A stretch of DNA of 62,282 bases, filler included, from Collodictyon triciliatum (Eukaryota): assembly GCA_043381765.1 (NCBI GenBank). It is 17 parts of 17 records of this genome, joined end to end, with 100 filler letters (N's around TTAATTAATTAA, not from the genome) between each part and the next. Parts side by side here need not be neighbours in the genome. Positions count along the whole stretch, not along the records: positions 3,744 to 7,380 come from JBHJMP010007050.1; 16 more parts are not named here. One strand, given 5' to 3'. The notes below the pieces were generated by a model. It had not been told where the DNA came from, ran no database searches, and was given only the letters and a program-made list of their open reading frames with translations. Below, one piece after another: positions 1-62,282 of this stretch. How positions within the stretch are numbered: the first letter of the stretch is position 1; each line of letters begins with the position of its first letter. A program made the translations under genes and the position numbers.

Positions 1-23
1 GTGAATGCAGGATATTTTCGATT

Positions 24-130
<107 letters not shown>

Positions 131-278
131 GGATTATTGTTATTGTTATTATTGTTATTATCATATTTATTCATTTTTGTCAAGTATCAAAAATTAAAAG
201 AAAATTCACAAAAAAATAAACAAACAAAATGGCAAAGCAAATAAAGAAAAAAAACAACTAAAATAATCATTATCATAG

Positions 279-883
279 GCTATCGGGCTTTACGGTGCAG
301 GGCGATGGAAATGCGTTGTGGAGTATATGGGTCACAGAAAAACGGCCGGGCAGTGCAGTCAGCGATGGCACAGAGTCTTACGCCCTGACATCAATCACAA
401 TCCGTGGACAATCGAAGAGGACGAGCTCCTATTAAGAACTGTGCGAGAAGTTGGAAGATACTTTTGGAGTGAGGTTTGGAAAATATATTTAAAAAAAAAT
501 CAAGAGTCAAAAAATACATGACAGTATTCACATTTATATTGTTAGGTGTATATTATGTCACAACATATATTTTCATTCGTAATTATGTATTAATCTTTGT
601 TTTTTTTTTGTTTTTTGCTTTTTTTGGAAATAATGTTTATTTTTAATTTGATAAACTCTAGACATTTTCCTGTGCAATATAGTTGCAAAGTATTTATTAG
701 ATTGTTTTTTCAACGATAGATATCCCTCTTATTCAATGGACGCACAGGACAACAATGCCGATATCGATGGCAACACTTATGTCGAGCAAACAGACCTCAC
801 ACGAGGCATATAGAGACTGTCCCAACAGCCTTAGCCAAGCCAGAGTTATCACCTCAGAAGATAGTTTACCCACAAGATGACGG
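279..883 (+). CDS. Myb-domain transcription factor (two or more Myb repeats), partial, spliced
   Basis: Exon 279-473 reads AIGLYGAGRWKCVVEYMGHRKTAGQCSQRWHRVLRPDINHNPWTIEEDELLL...WSE. A GT..AG intron follows, then the exon from 720 reads ISLLFNGRTGQQCRYRWQHL. This is the typical Myb W-spaced repeat pattern. The 5' end is not in the window and the 3' end is uncertain. Confidence 0.88.
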
Positions 884-1468
884 TGTAATTAGAATCATTT
901 GCATATATATCATAAATACGAATAAAGTATCGAGCTTGTGTAAATTTCACTCAAGCATGTTTTTCATGTCAGGATATCCCACGTTCACACACGGCAAATC
1001 GCATGTCCATTAGCTGGTTGTTGAACTGACGTCTTCTTCGAAGAGCAAATATAATTATGGTGAACGATAGTATATTCACTCAGCGCATTATTACTTTCTA
1101 CGAATGCAGCATTCAAAGGATTTTGAATGAATAAATGAAATAAGATGGAAAAAAATATTTCGAAACTTTTCATTTTAATAAGCATCCTAAGCAAGTCAAA
1201 AGATACGACAGATTCAAGAACATGACAACTCAACAATTTCATTCCAAATATTTGTCAACGCGTTTGATGCATTTATTTTTCATCAAGAAAAGCGTTCTGT
1301 TTGTAAATGTTGTTTTTTTTAAAAAAAAAAAAAGAGGATAAGGTTGATCTGCATCGATTCTGGATAGATTTTATGTACAGGTCAAGTTTCTGGTAGTAAA
1401 TAATGAACTATCATCACAGCAAAACATGCAAAAACACCGCGAAACCATCAGGTACGATACCCAGGTGG

Positions 1469-1862
1469 CTACAACGGGATGATGACTTTTGTTTGTGAGA
1501 ACATCTTGATTGCATCTTCGATGTCCCTAATTTTACTTTCGAGTGCCCCGCGTCTTTGGTTTCGTGCAAGGGTGGAAGGCTCAATAGGGAGCATGGACAT
1601 TTCATTCAGTAAGAACTCGTAATCTTAGGGGTATTGTTTGATTTGTTTAAAAAAAAAAAGGTTAAATTATATAAACCAAAGATTTGACTATGAATACATA
1701 ACTATGTGAATATTTTGTGTGGTGTATCACATACTCTCTTTCAGAAGAGCAAGAGTCTCGAGTCGTTCGGGCTCTGGCACGAGGCGCATTCCTGGGGGAC
1801 ATTCATTTCGTCTTTTTTCCTCTTCTTGAGCCCTAATACATTTCAGCAATTGTAATCAGATC

Positions 1863-1941
<79 letters not shown>

Positions 1942-3338
1942 TTGAAGATGCATATGTTGCCAGAGGCTAAATAAGACATATTGCGGAAATCTACGAATTG
2001 TTTAAGTTTTTTTTTTATGTGGTTACCGTAAAACCATTTCCGCTTCTTCCATTTGGCGACATAATATGCTTGAATTTGTAATGTTGAAAACAATAATTAG
2101 TCATGTATTACGAGCATTGCAATGCGATAATTGAGTAAAAATACATTTTTTTTTCAATAAGATGAAAGTGAAAGGGGTCTGAAAAAATATCACAAACTAG
2201 TTCGGGACTCTTCCATAACTTCGGTTTCTGTGCTTTGAATTCTCTTTTTCGTTTGGGTTCACTTCAGCAGTATTTTTTCGTTGTGTTTCCTGGGCTTTGA
2301 GGACATTATAGGAAATGAAATCACGAGGTGCGCTTGTTGGTCTCTATTTCCATTTTATAATTTGTTTCGAGTTAATTTTTATATATAAATTGGTGAGATA
2401 ATTGGTAACAGAATATACAATGAGATGCAAATTGTTTTATATAAACTTCTATTCTGCATCATTTTTTTTAATGAAGATATCGTCGAGGTAGGAAAGAGAT
2501 GTTGTTTGGAATCAGGGCTAGTTCCATGAATTCAGCAGCTTAAATTTTGAAGGTAAGAAAACCTTCACAGTATCGGCATCACACGCCCTCGGAACTGATG
2601 GCTTAGTTTTCATTCGTGGAGTAGGGCGACCCTTATTTTTCATGGCCATTGAAGTAAGAAGTTTTAGTATCTCACCAAAAAAAACCAAGCAGCAACAAAT
2701 AGTATCTCTGGTAAATTATAGGACAGTTGAAAGATTCAAATGTTTTATCTATGTGACATACAGCACTGGATGGTCTCGTTGAGTAGGGTCTGGTATGGCT
2801 TTTGAGAAAATCATGTTTTGGTTCTGCATTTTCGTAATCCTGAAGCAGGAATATTTGTAAGAATAGGTTAGGTAACCATAAAGAATAACAAAAAATAATA
2901 ATCAGGAGTTCGTACTGGAGAAACAATTCACAAAAATATGTGAAACAAAAAGGATCAGTTTTTCACTGATTGCTTATGTATTAGAGGACGTCTTTAACAA
3001 GTTTGCTCATTTTGTTACATCCTACATGACTGCGGAGTTGTGATTCTATAACTGAAGACACATGTGCATATCGAGGAGATGAACTACGCCTTGATCGATG
3101 TACTGAAGAGTCCTCTTCTCTCTTTAAAAATATTGAGATGCAGTTATATCGCCTTGACTTGGAATGATTTGTTATTACATATAATTGCAATATGCATAAT
3201 AGGATTACCAAATATGTGAAATGAAATATTATAAAACCTGCTTCGCAACTCGATTTTGTTCTTGTATGAGCTGAAGGCGGATTCTGTTCTCTTTGGTATG
3301 GTCTTTTGGCTCGATTCCAACACGACGAAGATCATCGC
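1469..3338 (-). CDS. ENKD1: Enkurin domain-containing protein (ENKD1-like), multi-exon, 5' end not resolved
   Basis: Spliced exons read DDLRRVGIEPKDHTKENRIRLQLIQEQNR, then KPSVPRA, RDFISYN, YGRVP, CPPGMRLVPEPERLETLALLKE and LPIEPSTLARNQRRGALESKIRDIEDAIKMFSQTKVIIPL* (TAG at 1469-1471). This matches the C-terminal Enkurin domain pattern. Confidence 0.8.
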
Positions 3339-3687
3339 TGCAAGCAGGATGTGGTTAGTTGGTATCAGTATTCATGGCACAATATTTCCTCGAGCGCCTT
3401 CAAGACAACTCAGAATTGCATGTCCAATGAATGCCACATAGTCTTGTTAAACAAAAGTACAGCACAGGAGTCATAAACCAATCTATGAAGAATTGATATA
3501 GAAAAGAAACTTGTGTATTTGCTCCGTTCTTGTATTTTGTTTTGTTTTATGTTTTTTTTATGTTTTTTATGTTTTTTATGTTTTTTATGTTTTTTATGTT
3601 TTTTATGTTTTTTATGTTTTTTATGTTTTTTATGTTTTTTATGNNNNNNNNNNNNNNNNNNNNNNNNNNNNNNNNNNNNNNNNNNNN

Positions 3688-3699
3688 TTAATTAATTAA
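3688..3699. other. Artificial contig-joining linker TTAATTAATTAA between N runs (stops in all six frames)
   Basis: The same linker recurs at 7425, 11161, 14901, 17866, 21603, 25321, 29053, 32783, 36512, 40240, 44022, 47432, 51158, 54883 and 58605, mostly about 3.7 kb apart and always inside N runs. Confidence 0.97.
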
Positions 3700-3963
3700 N
3701 NNNNNNNNNNNNNNNNNNNNNNNNNNNNNNNNNNNNNNNNNNNTTGTTTGTTTGTTTGTTTGTTTGTTTGTTTGTTTGTTTGTTTGTTTGTTTGTTTGTT
3801 TGTTTGTTTGTTTGTTTGTTTGTTTGTTTGTTTGTTTTTTTCTCTTCGGTCTCATTCAGCCTGTAAGTGAAAAACTTCATTACAAAGGTTGTGGCGAACT
3901 TGGTTTTATCGCTTTCAAGGACAATACTTTTTATACAACGAAAGTATCCCCATGCATAGCAGT

Positions 3964-4422
3964 TTATTGCGCAGACAACCATCGAATTAAATCTGGATTG
4001 ACAAAAGCAGGAGCTTTGATGAATCCAAGAAACAACCTGAATAAAATAATAGTATGATTACTATATAATAAGGTTAAAAAGTCCTTAAAATCTCATTCTG
4101 TTCCTGTAATCAATTTATATTCTATTTACCGTTTCTGTAATATTAATTCAAATATTACAAACAAGCCCTTGCATTGACCCAGACAGAACACACCCTATAA
4201 AACTGCCACCAAACATGTATTTCAAAAAAAGCATACTATTCACACTTGCGGCGGTAATCATTTTGTTTGAAGCCGATATGTTGACTTTCAGCCGCAATGG
4301 CTATACGGCCGTCCTTTCGAACTCGCCGAATTGGCTCTCAGCGTTTTGTCTCAAATTACTTGTAAAAAAACTTGGTGTGTTTGTTTGCCACAATGCGCAT
4401 ATTATGAAAGCCTCGGTAGATG
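3964..4422 (-). pseudogene. Degenerate 3-exon C-terminal fragment resembling alkaline ceramidase (CREST superfamily), copy A
   Basis: Putative exons 4422-4327 (AFIICALWQTNT..NLRQNAESQF), 4235-4159 (FFEIHVWWQ..) and 4036-3964 (LFLGFIKAPAFVNPDLIRWLSAQ*). They resemble the ceramidase pattern LWxxDxxFC...E-x-H-[AG]-W-W-H. Recognised by eye only. Confidence 0.45.
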
Positions 4423-4494
4423 CTTAATTTTACATGAAATGATTTTGTACAGTTGTTTGTATTTTTAAATTGACTGATTGACTAAAGTTTTATT

Positions 4495-4502
4495 AAAATT
4501 GA
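4495..4502 (+). promoter_or_regulatory. AAAATTGA motif (Mimivirus-type early promoter octamer) 54 nt upstream of the Fanzor ATG
   Basis: Exact octamer, at the same -54 position in copy B (33985-33992). It also occurs by chance elsewhere in this AT-rich DNA. Confidence 0.4.
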
Positions 4503-4548
4503 AAACTCGGTAGTTTTCTAAAGGAAAAAGTAAAACAAAGACTTTCAC

Positions 4549-6549
4549 ATGAAGAAAAGAAACCGTCTTGAGTCTGAAAATCTAAAGTCTGTAAAACCAG
4601 ACTATTGAAATGTGAAAACATCTCTGAAGTCGATTGTAAAGAATGCGGATGACTGTGACAAAATCAACGATACGGTTTTATTGTGTCATAATTTGGTTAC
4701 CGACACAATTATCTGTTTGCAAGATGTTACATATTGAAGTCATAACAACTCCCAACAATCGATAAAATGAAAGTTTTTTTTGTACGCTTTAAAGATAGTC
4801 GGAATAGTTTCACAAGATAGACCCGCAAGTTTAAAAAAACCAGAAATGGGGGATGACAAGATGACTTTTTATCTCTACGTTTTTCGATTCCATTTGTCCC
4901 GAGAAGAACGTTTTCCGTTGGTTGGATTGTCTCATGTATTACCGTACTTGGCGAAGCAAATGTTAACAGCTTATCATAATCACCTTCACCATCCTGCACA
5001 AAATTGAAAGGAAGAATAAAAAAAAAAACAGCTTATCATAATAACATTAAGGAACGTTTTGTAAAGAGGTTACTGCACTTTATAAATCGAACACTTCCTA
5101 AAGACAAGAATGTTATGGAAGCTATTAAAAAGGCAGAGTTACGAAAGTTTAAAAAGAAGCCATCTTCAATAATCTCGAAATACCGGAAATATACAAAGAA
5201 TGGGCTACAACGCGTTTGAATCATATCATTCCCAGAGATATTGTAAATGGTATCGAATGTGATGTCAAAGTCAATCCAAATAAGTACATTCAGTGTCTGA
5301 CTTACATGAATCGCATTTTGGGGGACATTGGAACCAAACTGCTTCAACCAATCTCTATAAGAACTAACAATATACCATGTCATGTTACTCTAGATACTGC
5401 ATGTTTGATAGAGCTATTCGTATTGTCTGAAAAAACGTTACTGAAGAATATATCAGGATGCAAAGAGACACTATTGAATGATTATTTTGTAATGAAGAAG
5501 AGGGTCTTTAATCAAAGATATTAGAATTTTAAATACATGATACAAACAGACGAGTTGGCGGTATCATTATTATTTGAAAACAATAAAGCTATTTCAAATT
5601 CAAAATCTCAATATAATAATAAAAAAAACCCAAGAATATGTTTATATGGATGAACTTTCCGAAGAGCAGTTATCTTTATTAGCGACAAAATAAATAGTTG
5701 GGGTAGACACAGGCAAGCTTATTTGGGTTAGATGGTGAGTGAGACAGGTAAGAAATTACGTTACACGGCGCGCCAAAGAAGATATGATAGCAAATCTCTT
5801 AAAAATCACAAAATACTCTTGCGCGAGAAAAAAGTACATTGCTTCAGGGATATGCATGACAACAGATTTACAAAGTGCTTTTTCCTTTTGGTCCCCTGAC
5901 TTTTGAAGAGAATCAGCGGTTTGAGACATCAAGAGTATTTTTAATCGATTTAGAGACAGAACTGAGTAAACATAATTTATGCACGGTCGATTATGAAAAA
6001 TTTCGAAAATATATATCTATGAAATCAAGATACCAGATAGAATTTTGCAGATTTTATGAACACGTAACTTTTCGAAAGATGAGATGGAGACATTATGTTA
6101 ATGCAAAAAGAAGTGAACAGTTGTTCATGGACGGAATCGAAAAGACATTTGGCAAGGATGTTGTTGGCGTATGGAGACTGGAGAAGAAAATCTCCGATGA
6201 AGCATTTTATGCCAACAATCAGAAGTGCATTACGAAAAATACTATCCAAACGGTTTGAAACAATCAGTGTAGATGAATTTATAACCTCCAAGATGTGCTG
6301 CAACTGCGAAAAATACTGGATTATATGAAACTGAAAGGAAATTCAAAAAATGTGTATAGATGTCTCATATGTAAAGAATGCAATCGCCCAGACAGCAAAC
6401 ATAGTGTATTCTTGACAAGGGACTTTAACAGCGCTAATGATAGACTCAAGAAAGTGCTTTTAATCCTAAAAATATGCGTACACCTTTCTTTAAAAAAACA
6501 GGCTGTCGGGTCAGTCCTGGCAGCCTTCAACACTACACAATCTTTGTGA
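4549..6549 (+). pseudogene. Fanzor (Fanzor1-like, TnpB-derived RNA-guided endonuclease), frameshifted with in-frame stops, copy A
   Basis: N-terminus VKTSLKSIV..KINDTVLLCH; LDTACLIELF; FKYMIQTD..VSLLF; RuvC-I IVGVDTGK (GAC 5706); FRKMRWRHY..KRSE; LAYGDW..KHFMPT; RuvC-II VDEFITSKMCCNC (GAA 6275); second Zn knuckle CKEC; RuvC-III TRDFNSA (GAC 6421). Spans about 2 kb. Confidence 0.9.
4981..5026 (+). mobile_element. 46-nt LINE-derived insertion with A-tail and 16-bp TSD inside Fanzor copy A
   Basis: TSD AACAGCTTATCATAAT at 4965-4980 and 5027-5042. The insert CACCATCCTGCACAAAATTGAAAGGAAGAATAAAAAA matches 40560-40597 and the reverse complement near 39597-39635. Copy B has the empty site near 34452. 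Confidence 0.9.
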
Positions 6550-6640
6550 AAAAAGTGGTGAGACCTTGGATACTAGGACACCAGGTTTACTATTCGGAAG
6601 ATTGATATACCTCTTCTAGTGAATATTATAATTGATGCAA
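6500..6640 (+). ncRNA. Candidate Fanzor omegaRNA scaffold plus flanking guide, copy A
   Basis: Conserved with 35980-36097 past the ORF end. Nested stem TCA(C)CACT-ACACAA/TTGTG-AGTGGTGA and a second stem AGACC(T)TGG...CCAGGTTT. Conservation stops at about 6621. Confidence 0.55.
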
Positions 6641-7480
6641 TATCAATAAATAAAATCGGACTTATCCTTTATTTTATTCGACCTTTTACATACCAAATAT
6701 AGCATGATTACTGAGTGAAAACAGACAAAGATCGAACATCCACAAAACCCTGCCATGTCGTCTCGGGTGGCTGCGCTGACTCTGTTCGCGGACTGCACTA
6801 CACCATTGCGTGGAATCCTAAAGGGCTTCGTTAACAGATGTCGGATGACGAAGAAGCGCAAGAATATCGGCAAGAAGAGCCGCAGCCAACCGCGCTTTTG
6901 GTCTTTGAGAGTCCCGTGGGGAATGCTCTCTGCGAGAGAAGAATCCGGCCCCGCTCGGTTCCTGGGTCCAGACAGGTCGAAAGCAGGTTTGTGTGTTCGA
7001 GAAGACGCGTACATACTGCATTTTTCATGTGCGCGCTCTCAGATAAATAAAGGGCTTGGTATTGGAGCCTATCCAATCATGGCACACTTTTTAAGGAGCA
7101 GGAGTTCAACAAAAGTGAAGGGAAAGTGGGATGCACAGATGATCTTTGCGAATTAATGACATCTGCCTCATGATTTTTTACAACATTCAGCGATTTTACA
7201 TTCCTCTTTTCTATTCTATTCTTTTCCATTTATTTCTTTTCTTTTCTATTCTATTTCTATTCTATTTCTATTCTATTTCTATTCTATTTCTATTCTATTT
7301 CTATTCTATTTCTATTCTATTTCTATTCTATTTCTATTCTATTTCTATTCTATTTCTATTCTATTTCTATTCTATTTCTANNNNNNNNNNNNNNNNNNNN
7401 NNNNNNNNNNNNNNNNNNNNNNNNTTAATTAATTAANNNNNNNNNNNNNNNNNNNNNNNNNNNNNNNNNNNNNNNNNNNN

Positions 7481-10400
7481 TTGTAATGCATTGACTTTGT
7501 TTGTTAAATCTGTGTTTTGTGCTTCTATATCACGTACGTGTTGTTGTAATTGAGCGTGATCACGTTGTAATGTAGTGTGTCGGTTTCCATCTACCACAAT
7601 TTTATCTTCAAAGTATGTTAATGCAGAATTTCGTCTGTTAAGTTCAATTGTGAGAGTGTCTATTTTTTGCTTTGTTTCTTGTAATTGACTCTCTAATCTT
7701 GCGTTGGTTGTCGCCATGACAGTCTCAGCATTGCTTGGAACATTTAATTGTAATTTTAATTTGTCAATTTCTTCTTGTAATTCTTCGTTACGTTGTTGAA
7801 GTTCGAGATTTTGATCCTCATATGCAATACGTGTTGCTTCTGCACGTTCACTAATTTGTTGTTCTTTTGTAATTTGAGCTTTGTAATGTCCTTCGAGTTT
7901 ATTTCGCAGTAAATCGAATTGAGCTTGTGTATAACTTAGCTCTTGTTGATTAGGAGACACGAACTGTCTTTGAGATGATTCAAGGGTATGAATCTTTTGT
8001 TGCAAAGATTCTATGATATTTTGTTGTTTTTTATTGCTAGCTTGCAATTGGCCTAATTCTATTTTATGTTCCATGCGTGCTTGATTTAACTGTTGTTTCT
8101 GTTCTTCCAATTTGGGAGCATATACTGAGTGTAATGTGTCTGTAACTTCATTTCTGCGTGTCTCAAATCATTGTAGCTGATCTTTTAATTCTGCCTCATG
8201 CTGTTGCCTAATAGTGCTGATTTGATTTTTTAATGCTTGTATTTCTGTATTGAAAGCTTTTTGTATGCTGATAATGTGGTCATTTCGTTGTTGTAGTTCA
8301 GATTGTAAGGCATTAGATAAATTGCTATTTGCGTTGCCTTGTTGTGTTACTTCTATAACTGATTGTCGCAGTCGTTCATTTTCGGACTGTAATTGTACTA
8401 TTGATTGATGCTGCTGACCAGTAAAATTTTTGAAATTGCTATTTTCTTGGCGTAATTCTTCAAGAGTTTTTTGATAAAATGTTGATTGTGCAATATTTGA
8501 TGCTACAGCAGTTTCTAATTCTTGTTTTAAACGTCTGATTTCAGCTGTTCTATTTTTTGTTTGTGACTCAACTGACTCTGTGGGTAAGTATATTTGTTTT
8601 CGTGTTTGATCATTTCGTAATTTGTCTAATTCTTTTAGCAATTCTTCATTGGTTTGTTTTAATTTACGTGCTTCCTCAATTAATGGAGTTTGTTGGTCAA
8701 GTGGGATACTGTTTTGCGCATTTTGTCGTATTTGTGCCAAATGTTCTTGATATCGAGCTTGGTTTTGCTCAATTTCGCGTTGTTTTTCGTCTACTTTCTT
8801 CTGCAAATTGGCAATGTCTCGTTGAAAAACTGATGTCATTTTATCGGTTTCTCCTCTTATTTGATCAAACTTTTTTACCCATTCAGCTGTTGCTTTTCTG
8901 ACTTCTTGTTCTACTTCTTGTTTCATTTTGTCTTGAGCACTAGTTAGTTTATTTCTGAATGTATCTGTTGTTTGTTTTACTATTGCAGCTTTTCTTTCGT
9001 GCATTTCGTTAAACATTGATTGTTGGCCAGCTTTAAATTGCTTTTCTTGTTCTGCTTTCATTTGTTGTTGTGTTGTTTGCTGCTGTAATTTTGCTGCTGC
9101 AATTTCATTTTCGTACCTCCTTTGTTCTTGCTGCTGTGTGTGCATTATTTCCAAAAGTTGTTCTTTGACTTGAGACAACCCGGAGACCATATCGATTCTT
9201 TTCTGGTCTAATTTCTGGCCAAAGTTTAGTTTACCTGTTAATATTTGAAGTCTTTCATGTACAGATCGTCTTAATTCATCAATGGTCATCTGTCCATGTT
9301 GGATAATTTGATCTTGTTCCTGATCTTCCAAAGCATCAAAATATTGATCGCCATCAGAATCTTCTGTAGGTGCTTGAGATACAGGGGTCGCAGTTGGTCT
9401 TTTTAAAATACTTTTTAATGTCGGTGTTGTTGATGACGGTAAAAATTTTTTGCAGTTTGTATTAATAACTGAAGTTCTGGCGGGGGTGGAATAATTTCAA
9501 ACCCTTGCACATCATAATGTTTCTGTTTCTTTGGAGTTGTGGATGCAGCAGATGGCGTGGTTGGTTGTAATATGGATTTAGGTGTATTGTCTACAAATTC
9601 AACAACATTGGCAGAAGAAGGTTTTGCTGATGCAGCAGAAGGCGTGGCTGGTTGTAATATGGATTTGGGTGTTTCGTCTACAAATTGTATTGATTTCAAA
9701 GGCGATGGATTTTTGAGACTTATATTAATTTGTTTTACAGGTGTTTTTTGTTTAGACGTTGATTTTCTTTCTGATTTTGGAGAAATTGGGCGATTGCTAT
9801 CTGTTTGCACAGGTGTATTGGGTTGTGTTGCTGATCTTTTGGATTTTGGAGTAGAAGCGACTGAATTAGTTTGTGTACGAGACGCAGTCTGTCGACTTTT
9901 TAGTTCATCTAGAGTGGCTTGTAATTGTATAATTTGTTGTTGTTCTGATGCTAACTTTGTTCTTAAAATTTCAGTTTCAGTTTGATTTTTATCATATTCT
10001 TGCTGAGCTTCACTCAATCTTTTTTCGTAATCTTGTTGCATAGCTCTCATAGCAGATAAATTTGTATTATGCTCGTTTTGTTTAGCTGTGTTATTTCGTT
10101 CTAAATCAGCAATAATAATTTTATAAGCTTCCAATTCTTGAGATAAAGCATCAATATTATGTCTGTTTGCCAGAAAATCTTGACGCATTATCTCTTCTCG
10201 TATAGCATACTCTTTTTCTAATGTTGCAATTTGGGTAGTTTTTTCTCTTTCCATTTCATTTTTAATTTTTCCGACCTCTGATCGATATTGACGTTCAAGT
10301 TCTTGTTTTTTATCTTCAAGTGTCAGCAATAACTCTTGCTTTTCTTCTTGTAATTTATAAATGATCATTGCATTATTTGAATTTAATTGGGTAAACCCTA

Positions 10401-11112
10401 ATACATCAGTATGTGTTTTTTTCTCTAAATACTCAAATTTTTCTTGCATTTGACGATTTAATTCTCGCTGTTGTAGTATTTCTGTATAGCCTGATTGGAC
10501 CTCTTTTTTTTTTATATCTAAATCCAATTGCAACTGGTTGTGCATTCTTGTAACTTCACTTAATCTGGCATTTTGTTCTGCTAGTTGTCGCTCAGAATTT
10601 GCATTTTGTTGTCGAAGTTGGACATTTTGCTGTACAGTTTGATTATAGCTTGACTGCGCGTCTCGCATATTATTTTCCATATGTTTAATATGATCTAATA
10701 AAGGTTCACGTGCTTCTGCTAGAAGATTTCTTACATATTGTTCTTTTCTTGTTAAATTTTGTGGATTTACAGGATCATAACCTTCTAAAATTCGTTGGTT
10801 TTGATCTTTAAAATCATCAGGAAAACTCGAATCCGAATCATCCGAATCACTAGAATCGGCTGAATCATTACCACGGTGAGCCAATATATTATCATCAGGC
10901 ACATTTAAATCATTTTGGTCGTCTTGATTTTGTGATGGGTTGGGATTATCATGATGTGCATATGATTGGTCTAATAGATCTGCAACGTTTTCTAATCGAG
11001 TTTGTGTGTTAGCTGGCACGACTGGTTCTACAGGTCTAAAATTAAATGCAAGAGGATCGGTCTGCATATCTGTATCACGATAGGTTCTAAATTGCATACT
11101 TTCTGAAGGCAA
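7481..11112 (-). CDS. Very long intronless Q/E/K-rich coiled-coil protein, interrupted by one -1 frameshift (about 9440) and one TGA (8168-8170); truncated at both contig ends
   Basis: ORFs 9415-11112, 8168-9331 and 7433-8110 join with continuous composition. Internal repeat FVD(E/N)TPKSILQP(A/T)TPSAAS at 9539-9690. No family recognised. Confidence 0.65.
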
Positions 11113-12230
11113 AGGCNNNNNNNNNNNNNNNNNNNNNNNNNNNNNNNNNNNNNNNNNNNNTTAATTAATTAANNNNNNNNNNNNNNNNNNNNNNNNNNNN
11201 NNNNNNNNNNNNNNNNTTTTTCTTTTCTTTTTTCTTTTCTTTTTTCTTTTCTTTTCTTTTTTCTTTTCTTTTTTCTTTTCTTTTTTCTTTTCTTTTTTCT
11301 TTTCTTTTTTCTTTTCTCTTTTCTCTTTTCTCTTTTTTTCTTATTGGTGGTTGCCTTTATCACAAAATACCACAGGGCACTAGAGAAAAATTGAAACTAA
11401 ACCTGCTGAATCATACCAAAATTCACGCTCCATAATTGTTTATCAAAATAGGTAATCCTGCGTATTTTTTTGTACAGAGAAAATTGCAGCATGTGCCCTA
11501 TTTCGAATTTTAAATGTAAACATGCTTCGCCCTGAAACCCACCAAGCCTCTTTCTCCGCCGTATCACAGACGCAACCACACGCTCGTGTGACCTCTGCAC
11601 CCTCCAAAGCCATCCAGAATGTCCGGAGCCACGTAAGAGCCCACCCAAATACCCACAGATACCCGCGCTAATACCCTCCCAACGCCCCGAAACCTCGGCT
11701 CCAAAGCCTCCTTCTCGCCACTGAAATGATGGCGGGCTGTCGGTGCGCGATAGCCTGTCTTGCGAGAGGAAAACCTGATGCCATGCAAAAAAAAAATCAG
11801 ATTGAATGAAACTTCTGGGATACCAAGCGGAATAACTGGCCTTTGATAGGGGAGTATCGCGCTCCTCTGGACACGATGGAATCCCGAACTCAACACCACA
11901 ATTTCGGATCGGCAACGCGAAGAATTTAATCCAGAAATTCAAGATCGTACGGAATGATCTCGATCGCGGCCAATTTTCGTGCCCAAACACACTCAGTCTC
12001 ACAGATAACCATCAGCACACAACACCGCCCCGCAAGCAAGGGGATCGTGTTTCATTGGAGCGGTGACCTTGGCAGCAATTCTCAGCATGGAATCGCATTC
12101 GCCATCACAGAAAACCCGCACACTGGCTGATCATCCACCAAACTCTCCCTAACCAGCTCATCCTCTTCCACACACACACACACATACAAACGAACTTGTA
12201 GAAGATTCCACTTAACTAACTCCCAACATA

Positions 12231-13068
12231 GCCCTGTCCCCGAAACCCTCCTCAAGAAGCGCCAGCACAAGAAGAAGGCCGAAGCCGCTAAGGCCTTCGA
12301 CCGCAACGCCCTCTTCAAGGCCCGCACCCTCAAGCGCCGCTCCATCTTCAAGAGAGCCGAGAAGTATGCGCACGAGTACCAGGCCCAGGAGAAGCAGCTT
12401 GTCCAACTGCGCCGCGCCGCCAAGGCCCAAGGCAACCTCTTCGTCCCTGCTGAGCCCAAGCTCGCCTTTGTGATCCGCATCCGCGGTATCAACCAGATTC
12501 ACCCGCGCGTCCGCAAGGTCCTGCAGCTGCTGCGCCTCCGCCAGATCCACAACGGTGTCTTTGTCAAGCTCAACAAGCCCATGATCAACATGCTCCGCCT
12601 GGTCCAGCCCTACATCGCCTACGGGTACAGTATTATCTTCTCTAATGTCATCATACCTCTCCATCATGGTCCAGCCTCCGTCCCTATCTCTCCATTTGAA
12701 TCTGCGTGAGGCATAACCCTACCGATGACTCACGCCTCGCCCCGTGTAGCTACCCCAACCTCAAGTCAGTCCGCGAGCTTATCTACAAGCGCGGATTCGC
12801 CAAGGTCAACCACCAGCGCCTGCCCATCACGGACAACGCCATTGTCGAGAAGCTGCTCGGCAGGTACAACATCATCTGCGTCGAGGACCTTATCCACGAG
12901 ATCTTCACCGTCGGCCCCAACTTCAAGAAGGCAAACAGCTTCCTCTGGCCCTTCCAGCTGTCCTCCCCGAACGGAGGCTTCAACAAGGTCAAGACCCACT
13001 TCATCGAGGGCGGTGACAACGGAGACCGCGAGCACTACATCAACGACCTCATCCGCCGCATGAACTAA
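12231..13068 (+). CDS. RPL7: 60S ribosomal protein L7 (uL30); exons 12231-12625 and 12750-13068, plus a short first exon upstream (possibly ATG near 11725)
   Basis: [108 protein letters not shown]. Strong GC3 codon bias. Confidence 0.97.
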
Positions 13069-13393
13069 ATAAACCGTGCCGTGTAATCCCCTCCACACAC
13101 ACCATCAAATTCCATCACGGAATGATGGAGGCCGTTCGCCCGGTGCCGACTAATCATGCTGTTTGCGGCCTCGTGATGTACGGTACCATATTTCCTTTGT
13201 TTGGTCTCTGCAGTTGTGTCGACTTGTTGGGTTTGATGTGGAGGTGGAGGCAGATGCGGGCCGAGTGTTGTGTGGTTGAGAAATCCAGACGCTTTTCTTT
13301 TCTTTGTTGTCTTCTGTTGTAAATGTGTGTATATGTTAACCATTTGTTAGAGTGTCTGCAGGGAGGGTTGTCATTGTGAAGCAGCTGCAGGCG

Positions 13394-14676
13394 ATGGCGA
13401 ATAAGGAGGAAGCTGGTCTACCAAAAGGTTGCGTGTAGATAATTACCCCTTTTCTCTTTTTTTTTCTCTCTCTTTTTTTCTCTTTTTTTCTCTTTTTTTC
13501 TCTTTTTTTCTCTTTTTTTCTCTTTTTTTCTCTTTTTTTCTCTTTTTTTTTTCTCTTTTTCTCTTTTTTTTAAATCGGCAATTCATTTTCTTGGTAGCTA
13601 CCGTGGCTCGAATCATCCGCGAAATACTGCCCGGTAATATAAAGTGCTCAGGCGAGACGCGAGATCTGTTTGTGCTGTGCTGCATCGAGTTTGTGCATTT
13701 GATCACAAGCGAAGCAGATGATATATGTAACGAGGAGGCCAAGAAAACCATGGGTGGCGATCACATTCTGAAGGCTCTTCAAGTTTTTTTCTTTTCTATT
13801 ATCTTTTATCTTTTATCTTTTATCTTTTATCTTTTATCTTTTATCTTTTATCTTTTATCTTTATTCTTTTTCTTTATTCTTTTTCTTTATTCTTTTTCTT
13901 TATTCTTTTTCTTTATTCTTTTTCTTTATTCTTTTTCTTTATTCTTTTTCTTTATTCTTTTTCTTTATTCCTTTTTGTTTTTCTATATTTTTCTTTTTTC
14001 TGTATGGCACCCTTTTCATATGTTATTGAATATGAACAGATTTTGATGGTTCGGCGACACTGTCTTTATCTGTGTATGAAATATGCAGAGGATGAGCATC
14101 TGCTAATAACAAACTATACCCGTGCATCCACATATCGCATCTAGAGACTTGGATTTCAAGATTATGCCAACGCAGTGATGCATGTGATGGGCGAGCACAA
14201 AGAACACATGCAGGTAACTACAATGTGGTATATATATATCCCCTTTTCTTTTTTTCTCATCTTCGCCCCTTCTCAAATGCTAATTTGTATGTGTTTCCTG
14301 CTTCCATCTCGACAAACACCTTGTAAACGTGCATGTGGCCTATGGCTCTGTTCAGGAGAAGAGTAAATGGGCAAAAAGAACGGAGCACCTCGGGAAAACC
14401 CCGGAGCAACTCCGAGACGAGCAACAGGCGCTCTTCAGGCAAGCGAAAGAACTCTCCCGGGAGAATTCAGCTCGGCTCCTAAAGAAGCCCCGCAACTCCG
14501 ACCCTGAATCTCCAGCACAAAATGCATCTCAGTCACTGCTTTATCCGCCTATGAACACAATGCCACCACTGGGTCCAGCATTCAGCTCGTCCATCTCGCA
14601 CGGATACCCAGTCCCACATCCCTCGAACCCGTCGATGTTTTTTGCAGCTGGTAAGACGATTGAATGGCAATGTTAA
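13394..14676 (+). CDS. DR1: Negative cofactor 2 beta subunit (Dr1/Ncb2), histone fold, spliced
   Basis: MANKEEAGLPK|ATVARIIREILPGNIKCSGETRDLFVLCCIEFVHLITSEADDICNEEAKKTMGGDHILKALQ|..LGFQDY..|EKSK..LGKTPEQLRDEQQALFRQAK. Confidence 0.92.
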
Positions 14677-15955
14677 CTATATTCATCAGTTTCGTTATTG
14701 AGAGCTGCTGGAATCTTGTCTTGCTCTTTGCTCTTTGTTCTTTGTTCTTTGTTCTTTGTTCTTTGTTCTTTGTTCTTTGTTCTTTGTTCTTTGTTCTTTG
14801 TTCTTTGTTCTTTGTTCTTTGTTCTTTGTTCTTTGTTCTTTTTGTTCTTTTTGTTCNNNNNNNNNNNNNNNNNNNNNNNNNNNNNNNNNNNNNNNNNNNN
14901 TTAATTAATTAANNNNNNNNNNNNNNNNNNNNNNNNNNNNNNNNNNNNNNNNNNNNTTTTTTTGTTTTTTTGTTTTTTTGTTTTTTTGTTTTTTTGTTTT
15001 TGTTTTTTGTTTTCTGTTTTTTGTTTTCTGTTTTTTGTTTTCTGTTTTTTGTTTTCTGTTTTTTGTTTTCTGTTTTTTTTGTTTGTTTGTTTTTTTGTTT
15101 TGTTTTTTTGTTTTTTTGTTTTGTTTTTTTGTTTTTTTGTTTTTGTTTTTGTTTTTTTTGTTTTTTTGTTTTTGTTTTTTGTTTTCTGTTTTTTGTTTTC
15201 TGTTTTTTTTGTTTGTTTGTTTTTTGGTTTTTTATTGTTATTTTATAATTTTTTATGCAGATTCGTAATCATTTAAAGCAAGATAGTGCGTATAAGACCC
15301 GAATTCCTAGCATAACCAATAGAAAATGACAAAAATGTGAAATTTAGTCTCATTTGTATTCTCCATGTGCTCTTATGACTCATTTAGGCTACGTTGTAAA
15401 ATAAACGATGATTAATAATATATTCCGCAAATGAATATTTCCAAATTTTATTCCAAATTTGTTGATTTTTTATACTAAAACTTTTCATCCAACTCTGGAA
15501 TATAAATAAAGCGAAAGACATCCCAAACACACTTTGGTATGCCTCACCCGCTCCTCGAACGCGCCACAGCCGACCGCATGGATCCCTCGCCCTTCCCAAG
15601 CACGCGGCTGTGTGTTCCCAAGCCGCGCTCACTGCCACAGAGTTGAGAAAAGGGGGCAGAGAGAAAACAATGAAAATGAGAGAGAAAAAGAGAAAAAGAG
15701 AAAAGAGAAAAGAGAAAAGAGAAAAGAGAAAAGAGAAAAAACGAGTCAAAGCAGGCCCAGACGGGATCCGTTGCGAGCAGCCGAGCGCGCACGGGACGGG
15801 GCGGCAGAAGCATCGAAGGCAGGCCAGCAAAGAGCGAGGACCCGCAAGGAGAGCGGGATATATGAGAGCTGAGAGGGCGGGACGGGGATCGGGAGAGACG
15901 GGCTCTGGACAGCAGGAGGAGAGCTCAGCCGCCGCGTGAGACCGCCGCGTGGACG

Positions 15956-17237
15956 ATGGAGCCGCGCAGCCGCGACGATCCGGTCATCCCGTGGCGCGTG
16001 CTGCCGACCGTGGCCCCGGGGAATGCGGCGGGCTTTGCGGGCGGGGGCGGGGGTGGGGGTGGGGGTGGACCGCCGCGCGCCTCCTTTGCCTCGCACCTGT
16101 CCCACTGGACGGCCCAGATCCAGGTGGGCCACAGATGCAGCCACAGACGCAGCCACAGACACAGCCACTAACGCCCCGACAATTCAGGACATGCTGCCGC
16201 CCTTCCGCAGGAGGCTGACGGCCGACGTGCACCCGCTGCCACAGATGCAGCCACAGACGCAGCCACAGCGCCTGGGCGAGGCGGGCGCATGGGCGATGGA
16301 CACACGGGGCACAGCAACACAGTCACACTCACAGTCACACTCACAGTCACACTCACAGTCACACTCACAGTCGCAGTCGGTGTCGCGGCACTCGAGCAGC
16401 CACTCGGACCGCACGTCGACGGCGCTCTTTGGCAGCGACTCAGACGGGGCGGTGGACATCAGCAGACACTTCCTGTTCCCGGCCCTGCCCAACGCCGTGG
16501 GCGATGCAGACGCAGACGCAGACGCAGATGCAGATGCAGACGCGGGCTTCATGGACACAGACCCGGCCGACGTGGCGCTGCCGCCCATCGCGCACCCGCA
16601 CGCCTTTGCGCACCCACACCCACACCCACACCCACACCCACACCTGCATCCACACCTGCATCCACACCTGCATCCACACCCACACCCACACGCTGTCCGC
16701 CTCGCCCCGCTGCCCACCAACCCCGCCAACCCCGCCGCCCCGCCGCTGGTCTTCATCCAGGTGGGCCACGAGGACGACGCTGCCCGCCGCGATCCCCGCC
16801 GCTCGTTCCCCTGCCCCCACGCCGGCTGCGGCAAAGTCTTCCACCGGCACGACCATCTCAAGAAGCACATCCTCACACACACCGGCGAGAAGCCCTACGC
16901 CTGCCACCAGTGCCCCAAGCGCTTTGCGCGCCTCGACAAGCTCAAGGACCACCAGCAGGTATCCCGCCCCGCCTTTCTCCACTTCCTTTCTCCCTCCCTC
17001 CCTCTCTCCCTCTCTCCCTCTCTCTCTCTCTCACGCACACACGCTCTCGCAACAGACACACATCGGCGTGCCCATCTACACCTGTCAGATCTGCGCCGCA
17101 TCCTTCCCAAAGAAGCGCTTCCTGTAAGTGCCTGCACACACAACCCCCTCTCCCTGCAGCCATTGCTTCCCATCCCCCGACTCAATCCCTCCCTTGCCAG
17201 CAAAAATCACATGGAGGCCATGCACGACACTCGCTGA
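15956..17237 (+). CDS. C2H2 zinc-finger transcription factor (3 fingers) with low-complexity SQSH, DA and HP tracts
   Basis: FPCPHAGCGKVFHRHDHLKKHILTHTGEKPYACHQCPKRFARLDKLKDHQQ|THIGVPIYTCQICAASFPKKRFL|..HMEAMH. Probable introns at 16124-16187, about 16959-17055 and about 17124-17200. Confidence 0.9.
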
Positions 17238-17992
17238 CCACCGCTCTCCATCGCCGCCCACTTGGCTCCCTCCGTGTCCTGCATTCGCCCCCCGCAGCCT
17301 TGTCTGGGCATCGGCCATGGAAACAACCCAAATGTACTTGTGTCCTCGCCCTCCCCTTCGTTCTCCAGTTAGCTTCATACCCACACCTGGTTCCCTTCTG
17401 TCCCACAAGGACTTTGTCCGCCCCCACACCCAACCTCTGCATTACATGTCATAAATATATCTGTAAGTCATCGCTTCACCTCTGCACAAACGCTCGGCCA
17501 CGTGTCTCCGGGCATGAGAGCGACATTAGGAGGGGCTGCTTTATGGGATGTTGGTTGGGGACTGTAGATTCGGGGTTGCCTCTAAGTTCAAACAGGCTGG
17601 AGACTCAGGCATATTACCATCCCCTTGGCGTTGCTCGGCTGCTTTGGGGATACGCACCGAGCGCTGGCAGCAAATCTGGTTTACGGTTGAAATGTTGCAG
17701 AATAGGACACGACAGGATAGCTCGGTTACTCGTGCGAAAGTCAGCCAGTCTTTTTTTTTTTTTTTTTTTTTTTTTGAAAAAAGAAAAAAAAAAAAAAAAC
17801 CCCATAAAAAAACCCAGAAAANNNNNNNNNNNNNNNNNNNNNNNNNNNNNNNNNNNNNNNNNNNNTTAATTAATTAANNNNNNNNNNNNNNNNNNNNNNN
17901 NNNNNNNNNNNNNNNNNNNNNTTTTTTTTTAAATATTATTCTATTTTTCAAAAAAAAAAAAAAAAGACTCATTTTATTGAGTGTACATACAA

Positions 17993-20633
17993 GCCACAAC
18001 CTTGCGGTTAGATTTCCTTACGAATCCCTAAGAGAAGAAGCAAAGCATATGTAAATTTGGATAATGCGCTCAGAATAAGCTGTGAACAAAGGATACAATA
18101 CTCTTGCATACCCAAGGAACATAAAATCCAAAGTTAATTAATGAATCATGATTTGGTTGGTACCTGAAGAATTAATCTTTCTATGTATATAATAGATAAG
18201 GAGATTGTATCAAGACCAAGGAGCTGATAAAAACAAAACTAGTTAGCTCTCATGATTAACCATTTTGCAATTTAAAATAAAAATCGGTGGCTGGATTTCA
18301 TATGTATCCGACATATCGCTTACTTTATTCTCGCATATCTCAACCATATTTTGAAATATCTTTTTCAGCATGCTGAATGTGAAATCGGGGCTAATCTGTG
18401 GATAGCGCGAAGAAAATCTCTGATTTAAATCTTGTTTTTGTGTTCTAGGGTTTACGTACGGGATGACGGAAACCTATGTTTTGTTTTGAGAAAAGAAAAT
18501 AAGTAGAAGCGAACACACATAAAAAAAATTCTTATGGACGAATACAGTGTTTTTACAACCGTTAGTTGATATCTATTTGTATTAACAAAAAAAAAAAAAG
18601 TATTCAGGGACTACTTAGATAAGAAAAATTGAAAAAAAATCGATGAAAGTCAAACACGCACCAAGTAGCTTGGTAGAGTCATTTGTTTTCTATTCATTTC
18701 AGTATGAAAATCCGACAGGTCAAGAATAGATGGGTCATAAGGCTCTGGATTACTGAATGAAATCTTGCATTAATAAAGTATGTATAATGGTATATTTAAC
18801 ATAGTCTCTTTCAAAACATGTAACTTTTGGATGTCATCTAATGATTATTTGCTACCTCTCCATGACGTTTGAGGGTAAGGGTGCCTAAATGATTAAAAAT
18901 ATAGTTAATTTATGTACTAGCAGTTGAAAAATTCAATAGATGAGCTTATACATAATCTCATTTATAAATACAGATGAGGAAAGTATGTATTTTGGCCAAC
19001 CAATAAATATTTGAAATAAAATCATACTGCCCAAGGAAGCTGCTCTCTGAAATACAATGTCGATGTGAAAGGATTATAAGAATGGTGCTTAAGAAGGAAT
19101 ACATATTTTACAAGAATTTATTCAATATTTTAAAGAAAAATCAGTATATTCAATTACTCATTTTCTGTGTTGTTTTGAGCCTTCGTTTTGGATTTTTGGT
19201 CATGACATATGATTGACGATATAACTATGGGATGCTTTTTCTATTGTGGGTGATACAAATATTGAATTCAGATATGTGAAAAGTTCATATACATTTAAAG
19301 CATGAGGAAGCTATCTACTTGCATAAAATTAATCATAAGACCTTGTAAACAAAAATGATTCTTTCATAGTCCATTCTATTCCTGGGTAGAAATTAATCAA
19401 TACAAACATGAAATCGAAGGGCGGAGAAAACAATTGATAGGAAATATAAAAAAAATGTCATTAAAAATTACCCAGTTTCTTTTGGTTGTTGGTAATTTAT
19501 AATCTTCTGTTTGCGATCTGGTACTTTTATGAGTATTTGACATTAGGTATATTTTAGGTATAAAGCGTATTATTTCATTCACGGTTATTTAAATGAAAGC
19601 TCTTACCAATAAACCTTTGTGATAAATTTCTCTAGAATAAAAATTGATAAAAAGTGAAACAAAAGAACATAAAGTAAATTTTTGCATTAGTGGCCACATT
19701 AGTTGTAATAATAAATTATTGAATTTTGTGCCTTATATATGAGTTACACCTTAAACATATATCGAAAGTATATTATTTATCTTGAAGACCAGTTTAAAAG
19801 AATACTCGTGGTAAAGTACATTGAAAACTACCTGGGACCTCTTTGTGTACGGAGTTGAATTGGAGGAAAGCGCATTCTCACCAAGAAGAGACTTTTGGCT
19901 GGACCGCGGCACAAGCTAAACCAAAATTTATGAAACAAACTCCACACATCAAAGAATATAAACCGCTATATGGAAACATGATACTCAAAAATCATGTCAT
20001 TGCATCTATATGACCTACATTGTTTGATGATGAATTTTCTGATCCCCTGTAATCATACACAAAAATTTACATTCTTTCAAGGCACATTCAAGGTAATCAC
20101 ACAATATGACTAATAAAAGATTAAAGTAAAAAGAGTCTAACGAAATAAAATATCATAAAACAAAACCTTGCATCTCCTTGCGAGAGATGGGCCGAAAGCA
20201 AACTCTGCGAGCTCTGAAAAGCCGCCCCGGCTTCCCCGAGAAGAAGGCCGCTTCCTGCGGGTGTGCTCTGCGCGATTGCGGCGATGCCTTCAAAGGACGT
20301 AGCCGAAGACAAAGAAGCATACGCATACGAATATGCGTAATGTGCACTTATGATGTCCTGCACAGCAGATTGCGATGGCCCGGACGTGGGCGTGGTTGAG
20401 GCGTGCAGCGGACTTGCGGCTCCGGCTGACGAGCGGCGTTCATGCCAGGCAAGAGTTTCTTGAGCGTCGGGTTCAGAGGCCGATTCAGCATTCATGTCGT
20501 CCTGCGCGGCTTCGGCCTCGTCGGCTGCATACGGGCTCGAAGGGAAGTCCAGTCCGGCTTCGGCTAGAGTCAGCGGAATCCACGACAGAAACTCAACCGC
20601 AGCTGCGATGTCCAACTCGCTTCCTGTGCTCAT
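17993..20633 (-). CDS. CABLES-like cyclin-box protein, multi-exon, 3' truncated by the contig end
   Basis: First exon MSTGSELDIAAAVEFLSWIPL. Later exons EPYDPSILD, VSVIPYVNPRTQKQDLNQRFSSRYPQISPDFTFSMLKKIFQNM, LDTISLSIIYIERLILQ and GFVRKSNRKVVA parallel the CABLES motifs YDPxxLD, LNExF..LTLSK, VYFEKL and KxNRKL. Confidence 0.75.
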
Positions 20634-21060
20634 TCAGCCGTGCCTGGATCGTCCTTACTTGCGGCCTATTGGGTGTTTTACTCATATTAATATAGATGCT
20701 TGTTATTATTTTTATTTATTTTTATTTTATTCTATTTTTATTTTATTCTATTTTTATTTTATTTTATTTTTATTTTATTTTATTTTTATTTTATTTTATT
20801 TTTTGCTCTTGTTCCTACTTTTGTGCGAGATGGGGAAAGGCCTTTGGGTGTTTTAAACTCCTGCTATTCAAGTCTTCTGTTTTGCCTTTCCATCCCTTTT
20901 TTTTAAAATAAAAATCAAAATGGTTCTATTTATATATACGGCTCTTGTTGCTGCACTACTTGAATTGTATTATTATTATTATTATTATTTCCCCCTTTTC
21001 TTTTTTTTTTTTTTTTTTAAATTAGGTTTTTTTTATTTTTTTTTTTTTTTTTTTTTTTTG

Positions 21061-21097
<37 letters not shown>

Positions 21098-21658
21098 CCC
21101 CCTTTTTTTTTTTTTTTTTTTTTTATGAAAGTAGGTTTCTTTTACTTTTTTTTCTTTTTTATTTTTGTGTGTGTTGGTGTTTCTCGTCAGTTGTTTTGCG
21201 TGTGGATTTGCATGAAGTGATATTGAATACTTTTACTTTTCACAAACAAGAAAAATTAGTTTTTAATCACAGGACGATGCAATAAAGTTTTTTTCTTCTT
21301 CCTTTATTCGATTCAAAGGACGATGAAAAGAAGATATCAACAAGAGAATCGGGTTGGTTGATGTAGCTGGCATTTCTATCGCTATTCGATATTTTTATTA
21401 GAGCTAAATAAGCATAGACTGGATGGGCATGTCTGCTTTGTAGTGAGAAGATATTTACAGCGCGATGGTCATAAAGAATAGACAGGAGAGCATGCCAGCG
21501 GATAAAGCAATGAGGGAGAAGGCCTCGCCGATAACTTAGTGTTACATACAAGAGAATGNNNNNNNNNNNNNNNNNNNNNNNNNNNNNNNNNNNNNNNNNN
21601 NNTTAATTAATTAANNNNNNNNNNNNNNNNNNNNNNNNNNNNNNNNNNNNNNNNNNNN

Positions 21659-22260
21659 ACAGCATATGTCCCCTTGTGACTGTCCAGAGTATTCTAAAGT
21701 CGTGGGTCATTTGGTATTGTGTGCCAAACAGGATGTCAGATGCGCTGAGTCGGTTGGGAGCACAATCAAGCTCAGAGAGCATCTTGTGGGTAGAATCTGT
21801 CACTTTTTGAGCAAGGGAGCACTTCACAACTGTGTGTTCGATAGAGTCATCTCCACTATGGCACATGGTGCATTCTGGAGAGGTCGTTGCTGCATGGACT
21901 ACACGCGCACCTGTCCACAGCTCTCTGTTGGACATATTGAGAAGTAGGGCGCGGTGTTTCGGGAGTAGCTGAGGTATACGGGCTTGCTTCCAGCTTTTGA
22001 CTGTCAGCGGGTCTATAATGCCTATAGTTTCGGCCCAACGACTCATTTTCTCCGGTTTGTAGGGATTCGGGCTGATGATTTTATATCGAAACAGCTTGGA
22101 ATACGCCATGGCCATCGAGAATTGCAGAGAATCAGGCGTAATGGACCGCCTTTGGTTCTTCAGGCGAAAGAAAAATGGCGACGGCGCTCCGTATGAGATG
22201 GGACGACGTGAGCGCCATTCTCCTTTGTTGTTCAGGACGGCTGTGGTTGGGGTTGCATAG
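21659..22260 (-). mobile_element. Non-LTR retrotransposon ORF2 fragment with zf-RVT-like CCHC finger (L1/Tx1-type)
   Basis: RELWTGARV...ECTMCHSGDDSIEHTVVKCSLAQKV shows the CxxC-x7-H-x4-C pattern that follows the RT domain. Intronless. Confidence 0.7.
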
Positions 22261-23604
22261 TCGGCAGCGCTTAAAATCTGGATGGTGAATCAGATTATGA
22301 GGATCATGTAGTTGGGGTGATCCAATCGCGCGTCGACGATCAAGAAAAAAAATGGCACAAAAAAAAGAAAAAAGAAAAAAGAAAGAGATAAGATAATATT
22401 AAAATTTTTTAAAAAAAACTACTTGGAATGAAACGGCGACGCAAAAAGAGCCGTCCTTAGAGTCTCTACCTAAACGCCTTCGTGCACGCGATAACAACCT
22501 GATCCTACCCAAAAAACCCCAGATCGTAAAAGAATGCCCACTTGGCAAGCATTCTTGGTGTGGCTCTACGCCCACCAAGGAAAAAACTTTGTGACTGTGA
22601 TGGCCGCTGCAGACCTNNNNNNNNNNNNNNNNNNNNNNNNNNNNNNNNNNNNNNNNNNNNNNNNNNNNNNNNNNNNNNNNNNNNNNNNNNNNNNNNNNNN
22701 NNNNNNNNNNNNNNNNNNNNNNNNNNNNNNNNNNNNNNNNNNNNNNNNNNNNNNNNNNNNNNNNNNNNNNNNNNNNNNNNNNNNNNNNNNNNNNNNNNNN
22801 NNNNNNNNNNNNNNNNNNNNNNNNNNNNNNNNNNNNNNNNNNNNNNNNNNNNNNNNNNNNNNNNNNNNNNNNNNNNNNNNNNNNNNNNNNNNNNNNNNNN
22901 NNNNNNNNNNNNNNNNNNNNNNNNNNNNNNNNNNNNNNNNNNNNNNNNNNNNNNNNNNNNNNNNNNNNNNNNNNNNNNNNNNNNNNNNNNNNNNNNNNNN
23001 NNNNNNNNNNNNNNNNNNNNNNNNNNNNNNNNNNNNNNNNNNNNNNNNNNNNNNNNNNNNNNNNNNNNNNNNNNNNNNNNNNNNNNNNNNNNNNNNNNNN
23101 NNNNNNNNNNNNNNNNNNNNNNNNNNNNNNNNNNNNNNNNNNNNNNNNNNNNNNNNNNNNNNNNNNNNNNNNNNNNNNNNNNNNNNNNNNNNNNNNNNNN
23201 NNNNNNNNNNNNNNNNNNNNNNNNNNNNNNNNNNNNNNNNNNNNNNNNNNNNNNNNNNNNNNNNNNNNNNNNNNNNNNNNNNNNNNNNNNNNNNNNNNNN
23301 NNNNNNNNNNNNNNNNNNNNNNNNNNNNNNNNNNNNNNNNNNNNNNNNNNNNNNNNNNNNNNNNNNNNNNNNNNNNNNNNNNNNNNNNNNNNNNNNNNNN
23401 NNNNNNNNNNNNNNNNNNNNNNNNNNNNNNNNNNNNNNNNNNNNNNNNNNNNNNNNNNNNNNNNNNNNNNNNNNNNNNNNNNNNNNNNNNNNNNNNNNNN
23501 NNNNNNNNNNNNNNNNNNNNNNNNNNNNNNNNNNNNNNNNNNNNNNNNNNNNNNNNNNNNNNNNNNNNNNNNNNNNNNNNNNNNNNNNNNNNNNNNNNNN
23601 NNNN

Positions 23605-36467: not shown

Positions 36468-37335
36468 NNNNNNNNNNNNNNNNNNNNNNNNNNNNNNNNN
36501 NNNNNNNNNNNTTAATTAATTAANNNNNNNNNNNNNNNNNNNNNNNNNNNNNNNNNNNNNNNNNNNNCTTGTATTCTTGTATTCTTGTATTCTTGTATTC
36601 TTGTATTCTTGTATTCTTGTATTCTTGTATTCTTGTATTCTTGTATTCTTGTATTCTTGTATTCTTGTATTCTTGTATTCTTTTATTCTTGTTATTAATT
36701 TTTTTTAACAATTTTGTCTTCTGTTGCACGATATTTTCGCTTATTTTATCTATGGATATCATACATGAGTAAAGCTTTGTATTGCTCTGCATATTTTTTT
36801 ATAGGGAAAAATGGGGCGCTTCGAAGTGAGCGGTTGAACAATTTAGGAACATAATTAGAAAATTTAGAGAGCCAAATTAGTTAAAATGAGCTCTTTTAGC
36901 AGGATATATAACTATGTTGATGATAACATTCCTCTTGTAGGATGTATTGACGCACAGGAAAACTTTTGCTCAGCTAGAGACAAAATTTTCTACACCGCAT
37001 TTACTAAATTTCTGGAGCTCTTTAAGGTTATAAAAGTTATGCTAAATAAAAAAAAAGTGTAGGCTTAACATCAACCACGAGGGGTCAATCATAGTAAAGG
37101 TCCAGGTGAAACAAGGCATATTGCACGGTATTGTTTTTCCTTTATCCATTTCAAAGTAGCAATATTAAATCACACAATGGACAGAATAGGTGAGTATATT
37201 AGGTAGCCAAGGCTAGTTATAGAAGGAGATATCTTATCACTTGTACTTCTCCTGATTACACAGCCTATAGCAGGAAAAATAAAATCCTGTGAGGTATTCC
37301 GTATCAGCATAAACATGTAAAAAGAAAAGAGACTT

Positions 37336-37404
37336 TTTTCCTTAATTCGATTCAAAGTGTAGCTAGGTTATGCCATACAAAGGAGCGGGATAGGAGCGCA
37401 TGGG
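37336..37404 (-). mobile_element. 5'-truncated LINE 3' end (about 70 nt) with TSD
   Basis: AAAAAGAAAAGAGACTT at 37319-37335 and 37406-37422. The insert matches the LINE 3' end (ATTCGATTCAAAG..AGGTTATGCCATA). Confidence 0.85.
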
Positions 37405-38706
37405 AAAAAAGAAAAGAGACTTAATCACTGTCTATTTGCAGGTGATATCAAATTATATACAAACAGAAGAGAGCGGCTATATAGACCTGTTGAAATATCA
37501 TTAAGCCATAATAAGAAAGCTGGGCAAATAGAAAAATGCAAGGTAATCAGCGACTGACTGTAAGAACGCCTTTTTAAGACCAAAGACATTAGGCAAGATT
37601 GAACTTATGTATACTAGAATTTTAGGAAGACTGAATAAATCAATTCTCAAACAGAAACAAGCTAGGATACCAAAATTTAATATGCACTGAGTTCGAGAAT
37701 CTACTAACTTTAAAAATATGCGACGAACACATTTTCTTATGGATTTATTAATGTCTATCGGTATTTAAGAATCATATCGGACCTTGAATCTACAGAAATA
37801 ATGAGTTCAGATAAATGAAATTTGTAGTAAAATTTTATGAGCTTTGAGAAAGTAATATTTGAAGCTGTTAGTATATAATCACTCCCTGGCGACATAATAA
37901 AATGTCATGGCTTTGCAAAAATTGATTAAAGGACTGGAAATATGCTCTTATAATTTTAATGCTGCCTGAGTAAAATTTGGGCAAACCGTATAGAATCTGC
38001 TATCCTCATGATAGAAGAAAAAAAAAGGAAACATGAAATCTGAAACCTCAAATAGAGCAAATGCTAGTATCTTTATACCTGGAGCTCGACCTGGATAATT
38101 TTTGTCACAAAAATTTTCAAAAATTTCAAATATAATTTCTTGAAGGAATCAAGAACAAGAAAATAATTCACTTTACTATACACATCTTGGAAGAAGACAT
38201 CGGCCACTAGAAAGATTCCGTTAATTGGCCGGCAAAACGAACCAGTTACCTGATGAAAGAAGCTTCATCCTTTTCTTTCAAAACGGCACAAATTATTTAC
38301 AAGATAAACAAATTCAGCCCTCTTTACTCACGAAGTCACTTTCTCATCAAACTAGAACTTGAAATCTAACCTAAAACGCTACACTGGATACCATAATGAA
38401 TTAGAACAACGTATCCACACCCTTAGGCCTAAGACATGCCTCTCAGAAGACAAAATCCTGAAAAGGCATAATATTGAGCAACATCAAATTAAAGTGCCGT
38501 AACATTCTAACTGTGACTTTGACACGAGGTTCGGACCTTGGCTATAAGACCTATCTTAGTAATCATAATGAAATGATCAAATCATACGCGTCAAGGATGT
38601 AGCGGCAGTGATTCCAGTAAACTGAGCCAAAAATTGAACTGTAAATAGAGGATAAGTGTGGGAATATGAGGAGAACCCTGCCAAGAACACCACGAAAGAA
38701 CTATTC

Positions 38707-39875
38707 ATTTTTCCTTTATTCTATTCAAAGTTTAGCGAGGTTATGCCATAAAAAGAGCGAGATAGGTGCGCATGGTAGAGAGCAAACGCGAGTAGGAGAA
38801 GACACTGCTGTGGAGAGGCTAGCACTGGAAAGAAATCAGTGATAGTGAGTTGGTCAGGTGGGCGTCCCAACTGGTTGATTGGTTGCGTGGGCAGCAGTGG
38901 TTGGATATGCTGTGGGAGATATCGCACGACACATTCCCACATCTCTCTTCGCTTGCGGTCAGAGTAGCGAAGAATGCGAGCATGTTTCAGCAGGCTGTTC
39001 AGGAAGCTGTATTGCACGAGGCTTTACCACGAAGAACTATGGTAATCCCTTACGTTTTCTCTTGGTGAGGTGATGTCACCAAAAAACCTTGGACATCAGA
39101 TACACTTTAGGGTAAACTTTGAAAGTTCATCTTGGTTCAAAAAATCGTTACTGAGATGCACTCTGGGTATACCATTCAGAATAACCGAATATGGATAGAA
39201 ATAAGCAAATGAGATGATCTACAAATACATAATCGTCAGTGAAACATGAAGTCCAGAAAATAAATCCAAGGACGAAGAACTTCCACAACTCCCATGATAT
39301 TATTTCTGGCGTACTTGTGAGAATAAACGAGAAGAACCCAAATCCATGGCCACCCAAGAAAACGTAAAGAAAAGTAAATTCGCCATTTAGCAGGATAATA
39401 TGTCCTCTTCGGTCTTCATTCTTCGGGTAATTATCTGTTATGTTGAAAATCTATTTCCAAATAAAGAAAAAGGTCGGTGGCCATTTTACCCGAGCAGAAT
39501 ACGCTAATGGATAATTGAGGCTGAGTCACCAACTCAAAGCCACCGAGCAAGGGTGGTGCGGTAAATAATCGAAAGTCTTTCACGACCCACGCGCGTTTTT
39601 TTATTCCTCCTTTCAATTTGTGCAAGATAGTGGGGATGTTGGCTTTGGTTCGCTAGCCATCGTTTGCATGGATTCTACTTGTCGGCCGGGTGGCGGAGAA
39701 GTAGTCGGCAATCAGGAATTGCATCCTGCAGTTTGGTTTGTAGTCTGGTTCTGGTGCTTGTATGAGAGAGGCAAGGCAAGGTTTAATATCTTTCTCAGCT
39801 TCCTTCCACATGCCTCTTCTTACAAGGTCTGAGTAGTAGAGAATGACGACTTGTACGCGCTGAAGAAAACTATCA
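38707..39875 (-). mobile_element. Degenerate 3' portion of an L1/Tx1-like LINE (post-RT region, zf-RVT remnant, 3' end with AATAAA)
   Basis: Minus-strand frames read KLKGGIKKRAWV..FTAPPLLGGFELV (GGLGL-like motif), PAETCSH...PQAK and LLLAFALYHAHLSR, and end in GAATAAAGGAAAAA. This is the longest copy of the family seen as small insertions. Confidence 0.78.
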
Positions 39876-40296
39876 ATAATAGACACTTTTCTAGATTTTT
39901 TAACAGAGCATTTTCTCTGGTTGTTTTGGTTTTGGTTTTGAAATAAGGAAACGAAATATGCTCTGTAAACATTCAATCAGCCAAAGCACAATAACAGCAA
40001 AACACCATATGTTTCCAAACAACTCCCTTCATATCTTTTTTGCTAAAACTTACAGTTATTTTTTTGTTTGTTTGTTTGTTTTTGTTTTTGTTTTTGTTTT
40101 TGTTTTTTGTTTTTGTTTTTTGTTTTTTGTTTTTTGTTTTTTGTTTTTTGTTTTTTGTTTTTTGTTTTTTGTTTTTTGTTTTTTGTTTTTTGTTTNNNNN
40201 NNNNNNNNNNNNNNNNNNNNNNNNNNNNNNNNNNNNNNNTTAATTAATTAANNNNNNNNNNNNNNNNNNNNNNNNNNNNNNNNNNNNNNNNNNNNG

Positions 40297-40597
40297 GATG
40301 ACATCATACAAATCTCTTTCCTCAATAGCTTTCTTCGCCACCTGCACGTTCTCTACTACTCCGACCCCGTGAGAAGAGACATGTGGAAAGAGGCTGAGAA
40401 AGATATTAAACCTTGCCTTGTATCTCTCATGCAGGCGCAAGACCCAGGCTACAGGCCAAAGCGCAGGATGCAATTGCTGATTACCGACTACTTCTCCGCC
40501 ACCCGGTCAACAAGTAGCGTCCATGCAAACAAAGGCTAGCGAACCAAAGCCAACATCTCCACCATCCTGCACAAAATTGAAAGGAAGAATAAAAAAA
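40297..40597 (+). mobile_element. Internal fragment of the same LINE family, ending at the internal AATAAAAAA
   Basis: Homologous to the reverse complement of about 39597-39875. Homology stops at GGAAGAATAAAAAAA. Confidence 0.82.
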
Positions 40598-40711
40598 TCA
40601 CTTTGTCGGTTGCTCAAACCTGAGTAACTACGTGGAAAAAGTAAGAATAATCAAACAATCTGAGTATATACTCTATAATTGGGGCTATAAATTAATCACC
40701 ATTCGTTATAG

Positions 40712-43489
40712 TTTGGTGGAGCATGTAGCTCTCATTCTTGTTGAAAATGAAGCAATCGAGCTGAAACTTGACTCTGAAGAAGGTTTATACGTCAAAATGA
40801 TATTTGTTTGATTTTTTTATTTTTAATTCAATAAATAAATGAGCATTCATTTTTGTTTTATGTCTTGTTGTAGGGAAGGAGGCTTTGAAGAAGGGACTAG
40901 ACCACATACTCAAACTTGCATCAAGAAATGAGTCGATTTCAAATACCTCATTTTTTAATTTAAGAAATAAATACTATCTAAAAACCTATCAATACAGAAA
41001 AAGCAGGTTGTCTTGGTCATCGATGCATTCAATCATTTGGTCAATTCAGATCAAAGCAAAAACGTCCACCGCCTTGAATGGCTTCCCAAAAAGACACCAA
41101 AGAACACTTCCATCGTCACATCAACCATCGACACCCACGAATCATACAATTTTGTTTATTTTGAGGATATAATACATTTGAATTAACCCAATCGCTCTTG
41201 AATAGGTTGCCAAGTCAGCAGGGCTAGATGTCATTCCTGTATCGAAGTTTGACGATGTCGGAATCAGACAAGCAGCCACCTCTTTCTTCAAGCGCTACAA
41301 CAAGACTTTGAACGAGAAACAGATGGATGTGATACTGAGTGATGTGGTGATACTTGTGATTGTAAATTGTGATTCGATTTAATTACAATATATTGTACAA
41401 ATATTTTTTTAATGATGCATACGAGAACAGGTCATCCACTCTACCTCCACATTGTACTGGATGAGTTTCGTGTGTTTGGAGTGTACCAAAGAGTAGACAC
41501 CGAGCTTCATGAAATGCTGGAGACGATAGGAGTTGTCAATTTGTTCGACATTGTGATGAGTCGCTGGGAAAAGAAATACGGTTTTGTGATACATCTAAAG
41601 TGATATTTTTAATATGAGTTTATTGATTTGTGTGTAAATTTCAGGATAAGATATTGTCCGTCTGTCCATCAGTGTTCTTTATGTGTCGCGCATTGGTCTT
41701 GATGAAAACGAGCTGGACAAATGAATGGAGCATCTAATTAACCAAATGCATATGCAAATCAACCAGGAAACCTGCTATATCGTGTCTTGTCATATGATTC
41801 ATACTTATCACTTTTGATGAATCGTATTTTTTATTTTAGGAAATCATTTCTTTCTGTCTTGATGGATTCGCTCTTTGTGAGGAACGGGAGGTGATACAGT
41901 TATTCATAATGTCTTAATGATTGTTATTGTTAATCACAATGTCTTTATTAGATACGCGTTCTCTCACCAGCTGCTGACACAATCCATCAAAGAGCGATAC
42001 TTTAAGGATGAAGCATACACAACAAAGTGAAGCACGTGAATATGGATTGTGGCTGCTGTGCGAATACGATTCTGACACTGAAGACAAGAGTGTTGTTGCC
42101 GAAATATGCTACAATCTGAGGATTTCGAGGGAATATGATAAACTGGTGGATTTTATAAAGAATGAAAAAGTTGGTGGATTTTATTCTTATTACTGTGACA
42201 TGTGTTGTAATATAGTCTTTAGGTTGTTGTGAGTATGCTGGATGGAAACTATCGCTTCGAGTTTTATGAATGCTGGAGAGCGCTGAATAAGAACGGTTAT
42301 GACCACAAAGCTGTCTATCGTGAGTTGGCCAAGGTGATAAAACTCAATAACATGTGTCAATATTGAATTTATCTTAATGGTATGTACAACAGCAACTGAA
42401 TCCTGCTGGCTCTGCGCTGGTTGAATATATCCAGCAAATTCAAGAGAATGCCTTTTTGATTCCGATTCTTGAGCACCGCATTTCTGTTGAGACGGATGAG
42501 GGTTTGGTCAGTTTGATTTGGATTTTTGTGAGTGTTGCTAACTTTTGGTTTATCTATATTAGGTTCGAACAGTAGAAATCTGAATTTTCTGGGAATCGTT
42601 TATCGTCAACTTGGAAAGTATATTTTATTTATTATGTATTAAATTTATATTTATCGTTCGTTAACTTATTATTTAATAGACATGACAAAGCTCTGGAATA
42701 CTACCACAAATCATTGGTAATTCAACTGAAAGTGTTTGGAGAAGTCCACCCTGATGTTGCCGCTTCGTATAATAATATTGGGAATGTTTACTATAACCTT
42801 GGAAAGTATCTTTTATTTGATTGTGTATGTGTTTATCCCTTCATTAACTTATTATTGAATAGGAATGATAAAGCCCTGGAGTACTACCACAAATCATTGG
42901 AAATCCGACTGAAGGTGTTTGGAGAAGTCCACCCTGATGTTGCCGCTTCATATAATAATATTGGAGCCGTTTACAAGAATCTTGGAAAGTATCTTTTATT
43001 TGATTATATTTATGTTAATGTTTATCCTTCCTTAACTCATTATTTAATAGGAATGATAAAGCCCTGGAGTACTACCACAAATCATTGGAAATCCGACTGA
43101 AGGTGTTTGGAGAAGTCCACCCTGATGTTGCCGCTTCATATAATAATATTGGAGCCGTTTACAAGAATCTTGGAAAGTATCTTTTATTTGATTATATTTA
43201 TGCTTATCTTTTCATTAGCTTATTATTTAATAGGAATGACAAAGCTCTGGAATACTACCACAAAGACCTTGATATTACTCTGAAGGTGTTTGGAGAAATC
43301 CACCCTAATGTTGGGGATACATACTACAATATTGGTGGCCTACTCATGAACCAGAAGAAATACCAAGAGGCTGTGGACATGTACCAAAAAGCCAAGAATG
43401 TGTATGAGCGTGTGTATGGCGCAAACCATCCCCATACGAAGCTTGCAGAAAAGCGAATGGTGAATGCACAGAAGATGCTGACCCAATGA
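40712..43489 (+). pseudogene. NACHT/STAND-like NTPase-TPR gene (nephrocystin-3-like architecture), 5' truncated, apparently disabled
   Basis: Walker-B-like VVLVIDAFNHL..LEWLP, YNKTLNEKQ, TGHPLYLHIVLDEFRVFGVY and RIGLDENEL, then 42-aa TPR repeats DKALEYYHKSLEIRLKVFGEVHPDVAASYNNIG. In-frame TGA at about 41722, an apparent frameshift near 42025, and several non-GT donors. Confidence 0.72.
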
Positions 43490-45258
43490 GTGGCTCGTCT
43501 GTTACCCACCCCATCTAAACAACCCATTCATCCATCCATACACCACCACCCTTTCCACAAAAACAAGTACAAGTGAGTACTATCCCGATGATCGCCAAAC
43601 CGAACGAGTGCAGACGACTGCCAGCTTGTTTGCAAAGGCTGGATGAAAAGAATAATAAAAAAACTCAACCTAACCTTTCCAGCAGTTGCCGATAAACGTG
43701 ACACATCTCCTGTTTGTTTGATAATCGACCTTGAGAATGTATCACGGGCTAAAAGAATGATTATGTGTTGGTTATCATTGTGCTACTGAGGTGTTTGCTT
43801 TTATTTGATTTTTCACATTATTTTTTTTTCGCTTGGTTAAGTGTCGCAATGTCAGCTTCATGGACACAATCTTTTCTCTTTCTTCTTGCGCCCATGATGA
43901 TGGTGGGTTGTAATGATACATGCACTCGCTTTGTGAGCCTTTATTCTGTTTTATATTATATTCATCGACTTACTTGANNNNNNNNNNNNNNNNNNNNNNN
44001 NNNNNNNNNNNNNNNNNNNNNTTAATTAATTAANNNNNNNNNNNNNNNNNNNNNNNNNNNNNNNNNNNNNNNNNNNNTTTTTCTTTTTTTCTTTTTTTCT
44101 TTTTTTCTTTTTTTCTTTTTTTCTTTTTTTCTTTTTTTCTTTTTTTCTTTTTTCTTAGCAGCTATTGCTGAATCGCGTATGATTAAAGACCAAATGGTAT
44201 GTTAGGATTGTGCGGACAGGGTGATTGCAGATTTGTTTATGGCTAGTGTGTGATGTCTTGCCCAGAGGCTCTCTGCACCGCACGAGGAACAAGGGCGCCT
44301 TGATCGGGTTTGATCATTTGATCAAGATTGATCAGTAGTTTAGCAAACTATATTGCGACAAAATGTAGATACCAAACGGAATAATCTTTGGTTAGACTAT
44401 TGGTTATCTGATTCGTTCAATATATGTGTGTATAACAAATGGTTCTCCTTTGTTTATATTGATGTATAATTAAGATAATGGAAACAAAATATATCATATA
44501 TATGATAATTCCGTCATTTTTAGAGGATTATTAACAATATTAGAACACTATAACAGTGTATGTACATAAATTCCAAAAGTATAATAAAGTATTATTCCAA
44601 GTATAAATATATTAATGAATCTTCTGTTCGCAACGAATGACATTCAGTAATTAGGAAGGAAGTCTAAATGCGTACTAGCCACAATATATGCTAATTGTGG
44701 AAGCTCCTCTCCGAATTCTGGCTTTTGTGGAGGAAGTTGTCCTACGGTTACGTGCCTCTCGGCCTTATTGACTTTTGATTCGAAAGGGAGAAAATAGTGA
44801 TACATAGAGAAAAGAATATGAGTGACGGAAGGCAAAAGAAAAAACGGAGGAACAGATCCAATGGTTCGGCGCGTCCTCAAATACTCTGCAAGAACCACTG
44901 CTTCTAGCTGACATGTCACATACAAATAAAAAAAGTGAATAAAAAAAAGTGCAGAAACCATGAGACAACGTGGCCTTTTCGATCTGGCCTTTTTACATAC
45001 CATTACACAAAATACAAGGCCAGCAAGAAAAAGGACAAAACCCTTTCCACTTTTTTTCTTCCATAAAACTCACCAACTCACCCGGAAAATGGAAAAAAAA
45101 AAAAAAAGAAGGTTAGCTTACTCTCTTCTGTTCCCAACCCCCTTCCCCTCGCCCTTCGCTGAGTTTTTTTTTATTTTTATTTTTAATGAAAGCAGCTAAA
45201 AGCCGATCCTTCACAACCCAACGACACGACTTGACCACCGCCCACCAAAGCTGCAGTC

Positions 45259-46737
45259 ATGAGTCCACCACAACCTGAGCCAAGCAGTTTTCTCCGTGCA
45301 GATCCGCGCCAAGACGACAACTACGAACAAGTTTCCTGGGGCGAAGCAGCCAAAGAGACGGCCCGCTGCCTTTGTGGAGTGTATCGCCACAGTATTATAA
45401 CTGGGTCAGGTGTGAGCCTCTTTTTTCTGCTGGAGTTTGCGGCGGTGCTTTGGGGGAATCTCGGACCACACGAGAACCGTCTCTATCTGCTGTGGTATCT
45501 TAACTTCAACAATTGCGTGCTGTACTTTGGGCTGTGGACCTGCTTTGCAGCCACCTTTTCGTGGGTGCTTGCCCGCCGGGCGCTCTTGCTTGTTGGTTTG
45601 CCATGCATTCTGCTCAATGCAGCCCTTTTGCAAATCGGGCTTTTTGCCAATCAGCTTTTTTTCCATGGTCAGTACATCCTCTTTCTCGTGCATCACTACC
45701 TGATTCTGCGCACAATACGCACGTCGGCAATCGGCCAAGCGCAGCCCAGCGAGCAGTCACATCAAAGCCCGAGTCAACACCCACAAGCGATGTTTCTTGG
45801 CATGGCTGCTGATGGCACCCCGCAAGCGCTTTTTAAAGGGATGCTTATCATCGTTGGATTCTATGCTGTCTTTGCAAACATCATATGGCCCATCTTTGAC
45901 CGCGGTTCCATCCTCACAAAAGTGATACTGCGGGCGTGTGTTTTCCCAGCCGTCTTTGGCATGCTTGTTTTTCTGCAGTACCTTTTGTTCATAGGAAAGT
46001 CTCTACCCATGATGCAGTACAGGCAGATTCAAGCAGCCACGGTCAACAGCCTTCTTGTTATCATCGGCCGCCTCATGATTACAAATGCAGAGTCTCATCA
46101 GACTATAGCCATTCTGTCCATAACTACGGGGCTTGTGGAGCTTGTTTCCAGGCTTCTCTATCCATACAGATACTTTCTAGTCCAGTATCTCCATGAAAAG
46201 CGGAGACGCCTTTTGAAGCGCAACTATGTTGAGCCAGCAAATGTGCGTGTCGGGAACTCTGCGGTCGGGTCGCTTGGGGATATAAGCATAGACGATGCAG
46301 GCTCACAAGGGGCCTCCCAATCAACAGCATCACATCCAGAATCACAGGCGAATTCAAGCAACTCGAGTGTCCCGCGCTATCGTCTGAGTGGCTATGTTCG
46401 ATATTTTCGTGGGCAACAGGTTGTGACAAATCTTTGTACGGAAGCCAGGGTGCTATTCACTACACCTATTCTTCTGTTTTTGATGCATAATTTGCAGGAT
46501 TACTACACCATTCAGTTTCTCTCTCAGATAGAGGATGTTGTGATAGCCATAGCTATCCAGCTGGTGGTCAACCTCGTGATTGATTTTGTTTGTATGACTG
46601 TGGAAATCAAACGCTTTGGATTCCGATTTGACGTCTCTCATCTGAATAATCACTCTACAAACGTTGTTCACATGATTATTCTTGTTGGCTGCACATACCT
46701 CGCCTTTAACTCGTACAGAGACCGCAGCAAATTGTAG
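45259..46737 (+). CDS. Intronless 492-aa multipass membrane protein of unknown family
   Basis: Uninterrupted ORF with about 10-11 hydrophobic segments and two S/Q-rich loops. Confidence 0.8.
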   Translation: MSPPQPEPSSFLRADPRQDDNYEQVSWGEAAKETARCLCGVYRHSIITGSGVSLFFLLEFAAVLWGNLGPHENRLYLLWYLNFNNCVLYFGLWTCFAATFSWVLARRALLLVGLPCILLNAALLQIGLFANQLFFHGQYILFLVHHYLILRTIRTSAIGQAQPSEQSHQSPSQHPQAMFLGMAADGTPQALFKGMLIIVGFYAVFANIIWPIFDRGSILTKVILRACVFPAVFGMLVFLQYLLFIGKSLPMMQYRQIQAATVNSLLVIIGRLMITNAESHQTIAILSITTGLVELVSRLLYPYRYFLVQYLHEKRRRLLKRNYVEPANVRVGNSAVGSLGDISIDDAGSQGASQSTASHPESQANSSNSSVPRYRLSGYVRYFRGQQVVTNLCTEARVLFTTPILLFLMHNLQDYYTIQFLSQIEDVVIAIAIQLVVNLVIDFVCMTVEIKRFGFRFDVSHLNNHSTNVVHMIILVGCTYLAFNSYRDRSKL

Positions 46738-47847
46738 CTCTCTCTCTCTATCCCTATTTCATTCCTCCTTAATATTTCGTGATTTGCTGTCTACTCCTGC
46801 ACTAATTTATAGATTCCTACGAAATCGTAAGCAACACTCACGAAAGAATATTATTCGAATTGTTTACCACAACAAACCCGTACATTTTTTTTTTCATGAC
46901 CCTCAAACGCATTTTCCCACCTGCTCGACTCTTTTCTGTCACCTCCAATTTCTAATAAGAAAAAAAATATTTACTTTGTCAATAAAGATACACAAGAAAA
47001 AAATGAGGTAGTTTGTGACAGGTTTTTGTGGGTATTTCTTTTCTTCTTCTTCTTTTCCCATAACGCGTTCGAATGCCCTCTGAAAAACGGCACCCAAAAG
47101 GCATGAACAACCAAAATGCACACTCTTTCTCTTTGCAGCCTTTTTGTCTCCATCTCGCCGGCTCGCTGGGAATTCCTCATTGCTACAATCTAAAAAAAAA
47201 AAGAAGAAAAGAAGAAAAGAAGAAAAGAAAAAAGAAGACAAGAAGAAAAGAAGAAAAGAAGACAAGAAGAAAAGAAGAAAAGAAGACAAGAAGAAAAGAA
47301 GAAAAGAAGAAAAGAAGAAAAGAAGAAAAGAAGAAAAGAAGAAAAGAAGAAAAGAAGAAAAGAAGAAAAGAAGAAAAGAAGAAAAGANNNNNNNNNNNNN
47401 NNNNNNNNNNNNNNNNNNNNNNNNNNNNNNNTTAATTAATTAANNNNNNNNNNNNNNNNNNNNNNNNNNNNNNNNNNNNNNNNNNNNTTTTTCTCTTTTT
47501 TTTTCTCTTTTTTTTTTTTTGGTAATCATTCCACCCTATCGTAGTGATGCTCAACGCGCTGCCTCATCACATAACGATCGGTTGCGAGTGACATCGGCCC
47601 CAAAACAATCACCCTCGACCTTTGAATTTTCCATTCTCTTTGATTACTCTGCCGAATCCGCACTCTCCTTTTTCTCCTATTTTCCATACTCCAAACAGCG
47701 CTTTCAAAGTCAGCGTCTCCGCCCCAAAGAAACGCTGTGTGGTGTTTGCGTCCTCCTCCAACCATAGACTCTTGCCCTTACTCTTCTTTTCTGCAATTCT
47801 TTGTACTCTCTTACAATTACTCCTCATACAACCTATAGGAATCGAAT

Positions 47848-49615
47848 ATGGGTAACAAAAAGTCCAAGAAGTCTGAGCTGTCACAACATTCTCCCGAAGC
47901 AAGTGGAACAGCAGGATATGATATGAGTGAAGAAGTGGGAAGAAGGATCGAAGAGGATGATGTGCTGGACCAGCGAGTAGAAAATCCAAAGCACGCAGAC
48001 TTTGAAGCAAGAATCGACAAGGTGTGTCACGGCTTTCCTACCTCGAATACTGAATTCGCGATGATATGAACAAGGAACGACACGTTCACGATTTTATATC
48101 CTAGTTATTTTTATGCTAATTAGGCGATTTTTAGTGCGTTTTACTTATATATTTTTGCGCTTTGTATGCATTCTCAATTTGTATCTGTGTTCATCTAGAG
48201 AAGTTGAAATGTATTTAAACTTGGCTCGTATCATTGTGAAATGTTAGCTTTCGTTGCTTTAAAATCATATGCATATTTTATGTCGATAATTATAATCATA
48301 AAATTTACATTCGATATCCTCCAGATAAACGAGAAGTTTGAACGCTTTGATGAGTTTATTGTAGCCAAATTTGCGACAAGCACAAAGATTATTGATGAAG
48401 CAGAAGAAAAACACGTCAAACAAGTATAAATGTTCATCGCATAATACAACCTTTACCTCAAAACAAAGCCAATTAATATATCATCTGAATACATATTATA
48501 AGGTAAGCACAACATCAATTAGCCAAAAGAAGAGATTCCTGTCATCGGAATCACAAACATCATTGATGATACAACGACTAAAACAAGTGTTCATCGTTAA
48601 TATAAAAGAGGGCTCATCAAAGCCATTTTCAGTGGCTCGAAAGGCTCTTGGTTTGGTGGGTATCTTGTCTTTACATCCCCCAGCCATCTCTCCAGTTTAC
48701 AATATTCGGCTACGATTGACCAATACTCTCACGGCCTTTAAGAAAGAAGACTTTGATCAAATAAACAGCCAACATTTTCATCGTATAAATCGAGATGTCA
48801 GTTCCATCAAAACACACGTGAATGAGTTTGGCTCTAGTGGAAACGCCCAAGGCTTTTTTCGAGAACCTTTTGGCATTGCTATTCACCCACATACAGGAAA
48901 TTACTTTATTATGAACAAAGACAATCAGCGTGTGGACGAATTCACTCCCGATTTTACATTTGTTCGTTCTTATGGGAATCAAAGTGCGGAGACGATATTG
49001 AGTTATGCTCGAGGCTTAGCTTTCAATCCCAGTGGGACAGTCTTGGCTGTTGCAGATACCCTGAATCACCGTATTCAGTTTTGGGACATGTCAGGTGAAC
49101 TGCTTTCCAAGATTGATAGATTCGGCTCATCGCTCCGCCTTCAATCCGCCCAATTTGTTGCTTACGATGCAGATGAAAATCTGTATGTAGCGGATAAAAG
49201 TGGTAGAGTTATTTACAAGTTCAACAAGGAACATGAATACCTCATGTCTATTGGAGGTCCTGATTCCGAAAAGCCAATCGGTGAAGTGGGTGGCATGATG
49301 ATCAATGATTATGGTGAGCTGATGGCAATCGCGGTCTCATCAAACGAGGTCAAGTTTTACTCGAATGACGGCCAGTTCATCAGAAGCGTCCTCATTCTGC
49401 CAACAGGGACGGTGGAGAATGCTTATTCGAATCACCTAGCCCGAGGACCTGACTGCTTCATCGTTTCCGATACGTCTGGTTTTGTTCGGTTCTATAAATA
49501 TGATGGAACCCTGCTCAATTCTCTGGAAATGAAAGTACCTGTGGGGACAGCTTTCGACCTCAACAGCCGTTTAGTCGTAGTTGACTACAGAGGGTGTCAC
49601 ATCAAGACTTTCTAG
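47848..49615 (+). CDS. NHL-repeat beta-propeller protein with N-terminal MG (possible myristoylation), spliced
   Basis: Exon 1 starts MGNKKSKKS. The C-terminus has NHL repeats FGSSGNAQGFFREPFGIAIHP, ARGLAFNPSGTVLAVADTLNHRIQFW and LYVADKSG. Confidence 0.85.
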
Positions 49616-49811
49616 TGTCGAGGCTCTTTTTAATGCACCTCTAACGTTCTCCAAAGCAAAACAATAAACCAATCCATTGACGATTATGATAATATTAAGT
49701 ATCAAAAATATATAAATGGCAGGGAGTCGGCAGTGGCGCGGAAGACAAGAATCAATCTAAATGAAGCGGATTCTTTTGCCCAGTGTCTTGAGCTATAAAA
49801 AAAATAGTCAC

Positions 49812-49883
49812 TGAGCCCTACGTGAATCGAACACGCAACCTTATGATCTGGAGTCACACGCTCTACCATTGAGCTAAGGGCCC
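49812..49883 (-). tRNA. trnW: tRNA-Trp(CCA)
   Basis: GGGCCCT TA GCTC AATGGTA GAGC G TGTGA CTCCAGA TCATA AGGTT GCGTG TTCGATT CACGT AGGGCTC A forms a full cloverleaf. A T-run Pol III terminator follows (A-run at 49797-49804 on +). Confidence 0.96.
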
Positions 49884-50377
49884 GCTTCTGCCTGTCCTCT
49901 TGTTCAATAACTCATAAAATACATTATTTCTTTGCTATATATTTTTTCATTCACACGATTCCACACTTTCGCCTTTATTTCATTACAGAGACCCAGCGTG
50001 TTTAGAAATGCCCGGCGGTAGTGAACAGCCATTAGTTATTTTTTGTTTCGTTTTATTATTTACTCTTCACATTATCTGTTCCCTTTTTTTTCACAGGTCA
50101 GTTTGCCGAGACCTCTTTTGTTCCTCATTCTGTTTCCCACGCCCCGGCATCACACCACTTCAGAGAACAATTCCTTGGGCCAGCTCGTGAGCCTGGTCAG
50201 AGCAGCTGTGAAGTTCACCTTATATCGGGTTGCACTTGCTAAGAAAAGAGCGTGCTATCATAGGCCGGGGTTTATGATTAAGGGTCTCGTCTGGGCAAAT
50301 TAAAGGAGGAAGGAGATGCAAGAAGAGGCGCAAGATAGAGAAAGGCGAGATAGGTTTCGGATTGGCAAATCAGGTGG

Positions 50378-50441
50378 TTAGTAGGGCTGCGCTTGGCCGT
50401 CCGCTCGTTTGTGTTGAACCTTGAGGCGCTTGACACCTGAT

Positions 50442-50507
<66 letters not shown>

Positions 50508-50990
50508 GTGATGGCTTGTGATGATGAGTGTTCGCTTCGTACCGATCTGGAATCCGTTCATGGACTGGATAGCCATCTCAGCCGATCGGGGGTTGTCGTA
50601 AGTAACAAAACCTAGAGAAGAAAAGGGAGAAAGGATATGATTAAGTTTATGATGGTTGCTGGGTAATATTTGGTGGGGGCGATGATGCGGTGACAACAAA
50701 AAGAATGTGTGATGGTGCGATTTCAGTTTTCCACGACTTCATTGAAAAAAATAAAAATTAGGGGTGCAGCCAAGATACATGGAGGTAGAGAAGTAAATGC
50801 CCTAACTTCAAAGTATATGACAGAGGCTGTGTTGGAAGAATGAATCTCTGCTTACCGAAGCATTTGCTCAATCTTGTGGCTTTGTCGATGTAAACTTTCG
50901 CACTCAGCACAGATCCGAATGGCATGAACAGGTTGCCAAGGTCATAATCATTCATCTCTTGAGGAAGGTGATAGATAAAGAGACTGGAGC
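50378..50990 (-). CDS. CELF/Bruno-family RNA-binding protein, C-terminal RRM3 (last three exons)
   Basis: [77 protein letters not shown]...QPY*. Confidence 0.92.
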
Positions 50991-51495
50991 CTGCATAATC
51001 AGGGAGTTATGTTTTGGAGTAGATACGGAGGTGGCAATTTTGCAACCTTAAAAGAAACACTAGCTGCAAGTCAAGATATCATCACATCGATGCCATTGTT
51101 CGAGGGAGTGGAGNNNNNNNNNNNNNNNNNNNNNNNNNNNNNNNNNNNNNNNNNNNNTTAATTAATTAANNNNNNNNNNNNNNNNNNNNNNNNNNNNNNN
51201 NNNNNNNNNNNNNCTCGAACCAATCAACCCCCTTCCCCAATCAAATCCGATGGCCATGCAGCATCAATTTTAAGAGTCCCTTCGCCCCAAGGCCAAAAGA
51301 ACCAACTTCCCATCGAACAACATTAATCTTACAAAGAAACAACCAACCTGTCTCTTCTTTCTATGTCCCTCTCTCTTGCGAGGCATCTGTCATTCCGCAT
51401 TCGCCTCATCAACCATTTTGCCTCCCCACTCACAATCTGGCCTATGCAGCAAGAAAGAAACGAAAAGAAGCAACTAAGCGTCCTTAACAAACGTA

Positions 51496-52395
51496 GCCCT
51501 GTCTCTGAAACCCTACTCAAGAAGCGCCAGCGCAGGAGCCATGGCTCTGTCCTCAAGGCTGCCAAAGCCGCCACCCTATTCAAAGCCCGCGCGCTCAGGA
51601 GCCGCTCCACCTTCAAGAGACCTGAGGAAATCGTGCAGGCGTACCGCATAACAGAGAGCCAGTCCAACAAATTCACCCGCGCCTTAAAAACAAAAGAAAG
51701 AGTCGTCGGCCCTTCTGAGCCCAAGCTCATCTTTATGATCCGCCTCCACACTACCACTCACCTCCACTCCCGAGTCACCAGAGTTCTGCACGCGCTGCAC
51801 CTAGACCAGGATTACCAAGGCACATTTGGTGTGCTAACAAAGTCCTTCATGAAAACGCTTCACCTTGTGAAGCCCTATGTTGCCTTTGGGTTTGCCTTCA
51901 TACGTGTCTATCAGCCTATTTGCACATGCACCTCTCCATCTCCTCTCCAAAAATAATAATTCAGTGATATCGTCTGCCTCGCAGGTGGCACAGCTTAATT
52001 ATTGGATACTATATGCCATGTCGTCCCTTGGAACTTTAGTCCTCATTTTAATCATTTGTCCGTATCTTCGATGCAGATACCCCAGTCTCAAGTCTATCCG
52101 CGACCTCATATATAAGCGCGGCTTCGTCAATCGCAACGACGAGCGTGTGCCTATCACTGACAACACGCTTATTGAGAACCTGCTGGGCAAATACAACATC
52201 ATCTGCGTTGAGGACTTAATCCACGAAATCTACACATTGGGCCGCAACTTCAGGAGAGTCAGAAAGATCCTCTGGCCCTTCCAGCTCTCGCCTCCGAACA
52301 CAGGCCCCAGCAAGGTCAAGACCTTCTTCGCTAAGGGTGGCGACCAGGGCGACCGCGAGAACTACATCAACAACCTTATCAGCCGCATGAACTAG
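51496..52395 (+). CDS. Diverged RPL7 (uL30) paralogue
   Basis: [74 protein letters not shown]. Intron positions match the gene at 12231-13068. Confidence 0.9.
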
Positions 52396-52782
52396 ACAAA
52401 TCCAGCCGTGTAATCCGACCCTCCCCTCAATGTAGCTGCATCCTGCGCCACCTCAATAAACCCTCAAACGACAAGGCAGATGGGCAGCTGTCCTCTGTCC
52501 TATTTTATATGCTGCTTTATTGGTAGGTTGGTTCTTTATCTGCGGTGTGACAAGACGGAGGCCAGACACAATACCTCCAGGATTCCCTGTGGTGTGCGAT
52601 GCCTGCAACTGAGTGTGCCTTGCAATGAAACATGAACACACGCATGCTTGCCTGCTTCGCAGAGGCATGTCTCCAGCAGAGGGCAGCGGTTAGGAGAAGT
52701 GAGAAAGAAAGCGGCAGAGAATGAGATAGATGTGCGGATACATAGAGAAGCGGGATTCATGCGGCGCACGAGAGGCAATGCT

Positions 52783-54838
52783 TTAGTAGCGCTCGACAAG
52801 CATGGCGTGAGCCTGGCCTCCGGCGGCGCAGGCAGCAAGCAGGGCGATCTTCTTCCCTTCGTGGATGAGGCGGTTGGCACACGTGGCCACGAGGCGTGTT
52901 CCGGTGGCTCCGAACGGATGCCCGATTGAGAGCGAGCCGCCCCAGTTGTTTGTCTTGTCCATCGGGACTTGTCCAATCTATCGCACAAAAAAGAAAAGAA
53001 AGTGGGGTTAGAGAAATCTGCCAGACGTGGATGTCCCCTTTGCAATCGCACGAATTGTCCATTCATCATCAGGAGAGAGAGAGAGAGAGAGAATATTGGT
53101 GCTGAAATCGTGAAAGTAGGTTGCATTGGTGTGGTGGAGGGAGCAGAAAAATGTATATGGTGGGTCAAAGAGCAAACAGAAAATACGGCGGTGAAGAGCG
53201 TGAAGAGAAAAGAGTGGAGAGGTGTACAAACTTTGCCCTTTGAGCGCTTCAAGTAGTCCTTTGCAAACACATCTGAATCGAGGGCGTTCAGGCAGGCGAG
53301 AACCTGACCGGCAAAGGCTTCGTGGATTTCAAAAACGTCGATGTCGTTGAGAGTAAGGTTGTTTCGGTCAAGGAGTTGCGCAATTCCATAGGCTGGGCCA
53401 AGGAGAAGTTGTTCCTACAGGGATGATAGAATAAGACACACAGATAATCAGCTGGTATCAGCTTCTTCATTTCTTTTTTTCTTCTATTTACACATCGTTT
53501 GATATTAGTAGAGGCATTCTCATTACCTTGGGGTCTTGGGACACATAAACATAGTCGCGGATGTAAGCAAGAGGCTTGTATCCATTCTTGACGGCGAATT
53601 CTTCAGAAGTAATCAGAGAGGCTGAGGCGCCATCAGTCAGGAAACTAGCGTTTGCGGCCGTGACAGTCCCGTGCGGCTTCACGAAGGCAGGCTTCAAGGC
53701 TGCCAGTTTCTCTACGGTTGATTCACCACGAATACCATTATCCTTGGTGACAATCTCTTTCTCAAGCGGGACAGGGATTACATCCTTGAGCAGTTTCTCA
53801 GCTGTAGCCTATTGATAATATGTTTTTTTTTTAAATGCGTTCAACGATGGAACGACCGGTAAGCCAAACTATACAATTTTCCTTGCAATGTTTAATAGTG
53901 GCCTTATCTTCAATATTATTAATATAAAAAAAGTTCGTTAGATTTTGTGGGGTTGAGTTAGTAAATCTTTACCTTGGCTGCACTTTGATGAGAGCGAACG
54001 GCAAAAAGATCGCTATCTTCTCTGGAGACGCCCCACTTGGACGCAAGGCGGTCTGCACTCTTGCCCATTGTTTCACCGGTGGAAAACTCCGCAACAGCCG
54101 GGGCCTCGGGGGCGAGATGGCCCAGAGAAATTCCTGTGTTATGCATGAAGTACCAAGAATGCGCGAGCTAAATAAAATGAATGAAAAAGAAAAAGAAATG
54201 AGAATGAATGCAGTTTTGGTGTGGTATGATTAAGTGCCTTTAACAAGCTTCAGGTATCCAGGAAGCCCTCCTTTGACTTTGCTTGCTCCAATGAGAGCCT
54301 TGCGCACAGGGCGTTGGAAACGAATAGGGACATCACTCATTGTTTCGACCCCTAATATTTGCACACGAGGCAAAATGATAAATAGCATGCATCAAGTCAG
54401 GCTGTTGTGCGAGCAAAGAAGCAATATTTGAGTCTCATGAGGCAACACATGTGTGATATGGAACATAATTAAAAAAGAAACCTCCAGCTATGATGGCATC
54501 AGCTTGGCCAGTGCGGATAAGTTCAGCAGCGTTTGTGATGGCGACATTGGAAGAGATGCAAGCGAGGGTCACCGTGTTGGCTGGCACCTGATGAACACCC
54601 ATTGAGTAAGGGTTTATGCTAAAGCCTTTGTAAAGGCCTCAATCGCTGTCATGTTGTATTTACAGGGTATAGAAAAAAATAAAAATAAAAAAAACAGCCT
54701 ATTTCGATTGGTATTAGAATGATGCGAAGAGGCTTATATGAAAACAGGCTGATAAGCATTCAAAGCAAAAATGTGAGCCAGTTGGGTTATCTGTGTGATC
54801 CATACGCGATCGGAGATTCCAGCGCCGAGAGCAGCCTC
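52783..54838 (-). CDS. HADHB: Mitochondrial trifunctional enzyme beta subunit (long-chain 3-ketoacyl-CoA thiolase), 5' truncated
   Basis: [10 protein letters not shown] (catalytic Cys), [85 protein letters not shown] and AACAAGGQ. Confidence 0.93.
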
Positions 54839-54938
54839 NNNNNNNNNNNNNNNNNNNNNNNNNNNNNNNNNNNNNNNNNNNNTTAATTAATTAANNNNNN
54901 NNNNNNNNNNNNNNNNNNNNNNNNNNNNNNNNNNNNNN

Positions 54939-54999
<61 letters not shown>

Positions 55000-55056
55000 A
55001 AAAGAAAAAAATAAAGGTATTCTTTTGATTGGTATAAGGGGAAAAAAAAAACTACT

Positions 55057-58000
55057 CTTGCTTTGCGAGACCACTGAGAATGTTGCAATCTTTTGCTGGG
55101 TCAAGCATCAAATGAAAAGTTTGAGCGAGGTGGTAGTTCTCAAGAACCTGTATTTGATCAGTTTTATATCCAACAGTTATTGAATGGGATCATAATCGAT
55201 ACATCTATGAGAATTGTTTCGGGAGAAAGTAACACAAGAACAAAATAACTTCATGACATCGATGTAAGGGGAATAAATGACACATAATTATGTTACATAT
55301 AAAAATGCGTGTACAAACAGATTTATCGTTGTATGTTATGGCTTCAGGCTTTTCCAACGCAATATGAAATGCGTTGTTGTATCCAGGATGACGGAAATCA
55401 TGACAACATGCAGCAATCACACATGCAAGTTTGTCCAGGTCAGAAAGGCAGCTAAGTCATTTAGTAGTGAATTTGTATATATACTTATGAGTCGAATCAA
55501 AGAAAATTAGGTGACAAATAAACCGAGAGCAGCGGGGGAAAAACATTATCAAATATATCGCTGATGGAGGGCGTACCCATTCTAAGAAATGTGATGTGTA
55601 TACACTATATTATCTTTCAAAAATGTCATACTCTATCACTTTCGGTCTGTGCATGATGTAATTCATGTTCATGGTCACGTCAGCAGCATGGATACGATTA
55701 TGGAACGGGTTCTCCTGGTATCCAGCTTCGACTTCCTTCAAAAAATTAAGAAGCTTTGCCTCTGGTATTTTGAACAGAGCAATCAAATTAAGCTTCTTCA
55801 TAATGTAGAGCGTAGCAAACATAAGCGGATGTCCTATGCGGTCGAGATGGGCGTTTTATAAATAAATAAAAGTGAAGAAATATCAGATGGATCTATTTGC
55901 ACATGTATTTCTTTTACAATACAAACCTCCTGTAATTTCATTCAGTGTGAATATATCTGCATTCCATTCACAAGCAGCGACGATTTGCTCGGCCTTTTCT
56001 TGATTTCTATGATCGAATACATCACATATCCCGTTTTTGAATGCATCAAATAAAAAAAAAACTCACAGTCAAGATTTTCGATAGAAACTGATTTTATTAT
56101 ATGCTATGTGCGATGTAATGTGATATATTGGCTTAATTACCCAGGAAGAGTTAGAATTTGTAGAGGACTTGTTGTTTGTCGTCCGTTTTCAACGAGTGAG
56201 CCAAAGGACACAGACCTGTGTGCGGTCGTGCGTGTGTTTGTTGTCTTCACAAACTCATACATGATCCAATTCTGAATATCAGCGTCCACTTCTGCAATTA
56301 AAAGTGATAGATGTTCAGAGTGATGGATTGAAAGGCGAGGACATATTTTTTCCTCTTTATTTTAAAGAAAGGATATTAAAATAGGTATATGAGAAAGAAA
56401 TGTCATAATCAAGAAACAAACCTAGTTCATTCTGTTTAATCTGCTTCTTAAAATCAGGGCTGAACAGATCAGGAATACTCAGAATACCAATCAACGTGTC
56501 TACATCAGATCCGACTAACTCATTCAATTCTAAAAAAAAAAAAAAGTTCGAGACGGTTTAGTTCTTGGCTTGCATATAGCAAACTGAAATCTCAACGGCA
56601 CGCATTTTCCCCTTCATTGATTTGCTGAGGGCTTCTTTTCTTTCTGTAACTATTTTTAACCTTCTTCGATGTATTTTCCCTTTATTATTCTTTTAATGAA
56701 GTAAAAGGGGAAATAAAACAAATTTAACATCAAAAGAGTACCTGTGTGGTCCCTCCACTTCCTCAAAATCTCCATAGCCTTTTCTATGGGAGAATCCAAG
56801 TCCACAGCTTTCTTTTTCGCCGATATCAGGCGGTCAAGACGCTCGCGAAGACTGGTGTTTTTTCTGGCAAGGTCCTTTTCAAATAGAAAATTTCTTCGAT
56901 GCGCTCGTTCTGATTGCCACGCAGCATAAGTGAAGAACACAGAAGAGAGATATATCAAACACATGAAGCTTGCAGCCCGGAGCGTTGTGGAGTAGTTTTT
57001 TGTAGCTATTGTGATAATCATGAAGCCAACCGAAGTGGAGGCTAGCACACCTGCAACATGAATACACGGCAAACGAAAAATCGGATTCAGCAACCCCGAT
57101 AATAGAACCAGAGCAAATGTCATGAATGCAAAGCTATCTTGGTCTTGGATGCGGTAGATGACACTCTCATATTCCACGGGACAAAAATCTAATGCAATAG
57201 AGGAAAAAATTAAAAGACGTAATAGCATTTTCCCTCCATATGATGAGGCGATTCACTACGATTTTTTGATTTCTTATTAAAATATCAACCTTCATCCGCT
57301 TGGCGCTCACAATATTTCAGGTAATCGTCTTGATTATGCTGGTTATAAACAGCATCAACCAGAATTATTCCAAGAAAATTTGATAAAAGTGAAAGATCGA
57401 AGAGATACTGTAAAACCCTGTTTTCTACATTCCCAAAGAACGTGCCAATCGCCACGATGAGTGGGATGGCAGTGCAGGCGACAGATATGGCAATGTACTG
57501 AGTGGAGTCTGATATTTTCTCAAAGTATGCGGCGTAGAAAAGACCATAGAACAGCGCTGTGATCAGTGGGTCGGATGTCATCCAGAAACGAACATGTTTA
57601 ACATATCTGTGGTAATAGTGCTTGTGAAATTCCTGTTCAAGGAGTGAGTTGTTTGTGAAGTGGCATGTGAGCCAGTGCATCGGCGTGCTTTCCACAAAGG
57701 AGTATTCATTTCGCGTTCCCGTCAGATTCTATCGTCGTTTATAAATGAAAAAAATTGAATTTCATCTCTTCATGGAGGAAAAAAATCCAGCAAGTATATA
57801 AACATACAAGTAAACAATAAAGTACTTCATATATGTGCTTAGAATGGCGATTCATTTTTTTTTAAAAAAAAACTACCGTGGTAGTTTTATTATGAATTAT
57901 TGTTTGAGAAAAGAGATATTATGATAAAATATGACGCATGATTTATCATCAAATGCAATGAAGAGATTAAAATAAGAAGATCATGAAAATATACAAATGA

Positions 58001-58360
58001 TAAAACTATCCATACTTTACTCATCCTTCCGATTGATCTAGTCAATGTCCGAATACCCGATATGTTGCTGGGACCTTCTGCGTCACCTTTTCCTTGATTC
58101 GAAGTCAAATCACCGTTTTGTCCAGGGCGCGGAGGGCGTGTGGGAGATTCATCAACACGAGCACCAACGCCAGCAGAGGCAGACGCCGATTGCTTGGTCT
58201 CTTTTTTGTCTGCAGAAGACTCAGCATCACGCCCAAAGGACAGTGGCTTCAGATACTTTGAATCTTTGGACTTTCCGGTTTCCATCCCGCTGGGGTTTTT
58301 TGACTGGTCTTCCTCAGGCTGCTCCAGATAGTTCTTTGGTGTGACCGATATCCGTATCAC
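55057..58360 (-). CDS. Class I cyclic-nucleotide phosphodiesterase with N-terminal multipass membrane region, 3' truncated
   Basis: GYQENPFHNRIHAADV, AACCHDFRHPGYNNAF, YNDKS|VLENYH. Upstream are transmembrane exons, a coiled coil ending DLDSPIEKA, and a disordered N-terminus. Confidence 0.88.
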
Positions 58361-58835
58361 CTTTTCACTCTATGCGTATGATTCAGTGCGGGACAGATGT
58401 AATTTAATTGGTCTACACCTCGTGGTCTTCATACTAAAAGCGAGGTCTTCATAACATGACATAACATAACATAACATAACATAACATAACATAACATAAC
58501 ATAACATAACATAACATAACATAACATAACATAACATAACATAACATAACATAACATAACNNNNNNNNNNNNNNNNNNNNNNNNNNNNNNNNNNNNNNNN
58601 NNNNTTAATTAATTAANNNNNNNNNNNNNNNNNNNNNNNNNNNNNNNNNNNNNNNNNNNNAAAAAGAGAAGAAAAAAGAGAAGAAAAAAGAGAAGAAAAA
58701 AGAGAAGAAAAAAGAGAAGAAAAAAGAGAAGAAAAAAGAGAAGAAAAAAGAGAAGAAAAATAAGCAAAAAAGACAAAAGAGATATATAAAGCGGGAAATG
58801 ACGAAGCAGAAAAAACAGAGGCGGCCGAGCCAGAC

Positions 58836-60750
58836 TCACGCCCGGTCGGCCTTGTTGAAGACGACAGCGGCAAGCAGGCTAGTGACCAGGGCTGCATTTG
58901 CAACCAGGACAAGGACGCCAGGCCCAAAGACATCATCGTACGGGCCTTCGGAGCGGGCGCGGATTCTGTGTGCGCGCTGGCCAAAGATAAAGTAGGCGTA
59001 GATGCTAAAGACCACTCCGGCACAGAGAAGGATGAGGCCGGCCAGCTGCATGCCAAAGTCGTCGGCGAAGTTGATGAGGCCCAAGGCAAGCATGTTGATG
59101 TTGAGCGACATGTTGACCCAGGTCAGGAAGGTGCGCTCGTTGGCGAAGAAGGTCTTTGGCTCGATGCGCAGAGGGATTTTGGACAGGCGTGAGCGGAGCG
59201 GGCGGTATATGTTGAGGAAGGATGATGTGGAGCAGGAGCAGCAGCCCTCATCGTCGTTGCCAATCACAACCTCGGGCTCTTCAAAGTCGCCGTCCTCCAT
59301 CCCGTCTTCGCTTCCGTCGTGATGGTGATGATGGTGGTGATGCGAGTCAGGTCCGTCACTTTCTTCGCCGCTGGCTTCCAGGCGGCTCCAGTCGTCCTCG
59401 CTGCTTTCGTGCTCTCCTTCAAACCTCACGCGGGTGTATTCCGCACCTCGCTGGCCTTTCTTTCCAGACGGCTGGGTGCTTGGCGGAAGAAGACGGGTCT
59501 GCTCCACGAATTCGCCTGGGTAGTGCGGTTTCTGAAGAAGAATATACAAATATTGGGAAAAAGAAAAAGAAAAGAAAAGAAAAAATAAAGGAATTAAAAC
59601 GTAAATATTATCATGTAAAGATGACTTATAATAATAAAGTGTGCCATAGAAAGATAATGATAGAGCAGTTTTGCTACTCACAGCCAAGTATATTACCTGG
59701 GATGTGCCCTGTGATGAACGTTTTTGACCCTTGGACTGACCTCCAGGCACGCTCTGGGGTGCATTTGCTTTTGCTTTCTTGCTTAAAAGTTCATCCATGG
59801 CATCCAGCCAGTGAGGCAGCGCGGGCACTTGGTCAGGAATCAGCATGACGCATCCGTGGATAAACTTGGAGAACTTGTGTGCCTCGATAAGCATCCCAGA
59901 GTTTATCAGATCCGTGACCCATCGCGGTGGCTCTTCTCTAATTTTTTTTAAATAAAAGGAAAAGGAAAAGGAAAAGGAAAAGGAAAAATGAAAAATGAAA
60001 AAAAAAATGGAAAATGAGGGACACATCCACAGAAAAAAAAACATATTTCTATAGAAAGACACATTCAATTGATGGTCATAGTTTTGTAGCTCTTTTTGTG
60101 TCATACGTTGGGTTCTTTTCTTTTCTTCCTTTCTTCTTTTTTCCAAGTACATTATAATTAAGCAGATTATCTCTACAAACCCTAGCTCAAGTTGGAGCTT
60201 AACTTCCAGAACTGCAAAAGGAAAACGTGTGATATCACTTTCTGGGATTTCCTTGCGTGGATCTCTTCTCCACTCATCTTGCTTGCATTTTTCGAGAATC
60301 ATGGTCAAGTTTGTGTCAATGGAAATCCGCACTATGGCTGTGTCAGGAAGCTGGAAGGCCGTTCTCATGTAAACCGTTCGAACTGTTGGCACGAGCTGCT
60401 TGGATTCAACCACTTGCTGAATCTCACGAGAGAGCGTCAACATCTCCTGGATTTCTTCCTCTTTGGCTCCTTTTCTACGCATGTCTTCAGCTTTCCCATC
60501 CAACTTAAAATCTCCCTTCAAGTAATTCACAACGTCCTTCTCCTTCATTGAAAAACGCGTCTTCACACTGATTTCACCAGCCCAAGAGTCGTGGTGAGTC
60601 TTTCTTTCCATAAAAACATCCGTCGGGTCTCCGTCGCCGTACCATCGGATACGAAAAGCTATGGCGCCCTAGGTTCCAATAATCTTGTTAGGTGCCTTTT
60701 ATTCCCAAGGAGAAATGGGTATCCAAATAAATAGAGCAAAATGATTTTGT

Positions 60751-60818
<68 letters not shown>

Positions 60819-61961
60819 AAAGCCATTTCACTATTTATAATGGAAAAAATTAATCGCTCTAAATTTTAGTTCAAGCAATTGTCAGACTCATAAATAATCA
60901 TGGATTTTGTATGTGTATCCTAGTTTTCGTGTTTCATTTTTCGTACTTTAACTTGTTTGTTTGTTTATGTTTATGTTTGCTTGTTACAATTATTTCGAAG
61001 ATATATACAGACAAAGGAAATGATGCAGGCACCATAAAATGAACAACTATCGTACCTCACGCTTTGTAATTCTCCCGTAGTAAAGCTCCAGGGCAGCGTT
61101 ATCAAAGTAGACCGATGATGTCAACTGAGCATCGCTATTTGACTCCTTGAATTGAAGAACAGGGAGATTCTTTAAGATGCGAAGCTTTACATCTGTCACG
61201 TGTTCCATGCGAACCCAGTATTTTGTCGTCTTGCGCACAAAGTTCTGAGCAGCTTCACCTTGCTTCTTTTTACCTTGGTCACTGGGCCCGCGTAGGCGAT
61301 TATGAATCTTACTAAGCATCACCACGACGTCATCCAGCTTGTCTGTCAGGAACGGCTGTTTCCAGATTCTCACGATGAAAGCTTGTGTGTACTTCACCGT
61401 TCGATGTTTGTCGTGCTTCTTGAGGATTTTGACGAATGCTGTCACGTTCAAACTGATGTACTTTTCAAACTGCAGCAAAAGACGGCTGCACTCGTCCGCT
61501 CCCTGCTTGATGTCCTCTTTGAGCTTTTCGCCCAGCTCCTATTTGGTCAAATAAGACTTAAAGAAAACTGCCAGCTAATTTTATTAACAAAAAATATCAT
61601 AAATAAACAAAAAAAAAATAAAAGGAGAAAAAAGGGGAAAATGGATATATGTGAAGAAGAAGGGACAAACCGCTTTGGAGCTGAGAGTGTCCCACTGCTT
61701 TGCCCGATCGCGTATTTCTTTGGACATTTGCTTCGTAAAGGCATTTATCTTTTCGATTTCCTTCTCCACCTGCTCGCTGAAGCGCGCCTCTCCTCGGGTG
61801 ATTCCCGGCAAGGAAACAGGCATGTTCAGTGGAGTCAAAAGGCGATCACTCTGGGCATTCCCAATCATCTCCTTGAGGATCTTTTTCAGTCCGGCATAGT
61901 CCACGTAGTACTCTTTCCATTCTTCGTGAACGTTCTCTTCCAAGTACTTCCCAAACTTCAT
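58836..61961 (-). CDS. VTC4: Vacuolar transporter chaperone 4 (polyphosphate polymerase; SPX-VTC-DUF202)
   Basis: SPX: MKFGKYL..EWKEYYVDYAGLKK and LNVTAFVKILKKHDK. VTC: FVRKTTKYWV, SVYFDN..LELYYGR, FMERKTH, RTAFQLP..VRISIDTNL, FPFAVLEVKLQ, KFSKFIHG. DUF202: EPKTFFANERTFLTW. Confidence 0.95.
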
Positions 61962-62282
61962 CCCCTGATCTTTTGCACTGGAGAAAAATATATTTTTTCT
62001 CTTAATGCAACTACCCTCTATTTCGCAAGATTAATTCATGTCGAATGACTATAGCTCACACCTTACTCCACTATCAAAACAACAATACCGGACTCTTTCT
62101 ATATTATTTACTTCACCTTCCTGGTTTCATTATTTCATTATATTCGGGTTTCAGTTAATTGGTTTTTTTTTGTTTTTTTGTTCATTTTTTTTGTTTTTTT
62201 TTTGTTTTTTTTGTTCATTTTTTTTGTTTTTTTGTTTTTTGTTTTGTTTTTTTGTTTTGTTTTTTTGTTTTTTTGTTTTTTT

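What the first reader, a model, noticed from the sequence alone, without database searches (positions are those of the whole stretch)
3845..6621. Two-copy family of a eukaryotic RNA-guided nuclease (Fanzor) in this protist
Seen: this contig and 33075-36097 carry colinear, independently decayed copies of a ~2 kb ORF. Both keep RuvC-I D (IVGVD.GK), a glutamate just before the Zn finger (VDEFxTSKMCCNC...CKEC) and RuvC-III RDxNSA. Established: this layout marks Fanzors (TnpB-derived OMEGA nucleases), and the N-terminus KTSLKSI..IND.V..TY.F.R resembles Fanzor1. Inference: many lesions differ between the copies, so a near-intact consensus can be rebuilt. Two copies in 62 kb of unrelated contigs suggest a sizeable family that may include intact members. 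No transposase was recognised.
Basis: partly seen in the sequence, partly recalled or inferred. Interest (0 to 1): 0.9.

Follow-up and report, generated by a model that had tools for sequence, protein, structure and literature searches.

The report
Two dead Fanzor1 nuclease gene copies

Summary
Contig A (3845-6625) and contig B (33075-36103) carry colinear copies, 83-88% identical, of a ~2.8 kb unit. No third copy is in the window.

Both copies match, end to end, an intact 648-aa metagenomic protein, P0001. P0001 and a 42-protein profile of its family hit the solved Fanzor1 structures: SpuFz1 E 6.7e-105, PpFz1 2.5e-100, GtFz1 3.8e-74. The AF2 model of P0001 superposes on SpuFz1 with TM 0.75/0.79, against 0.21 for Fanzor2. 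The codons for the Mg-binding D/E/D triad and the zinc finger survive in both copies.

Both copies are pseudogenes:
- Copy A has 10 frameshifts, 4 premature stops and a 47-bp retroposon tail.
- Copy B has about 12 frameshifts, 5 stops and a 30-bp tail.
- They have lost 3 and 4 of 13 family-invariant residues, and dN/dS between them is 0.78.

Two or three frameshifts are shared, so a two-copy consensus cannot restore the ORF. No intron, transposase or inverted terminal repeat was found, and there is no supported omegaRNA fold. Public runs hold many diverged relatives, so the family is large.

This is a new member of a known kind and of low interest.

The parts
3845..6625 (+). Copy A of the repeated unit: about 700 bp of upstream non-coding DNA, the Fanzor1 pseudogene, and about 65-75 bp of 3' tail.
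   Evidence: blastn and MAFFT against copy B. The left edge follows a (TTTG)n tract that runs to the contig start.
33075..36103 (+). Copy B of the repeated unit.
   Evidence: The left edge follows a (CTTTTTT)n-like tract.
4549..6549 (+). Copy A Fanzor1 pseudo-ORF, from the ATG to the homologous TGA stop. It has 10 frameshifts and premature stops at 4606, 4768, 5522 and 5691.
   Evidence: Frameshift-aware alignment to P0001: 385 of 640 matched codons are identical. tblastn gives 5 pieces in 3 frames covering aa 1-643. The 42-protein HMM gives 9 colinear pieces of 20.6-106.2 bits.
34039..36029 (+). Copy B Fanzor1 pseudo-ORF. It has about 12 frameshifts (the last two are uncertain) and stops at 34990, 35062, 35650, 35653 and 35785.
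   Evidence: 392 of 642 matched codons are identical; 8 pieces covering aa 1-620; 8 colinear HMM pieces of 33.3-81.5 bits.
5706..5708 (+). Copy A RuvC-I Asp codon, in GVDTGK. The family's DPG motif has decayed to DTG.
   Evidence: Searches place it on SpuFz1 D383.
6275..6277 (+). Copy A RuvC-II 'alternative' Glu codon, in VDEF just before the TS-x-x zinc finger.
   Evidence: Searches place it on SpuFz1 E541.
6296..6381 (+). Copy A zinc-finger Cys codons (CCNC ... CLICKEC), split by a private frameshift at 6314.
6418..6429 (+). Copy A RuvC-III motif RDFN. The Asp codon is 6421-6423.
   Evidence: Searches place it on SpuFz1 D606.
35163..35165 (+). Copy B RuvC-I Asp codon, in GVDAGK.
35749..35751 (+). 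Copy B RuvC-II alternative Glu codon, in VDEL.
35894..35905 (+). Copy B RuvC-III motif RDFN. The Asp codon is 35897-35899.
4981..5027 (+). A 47-bp poly(A)-ended retroposon tail inserted in copy A. Its 15-bp TSD lies at 4966-4980 and 5028-5042.
   Evidence: The same tail occurs at 40554-40597 and 39632-39596. The form without the insert is present in all 4 runs laid (joint 4964>5027).
35074..35103 (+). A 30-bp retroposon tail (..GAATCGAATAAAGG(A)n) inserted in copy B. Its 14-bp TSD lies at 35060-35073 and 35104-35117.
33354..33592 (-). A 239-bp minus-oriented insert of the same retroposon family, in the upstream part of copy B. Its 12-bp TSD lies at 33342-33353 and 33593-33604.
   Evidence: (pair I3).
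6550..6625 (+). [quoted passage not shown]
   Evidence: [quoted passage not shown] The folds are not significant.
36030..36103 (+). Candidate omegaRNA scaffold of copy B, proposed from its position alone.
   Evidence: As for copy A. Fold z-scores are -0.71 and -0.11.

Best explanation
The two loci are decayed, non-functional copies (pseudogenes) of an intronless Fanzor1 gene of about 648 codons, carried in a repeated unit of about 2.8 kb in a low-GC eukaryotic genome.

Inferred, from what is established for the solved Fanzor1 proteins: the intact ancestor was an omegaRNA-guided RuvC endonuclease. [quoted passage not shown]

Shown: neither copy can now make that protein.

The two copies descend from an ancestor that was already frameshifted, yet they sit in different flanks. 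Inferred from this: the unit kept spreading without its own nuclease, by a transposition machinery supplied in trans. After that it drifted almost neutrally and was hit by LINE-type retroposon tails.
For: Homology:
- The N-terminal ORF of copy B finds P0001, 648 aa, at 65% identity and E 4e-29.
- P0001 against the PDB: GtFz1 2.1e-28, PpFz1 2.7e-24, SpuFz1 3.7e-23.
- The 42-protein profile against the PDB: SpuFz1 6.7e-105 over profile positions 7-602 of 611.
- The AF2 model of P0001 has pLDDT 85.3. Foldseek ranks 1-7 are all Fanzor1 chains, with TM up to 0.75/0.79.
- The same profile hits copy A in 9 colinear pieces and copy B in 8. Nothing else in 2684 six-frame pieces of the window scores above 5.7 bits.

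Active site: P0001 D364/E555/D604 align to SpuFz1 D383/E541/D606, which are Mg ligands according to PMC10432273 (passage). These codons are kept in both copies.

Decay:
- Frameshifts and stops are listed.
- Invariant residues lost: 3 of 13 in A and 4 of 13 in B.
- dN/dS is 0.78 over 537 codon pairs.
- The inserts carry TSDs.

Not an assembly artefact: other contigs of the window hold uninterrupted ORFs of 565, 591, 492 and 414 aa.

Shared lesions: both copies change frame at aa 174-179 and aa 368-371 with no A/B alignment gap nearby. Other family members carry an extra A behind 5720 that removes the second of these (3 contigs in X6, 1 in X4).

Same genome: the retroposon tail motif found in B occurs 8 times in the window, against 0.04 expected by chance.
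Against: - Direct evidence from the window's own letters is weaker than evidence obtained through P0001. The 53-aa RuvC-II fragment of A alone gives only E 0.066 to PpFz1 and 0.64 to mimivirus Fanzor2, and Pfam Cas12f1-like_TNB is below its cut-off at 14.6 bits against 26.3.
- Some frameshifts lie in homopolymers and could be sequencing errors. The 'shared' shift at aa 402-404 is in a poly-A tract and may have arisen twice.
- No omegaRNA structure is supported. Fold z-scores run from -1.96 to -0.11 and the two copies fold differently.
- No transposon ends were identified.
- Spread in trans is inferred from two copies only.
Confidence: 0.93

Rival explanations
1. The unit is a non-autonomous Helitron2-like element that carries Fanzor1, as CRe-1/2/3 do in Chlamydomonas, and inserts next to T-rich tracts.
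For: - There are no terminal inverted repeats spanning the unit.
- The 5' edge of both copies directly follows a T-rich microsatellite: (TTTG)n in A and (CTTTTTT)n in B. Bao & Jurka report that Helitron-borne Fanzor1 elements insert after TTTT, TTTG or TTTC (PMC3627910, passages).
- The 5' GGTCTCA(T) at 3848/33078 is inverted to (A)TGAGACC at 6559/36038, just upstream of a small conserved hairpin. This is the layout of asymmetric terminal inverted repeats.
- The 3' end reads CTAG in A and TTAG in B, followed by T.
Against: - The 7-8-nt inverted match is at chance level: 91 of 500 shuffles give as many 7-mer matches.
- The 3' repeat lies about 55 nt from the end, not the 20-30 nt described.
- The hairpins are not statistically supported.
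- No RepHel gene was seen.
- Contig A starts inside the microsatellite, so the true 5' end is unknown. The A-rich tail on the minus strand would equally fit a retroposed unit.
Confidence: 0.2
2. The genes are really intact and active. The breaks would then be assembly errors, introns or recoding.
For: Several frameshifts sit in short homopolymers, and the catalytic codons are all present.
Against: - There are 4 and 5 substitution-type stops.
- Retroposon tails with TSDs lie inside the ORF.
- Invariant residues have been lost.
- dN/dS is 0.78.
- Long clean ORFs occur elsewhere in the window.
- There is no extra DNA where an intron would be.
Confidence: 0.03
3. The copies are Fanzor2 or TnpB genes, or come from a contaminating virus or bacterium rather than from the eukaryote.
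For: Mimivirus Fanzor2 is the second PDB hit of the short A fragment, at E 0.64. Fanzors are common in giant viruses (PMC10530073, section 6).
Against: - Fanzor1 structures outrank Fanzor2 by more than 20 orders of magnitude in Foldseek E-value and by TM (0.75 against 0.21).
- No relative was found in viral contigs with P0001.
- The copies are interrupted by the same retroposon families that occur on other contigs of the window.
- Their GC content of about 34% matches the neighbouring contigs.
Confidence: 0.02
4. The two contigs are alleles or haplotigs of a single locus.
For: They are colinear over 2.8 kb.
Against: - They are about 12% diverged.
- The microsatellites at the left edge differ, and the right flanks share no homology.
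- Each copy has its own private retroposon insertions.
Confidence: 0.01

Closest known systems
Fanzor1 of Spizellomyces punctatus (SpuFz1; PDB 8gkh, 9ceu-9cez)
   Same: - The family profile aligns over nearly its full length at E 6.7e-105.
- The P0001 model superposes at TM 0.75/0.79.
- The D/E/D Mg ligands and the zinc finger align.
[quoted passage not shown]
- The family is multi-copy and includes partial members.
   Different: - Identity is only about 20%.
- The Spu-1 elements have 30-nt inverted repeats, and none was found here.
- The unit here has an extra ~700 bp of conserved upstream DNA.
- Both copies here are dead.
Fanzor1 of Guillardia theta (GtFz1; PDB 9cer)
   Same: It is the best single-sequence PDB hit of P0001, at E 2.1e-28. 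GtFz1 loci are reported to lack IRs and any clear transposase association (PMC10432273, Discussion passage), as is the case here.
   Different: It is a distant relative: the profile E-value is 3.8e-74, weaker than for SpuFz1 and PpFz1. The GtFz1 omegaRNA overlaps the last 17 codons; this could not be tested here.
CRe-1/2/3, Helitron2-borne Fanzor1 elements of Chlamydomonas (Bao & Jurka 2013)
   Same: They are non-autonomous units that encode only Fanzor1 and insert next to T-rich tetranucleotides. They have no long TIRs but short asymmetric repeats plus hairpins (PMC3627910, passages).
   Different: The CRe genes have 5-10 exons, whereas this gene has no intron. The Helitron features here are at chance level.
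Fanzor2 / IS607 TnpB (e.g. mimivirus L79; PDB 9b0l)
   Same: They share the RuvC core, the alternative glutamate and the zinc ribbon.
   Different: The fold match is poor (rank 21, TM 0.21/0.28). The Fanzor1-type large REC region is present in P0001. No TnpA gene was seen.

Membership tests
Fanzor1 | Significant full-length sequence similarity to experimentally characterised Fanzor1 proteins. | tested here: met
   Through the intact relative P0001 and a 42-protein profile: SpuFz1 6.7e-105, PpFz1 2.5e-100, GtFz1 3.8e-74. The same profile hits both copies colinearly in 9 and 8 pieces, up to 106 bits. Directly from the window the evidence is weak: E 0.066 for a 53-aa piece.
Fanzor/TnpB | The motif D-X(125,275)-[TS][TS]-x-x-C4 zinc finger-X(5,50)-RD (Bao & Jurka 2013, abstract). 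| tested here: met
   All elements are present as codons in both copies: D 5706/35163, TS 6284-6289/35758-35763, the CCNC...CLICKEC cysteines, and RD 6418-6423/35894-35899. They no longer lie in one reading frame.
Fanzor (both types) and 'pro-Fanzor' TnpBs | An alternative RuvC-II glutamate (Ealt) next to the zinc finger (PMC10530073 and PMC10711439, passages). | tested here: met
   E555 is invariant in 42 of 42 family proteins and aligns to SpuFz1 E541. It is kept in A (6275-6277) and B (35749-35751).
Fanzor (both types) and 'pro-Fanzor' TnpBs | A DPG motif at RuvC-I (PMC10711439, passage). | tested here: not met
   P0001 and all 42 family proteins have DP (D364 and P365 are invariant). Copy A reads DTG and copy B reads DAG. 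Because the intact relatives meet the feature, this is read as decay of a member and not as non-membership.
Fanzor1 | A TDG motif in the WED domain (PMC10711439, passage). | tested here: not met
   P0001 has T312-D313-G314, where T is invariant and D and G are at least 90% conserved. Copy A reads TDE and copy B reads TDS. This too is read as decay.
Fanzor1 | The Fanzor1 fold with enlarged REC domains (REC2 helices), distinct from Fanzor2 and TnpB. | tested here: met
   Tested on the model of P0001, not on the broken copies. Foldseek ranks 1-7 are all Fanzor1 chains, with TM 0.63-0.75 normalised by the query. Fanzor2 gives 0.21 and ISDra2 TnpB 0.20.
Fanzor1 | An intact ORF able to make the nuclease. 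| tested here: not met
   Copy A has 10 frameshifts and 4 premature stops. Copy B has about 12 frameshifts and 5 stops. Both have inserts.
Fanzor1 | A cognate omegaRNA at the 3' end whose guide reaches into the flank. | tested here: inconclusive
   About 65-75 conserved nt lie in the right position. The folds are not better than shuffles, and the two copies differ. No RNA holder was listed among the runs.
Fanzor1 | RNA-guided, TAM-dependent DNA cleavage. | not testable with these tools
   This needs biochemistry on an intact family member.
Fanzor1 | Residence in a eukaryotic transposon (Mariner, hAT, Helitron, Sola, IS4, MuDr, Crypton). | tested here: inconclusive
   The unit is repeated with different flanks. 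No TIR was found, no transposase domain was found on either contig, and the Helitron2-like features are at chance level.
Fanzor2 | A TnpB-like compact architecture and an IS607 TnpA partner. | tested here: not met
   The Foldseek TM to 9b0l is 0.21/0.28 at rank 21. There is no TnpA-like ORF on the contigs.

The most novel reading that the evidence does not exclude
The organism still holds intact, active members of this Fanzor1 lineage of about 648 aa. In public protein sets the lineage is seen only as unnamed metagenomic proteins. [quoted passage not shown]
Probability: 0.2. Interest if true: 0.4.

Novelty: new member of a known kind. Interest (0 to 1): 0.2.

Why it matters
The find adds one more eukaryotic lineage to the very wide host range of Fanzor1.

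It gives a small, clear example of a Fanzor1-bearing unit that went on multiplying after its nuclease gene was already broken. That fits the view that Fanzor is an accessory of the element and not its transposase.

It has no direct value as an editing tool, because both copies are dead. Any practical value would come from intact relatives such as P0001, or from intact members elsewhere in this genome.

Tried and rejected
- **Earlier findings of this scan:** nothing was found by place or by sequence.
- **Pfam on single ORF pieces:** only a sub-threshold Cas12f1-like_TNB hit, plus chance hits.
- **PF26935:** this label is attached to P0001 and P0002 in the precomputed table, but it is not in the local Pfam copy, so its name is unknown.
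- **Second word-based protein search,** with A 5159-5521: no hit among 77 candidates. The tool itself calls this weak evidence.
- **Related loci:** the one JGI metagenome locus found is only 21% identical, so L001 was not used further. Viral contigs gave none with P0001. The 42-protein alignment was too diverse for that tool.
- **Cluster look-up:** the closest relatives carry no informative names.
- **Sequencing runs:** no RNA holder was listed, and only small word shares of 0.10 or less were found, so no statement on expression or habitat is made. X6 is only guessed to be RNA.
- **Contig depths and piece counts** are not copy numbers.
- **omegaRNA:** the alifold of the two 3' ends has 2 pairs with double changes among 35. 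Single folds give z -1.96 and -0.76 at 186 nt, and -1.25, -0.71, -0.71 and -0.11 at 77-94 nt. No claim is made.
- **Terminal inverted repeats:** none joins the two ends. The short 7-8-mer is at chance level.
- **Upstream 64-codon ORF** (3851-4054 / 33097-33291): it has no Pfam hit, and the two copies differ there by compensating 1- and 2-nt indels, so it is treated as non-coding.
- **CpG decay:** 57 of 333 differences lie at a CpG in one copy, but CpG o/e is 0.94 and 0.83 against 0.87 for the window, so there is no special depletion.
- **Consensus:** no consensus protein was built. Two copies cannot give one, because of the shared lesions.
- **Supplementary files** of the Fanzor papers, which list loci and hosts, were closed. 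Whether this lineage or host is already listed there could not be checked.
Full report
**What the window is.** The 62,282-base window is a string of about 17 contigs of roughly 3.6 kb each, separated by N44-TTAATTAATTAA-N44 spacers. The finding lies on contig A (3744-7380) and its partner on contig B (32839-36467). No whole genome is held for the window. Family size therefore could not be counted on an assembly.

**Observation.**
- blastn of A against B gives four colinear blocks of 83.3-87.6% identity, from A 3755-6615 to B 32995-36093.
- A global MAFFT alignment shows homology starting at A 3845 / B 33075. In both copies this is directly after a T-rich microsatellite: (TTTG)n in A and a (CTTTTTT)n-like tract in B.
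- Homology fades at about A 6612-6625 / B 36091-36103. After that the flanks are unrelated.
- Identity is 605/701 upstream of the ATG, 1692/1917 in the coding part and 50/61 downstream.
- No other copy is in the window.

**Identity.**
- The 116-aa N-terminal ORF of copy B (34039-34386) finds two database proteins. One is an uninterrupted 648-aa protein, P0001, at 65% identity and E 4e-29.
- tblastn of P0001 on the window covers aa 1-643 in copy A (4549-6540) and aa 1-620 in copy B (34039-35947). The hits are colinear but hop between frames.
- P0001 hits three solved structures and no other nuclease: Guillardia theta Fanzor1 (2.1e-28), Parasitella parasitica Fanzor1 (2.7e-24) and Spizellomyces punctatus Fanzor1 (3.7e-23).
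- A full HMMER scan of 1.84 billion representative proteins finds 3147 relatives at E ≤ 1e-3 and 537 at E ≤ 1e-30.
- I aligned 42 roughly full-length proteins chosen from the 150 listed. Their profile hits SpuFz1 at 6.7e-105 over nearly its whole length, PpFz1 at 2.5e-100 and GtFz1 at 3.8e-74.
- The same profile, run on 2684 six-frame pieces of the window, hits copy A in 9 colinear pieces (20.6-106.2 bits) and copy B in 8 (33.3-81.5 bits). Nothing else scores above 5.7 bits.
- An AlphaFold2 model of P0001 built with that alignment has pLDDT 85.3 and pTM 0.83. Foldseek ranks 1-7 are all Fanzor1 chains, led by SpuFz1 at E 2.7e-27 and TM 0.75/0.79. Mimivirus Fanzor2 is rank 21 (TM 0.21/0.28) and ISDra2 TnpB has TM 0.20.
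- The family is therefore Fanzor1, not Fanzor2 or TnpB.

**Active site.**
- In the 42-protein alignment the invariant columns include D364, P365, E555, S559, R603, D604, N606 and N610, in P0001 numbering.
- The profile alignment to chain 8gkh_P places D364, E555 and D604 on chain residues 777, 935 and 1000. Subtracting the 394-residue MBP tag gives SpuFz1 D383, E541 and D606.
- These are the residues reported to coordinate the two Mg ions (PMC10432273, passage seen).
- The glutamate sits just before the TS-x-x zinc finger. This is the 'alternative' RuvC-II glutamate described for Fanzors (PMC10530073, abstract and passages; PMC10711439, passages).
- All three catalytic codons and the zinc-finger cysteines survive in both copies: A at 5706-5708, 6275-6277 and 6421-6423; B at 35163-35165, 35749-35751 and 35897-35899.

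**State of the copies.**
- A frameshift-aware alignment of P0001 to the DNA (my script) gives the following:

| | Copy A | Copy B |
|---|---|---|
| Matched codons identical | 385 of 640 | 392 of 642 |
| Frameshifts | 10 | 12 (the last two, in the C-terminal tail, are uncertain) |
| Premature stops | 4606, 4768, 5522, 5691 | 34990, 35062, 35650, 35653, 35785 |

- Each ORF also carries a poly(A)-ended insert flanked by a target-site duplication. In A it is 4981-5027 with a 15-bp TSD; in B it is 35074-35103 with a 14-bp TSD.
- Of 13 family-invariant residues, A keeps 10 and B keeps 9. Of 25 near-invariant residues, A keeps 20 and B keeps 23.
- The DPG motif reads DTG in A and DAG in B. The Fanzor1 TDG motif reads TDE in A and TDS in B (both motifs from PMC10711439, passages).
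- dN/dS between the copies is 0.78 over 537 in-register codon pairs, which is near-neutral drift.
- Other contigs of the window have clean ORFs of 565, 591, 492 and 414 aa. A general indel error rate in the assembly therefore does not explain about 5 frameshifts per kb. Substitution stops and TSD-flanked inserts cannot be such errors in any case.
- Nothing resembling an intron is present. The copies are colinear with the uninterrupted P0001, and the only extra DNA is the inserts.

**Shared and private lesions.** I mapped the lesions onto the A/B DNA alignment.
- Both copies change frame at aa 174-179 (A 5151 / B 34557) and at aa 368-371 (A 5730 / B 35178, just after GVDxGK), with no alignment gap between them nearby.
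- Both are also shifted at aa 402-404, inside a poly-A tract. That one may have happened twice.
- The last common ancestor of the two copies was therefore already broken, and a consensus of these two copies cannot restore the frame.
- When contigs of four public runs were laid on copy A at 80% likeness or more, 3 contigs of run X6 and 1 of run X4 carry an extra A behind 5720 that removes the second shared frameshift. Other contigs lack A's private 2-nt insertion at 4707, carry the 'AC' missing from A at 6164, or join 4964 to 5027 without the retroposon tail. That last joint is seen in all four runs.

**Family size.**
- All 30 bins of the stretch are covered in all four runs.
- Run X6 gives 534 laid pieces: 77 at ≥99% likeness, 130 at 95-99%, 173 at 90-95% and 154 below 90%. 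The three metagenome runs give 97, 50 and 162 pieces.
- Piece counts and depths of contigs are not copy numbers, as the tool itself notes. Still, up to 20 different contigs at a single site show many diverged variants.
It says nothing firm about intact members.
- The word index found only small shares (0.10 or less) and no holder on record as RNA, so I make no statement on expression or habitat.

**The carrier.**
- Neither contig has a transposase: 6 of 6 flanking or upstream ORFs have no significant Pfam family.
- No inverted repeat joins the two ends of the unit.
- About 700 bp upstream of the ATG are as conserved as the gene itself. The small ORF there is disrupted by compensating indels between the copies, so I treat it as non-coding.
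- A Helitron2-type carrier is a lead, not a result. In its favour:
  - Both 5' edges abut T-rich tracts.
  - A 7-8-nt 5' word (3848/33078) is inverted just before a small conserved 3' hairpin (6559/36038).
  - The 3' end reads CTAG/TTAG followed by T.
  - This recalls the Helitron-borne Fanzor1 elements of Chlamydomonas, which insert after TTTT/TTTG/TTTC and carry short asymmetric repeats (PMC3627910, passages).
- Against it:
  - The inverted word is at chance level (91 of 500 shuffles).
  - Contig A begins inside the microsatellite, so the true 5' end is unknown.
- GtFz1 loci are likewise reported to lack IRs and any transposase association (PMC10432273, Discussion passage).

**Guide RNA.**
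- Here about 65-75 conserved nt lie between the stop codon (A 6547-6549, B 36027-36029) and the end of homology. That makes 6550-6625 and 36030-36103 the natural candidates.
- Folding gives no support. z-scores run from -1.96 to -0.11, the two copies fold differently, and only 2 of 35 alifold pairs show double changes.

**Mechanism.**
- Shown: the loci are homologous to Fanzor1 along the whole protein, keep the catalytic codons, and cannot encode the protein.
- Inferred from the solved relatives: the ancestor was an omegaRNA-guided, TAM-dependent RuvC endonuclease with an N-terminal basic cluster (MKKRKR in P0001) that may act as a nuclear import signal. About 60% of Fanzors have a predicted NLS (PMC10530073, passage).
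- Inferred from the shared lesions together with the different flanks: the unit multiplied at least once after the nuclease gene had broken. It was therefore moved by something supplied in trans, and the nuclease is an accessory and not the transposase.

**Host.**
- Other contigs encode VTC+DUF202, Tmemb_185A and NHL-repeat proteins.
- The retroposon tail found in copy B occurs 8 times in the window against 0.04 expected, on several contigs. The tail found in copy A recurs at 39596-39632 and 40554-40597.
- The Fanzor copies therefore belong to the same eukaryotic genome as the rest of the window.
- From memory, not from any call: VTC is typical of fungi, algae and protists and is absent from animals. 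'Protist' is thus plausible but unproven.

**Novelty and score.**
- Fanzor1 was described in 2013 and shown to be RNA-guided in 2023.
- 3655 sequences are catalogued, with up to 122 copies per genome (PMC10530073, section 6).
- Partial copies are common: 19 of 42 loci are full-length in S. punctatus (PMC10432273, section 7).
- The closest database proteins are unnamed metagenomic predictions.
- I could not see the papers' supplementary lists, so I cannot say whether this host or lineage is already listed.
- The result is a new member of a known kind, present here only as two dead copies. I score interest at 0.2.

Noticed in passing
4981-5027; 35074-35103; 33354-33592 (minus); 32920-32944; also 21296, 30132, 37134, 37335, 38708, 39596-39632, 40554-40597: There are two families of strongly 5'-truncated, poly(A)-ended retroposon tails with 12-16 bp target-site duplications. 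The motif TGAATCGAATAAAGGAAAAA occurs 8 times in the window against 0.04 expected. The second tail (..CCATCCTGCACAAAATTGAAAGGAAGAATAAAAA) occurs 3 times and is very deep in the laid runs. This points to an abundant, probably recently active LINE/SINE system in this genome.
   Followed up: partly
3744-3838 and about 32983-33068: Both copies begin directly after a long T-rich microsatellite with a different unit: (TTTG)n in A and (CTTTTTT)n in B. This could be a target preference of the carrier element, or, read on the minus strand, an A-rich retroposition tail. It is unresolved because contig A starts inside the repeat.
   Followed up: partly
4606-4608 (A) against the homologous codon in B, near 34096: At the codon where P0001 has Arg, copy A has TGA and copy B has CAA. 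Both are what CpG deamination of a CGA codon would give on either strand. However, CpG o/e in the copies (0.94 and 0.83) is not lower than in the window as a whole (0.87).
   Followed up: partly
58836-60611 (-), 26319-27074 (+), 48371-49615 (+), 49812-49883 (-): Other contigs carry a VTC+DUF202 (polyphosphate polymerase-like) gene, a Tmemb_185A gene, an NHL-repeat protein and one tRNA. These are useful markers for placing the host.
   Followed up: no
window 16001-18000 and 22001-24000: GC content differs strongly between contigs: 56.5% at 16-18 kb and 21% at 22-24 kb, the latter next to a 988-N gap at 22617-23604. Either the genome is heterogeneous or the contig set is of mixed origin.
   Followed up: no
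P0001 / P0002 (database proteins): The precomputed table labels both proteins with Pfam PF26935.1. That family is absent from the local Pfam copy, so its name could not be read. It may be a recent Fanzor1 N-terminal or REC family.
   Followed up: partly

Follow-up and report, generated by a model that had tools for sequence, protein, structure and literature searches.

The window, by which we mean the whole analyzed stretch of 62,282 nucleotides from Collodictyon triciliatum, strings together short contigs of a 75-Mb genome assembly. Between the contigs lie runs of N and a linker of the TTAATTAA type, at 7393-7424 and then every ~3.7 kb. Since this chain is artificial, its neighboring parts are unlinked. 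Two decayed copies (A and B) of an element with a Fanzor1 gene were found in it, together with a predicted RNA at their 3' ends. The labels P1-P3 as well as the terms Tc1/mariner and IS607-like are those of the present analysis. The features are the following:

3846..4548, plus strand: upstream part of the Fanzor cassette, copy A
4549..6549, plus strand: Fanzor1 pseudogene, copy A, with numerous stops and frameshifts; its stop codon 6547-6549 lies inside the predicted RNA
6500..6526, plus strand: P1, predicted 11-bp hairpin inside the last codons; a covarying hairpin occupies the same place in relatives
6527..6561, plus strand: P2, predicted stem-loop with a 4x8 internal loop and an inner hairpin (6536-6548); conservation with relatives is highest here
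6562..6570, plus strand: predicted 9-nt single-stranded linker, of the same length in close relatives
6571..6576, plus strand: 5' strand of P3 (TACTAG), predicted to pair with the element end and target bases (pair probability 0.74-0.97)
6584..6611, plus strand: subterminal Helitron-type hairpin (core 6588-6607, decayed in copy A), distal part of the terminal stem
6616..6619, plus strand: CTAG, 3' terminus of the element in copy A and 3' strand of P3
6620, plus strand: target T, a T in 83 of the 88 ends with an exact CTAG
6621..6635, plus strand: putative guide (flank), its start uncertain by 1 nt; common to the sister copy L007
32839..33075, plus strand: Helitron-derived segment and CT-rich microsatellite, copy B (32861-32918 81% to the locus L192)
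34039..36029, plus strand: Fanzor1 pseudogene, copy B
35980..36096, plus strand: RNA and element end, copy B, in a short-spacer form (TTAG 36092-36095, T 36096)

The 5' part of the element is lost in copy A at the contig start (3744). Copy A also carries a short A-tailed insertion (4965-5041) between 15-nt direct repeats (4965, 5027), which looks like the 3' fragment of a non-LTR retrotransposon and has related pieces at 24337, 28485, 39596, and 40554. Copy B hosts short A-tailed insertions at 32903-32959 and 35061-35117 with direct repeats of 13-16 nt, and their repeat family is also present at 33362-33476, 37334-37405, and 38708-38825.

Within the genome, a first look gave 352 candidates for the 3' part of this family, and one 22-mer has 76 exact matches. 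On protein level there were 1130 candidates, of which 68 were scored; none of these 68 represents an intact Fanzor gene and the longest stop-free match spans 180 aa. As criteria for Fanzor1 we used the RuvC D, an E just ahead of a C4 zinc finger, RD, and the TDG motif, residues that are invariant in the protein alignment of 52 relatives (D364, E555, C562/C565/C590, R603-D604, T312-D313-G314). Copy A keeps the RuvC D, the E, the zinc-finger cysteines, and RD, but in separate frames, and its TDG has become TDE. The nearest intact relative is P0001 (648 aa; 59%), in which both the catalytic residues and the TDG motif are preserved and to which the last 68 aa of copy A are 56% identical. A PDB search with a 280-aa family fragment gave significant matches to PpFz1, SpuFz1, and GtFz1 only, and P0001 matched the same three Fanzor1 structures (GtFz1 best, E 2e-28), while the Pfam match of the family was weak (Cas12f1-like_TNB, E 0.01-0.06, below the cut-off). 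Judged from the PDB matches, the nuclease would be a Fanzor1, nearer to Fanzor1 than to Fanzor2 or TnpB. Contigs of the sequencing run X1, possibly a DNA run, reach across the stretch as far as the 6600-6635 bin; the run X2 gave none.

A previous inspection of the same DNA, the sequence-only reading, had described conservation between A and B for about 70 nt past the stop and had placed the end of an omegaRNA scaffold near 6621 (A) and 36097 (B). Both observations were borne out: homology of A and B stops about 70 nt beyond 6547-6549, and the actual ends, CTAG plus T and TTAG plus T, lie 1-2 nt away, the final G common to A and B being due to chance. Among 137 distinct ends from the genome, a set favoring well-kept copies because similarity to the RNA region led to many of them, the exact CTAG is kept in 88; the next base is T in 83 of these, and TA follows in 46. 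The information per column is 1.2 bits at the T and 0.14 one base further on, ranges from 0.05 to 0.4 up to +12, and is near zero thereafter, so that homology reaching well past the boundary, named beforehand as the observation that would speak against it, did not appear in the 137 ends examined. The target T at 6620 may be counted within the scaffold by analogy with PMC10711439, where flanking bases are drawn into the scaffold and a terminal stem replaces the pseudoknot.

Sequence beyond the T is variable, with 120 distinct 15-nt flanks among 122 ends and a mean identity of 36%. The 15-nt length of the putative guide was taken over from SpuFz1 (PMC10432273, which describes the Fanzor1 scaffold layout and a guide of 14-15 nt). 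The earlier claim of copy-specific downstream sequence accordingly holds for the family and fails for copy A itself, the flank of which is the same as in L007. Common 3' flanks were observed in four groups of loci (L001/L007, L014/L108/L008, L019/L121, L077/L093); they are long in two pairs, representing duplicated loci, and short in the remaining groups, pointing to possible 3' transduction. A search for empty sites among the loci examined gave duplicated loci only. The right flanks resemble a Helitron 5' end above background (0.60 vs 0.45), and target preference is for this reason taken to explain the weak bias seen in the guide zone.

The consensus of 94 ends, folded unprompted, showed the same nesting as the fold of the relatives described below (-48.2 kcal/mol, z -5.4, with 0 of 300 shuffles as stable; opposite strand z -3.9). 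Its terminal stem comprises 6 bp, 6571-6576 with 6616-6621, and encloses the hairpin 6584-6611. Folded singly, the copies give weak structures, with z -2.2 to -2.5 for A and z -0.1 for B, and the terminal stem is present in 28 of 94 such folds. The loop of the subterminal hairpin is inverted in 11 of the 94 ends, which may be expected if the palindrome outweighs its loop in importance. Scanning 6300-6800 against Rfam gave no match at E<=1.

Of the three stems drawn in the sequence-only reading, only the first is among those conserved. This outer stem, which contains an inner hairpin and corresponds to our P2, recurs in the 94-end consensus with pair probabilities of 0.9-1.0 (one inner pair 0.54). 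An AAGA/TCTT pairing exists in copy A's own fold and is missing from the consensus fold. P1 at 6500-6526, the hairpin 6584-6611, and the terminal stem 6571-6576/6616-6621 were missing from that earlier fold. Its second stem, AGACC..GGTTT, could be imagined to close a loop whose bases pair with the 3' end, giving a pseudoknot of the TnpB/Fanzor2 type. This stem can form (-45.3 vs -48.2 kcal/mol, pseudoknot energy excluded) and occurs in 20 of the 94 single-copy folds; its pair probability in the consensus is nevertheless 0.01-0.02, it has no counterpart in the consensus fold of the relatives, and Fanzor1 RNAs are reported with a plain terminal stem instead (PMC10711439), leaving this fold highly improbable. 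A TnpB-type pseudoknot, our first idea, was abandoned on the grounds of the consensus fold, the fold of the relatives, and the terminal stem of PMC10711439. In the fold with a plain terminal stem, as modeled here, this stem would adjoin the guide in place of a pseudoknot, as in Fanzor1 omegaRNAs.

Conservation between copies was evaluated with 33 copies, located for the most part through the 5' end or the protein; 12 of these were identified with the additional help of a loosely matched linker motif. Identity to the consensus is 88% for the RNA region and 92% for the dead ORF. As the RNA region has not been preserved above the level of the ORF, inter-copy conservation reflects inheritance, not selection.

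An independent comparison was obtained from viral and metagenome relatives. Locus searches with single proteins found nothing, whereas the 52-protein alignment as query succeeded and led to 160 loci, made up of the top 80 among 402 viral matches and the top 80 among at least 554 from metagenomes. A common inverted-repeat motif ends 144 of the 160 retrieved loci, and a matching left inverted repeat was seen at 4 of 9 close loci checked, with L198 encoding a DDE_3 transposase (E 1e-13). From eight close giant-virus and metagenome relatives, aligned without any window sequence, we built the covariance model R1. These eight show the same helix order as the genome copies, and 16 of 44 pairs are changed on both sides, a value reached in 0 of 500 shuffles, which relatedness can inflate. 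Applied to the 62-kb window, R1 returned 6499-6621 (plus strand) as the top of 11 matches at E<=10, with a modest score of 17.7 bits and a rough E-value of 0.014, the runner-up reaching 12.8 bits; copy B of the window is too decayed to be found. Within 20 chosen well-preserved copies, R1 matched the 3' end of 18 at E<=0.032 (best 4e-5) and gave E 0.6 and 2.4 for the other two, and it matched none of five Fanzor-less Helitron loci. Thus, a model made from relatives only finds this exact stretch and its fold covaries among them, which upholds the omegaRNA scaffold proposed from the sequence. The covariance folding of right ends suggested at that time gave a divided outcome: covariation is found among the relatives (the above 16 of 44 pairs), and within the genome the 94 ends revealed no two-sided change in the terminal stem. 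We have little doubt that the scaffold is homologous to that of the relatives. A tree of 39 rows places two genome fragments and P0001 in a 96/91 clade with these relatives, on a long branch; it is midpoint-rooted and thus silent on the direction of transfer. In addition, a large viral and metagenome Fanzor1 clade (L207-L357) keeps P2 and the linker, with P1 apparently missing, and many members contain an extra hairpin within the linker.

Joint alignment of both groups revealed a difference at the terminal stem, which reads TTTTAC/GTAAAA in the relatives and TACTAG/CTAGTA in the genome family. Three of its six pairs differ on both sides, and the outer stem of P2 has one two-sided change (TCACC/GGTGA here, TGACC/GGTCA in the relatives); each of these differences counts as one event in a single comparison of two groups, made on an alignment fitted to the model. 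At the position of the subterminal hairpin the relatives carry their inverted repeat. This segment is absent here, 34-37 other nucleotides holding the hairpin in its place, and the right end has no terminal inverted repeat of the kind expected for a Fanzor element of Tc1/mariner type. On balance, we lean toward a terminal stem that was refitted to the CTAG|T end under selection on the RNA. CTAG is self-complementary, and therefore any duplicated CTAG would give four of the six terminal-stem pairs. This is the core of a competing account in which the upstream hairpins are an omegaRNA relic, the nuclease was cargo only, and the terminal stem pairs by coincidence: a former Helitron end would have consisted of the P2 hairpin, 11 nt, and CTAG, and read-through from this inner CTAG to a second one would leave two CTAGs that pair by themselves. 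The palindromic CTAG, the terminator-like inner CTAG 11 nt past P2, the missing selection signal in the copies, and the normality of read-through and new ends for Helitrons (PMC4778049) are all in agreement with it. Nevertheless, 0 of 123 motif matches stop at the inner CTAG, and the 5' strand lies exactly at the position of the relatives, with equal linker length and equal pair count, so that we regard accidental pairing as rather unlikely compared with a refitted stem.

Fanzor1 rides many transposon types. The ends of the present family combine a subterminal hairpin with a CTRR 3' end before T, as is characteristic of Helitron1 elements, and the genome encodes a RepHel frame (L164:627-4208; G000 C6377) that spans at least 1194 codons and includes Helitron_like_N and PIF1 (seven PIF1 matches in the genome); the RepHel contig stops within the helicase, its 3' end being observed only on the separate decayed copy L192. 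This frame has no stops in its readable parts and N-terminal STPR repeats, and represents a candidate transposase source. The locus L168 carries RepHel N-terminal sequence (80% over 152 nt). Sixteen Fanzor-less ends share the order hairpin, 8 nt, CTAG, with T next in 16 of 16, and one of their spacers is identical to one spacer of the Fanzor family. Four of these 16 ends join head to tail onto a 5' end beginning TCTATACAATAAA, which starts with TC; a 20-mer of this 5' end has 27 exact matches in the genome. The 5' and subterminal parts of Fanzor and Fanzor-less elements correspond over 240 nt at 80% and 126 nt at 79%. Past the shared microsatellite, 3' of the Helitron-derived segment, the Fanzor-less elements have their native terminator, which is gone in the Fanzor elements, where the Fanzor cassette starts. 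By sequence, the family would thus possess a cognate RepHel and sequence shared with it, and we consider the element end to be of Helitron type with good confidence. Fanzor sequence directly follows 2 of the 16 terminators (L167, L182). In L167, the native terminator lies mid-element and is followed by the 3' half of the cassette, devoid of its 5' half, with the RNA end as the end of the element; this layout fits read-through, and later deletion is possible. Independently, a young Fanzor-less Helitron family (L195, L197, L189, L183, L188, L190) was noticed, having an internal minisatellite of ~14 nt and exact head-to-tail junctions.

Canonical Helitrons make no target duplications. The 5' ends were examined in 34 both-ended candidates, of which 23 were kept as complete with the 5' end placed by eye; all duplication tests covered Fanzor-bearing copies only. 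The TC-starting Helitron 5' end is matched at >=10/13 in 4 of the 23 complete copies, the others being degenerate. A different 4 of the 23 match their own right flank at >=10/13, compared with 11 of 506 cross pairs (Fisher p 0.003), and among further copies 1 of 4 does so (L411, 10/11). The elements with such flanks, spanning 10-13 nt, are L065, L098, L359, L385, and L411. A direct-repeat (IS607-like) reading of the two ends had also been considered and was discarded, as the element extends further 5'. The duplication-like flanks could instead reflect a Fanzor1 scaffold on an element moved by a non-Helitron route with 10-13-nt target duplications, like the unclassified MCi-2, with the hairpin and CTAG as a look-alike. 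Besides these flanks, a mismatch-tolerant test of own against shuffled flanks is in favor of this route (P 0.001-0.007 at 9-13 nt). Against it, the exact-match test was negative over the 34 candidates (P 0.12), none of 15 truncation points showed a duplication (P 0.85), and most complete copies have none; furthermore, the likeness of right flanks to the Helitron 5' end inflates apparent duplications, and the RepHel-derived sequence as well as the Fanzor-less elements with the same end grammar are at odds with a look-alike. A non-Helitron route appears very unlikely.

Taken together, our preferred explanation, which we hold to be probable, is a fossil Fanzor1 omegaRNA scaffold in a non-autonomous Helitron of canonical type, refitted to the Helitron terminator. 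The founder transcript would have reached from the last 17 codons to past the element end, comprising P1, P2, the linker, and the terminal stem, with ~15 nt of flank beyond the scaffold acting as guide. Comparison with relatives reveals the fold of this founder RNA, and its transcription, binding, and cutting are proposed by analogy with characterized Fanzor1. In single-stranded DNA form, the terminal ~35 nt, made up of the hairpin, 8 nt, and CTAG, would have ended rolling-circle copying by a RepHel acting in trans, followed by insertion before a T; the end signature and the shared sequence are observed, and mobilization is what we infer from them. The cassette presumably originated in an inverted-repeat DDE element. 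Its inverted repeat in the distal terminal stem may then have been swapped for the Helitron terminator, and the 5' strand of P3 altered at three positions, keeping the stem closed. Such a compensated 5' strand suggests that selection, probably for homing-type maintenance, continued to act on the RNA once the move had taken place. After the refit, the element would have spread to hundreds of copies and then decayed; activity of the system today is extremely unlikely.

A more far-reaching version, in which a jump from a giant-virus DDE transposon to a canonical Helitron and the refit are joined by a role of Fanzor1 in integration, is considered improbable. Nuclease cuts beside the HUH nick would in this case yield the 10-13-nt target duplications in a minority of copies. 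If true, it would be the second case after Chlamydomonas and support PMC10288648, where Fanzor plus HUH cleavage is speculated to make target duplications. With regard to the refitted scaffold itself, the family and its inverted-repeat relatives show an end swap at base-pair level, with helices kept, a part replaced, and pairs changed. This marks the distal terminal stem as exchangeable, provides a predicted scaffold of 121 nt for the intact relative P0001, and offers a way to examine what makes a copy-and-paste element retain a homing nuclease.

An association of Fanzor with Helitrons is already reported in general terms: the cited parts of PMC10530073 describe Fanzor in non-autonomous Helitrons and the CrFNuc RNA, those of PMC3627910 describe MCi-2 with 11-12-bp duplications and Fanzor1 in Helitron2 with duplications, and according to PMC13565253 Repbase holds further Helitron cases. 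In the portions of the literature on Fanzor and Helitron or Helitron1 covered here, a refit to a CTAG end is not described; supplements and Repbase may hold such elements. The Fanzor1-Helitron2 elements CRe-1,2,3 of Chlamydomonas resemble the present family in being non-autonomous Helitrons with a structured 3' RNA, and some of their copies have target duplications (PMC3627910, PMC10530073). In contrast, they have Helitron2 ends (asymmetric inverted repeats, TTTT target) and not the Helitron1-type CTAG|T. The right end of Helraiser and Helitron1 shares the subterminal palindrome, CTAG, and insertion before T with the ends found here, likewise the AT-rich 3' flank, head-to-tail junctions, and read-through capture (PMC4778049, covering the terminator, the A-T target, junctions, and read-through). 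Its spacer measures 11 nt compared with 8 nt here; moreover, the 5' TC is clear only in some copies of our family, and the end also closes an RNA stem.

In terms of RNA layout, the omegaRNAs of SpuFz1 and GtFz1 are similarly located at the 3' end of the gene and consist of a stem-loop, a linker, a terminal stem, and a variable flank (PMC10432273, PMC11423790). They have a 7-bp SL1, beyond which little constraint is reported (PMC11423790); the GtFz1 RNA overlaps 17 codons, as does P1, and the dispensable distal terminal stem of SpuFz1 (PMC10432273) can be likened to the exchanged part. Their elements have inverted-repeat or unclassified ends instead of hairpin-CTAG|T, and they represent intact genes with sequenced RNAs, whereas we describe dead copies and an RNA deduced by comparison. 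According to a proposal in PMC10711439, it was the loss of the pseudoknot that made Fanzor1 RNAs adaptable to new ends. The elements with DDE_3 and inverted repeats (L198-L203, L279-L282), the nearest proteins with DNA context (41-47% to P0001), have the same fold of P1, P2, linker, and terminal stem, which encloses an inverted repeat in their case and a Helitron-type hairpin in the family described here.
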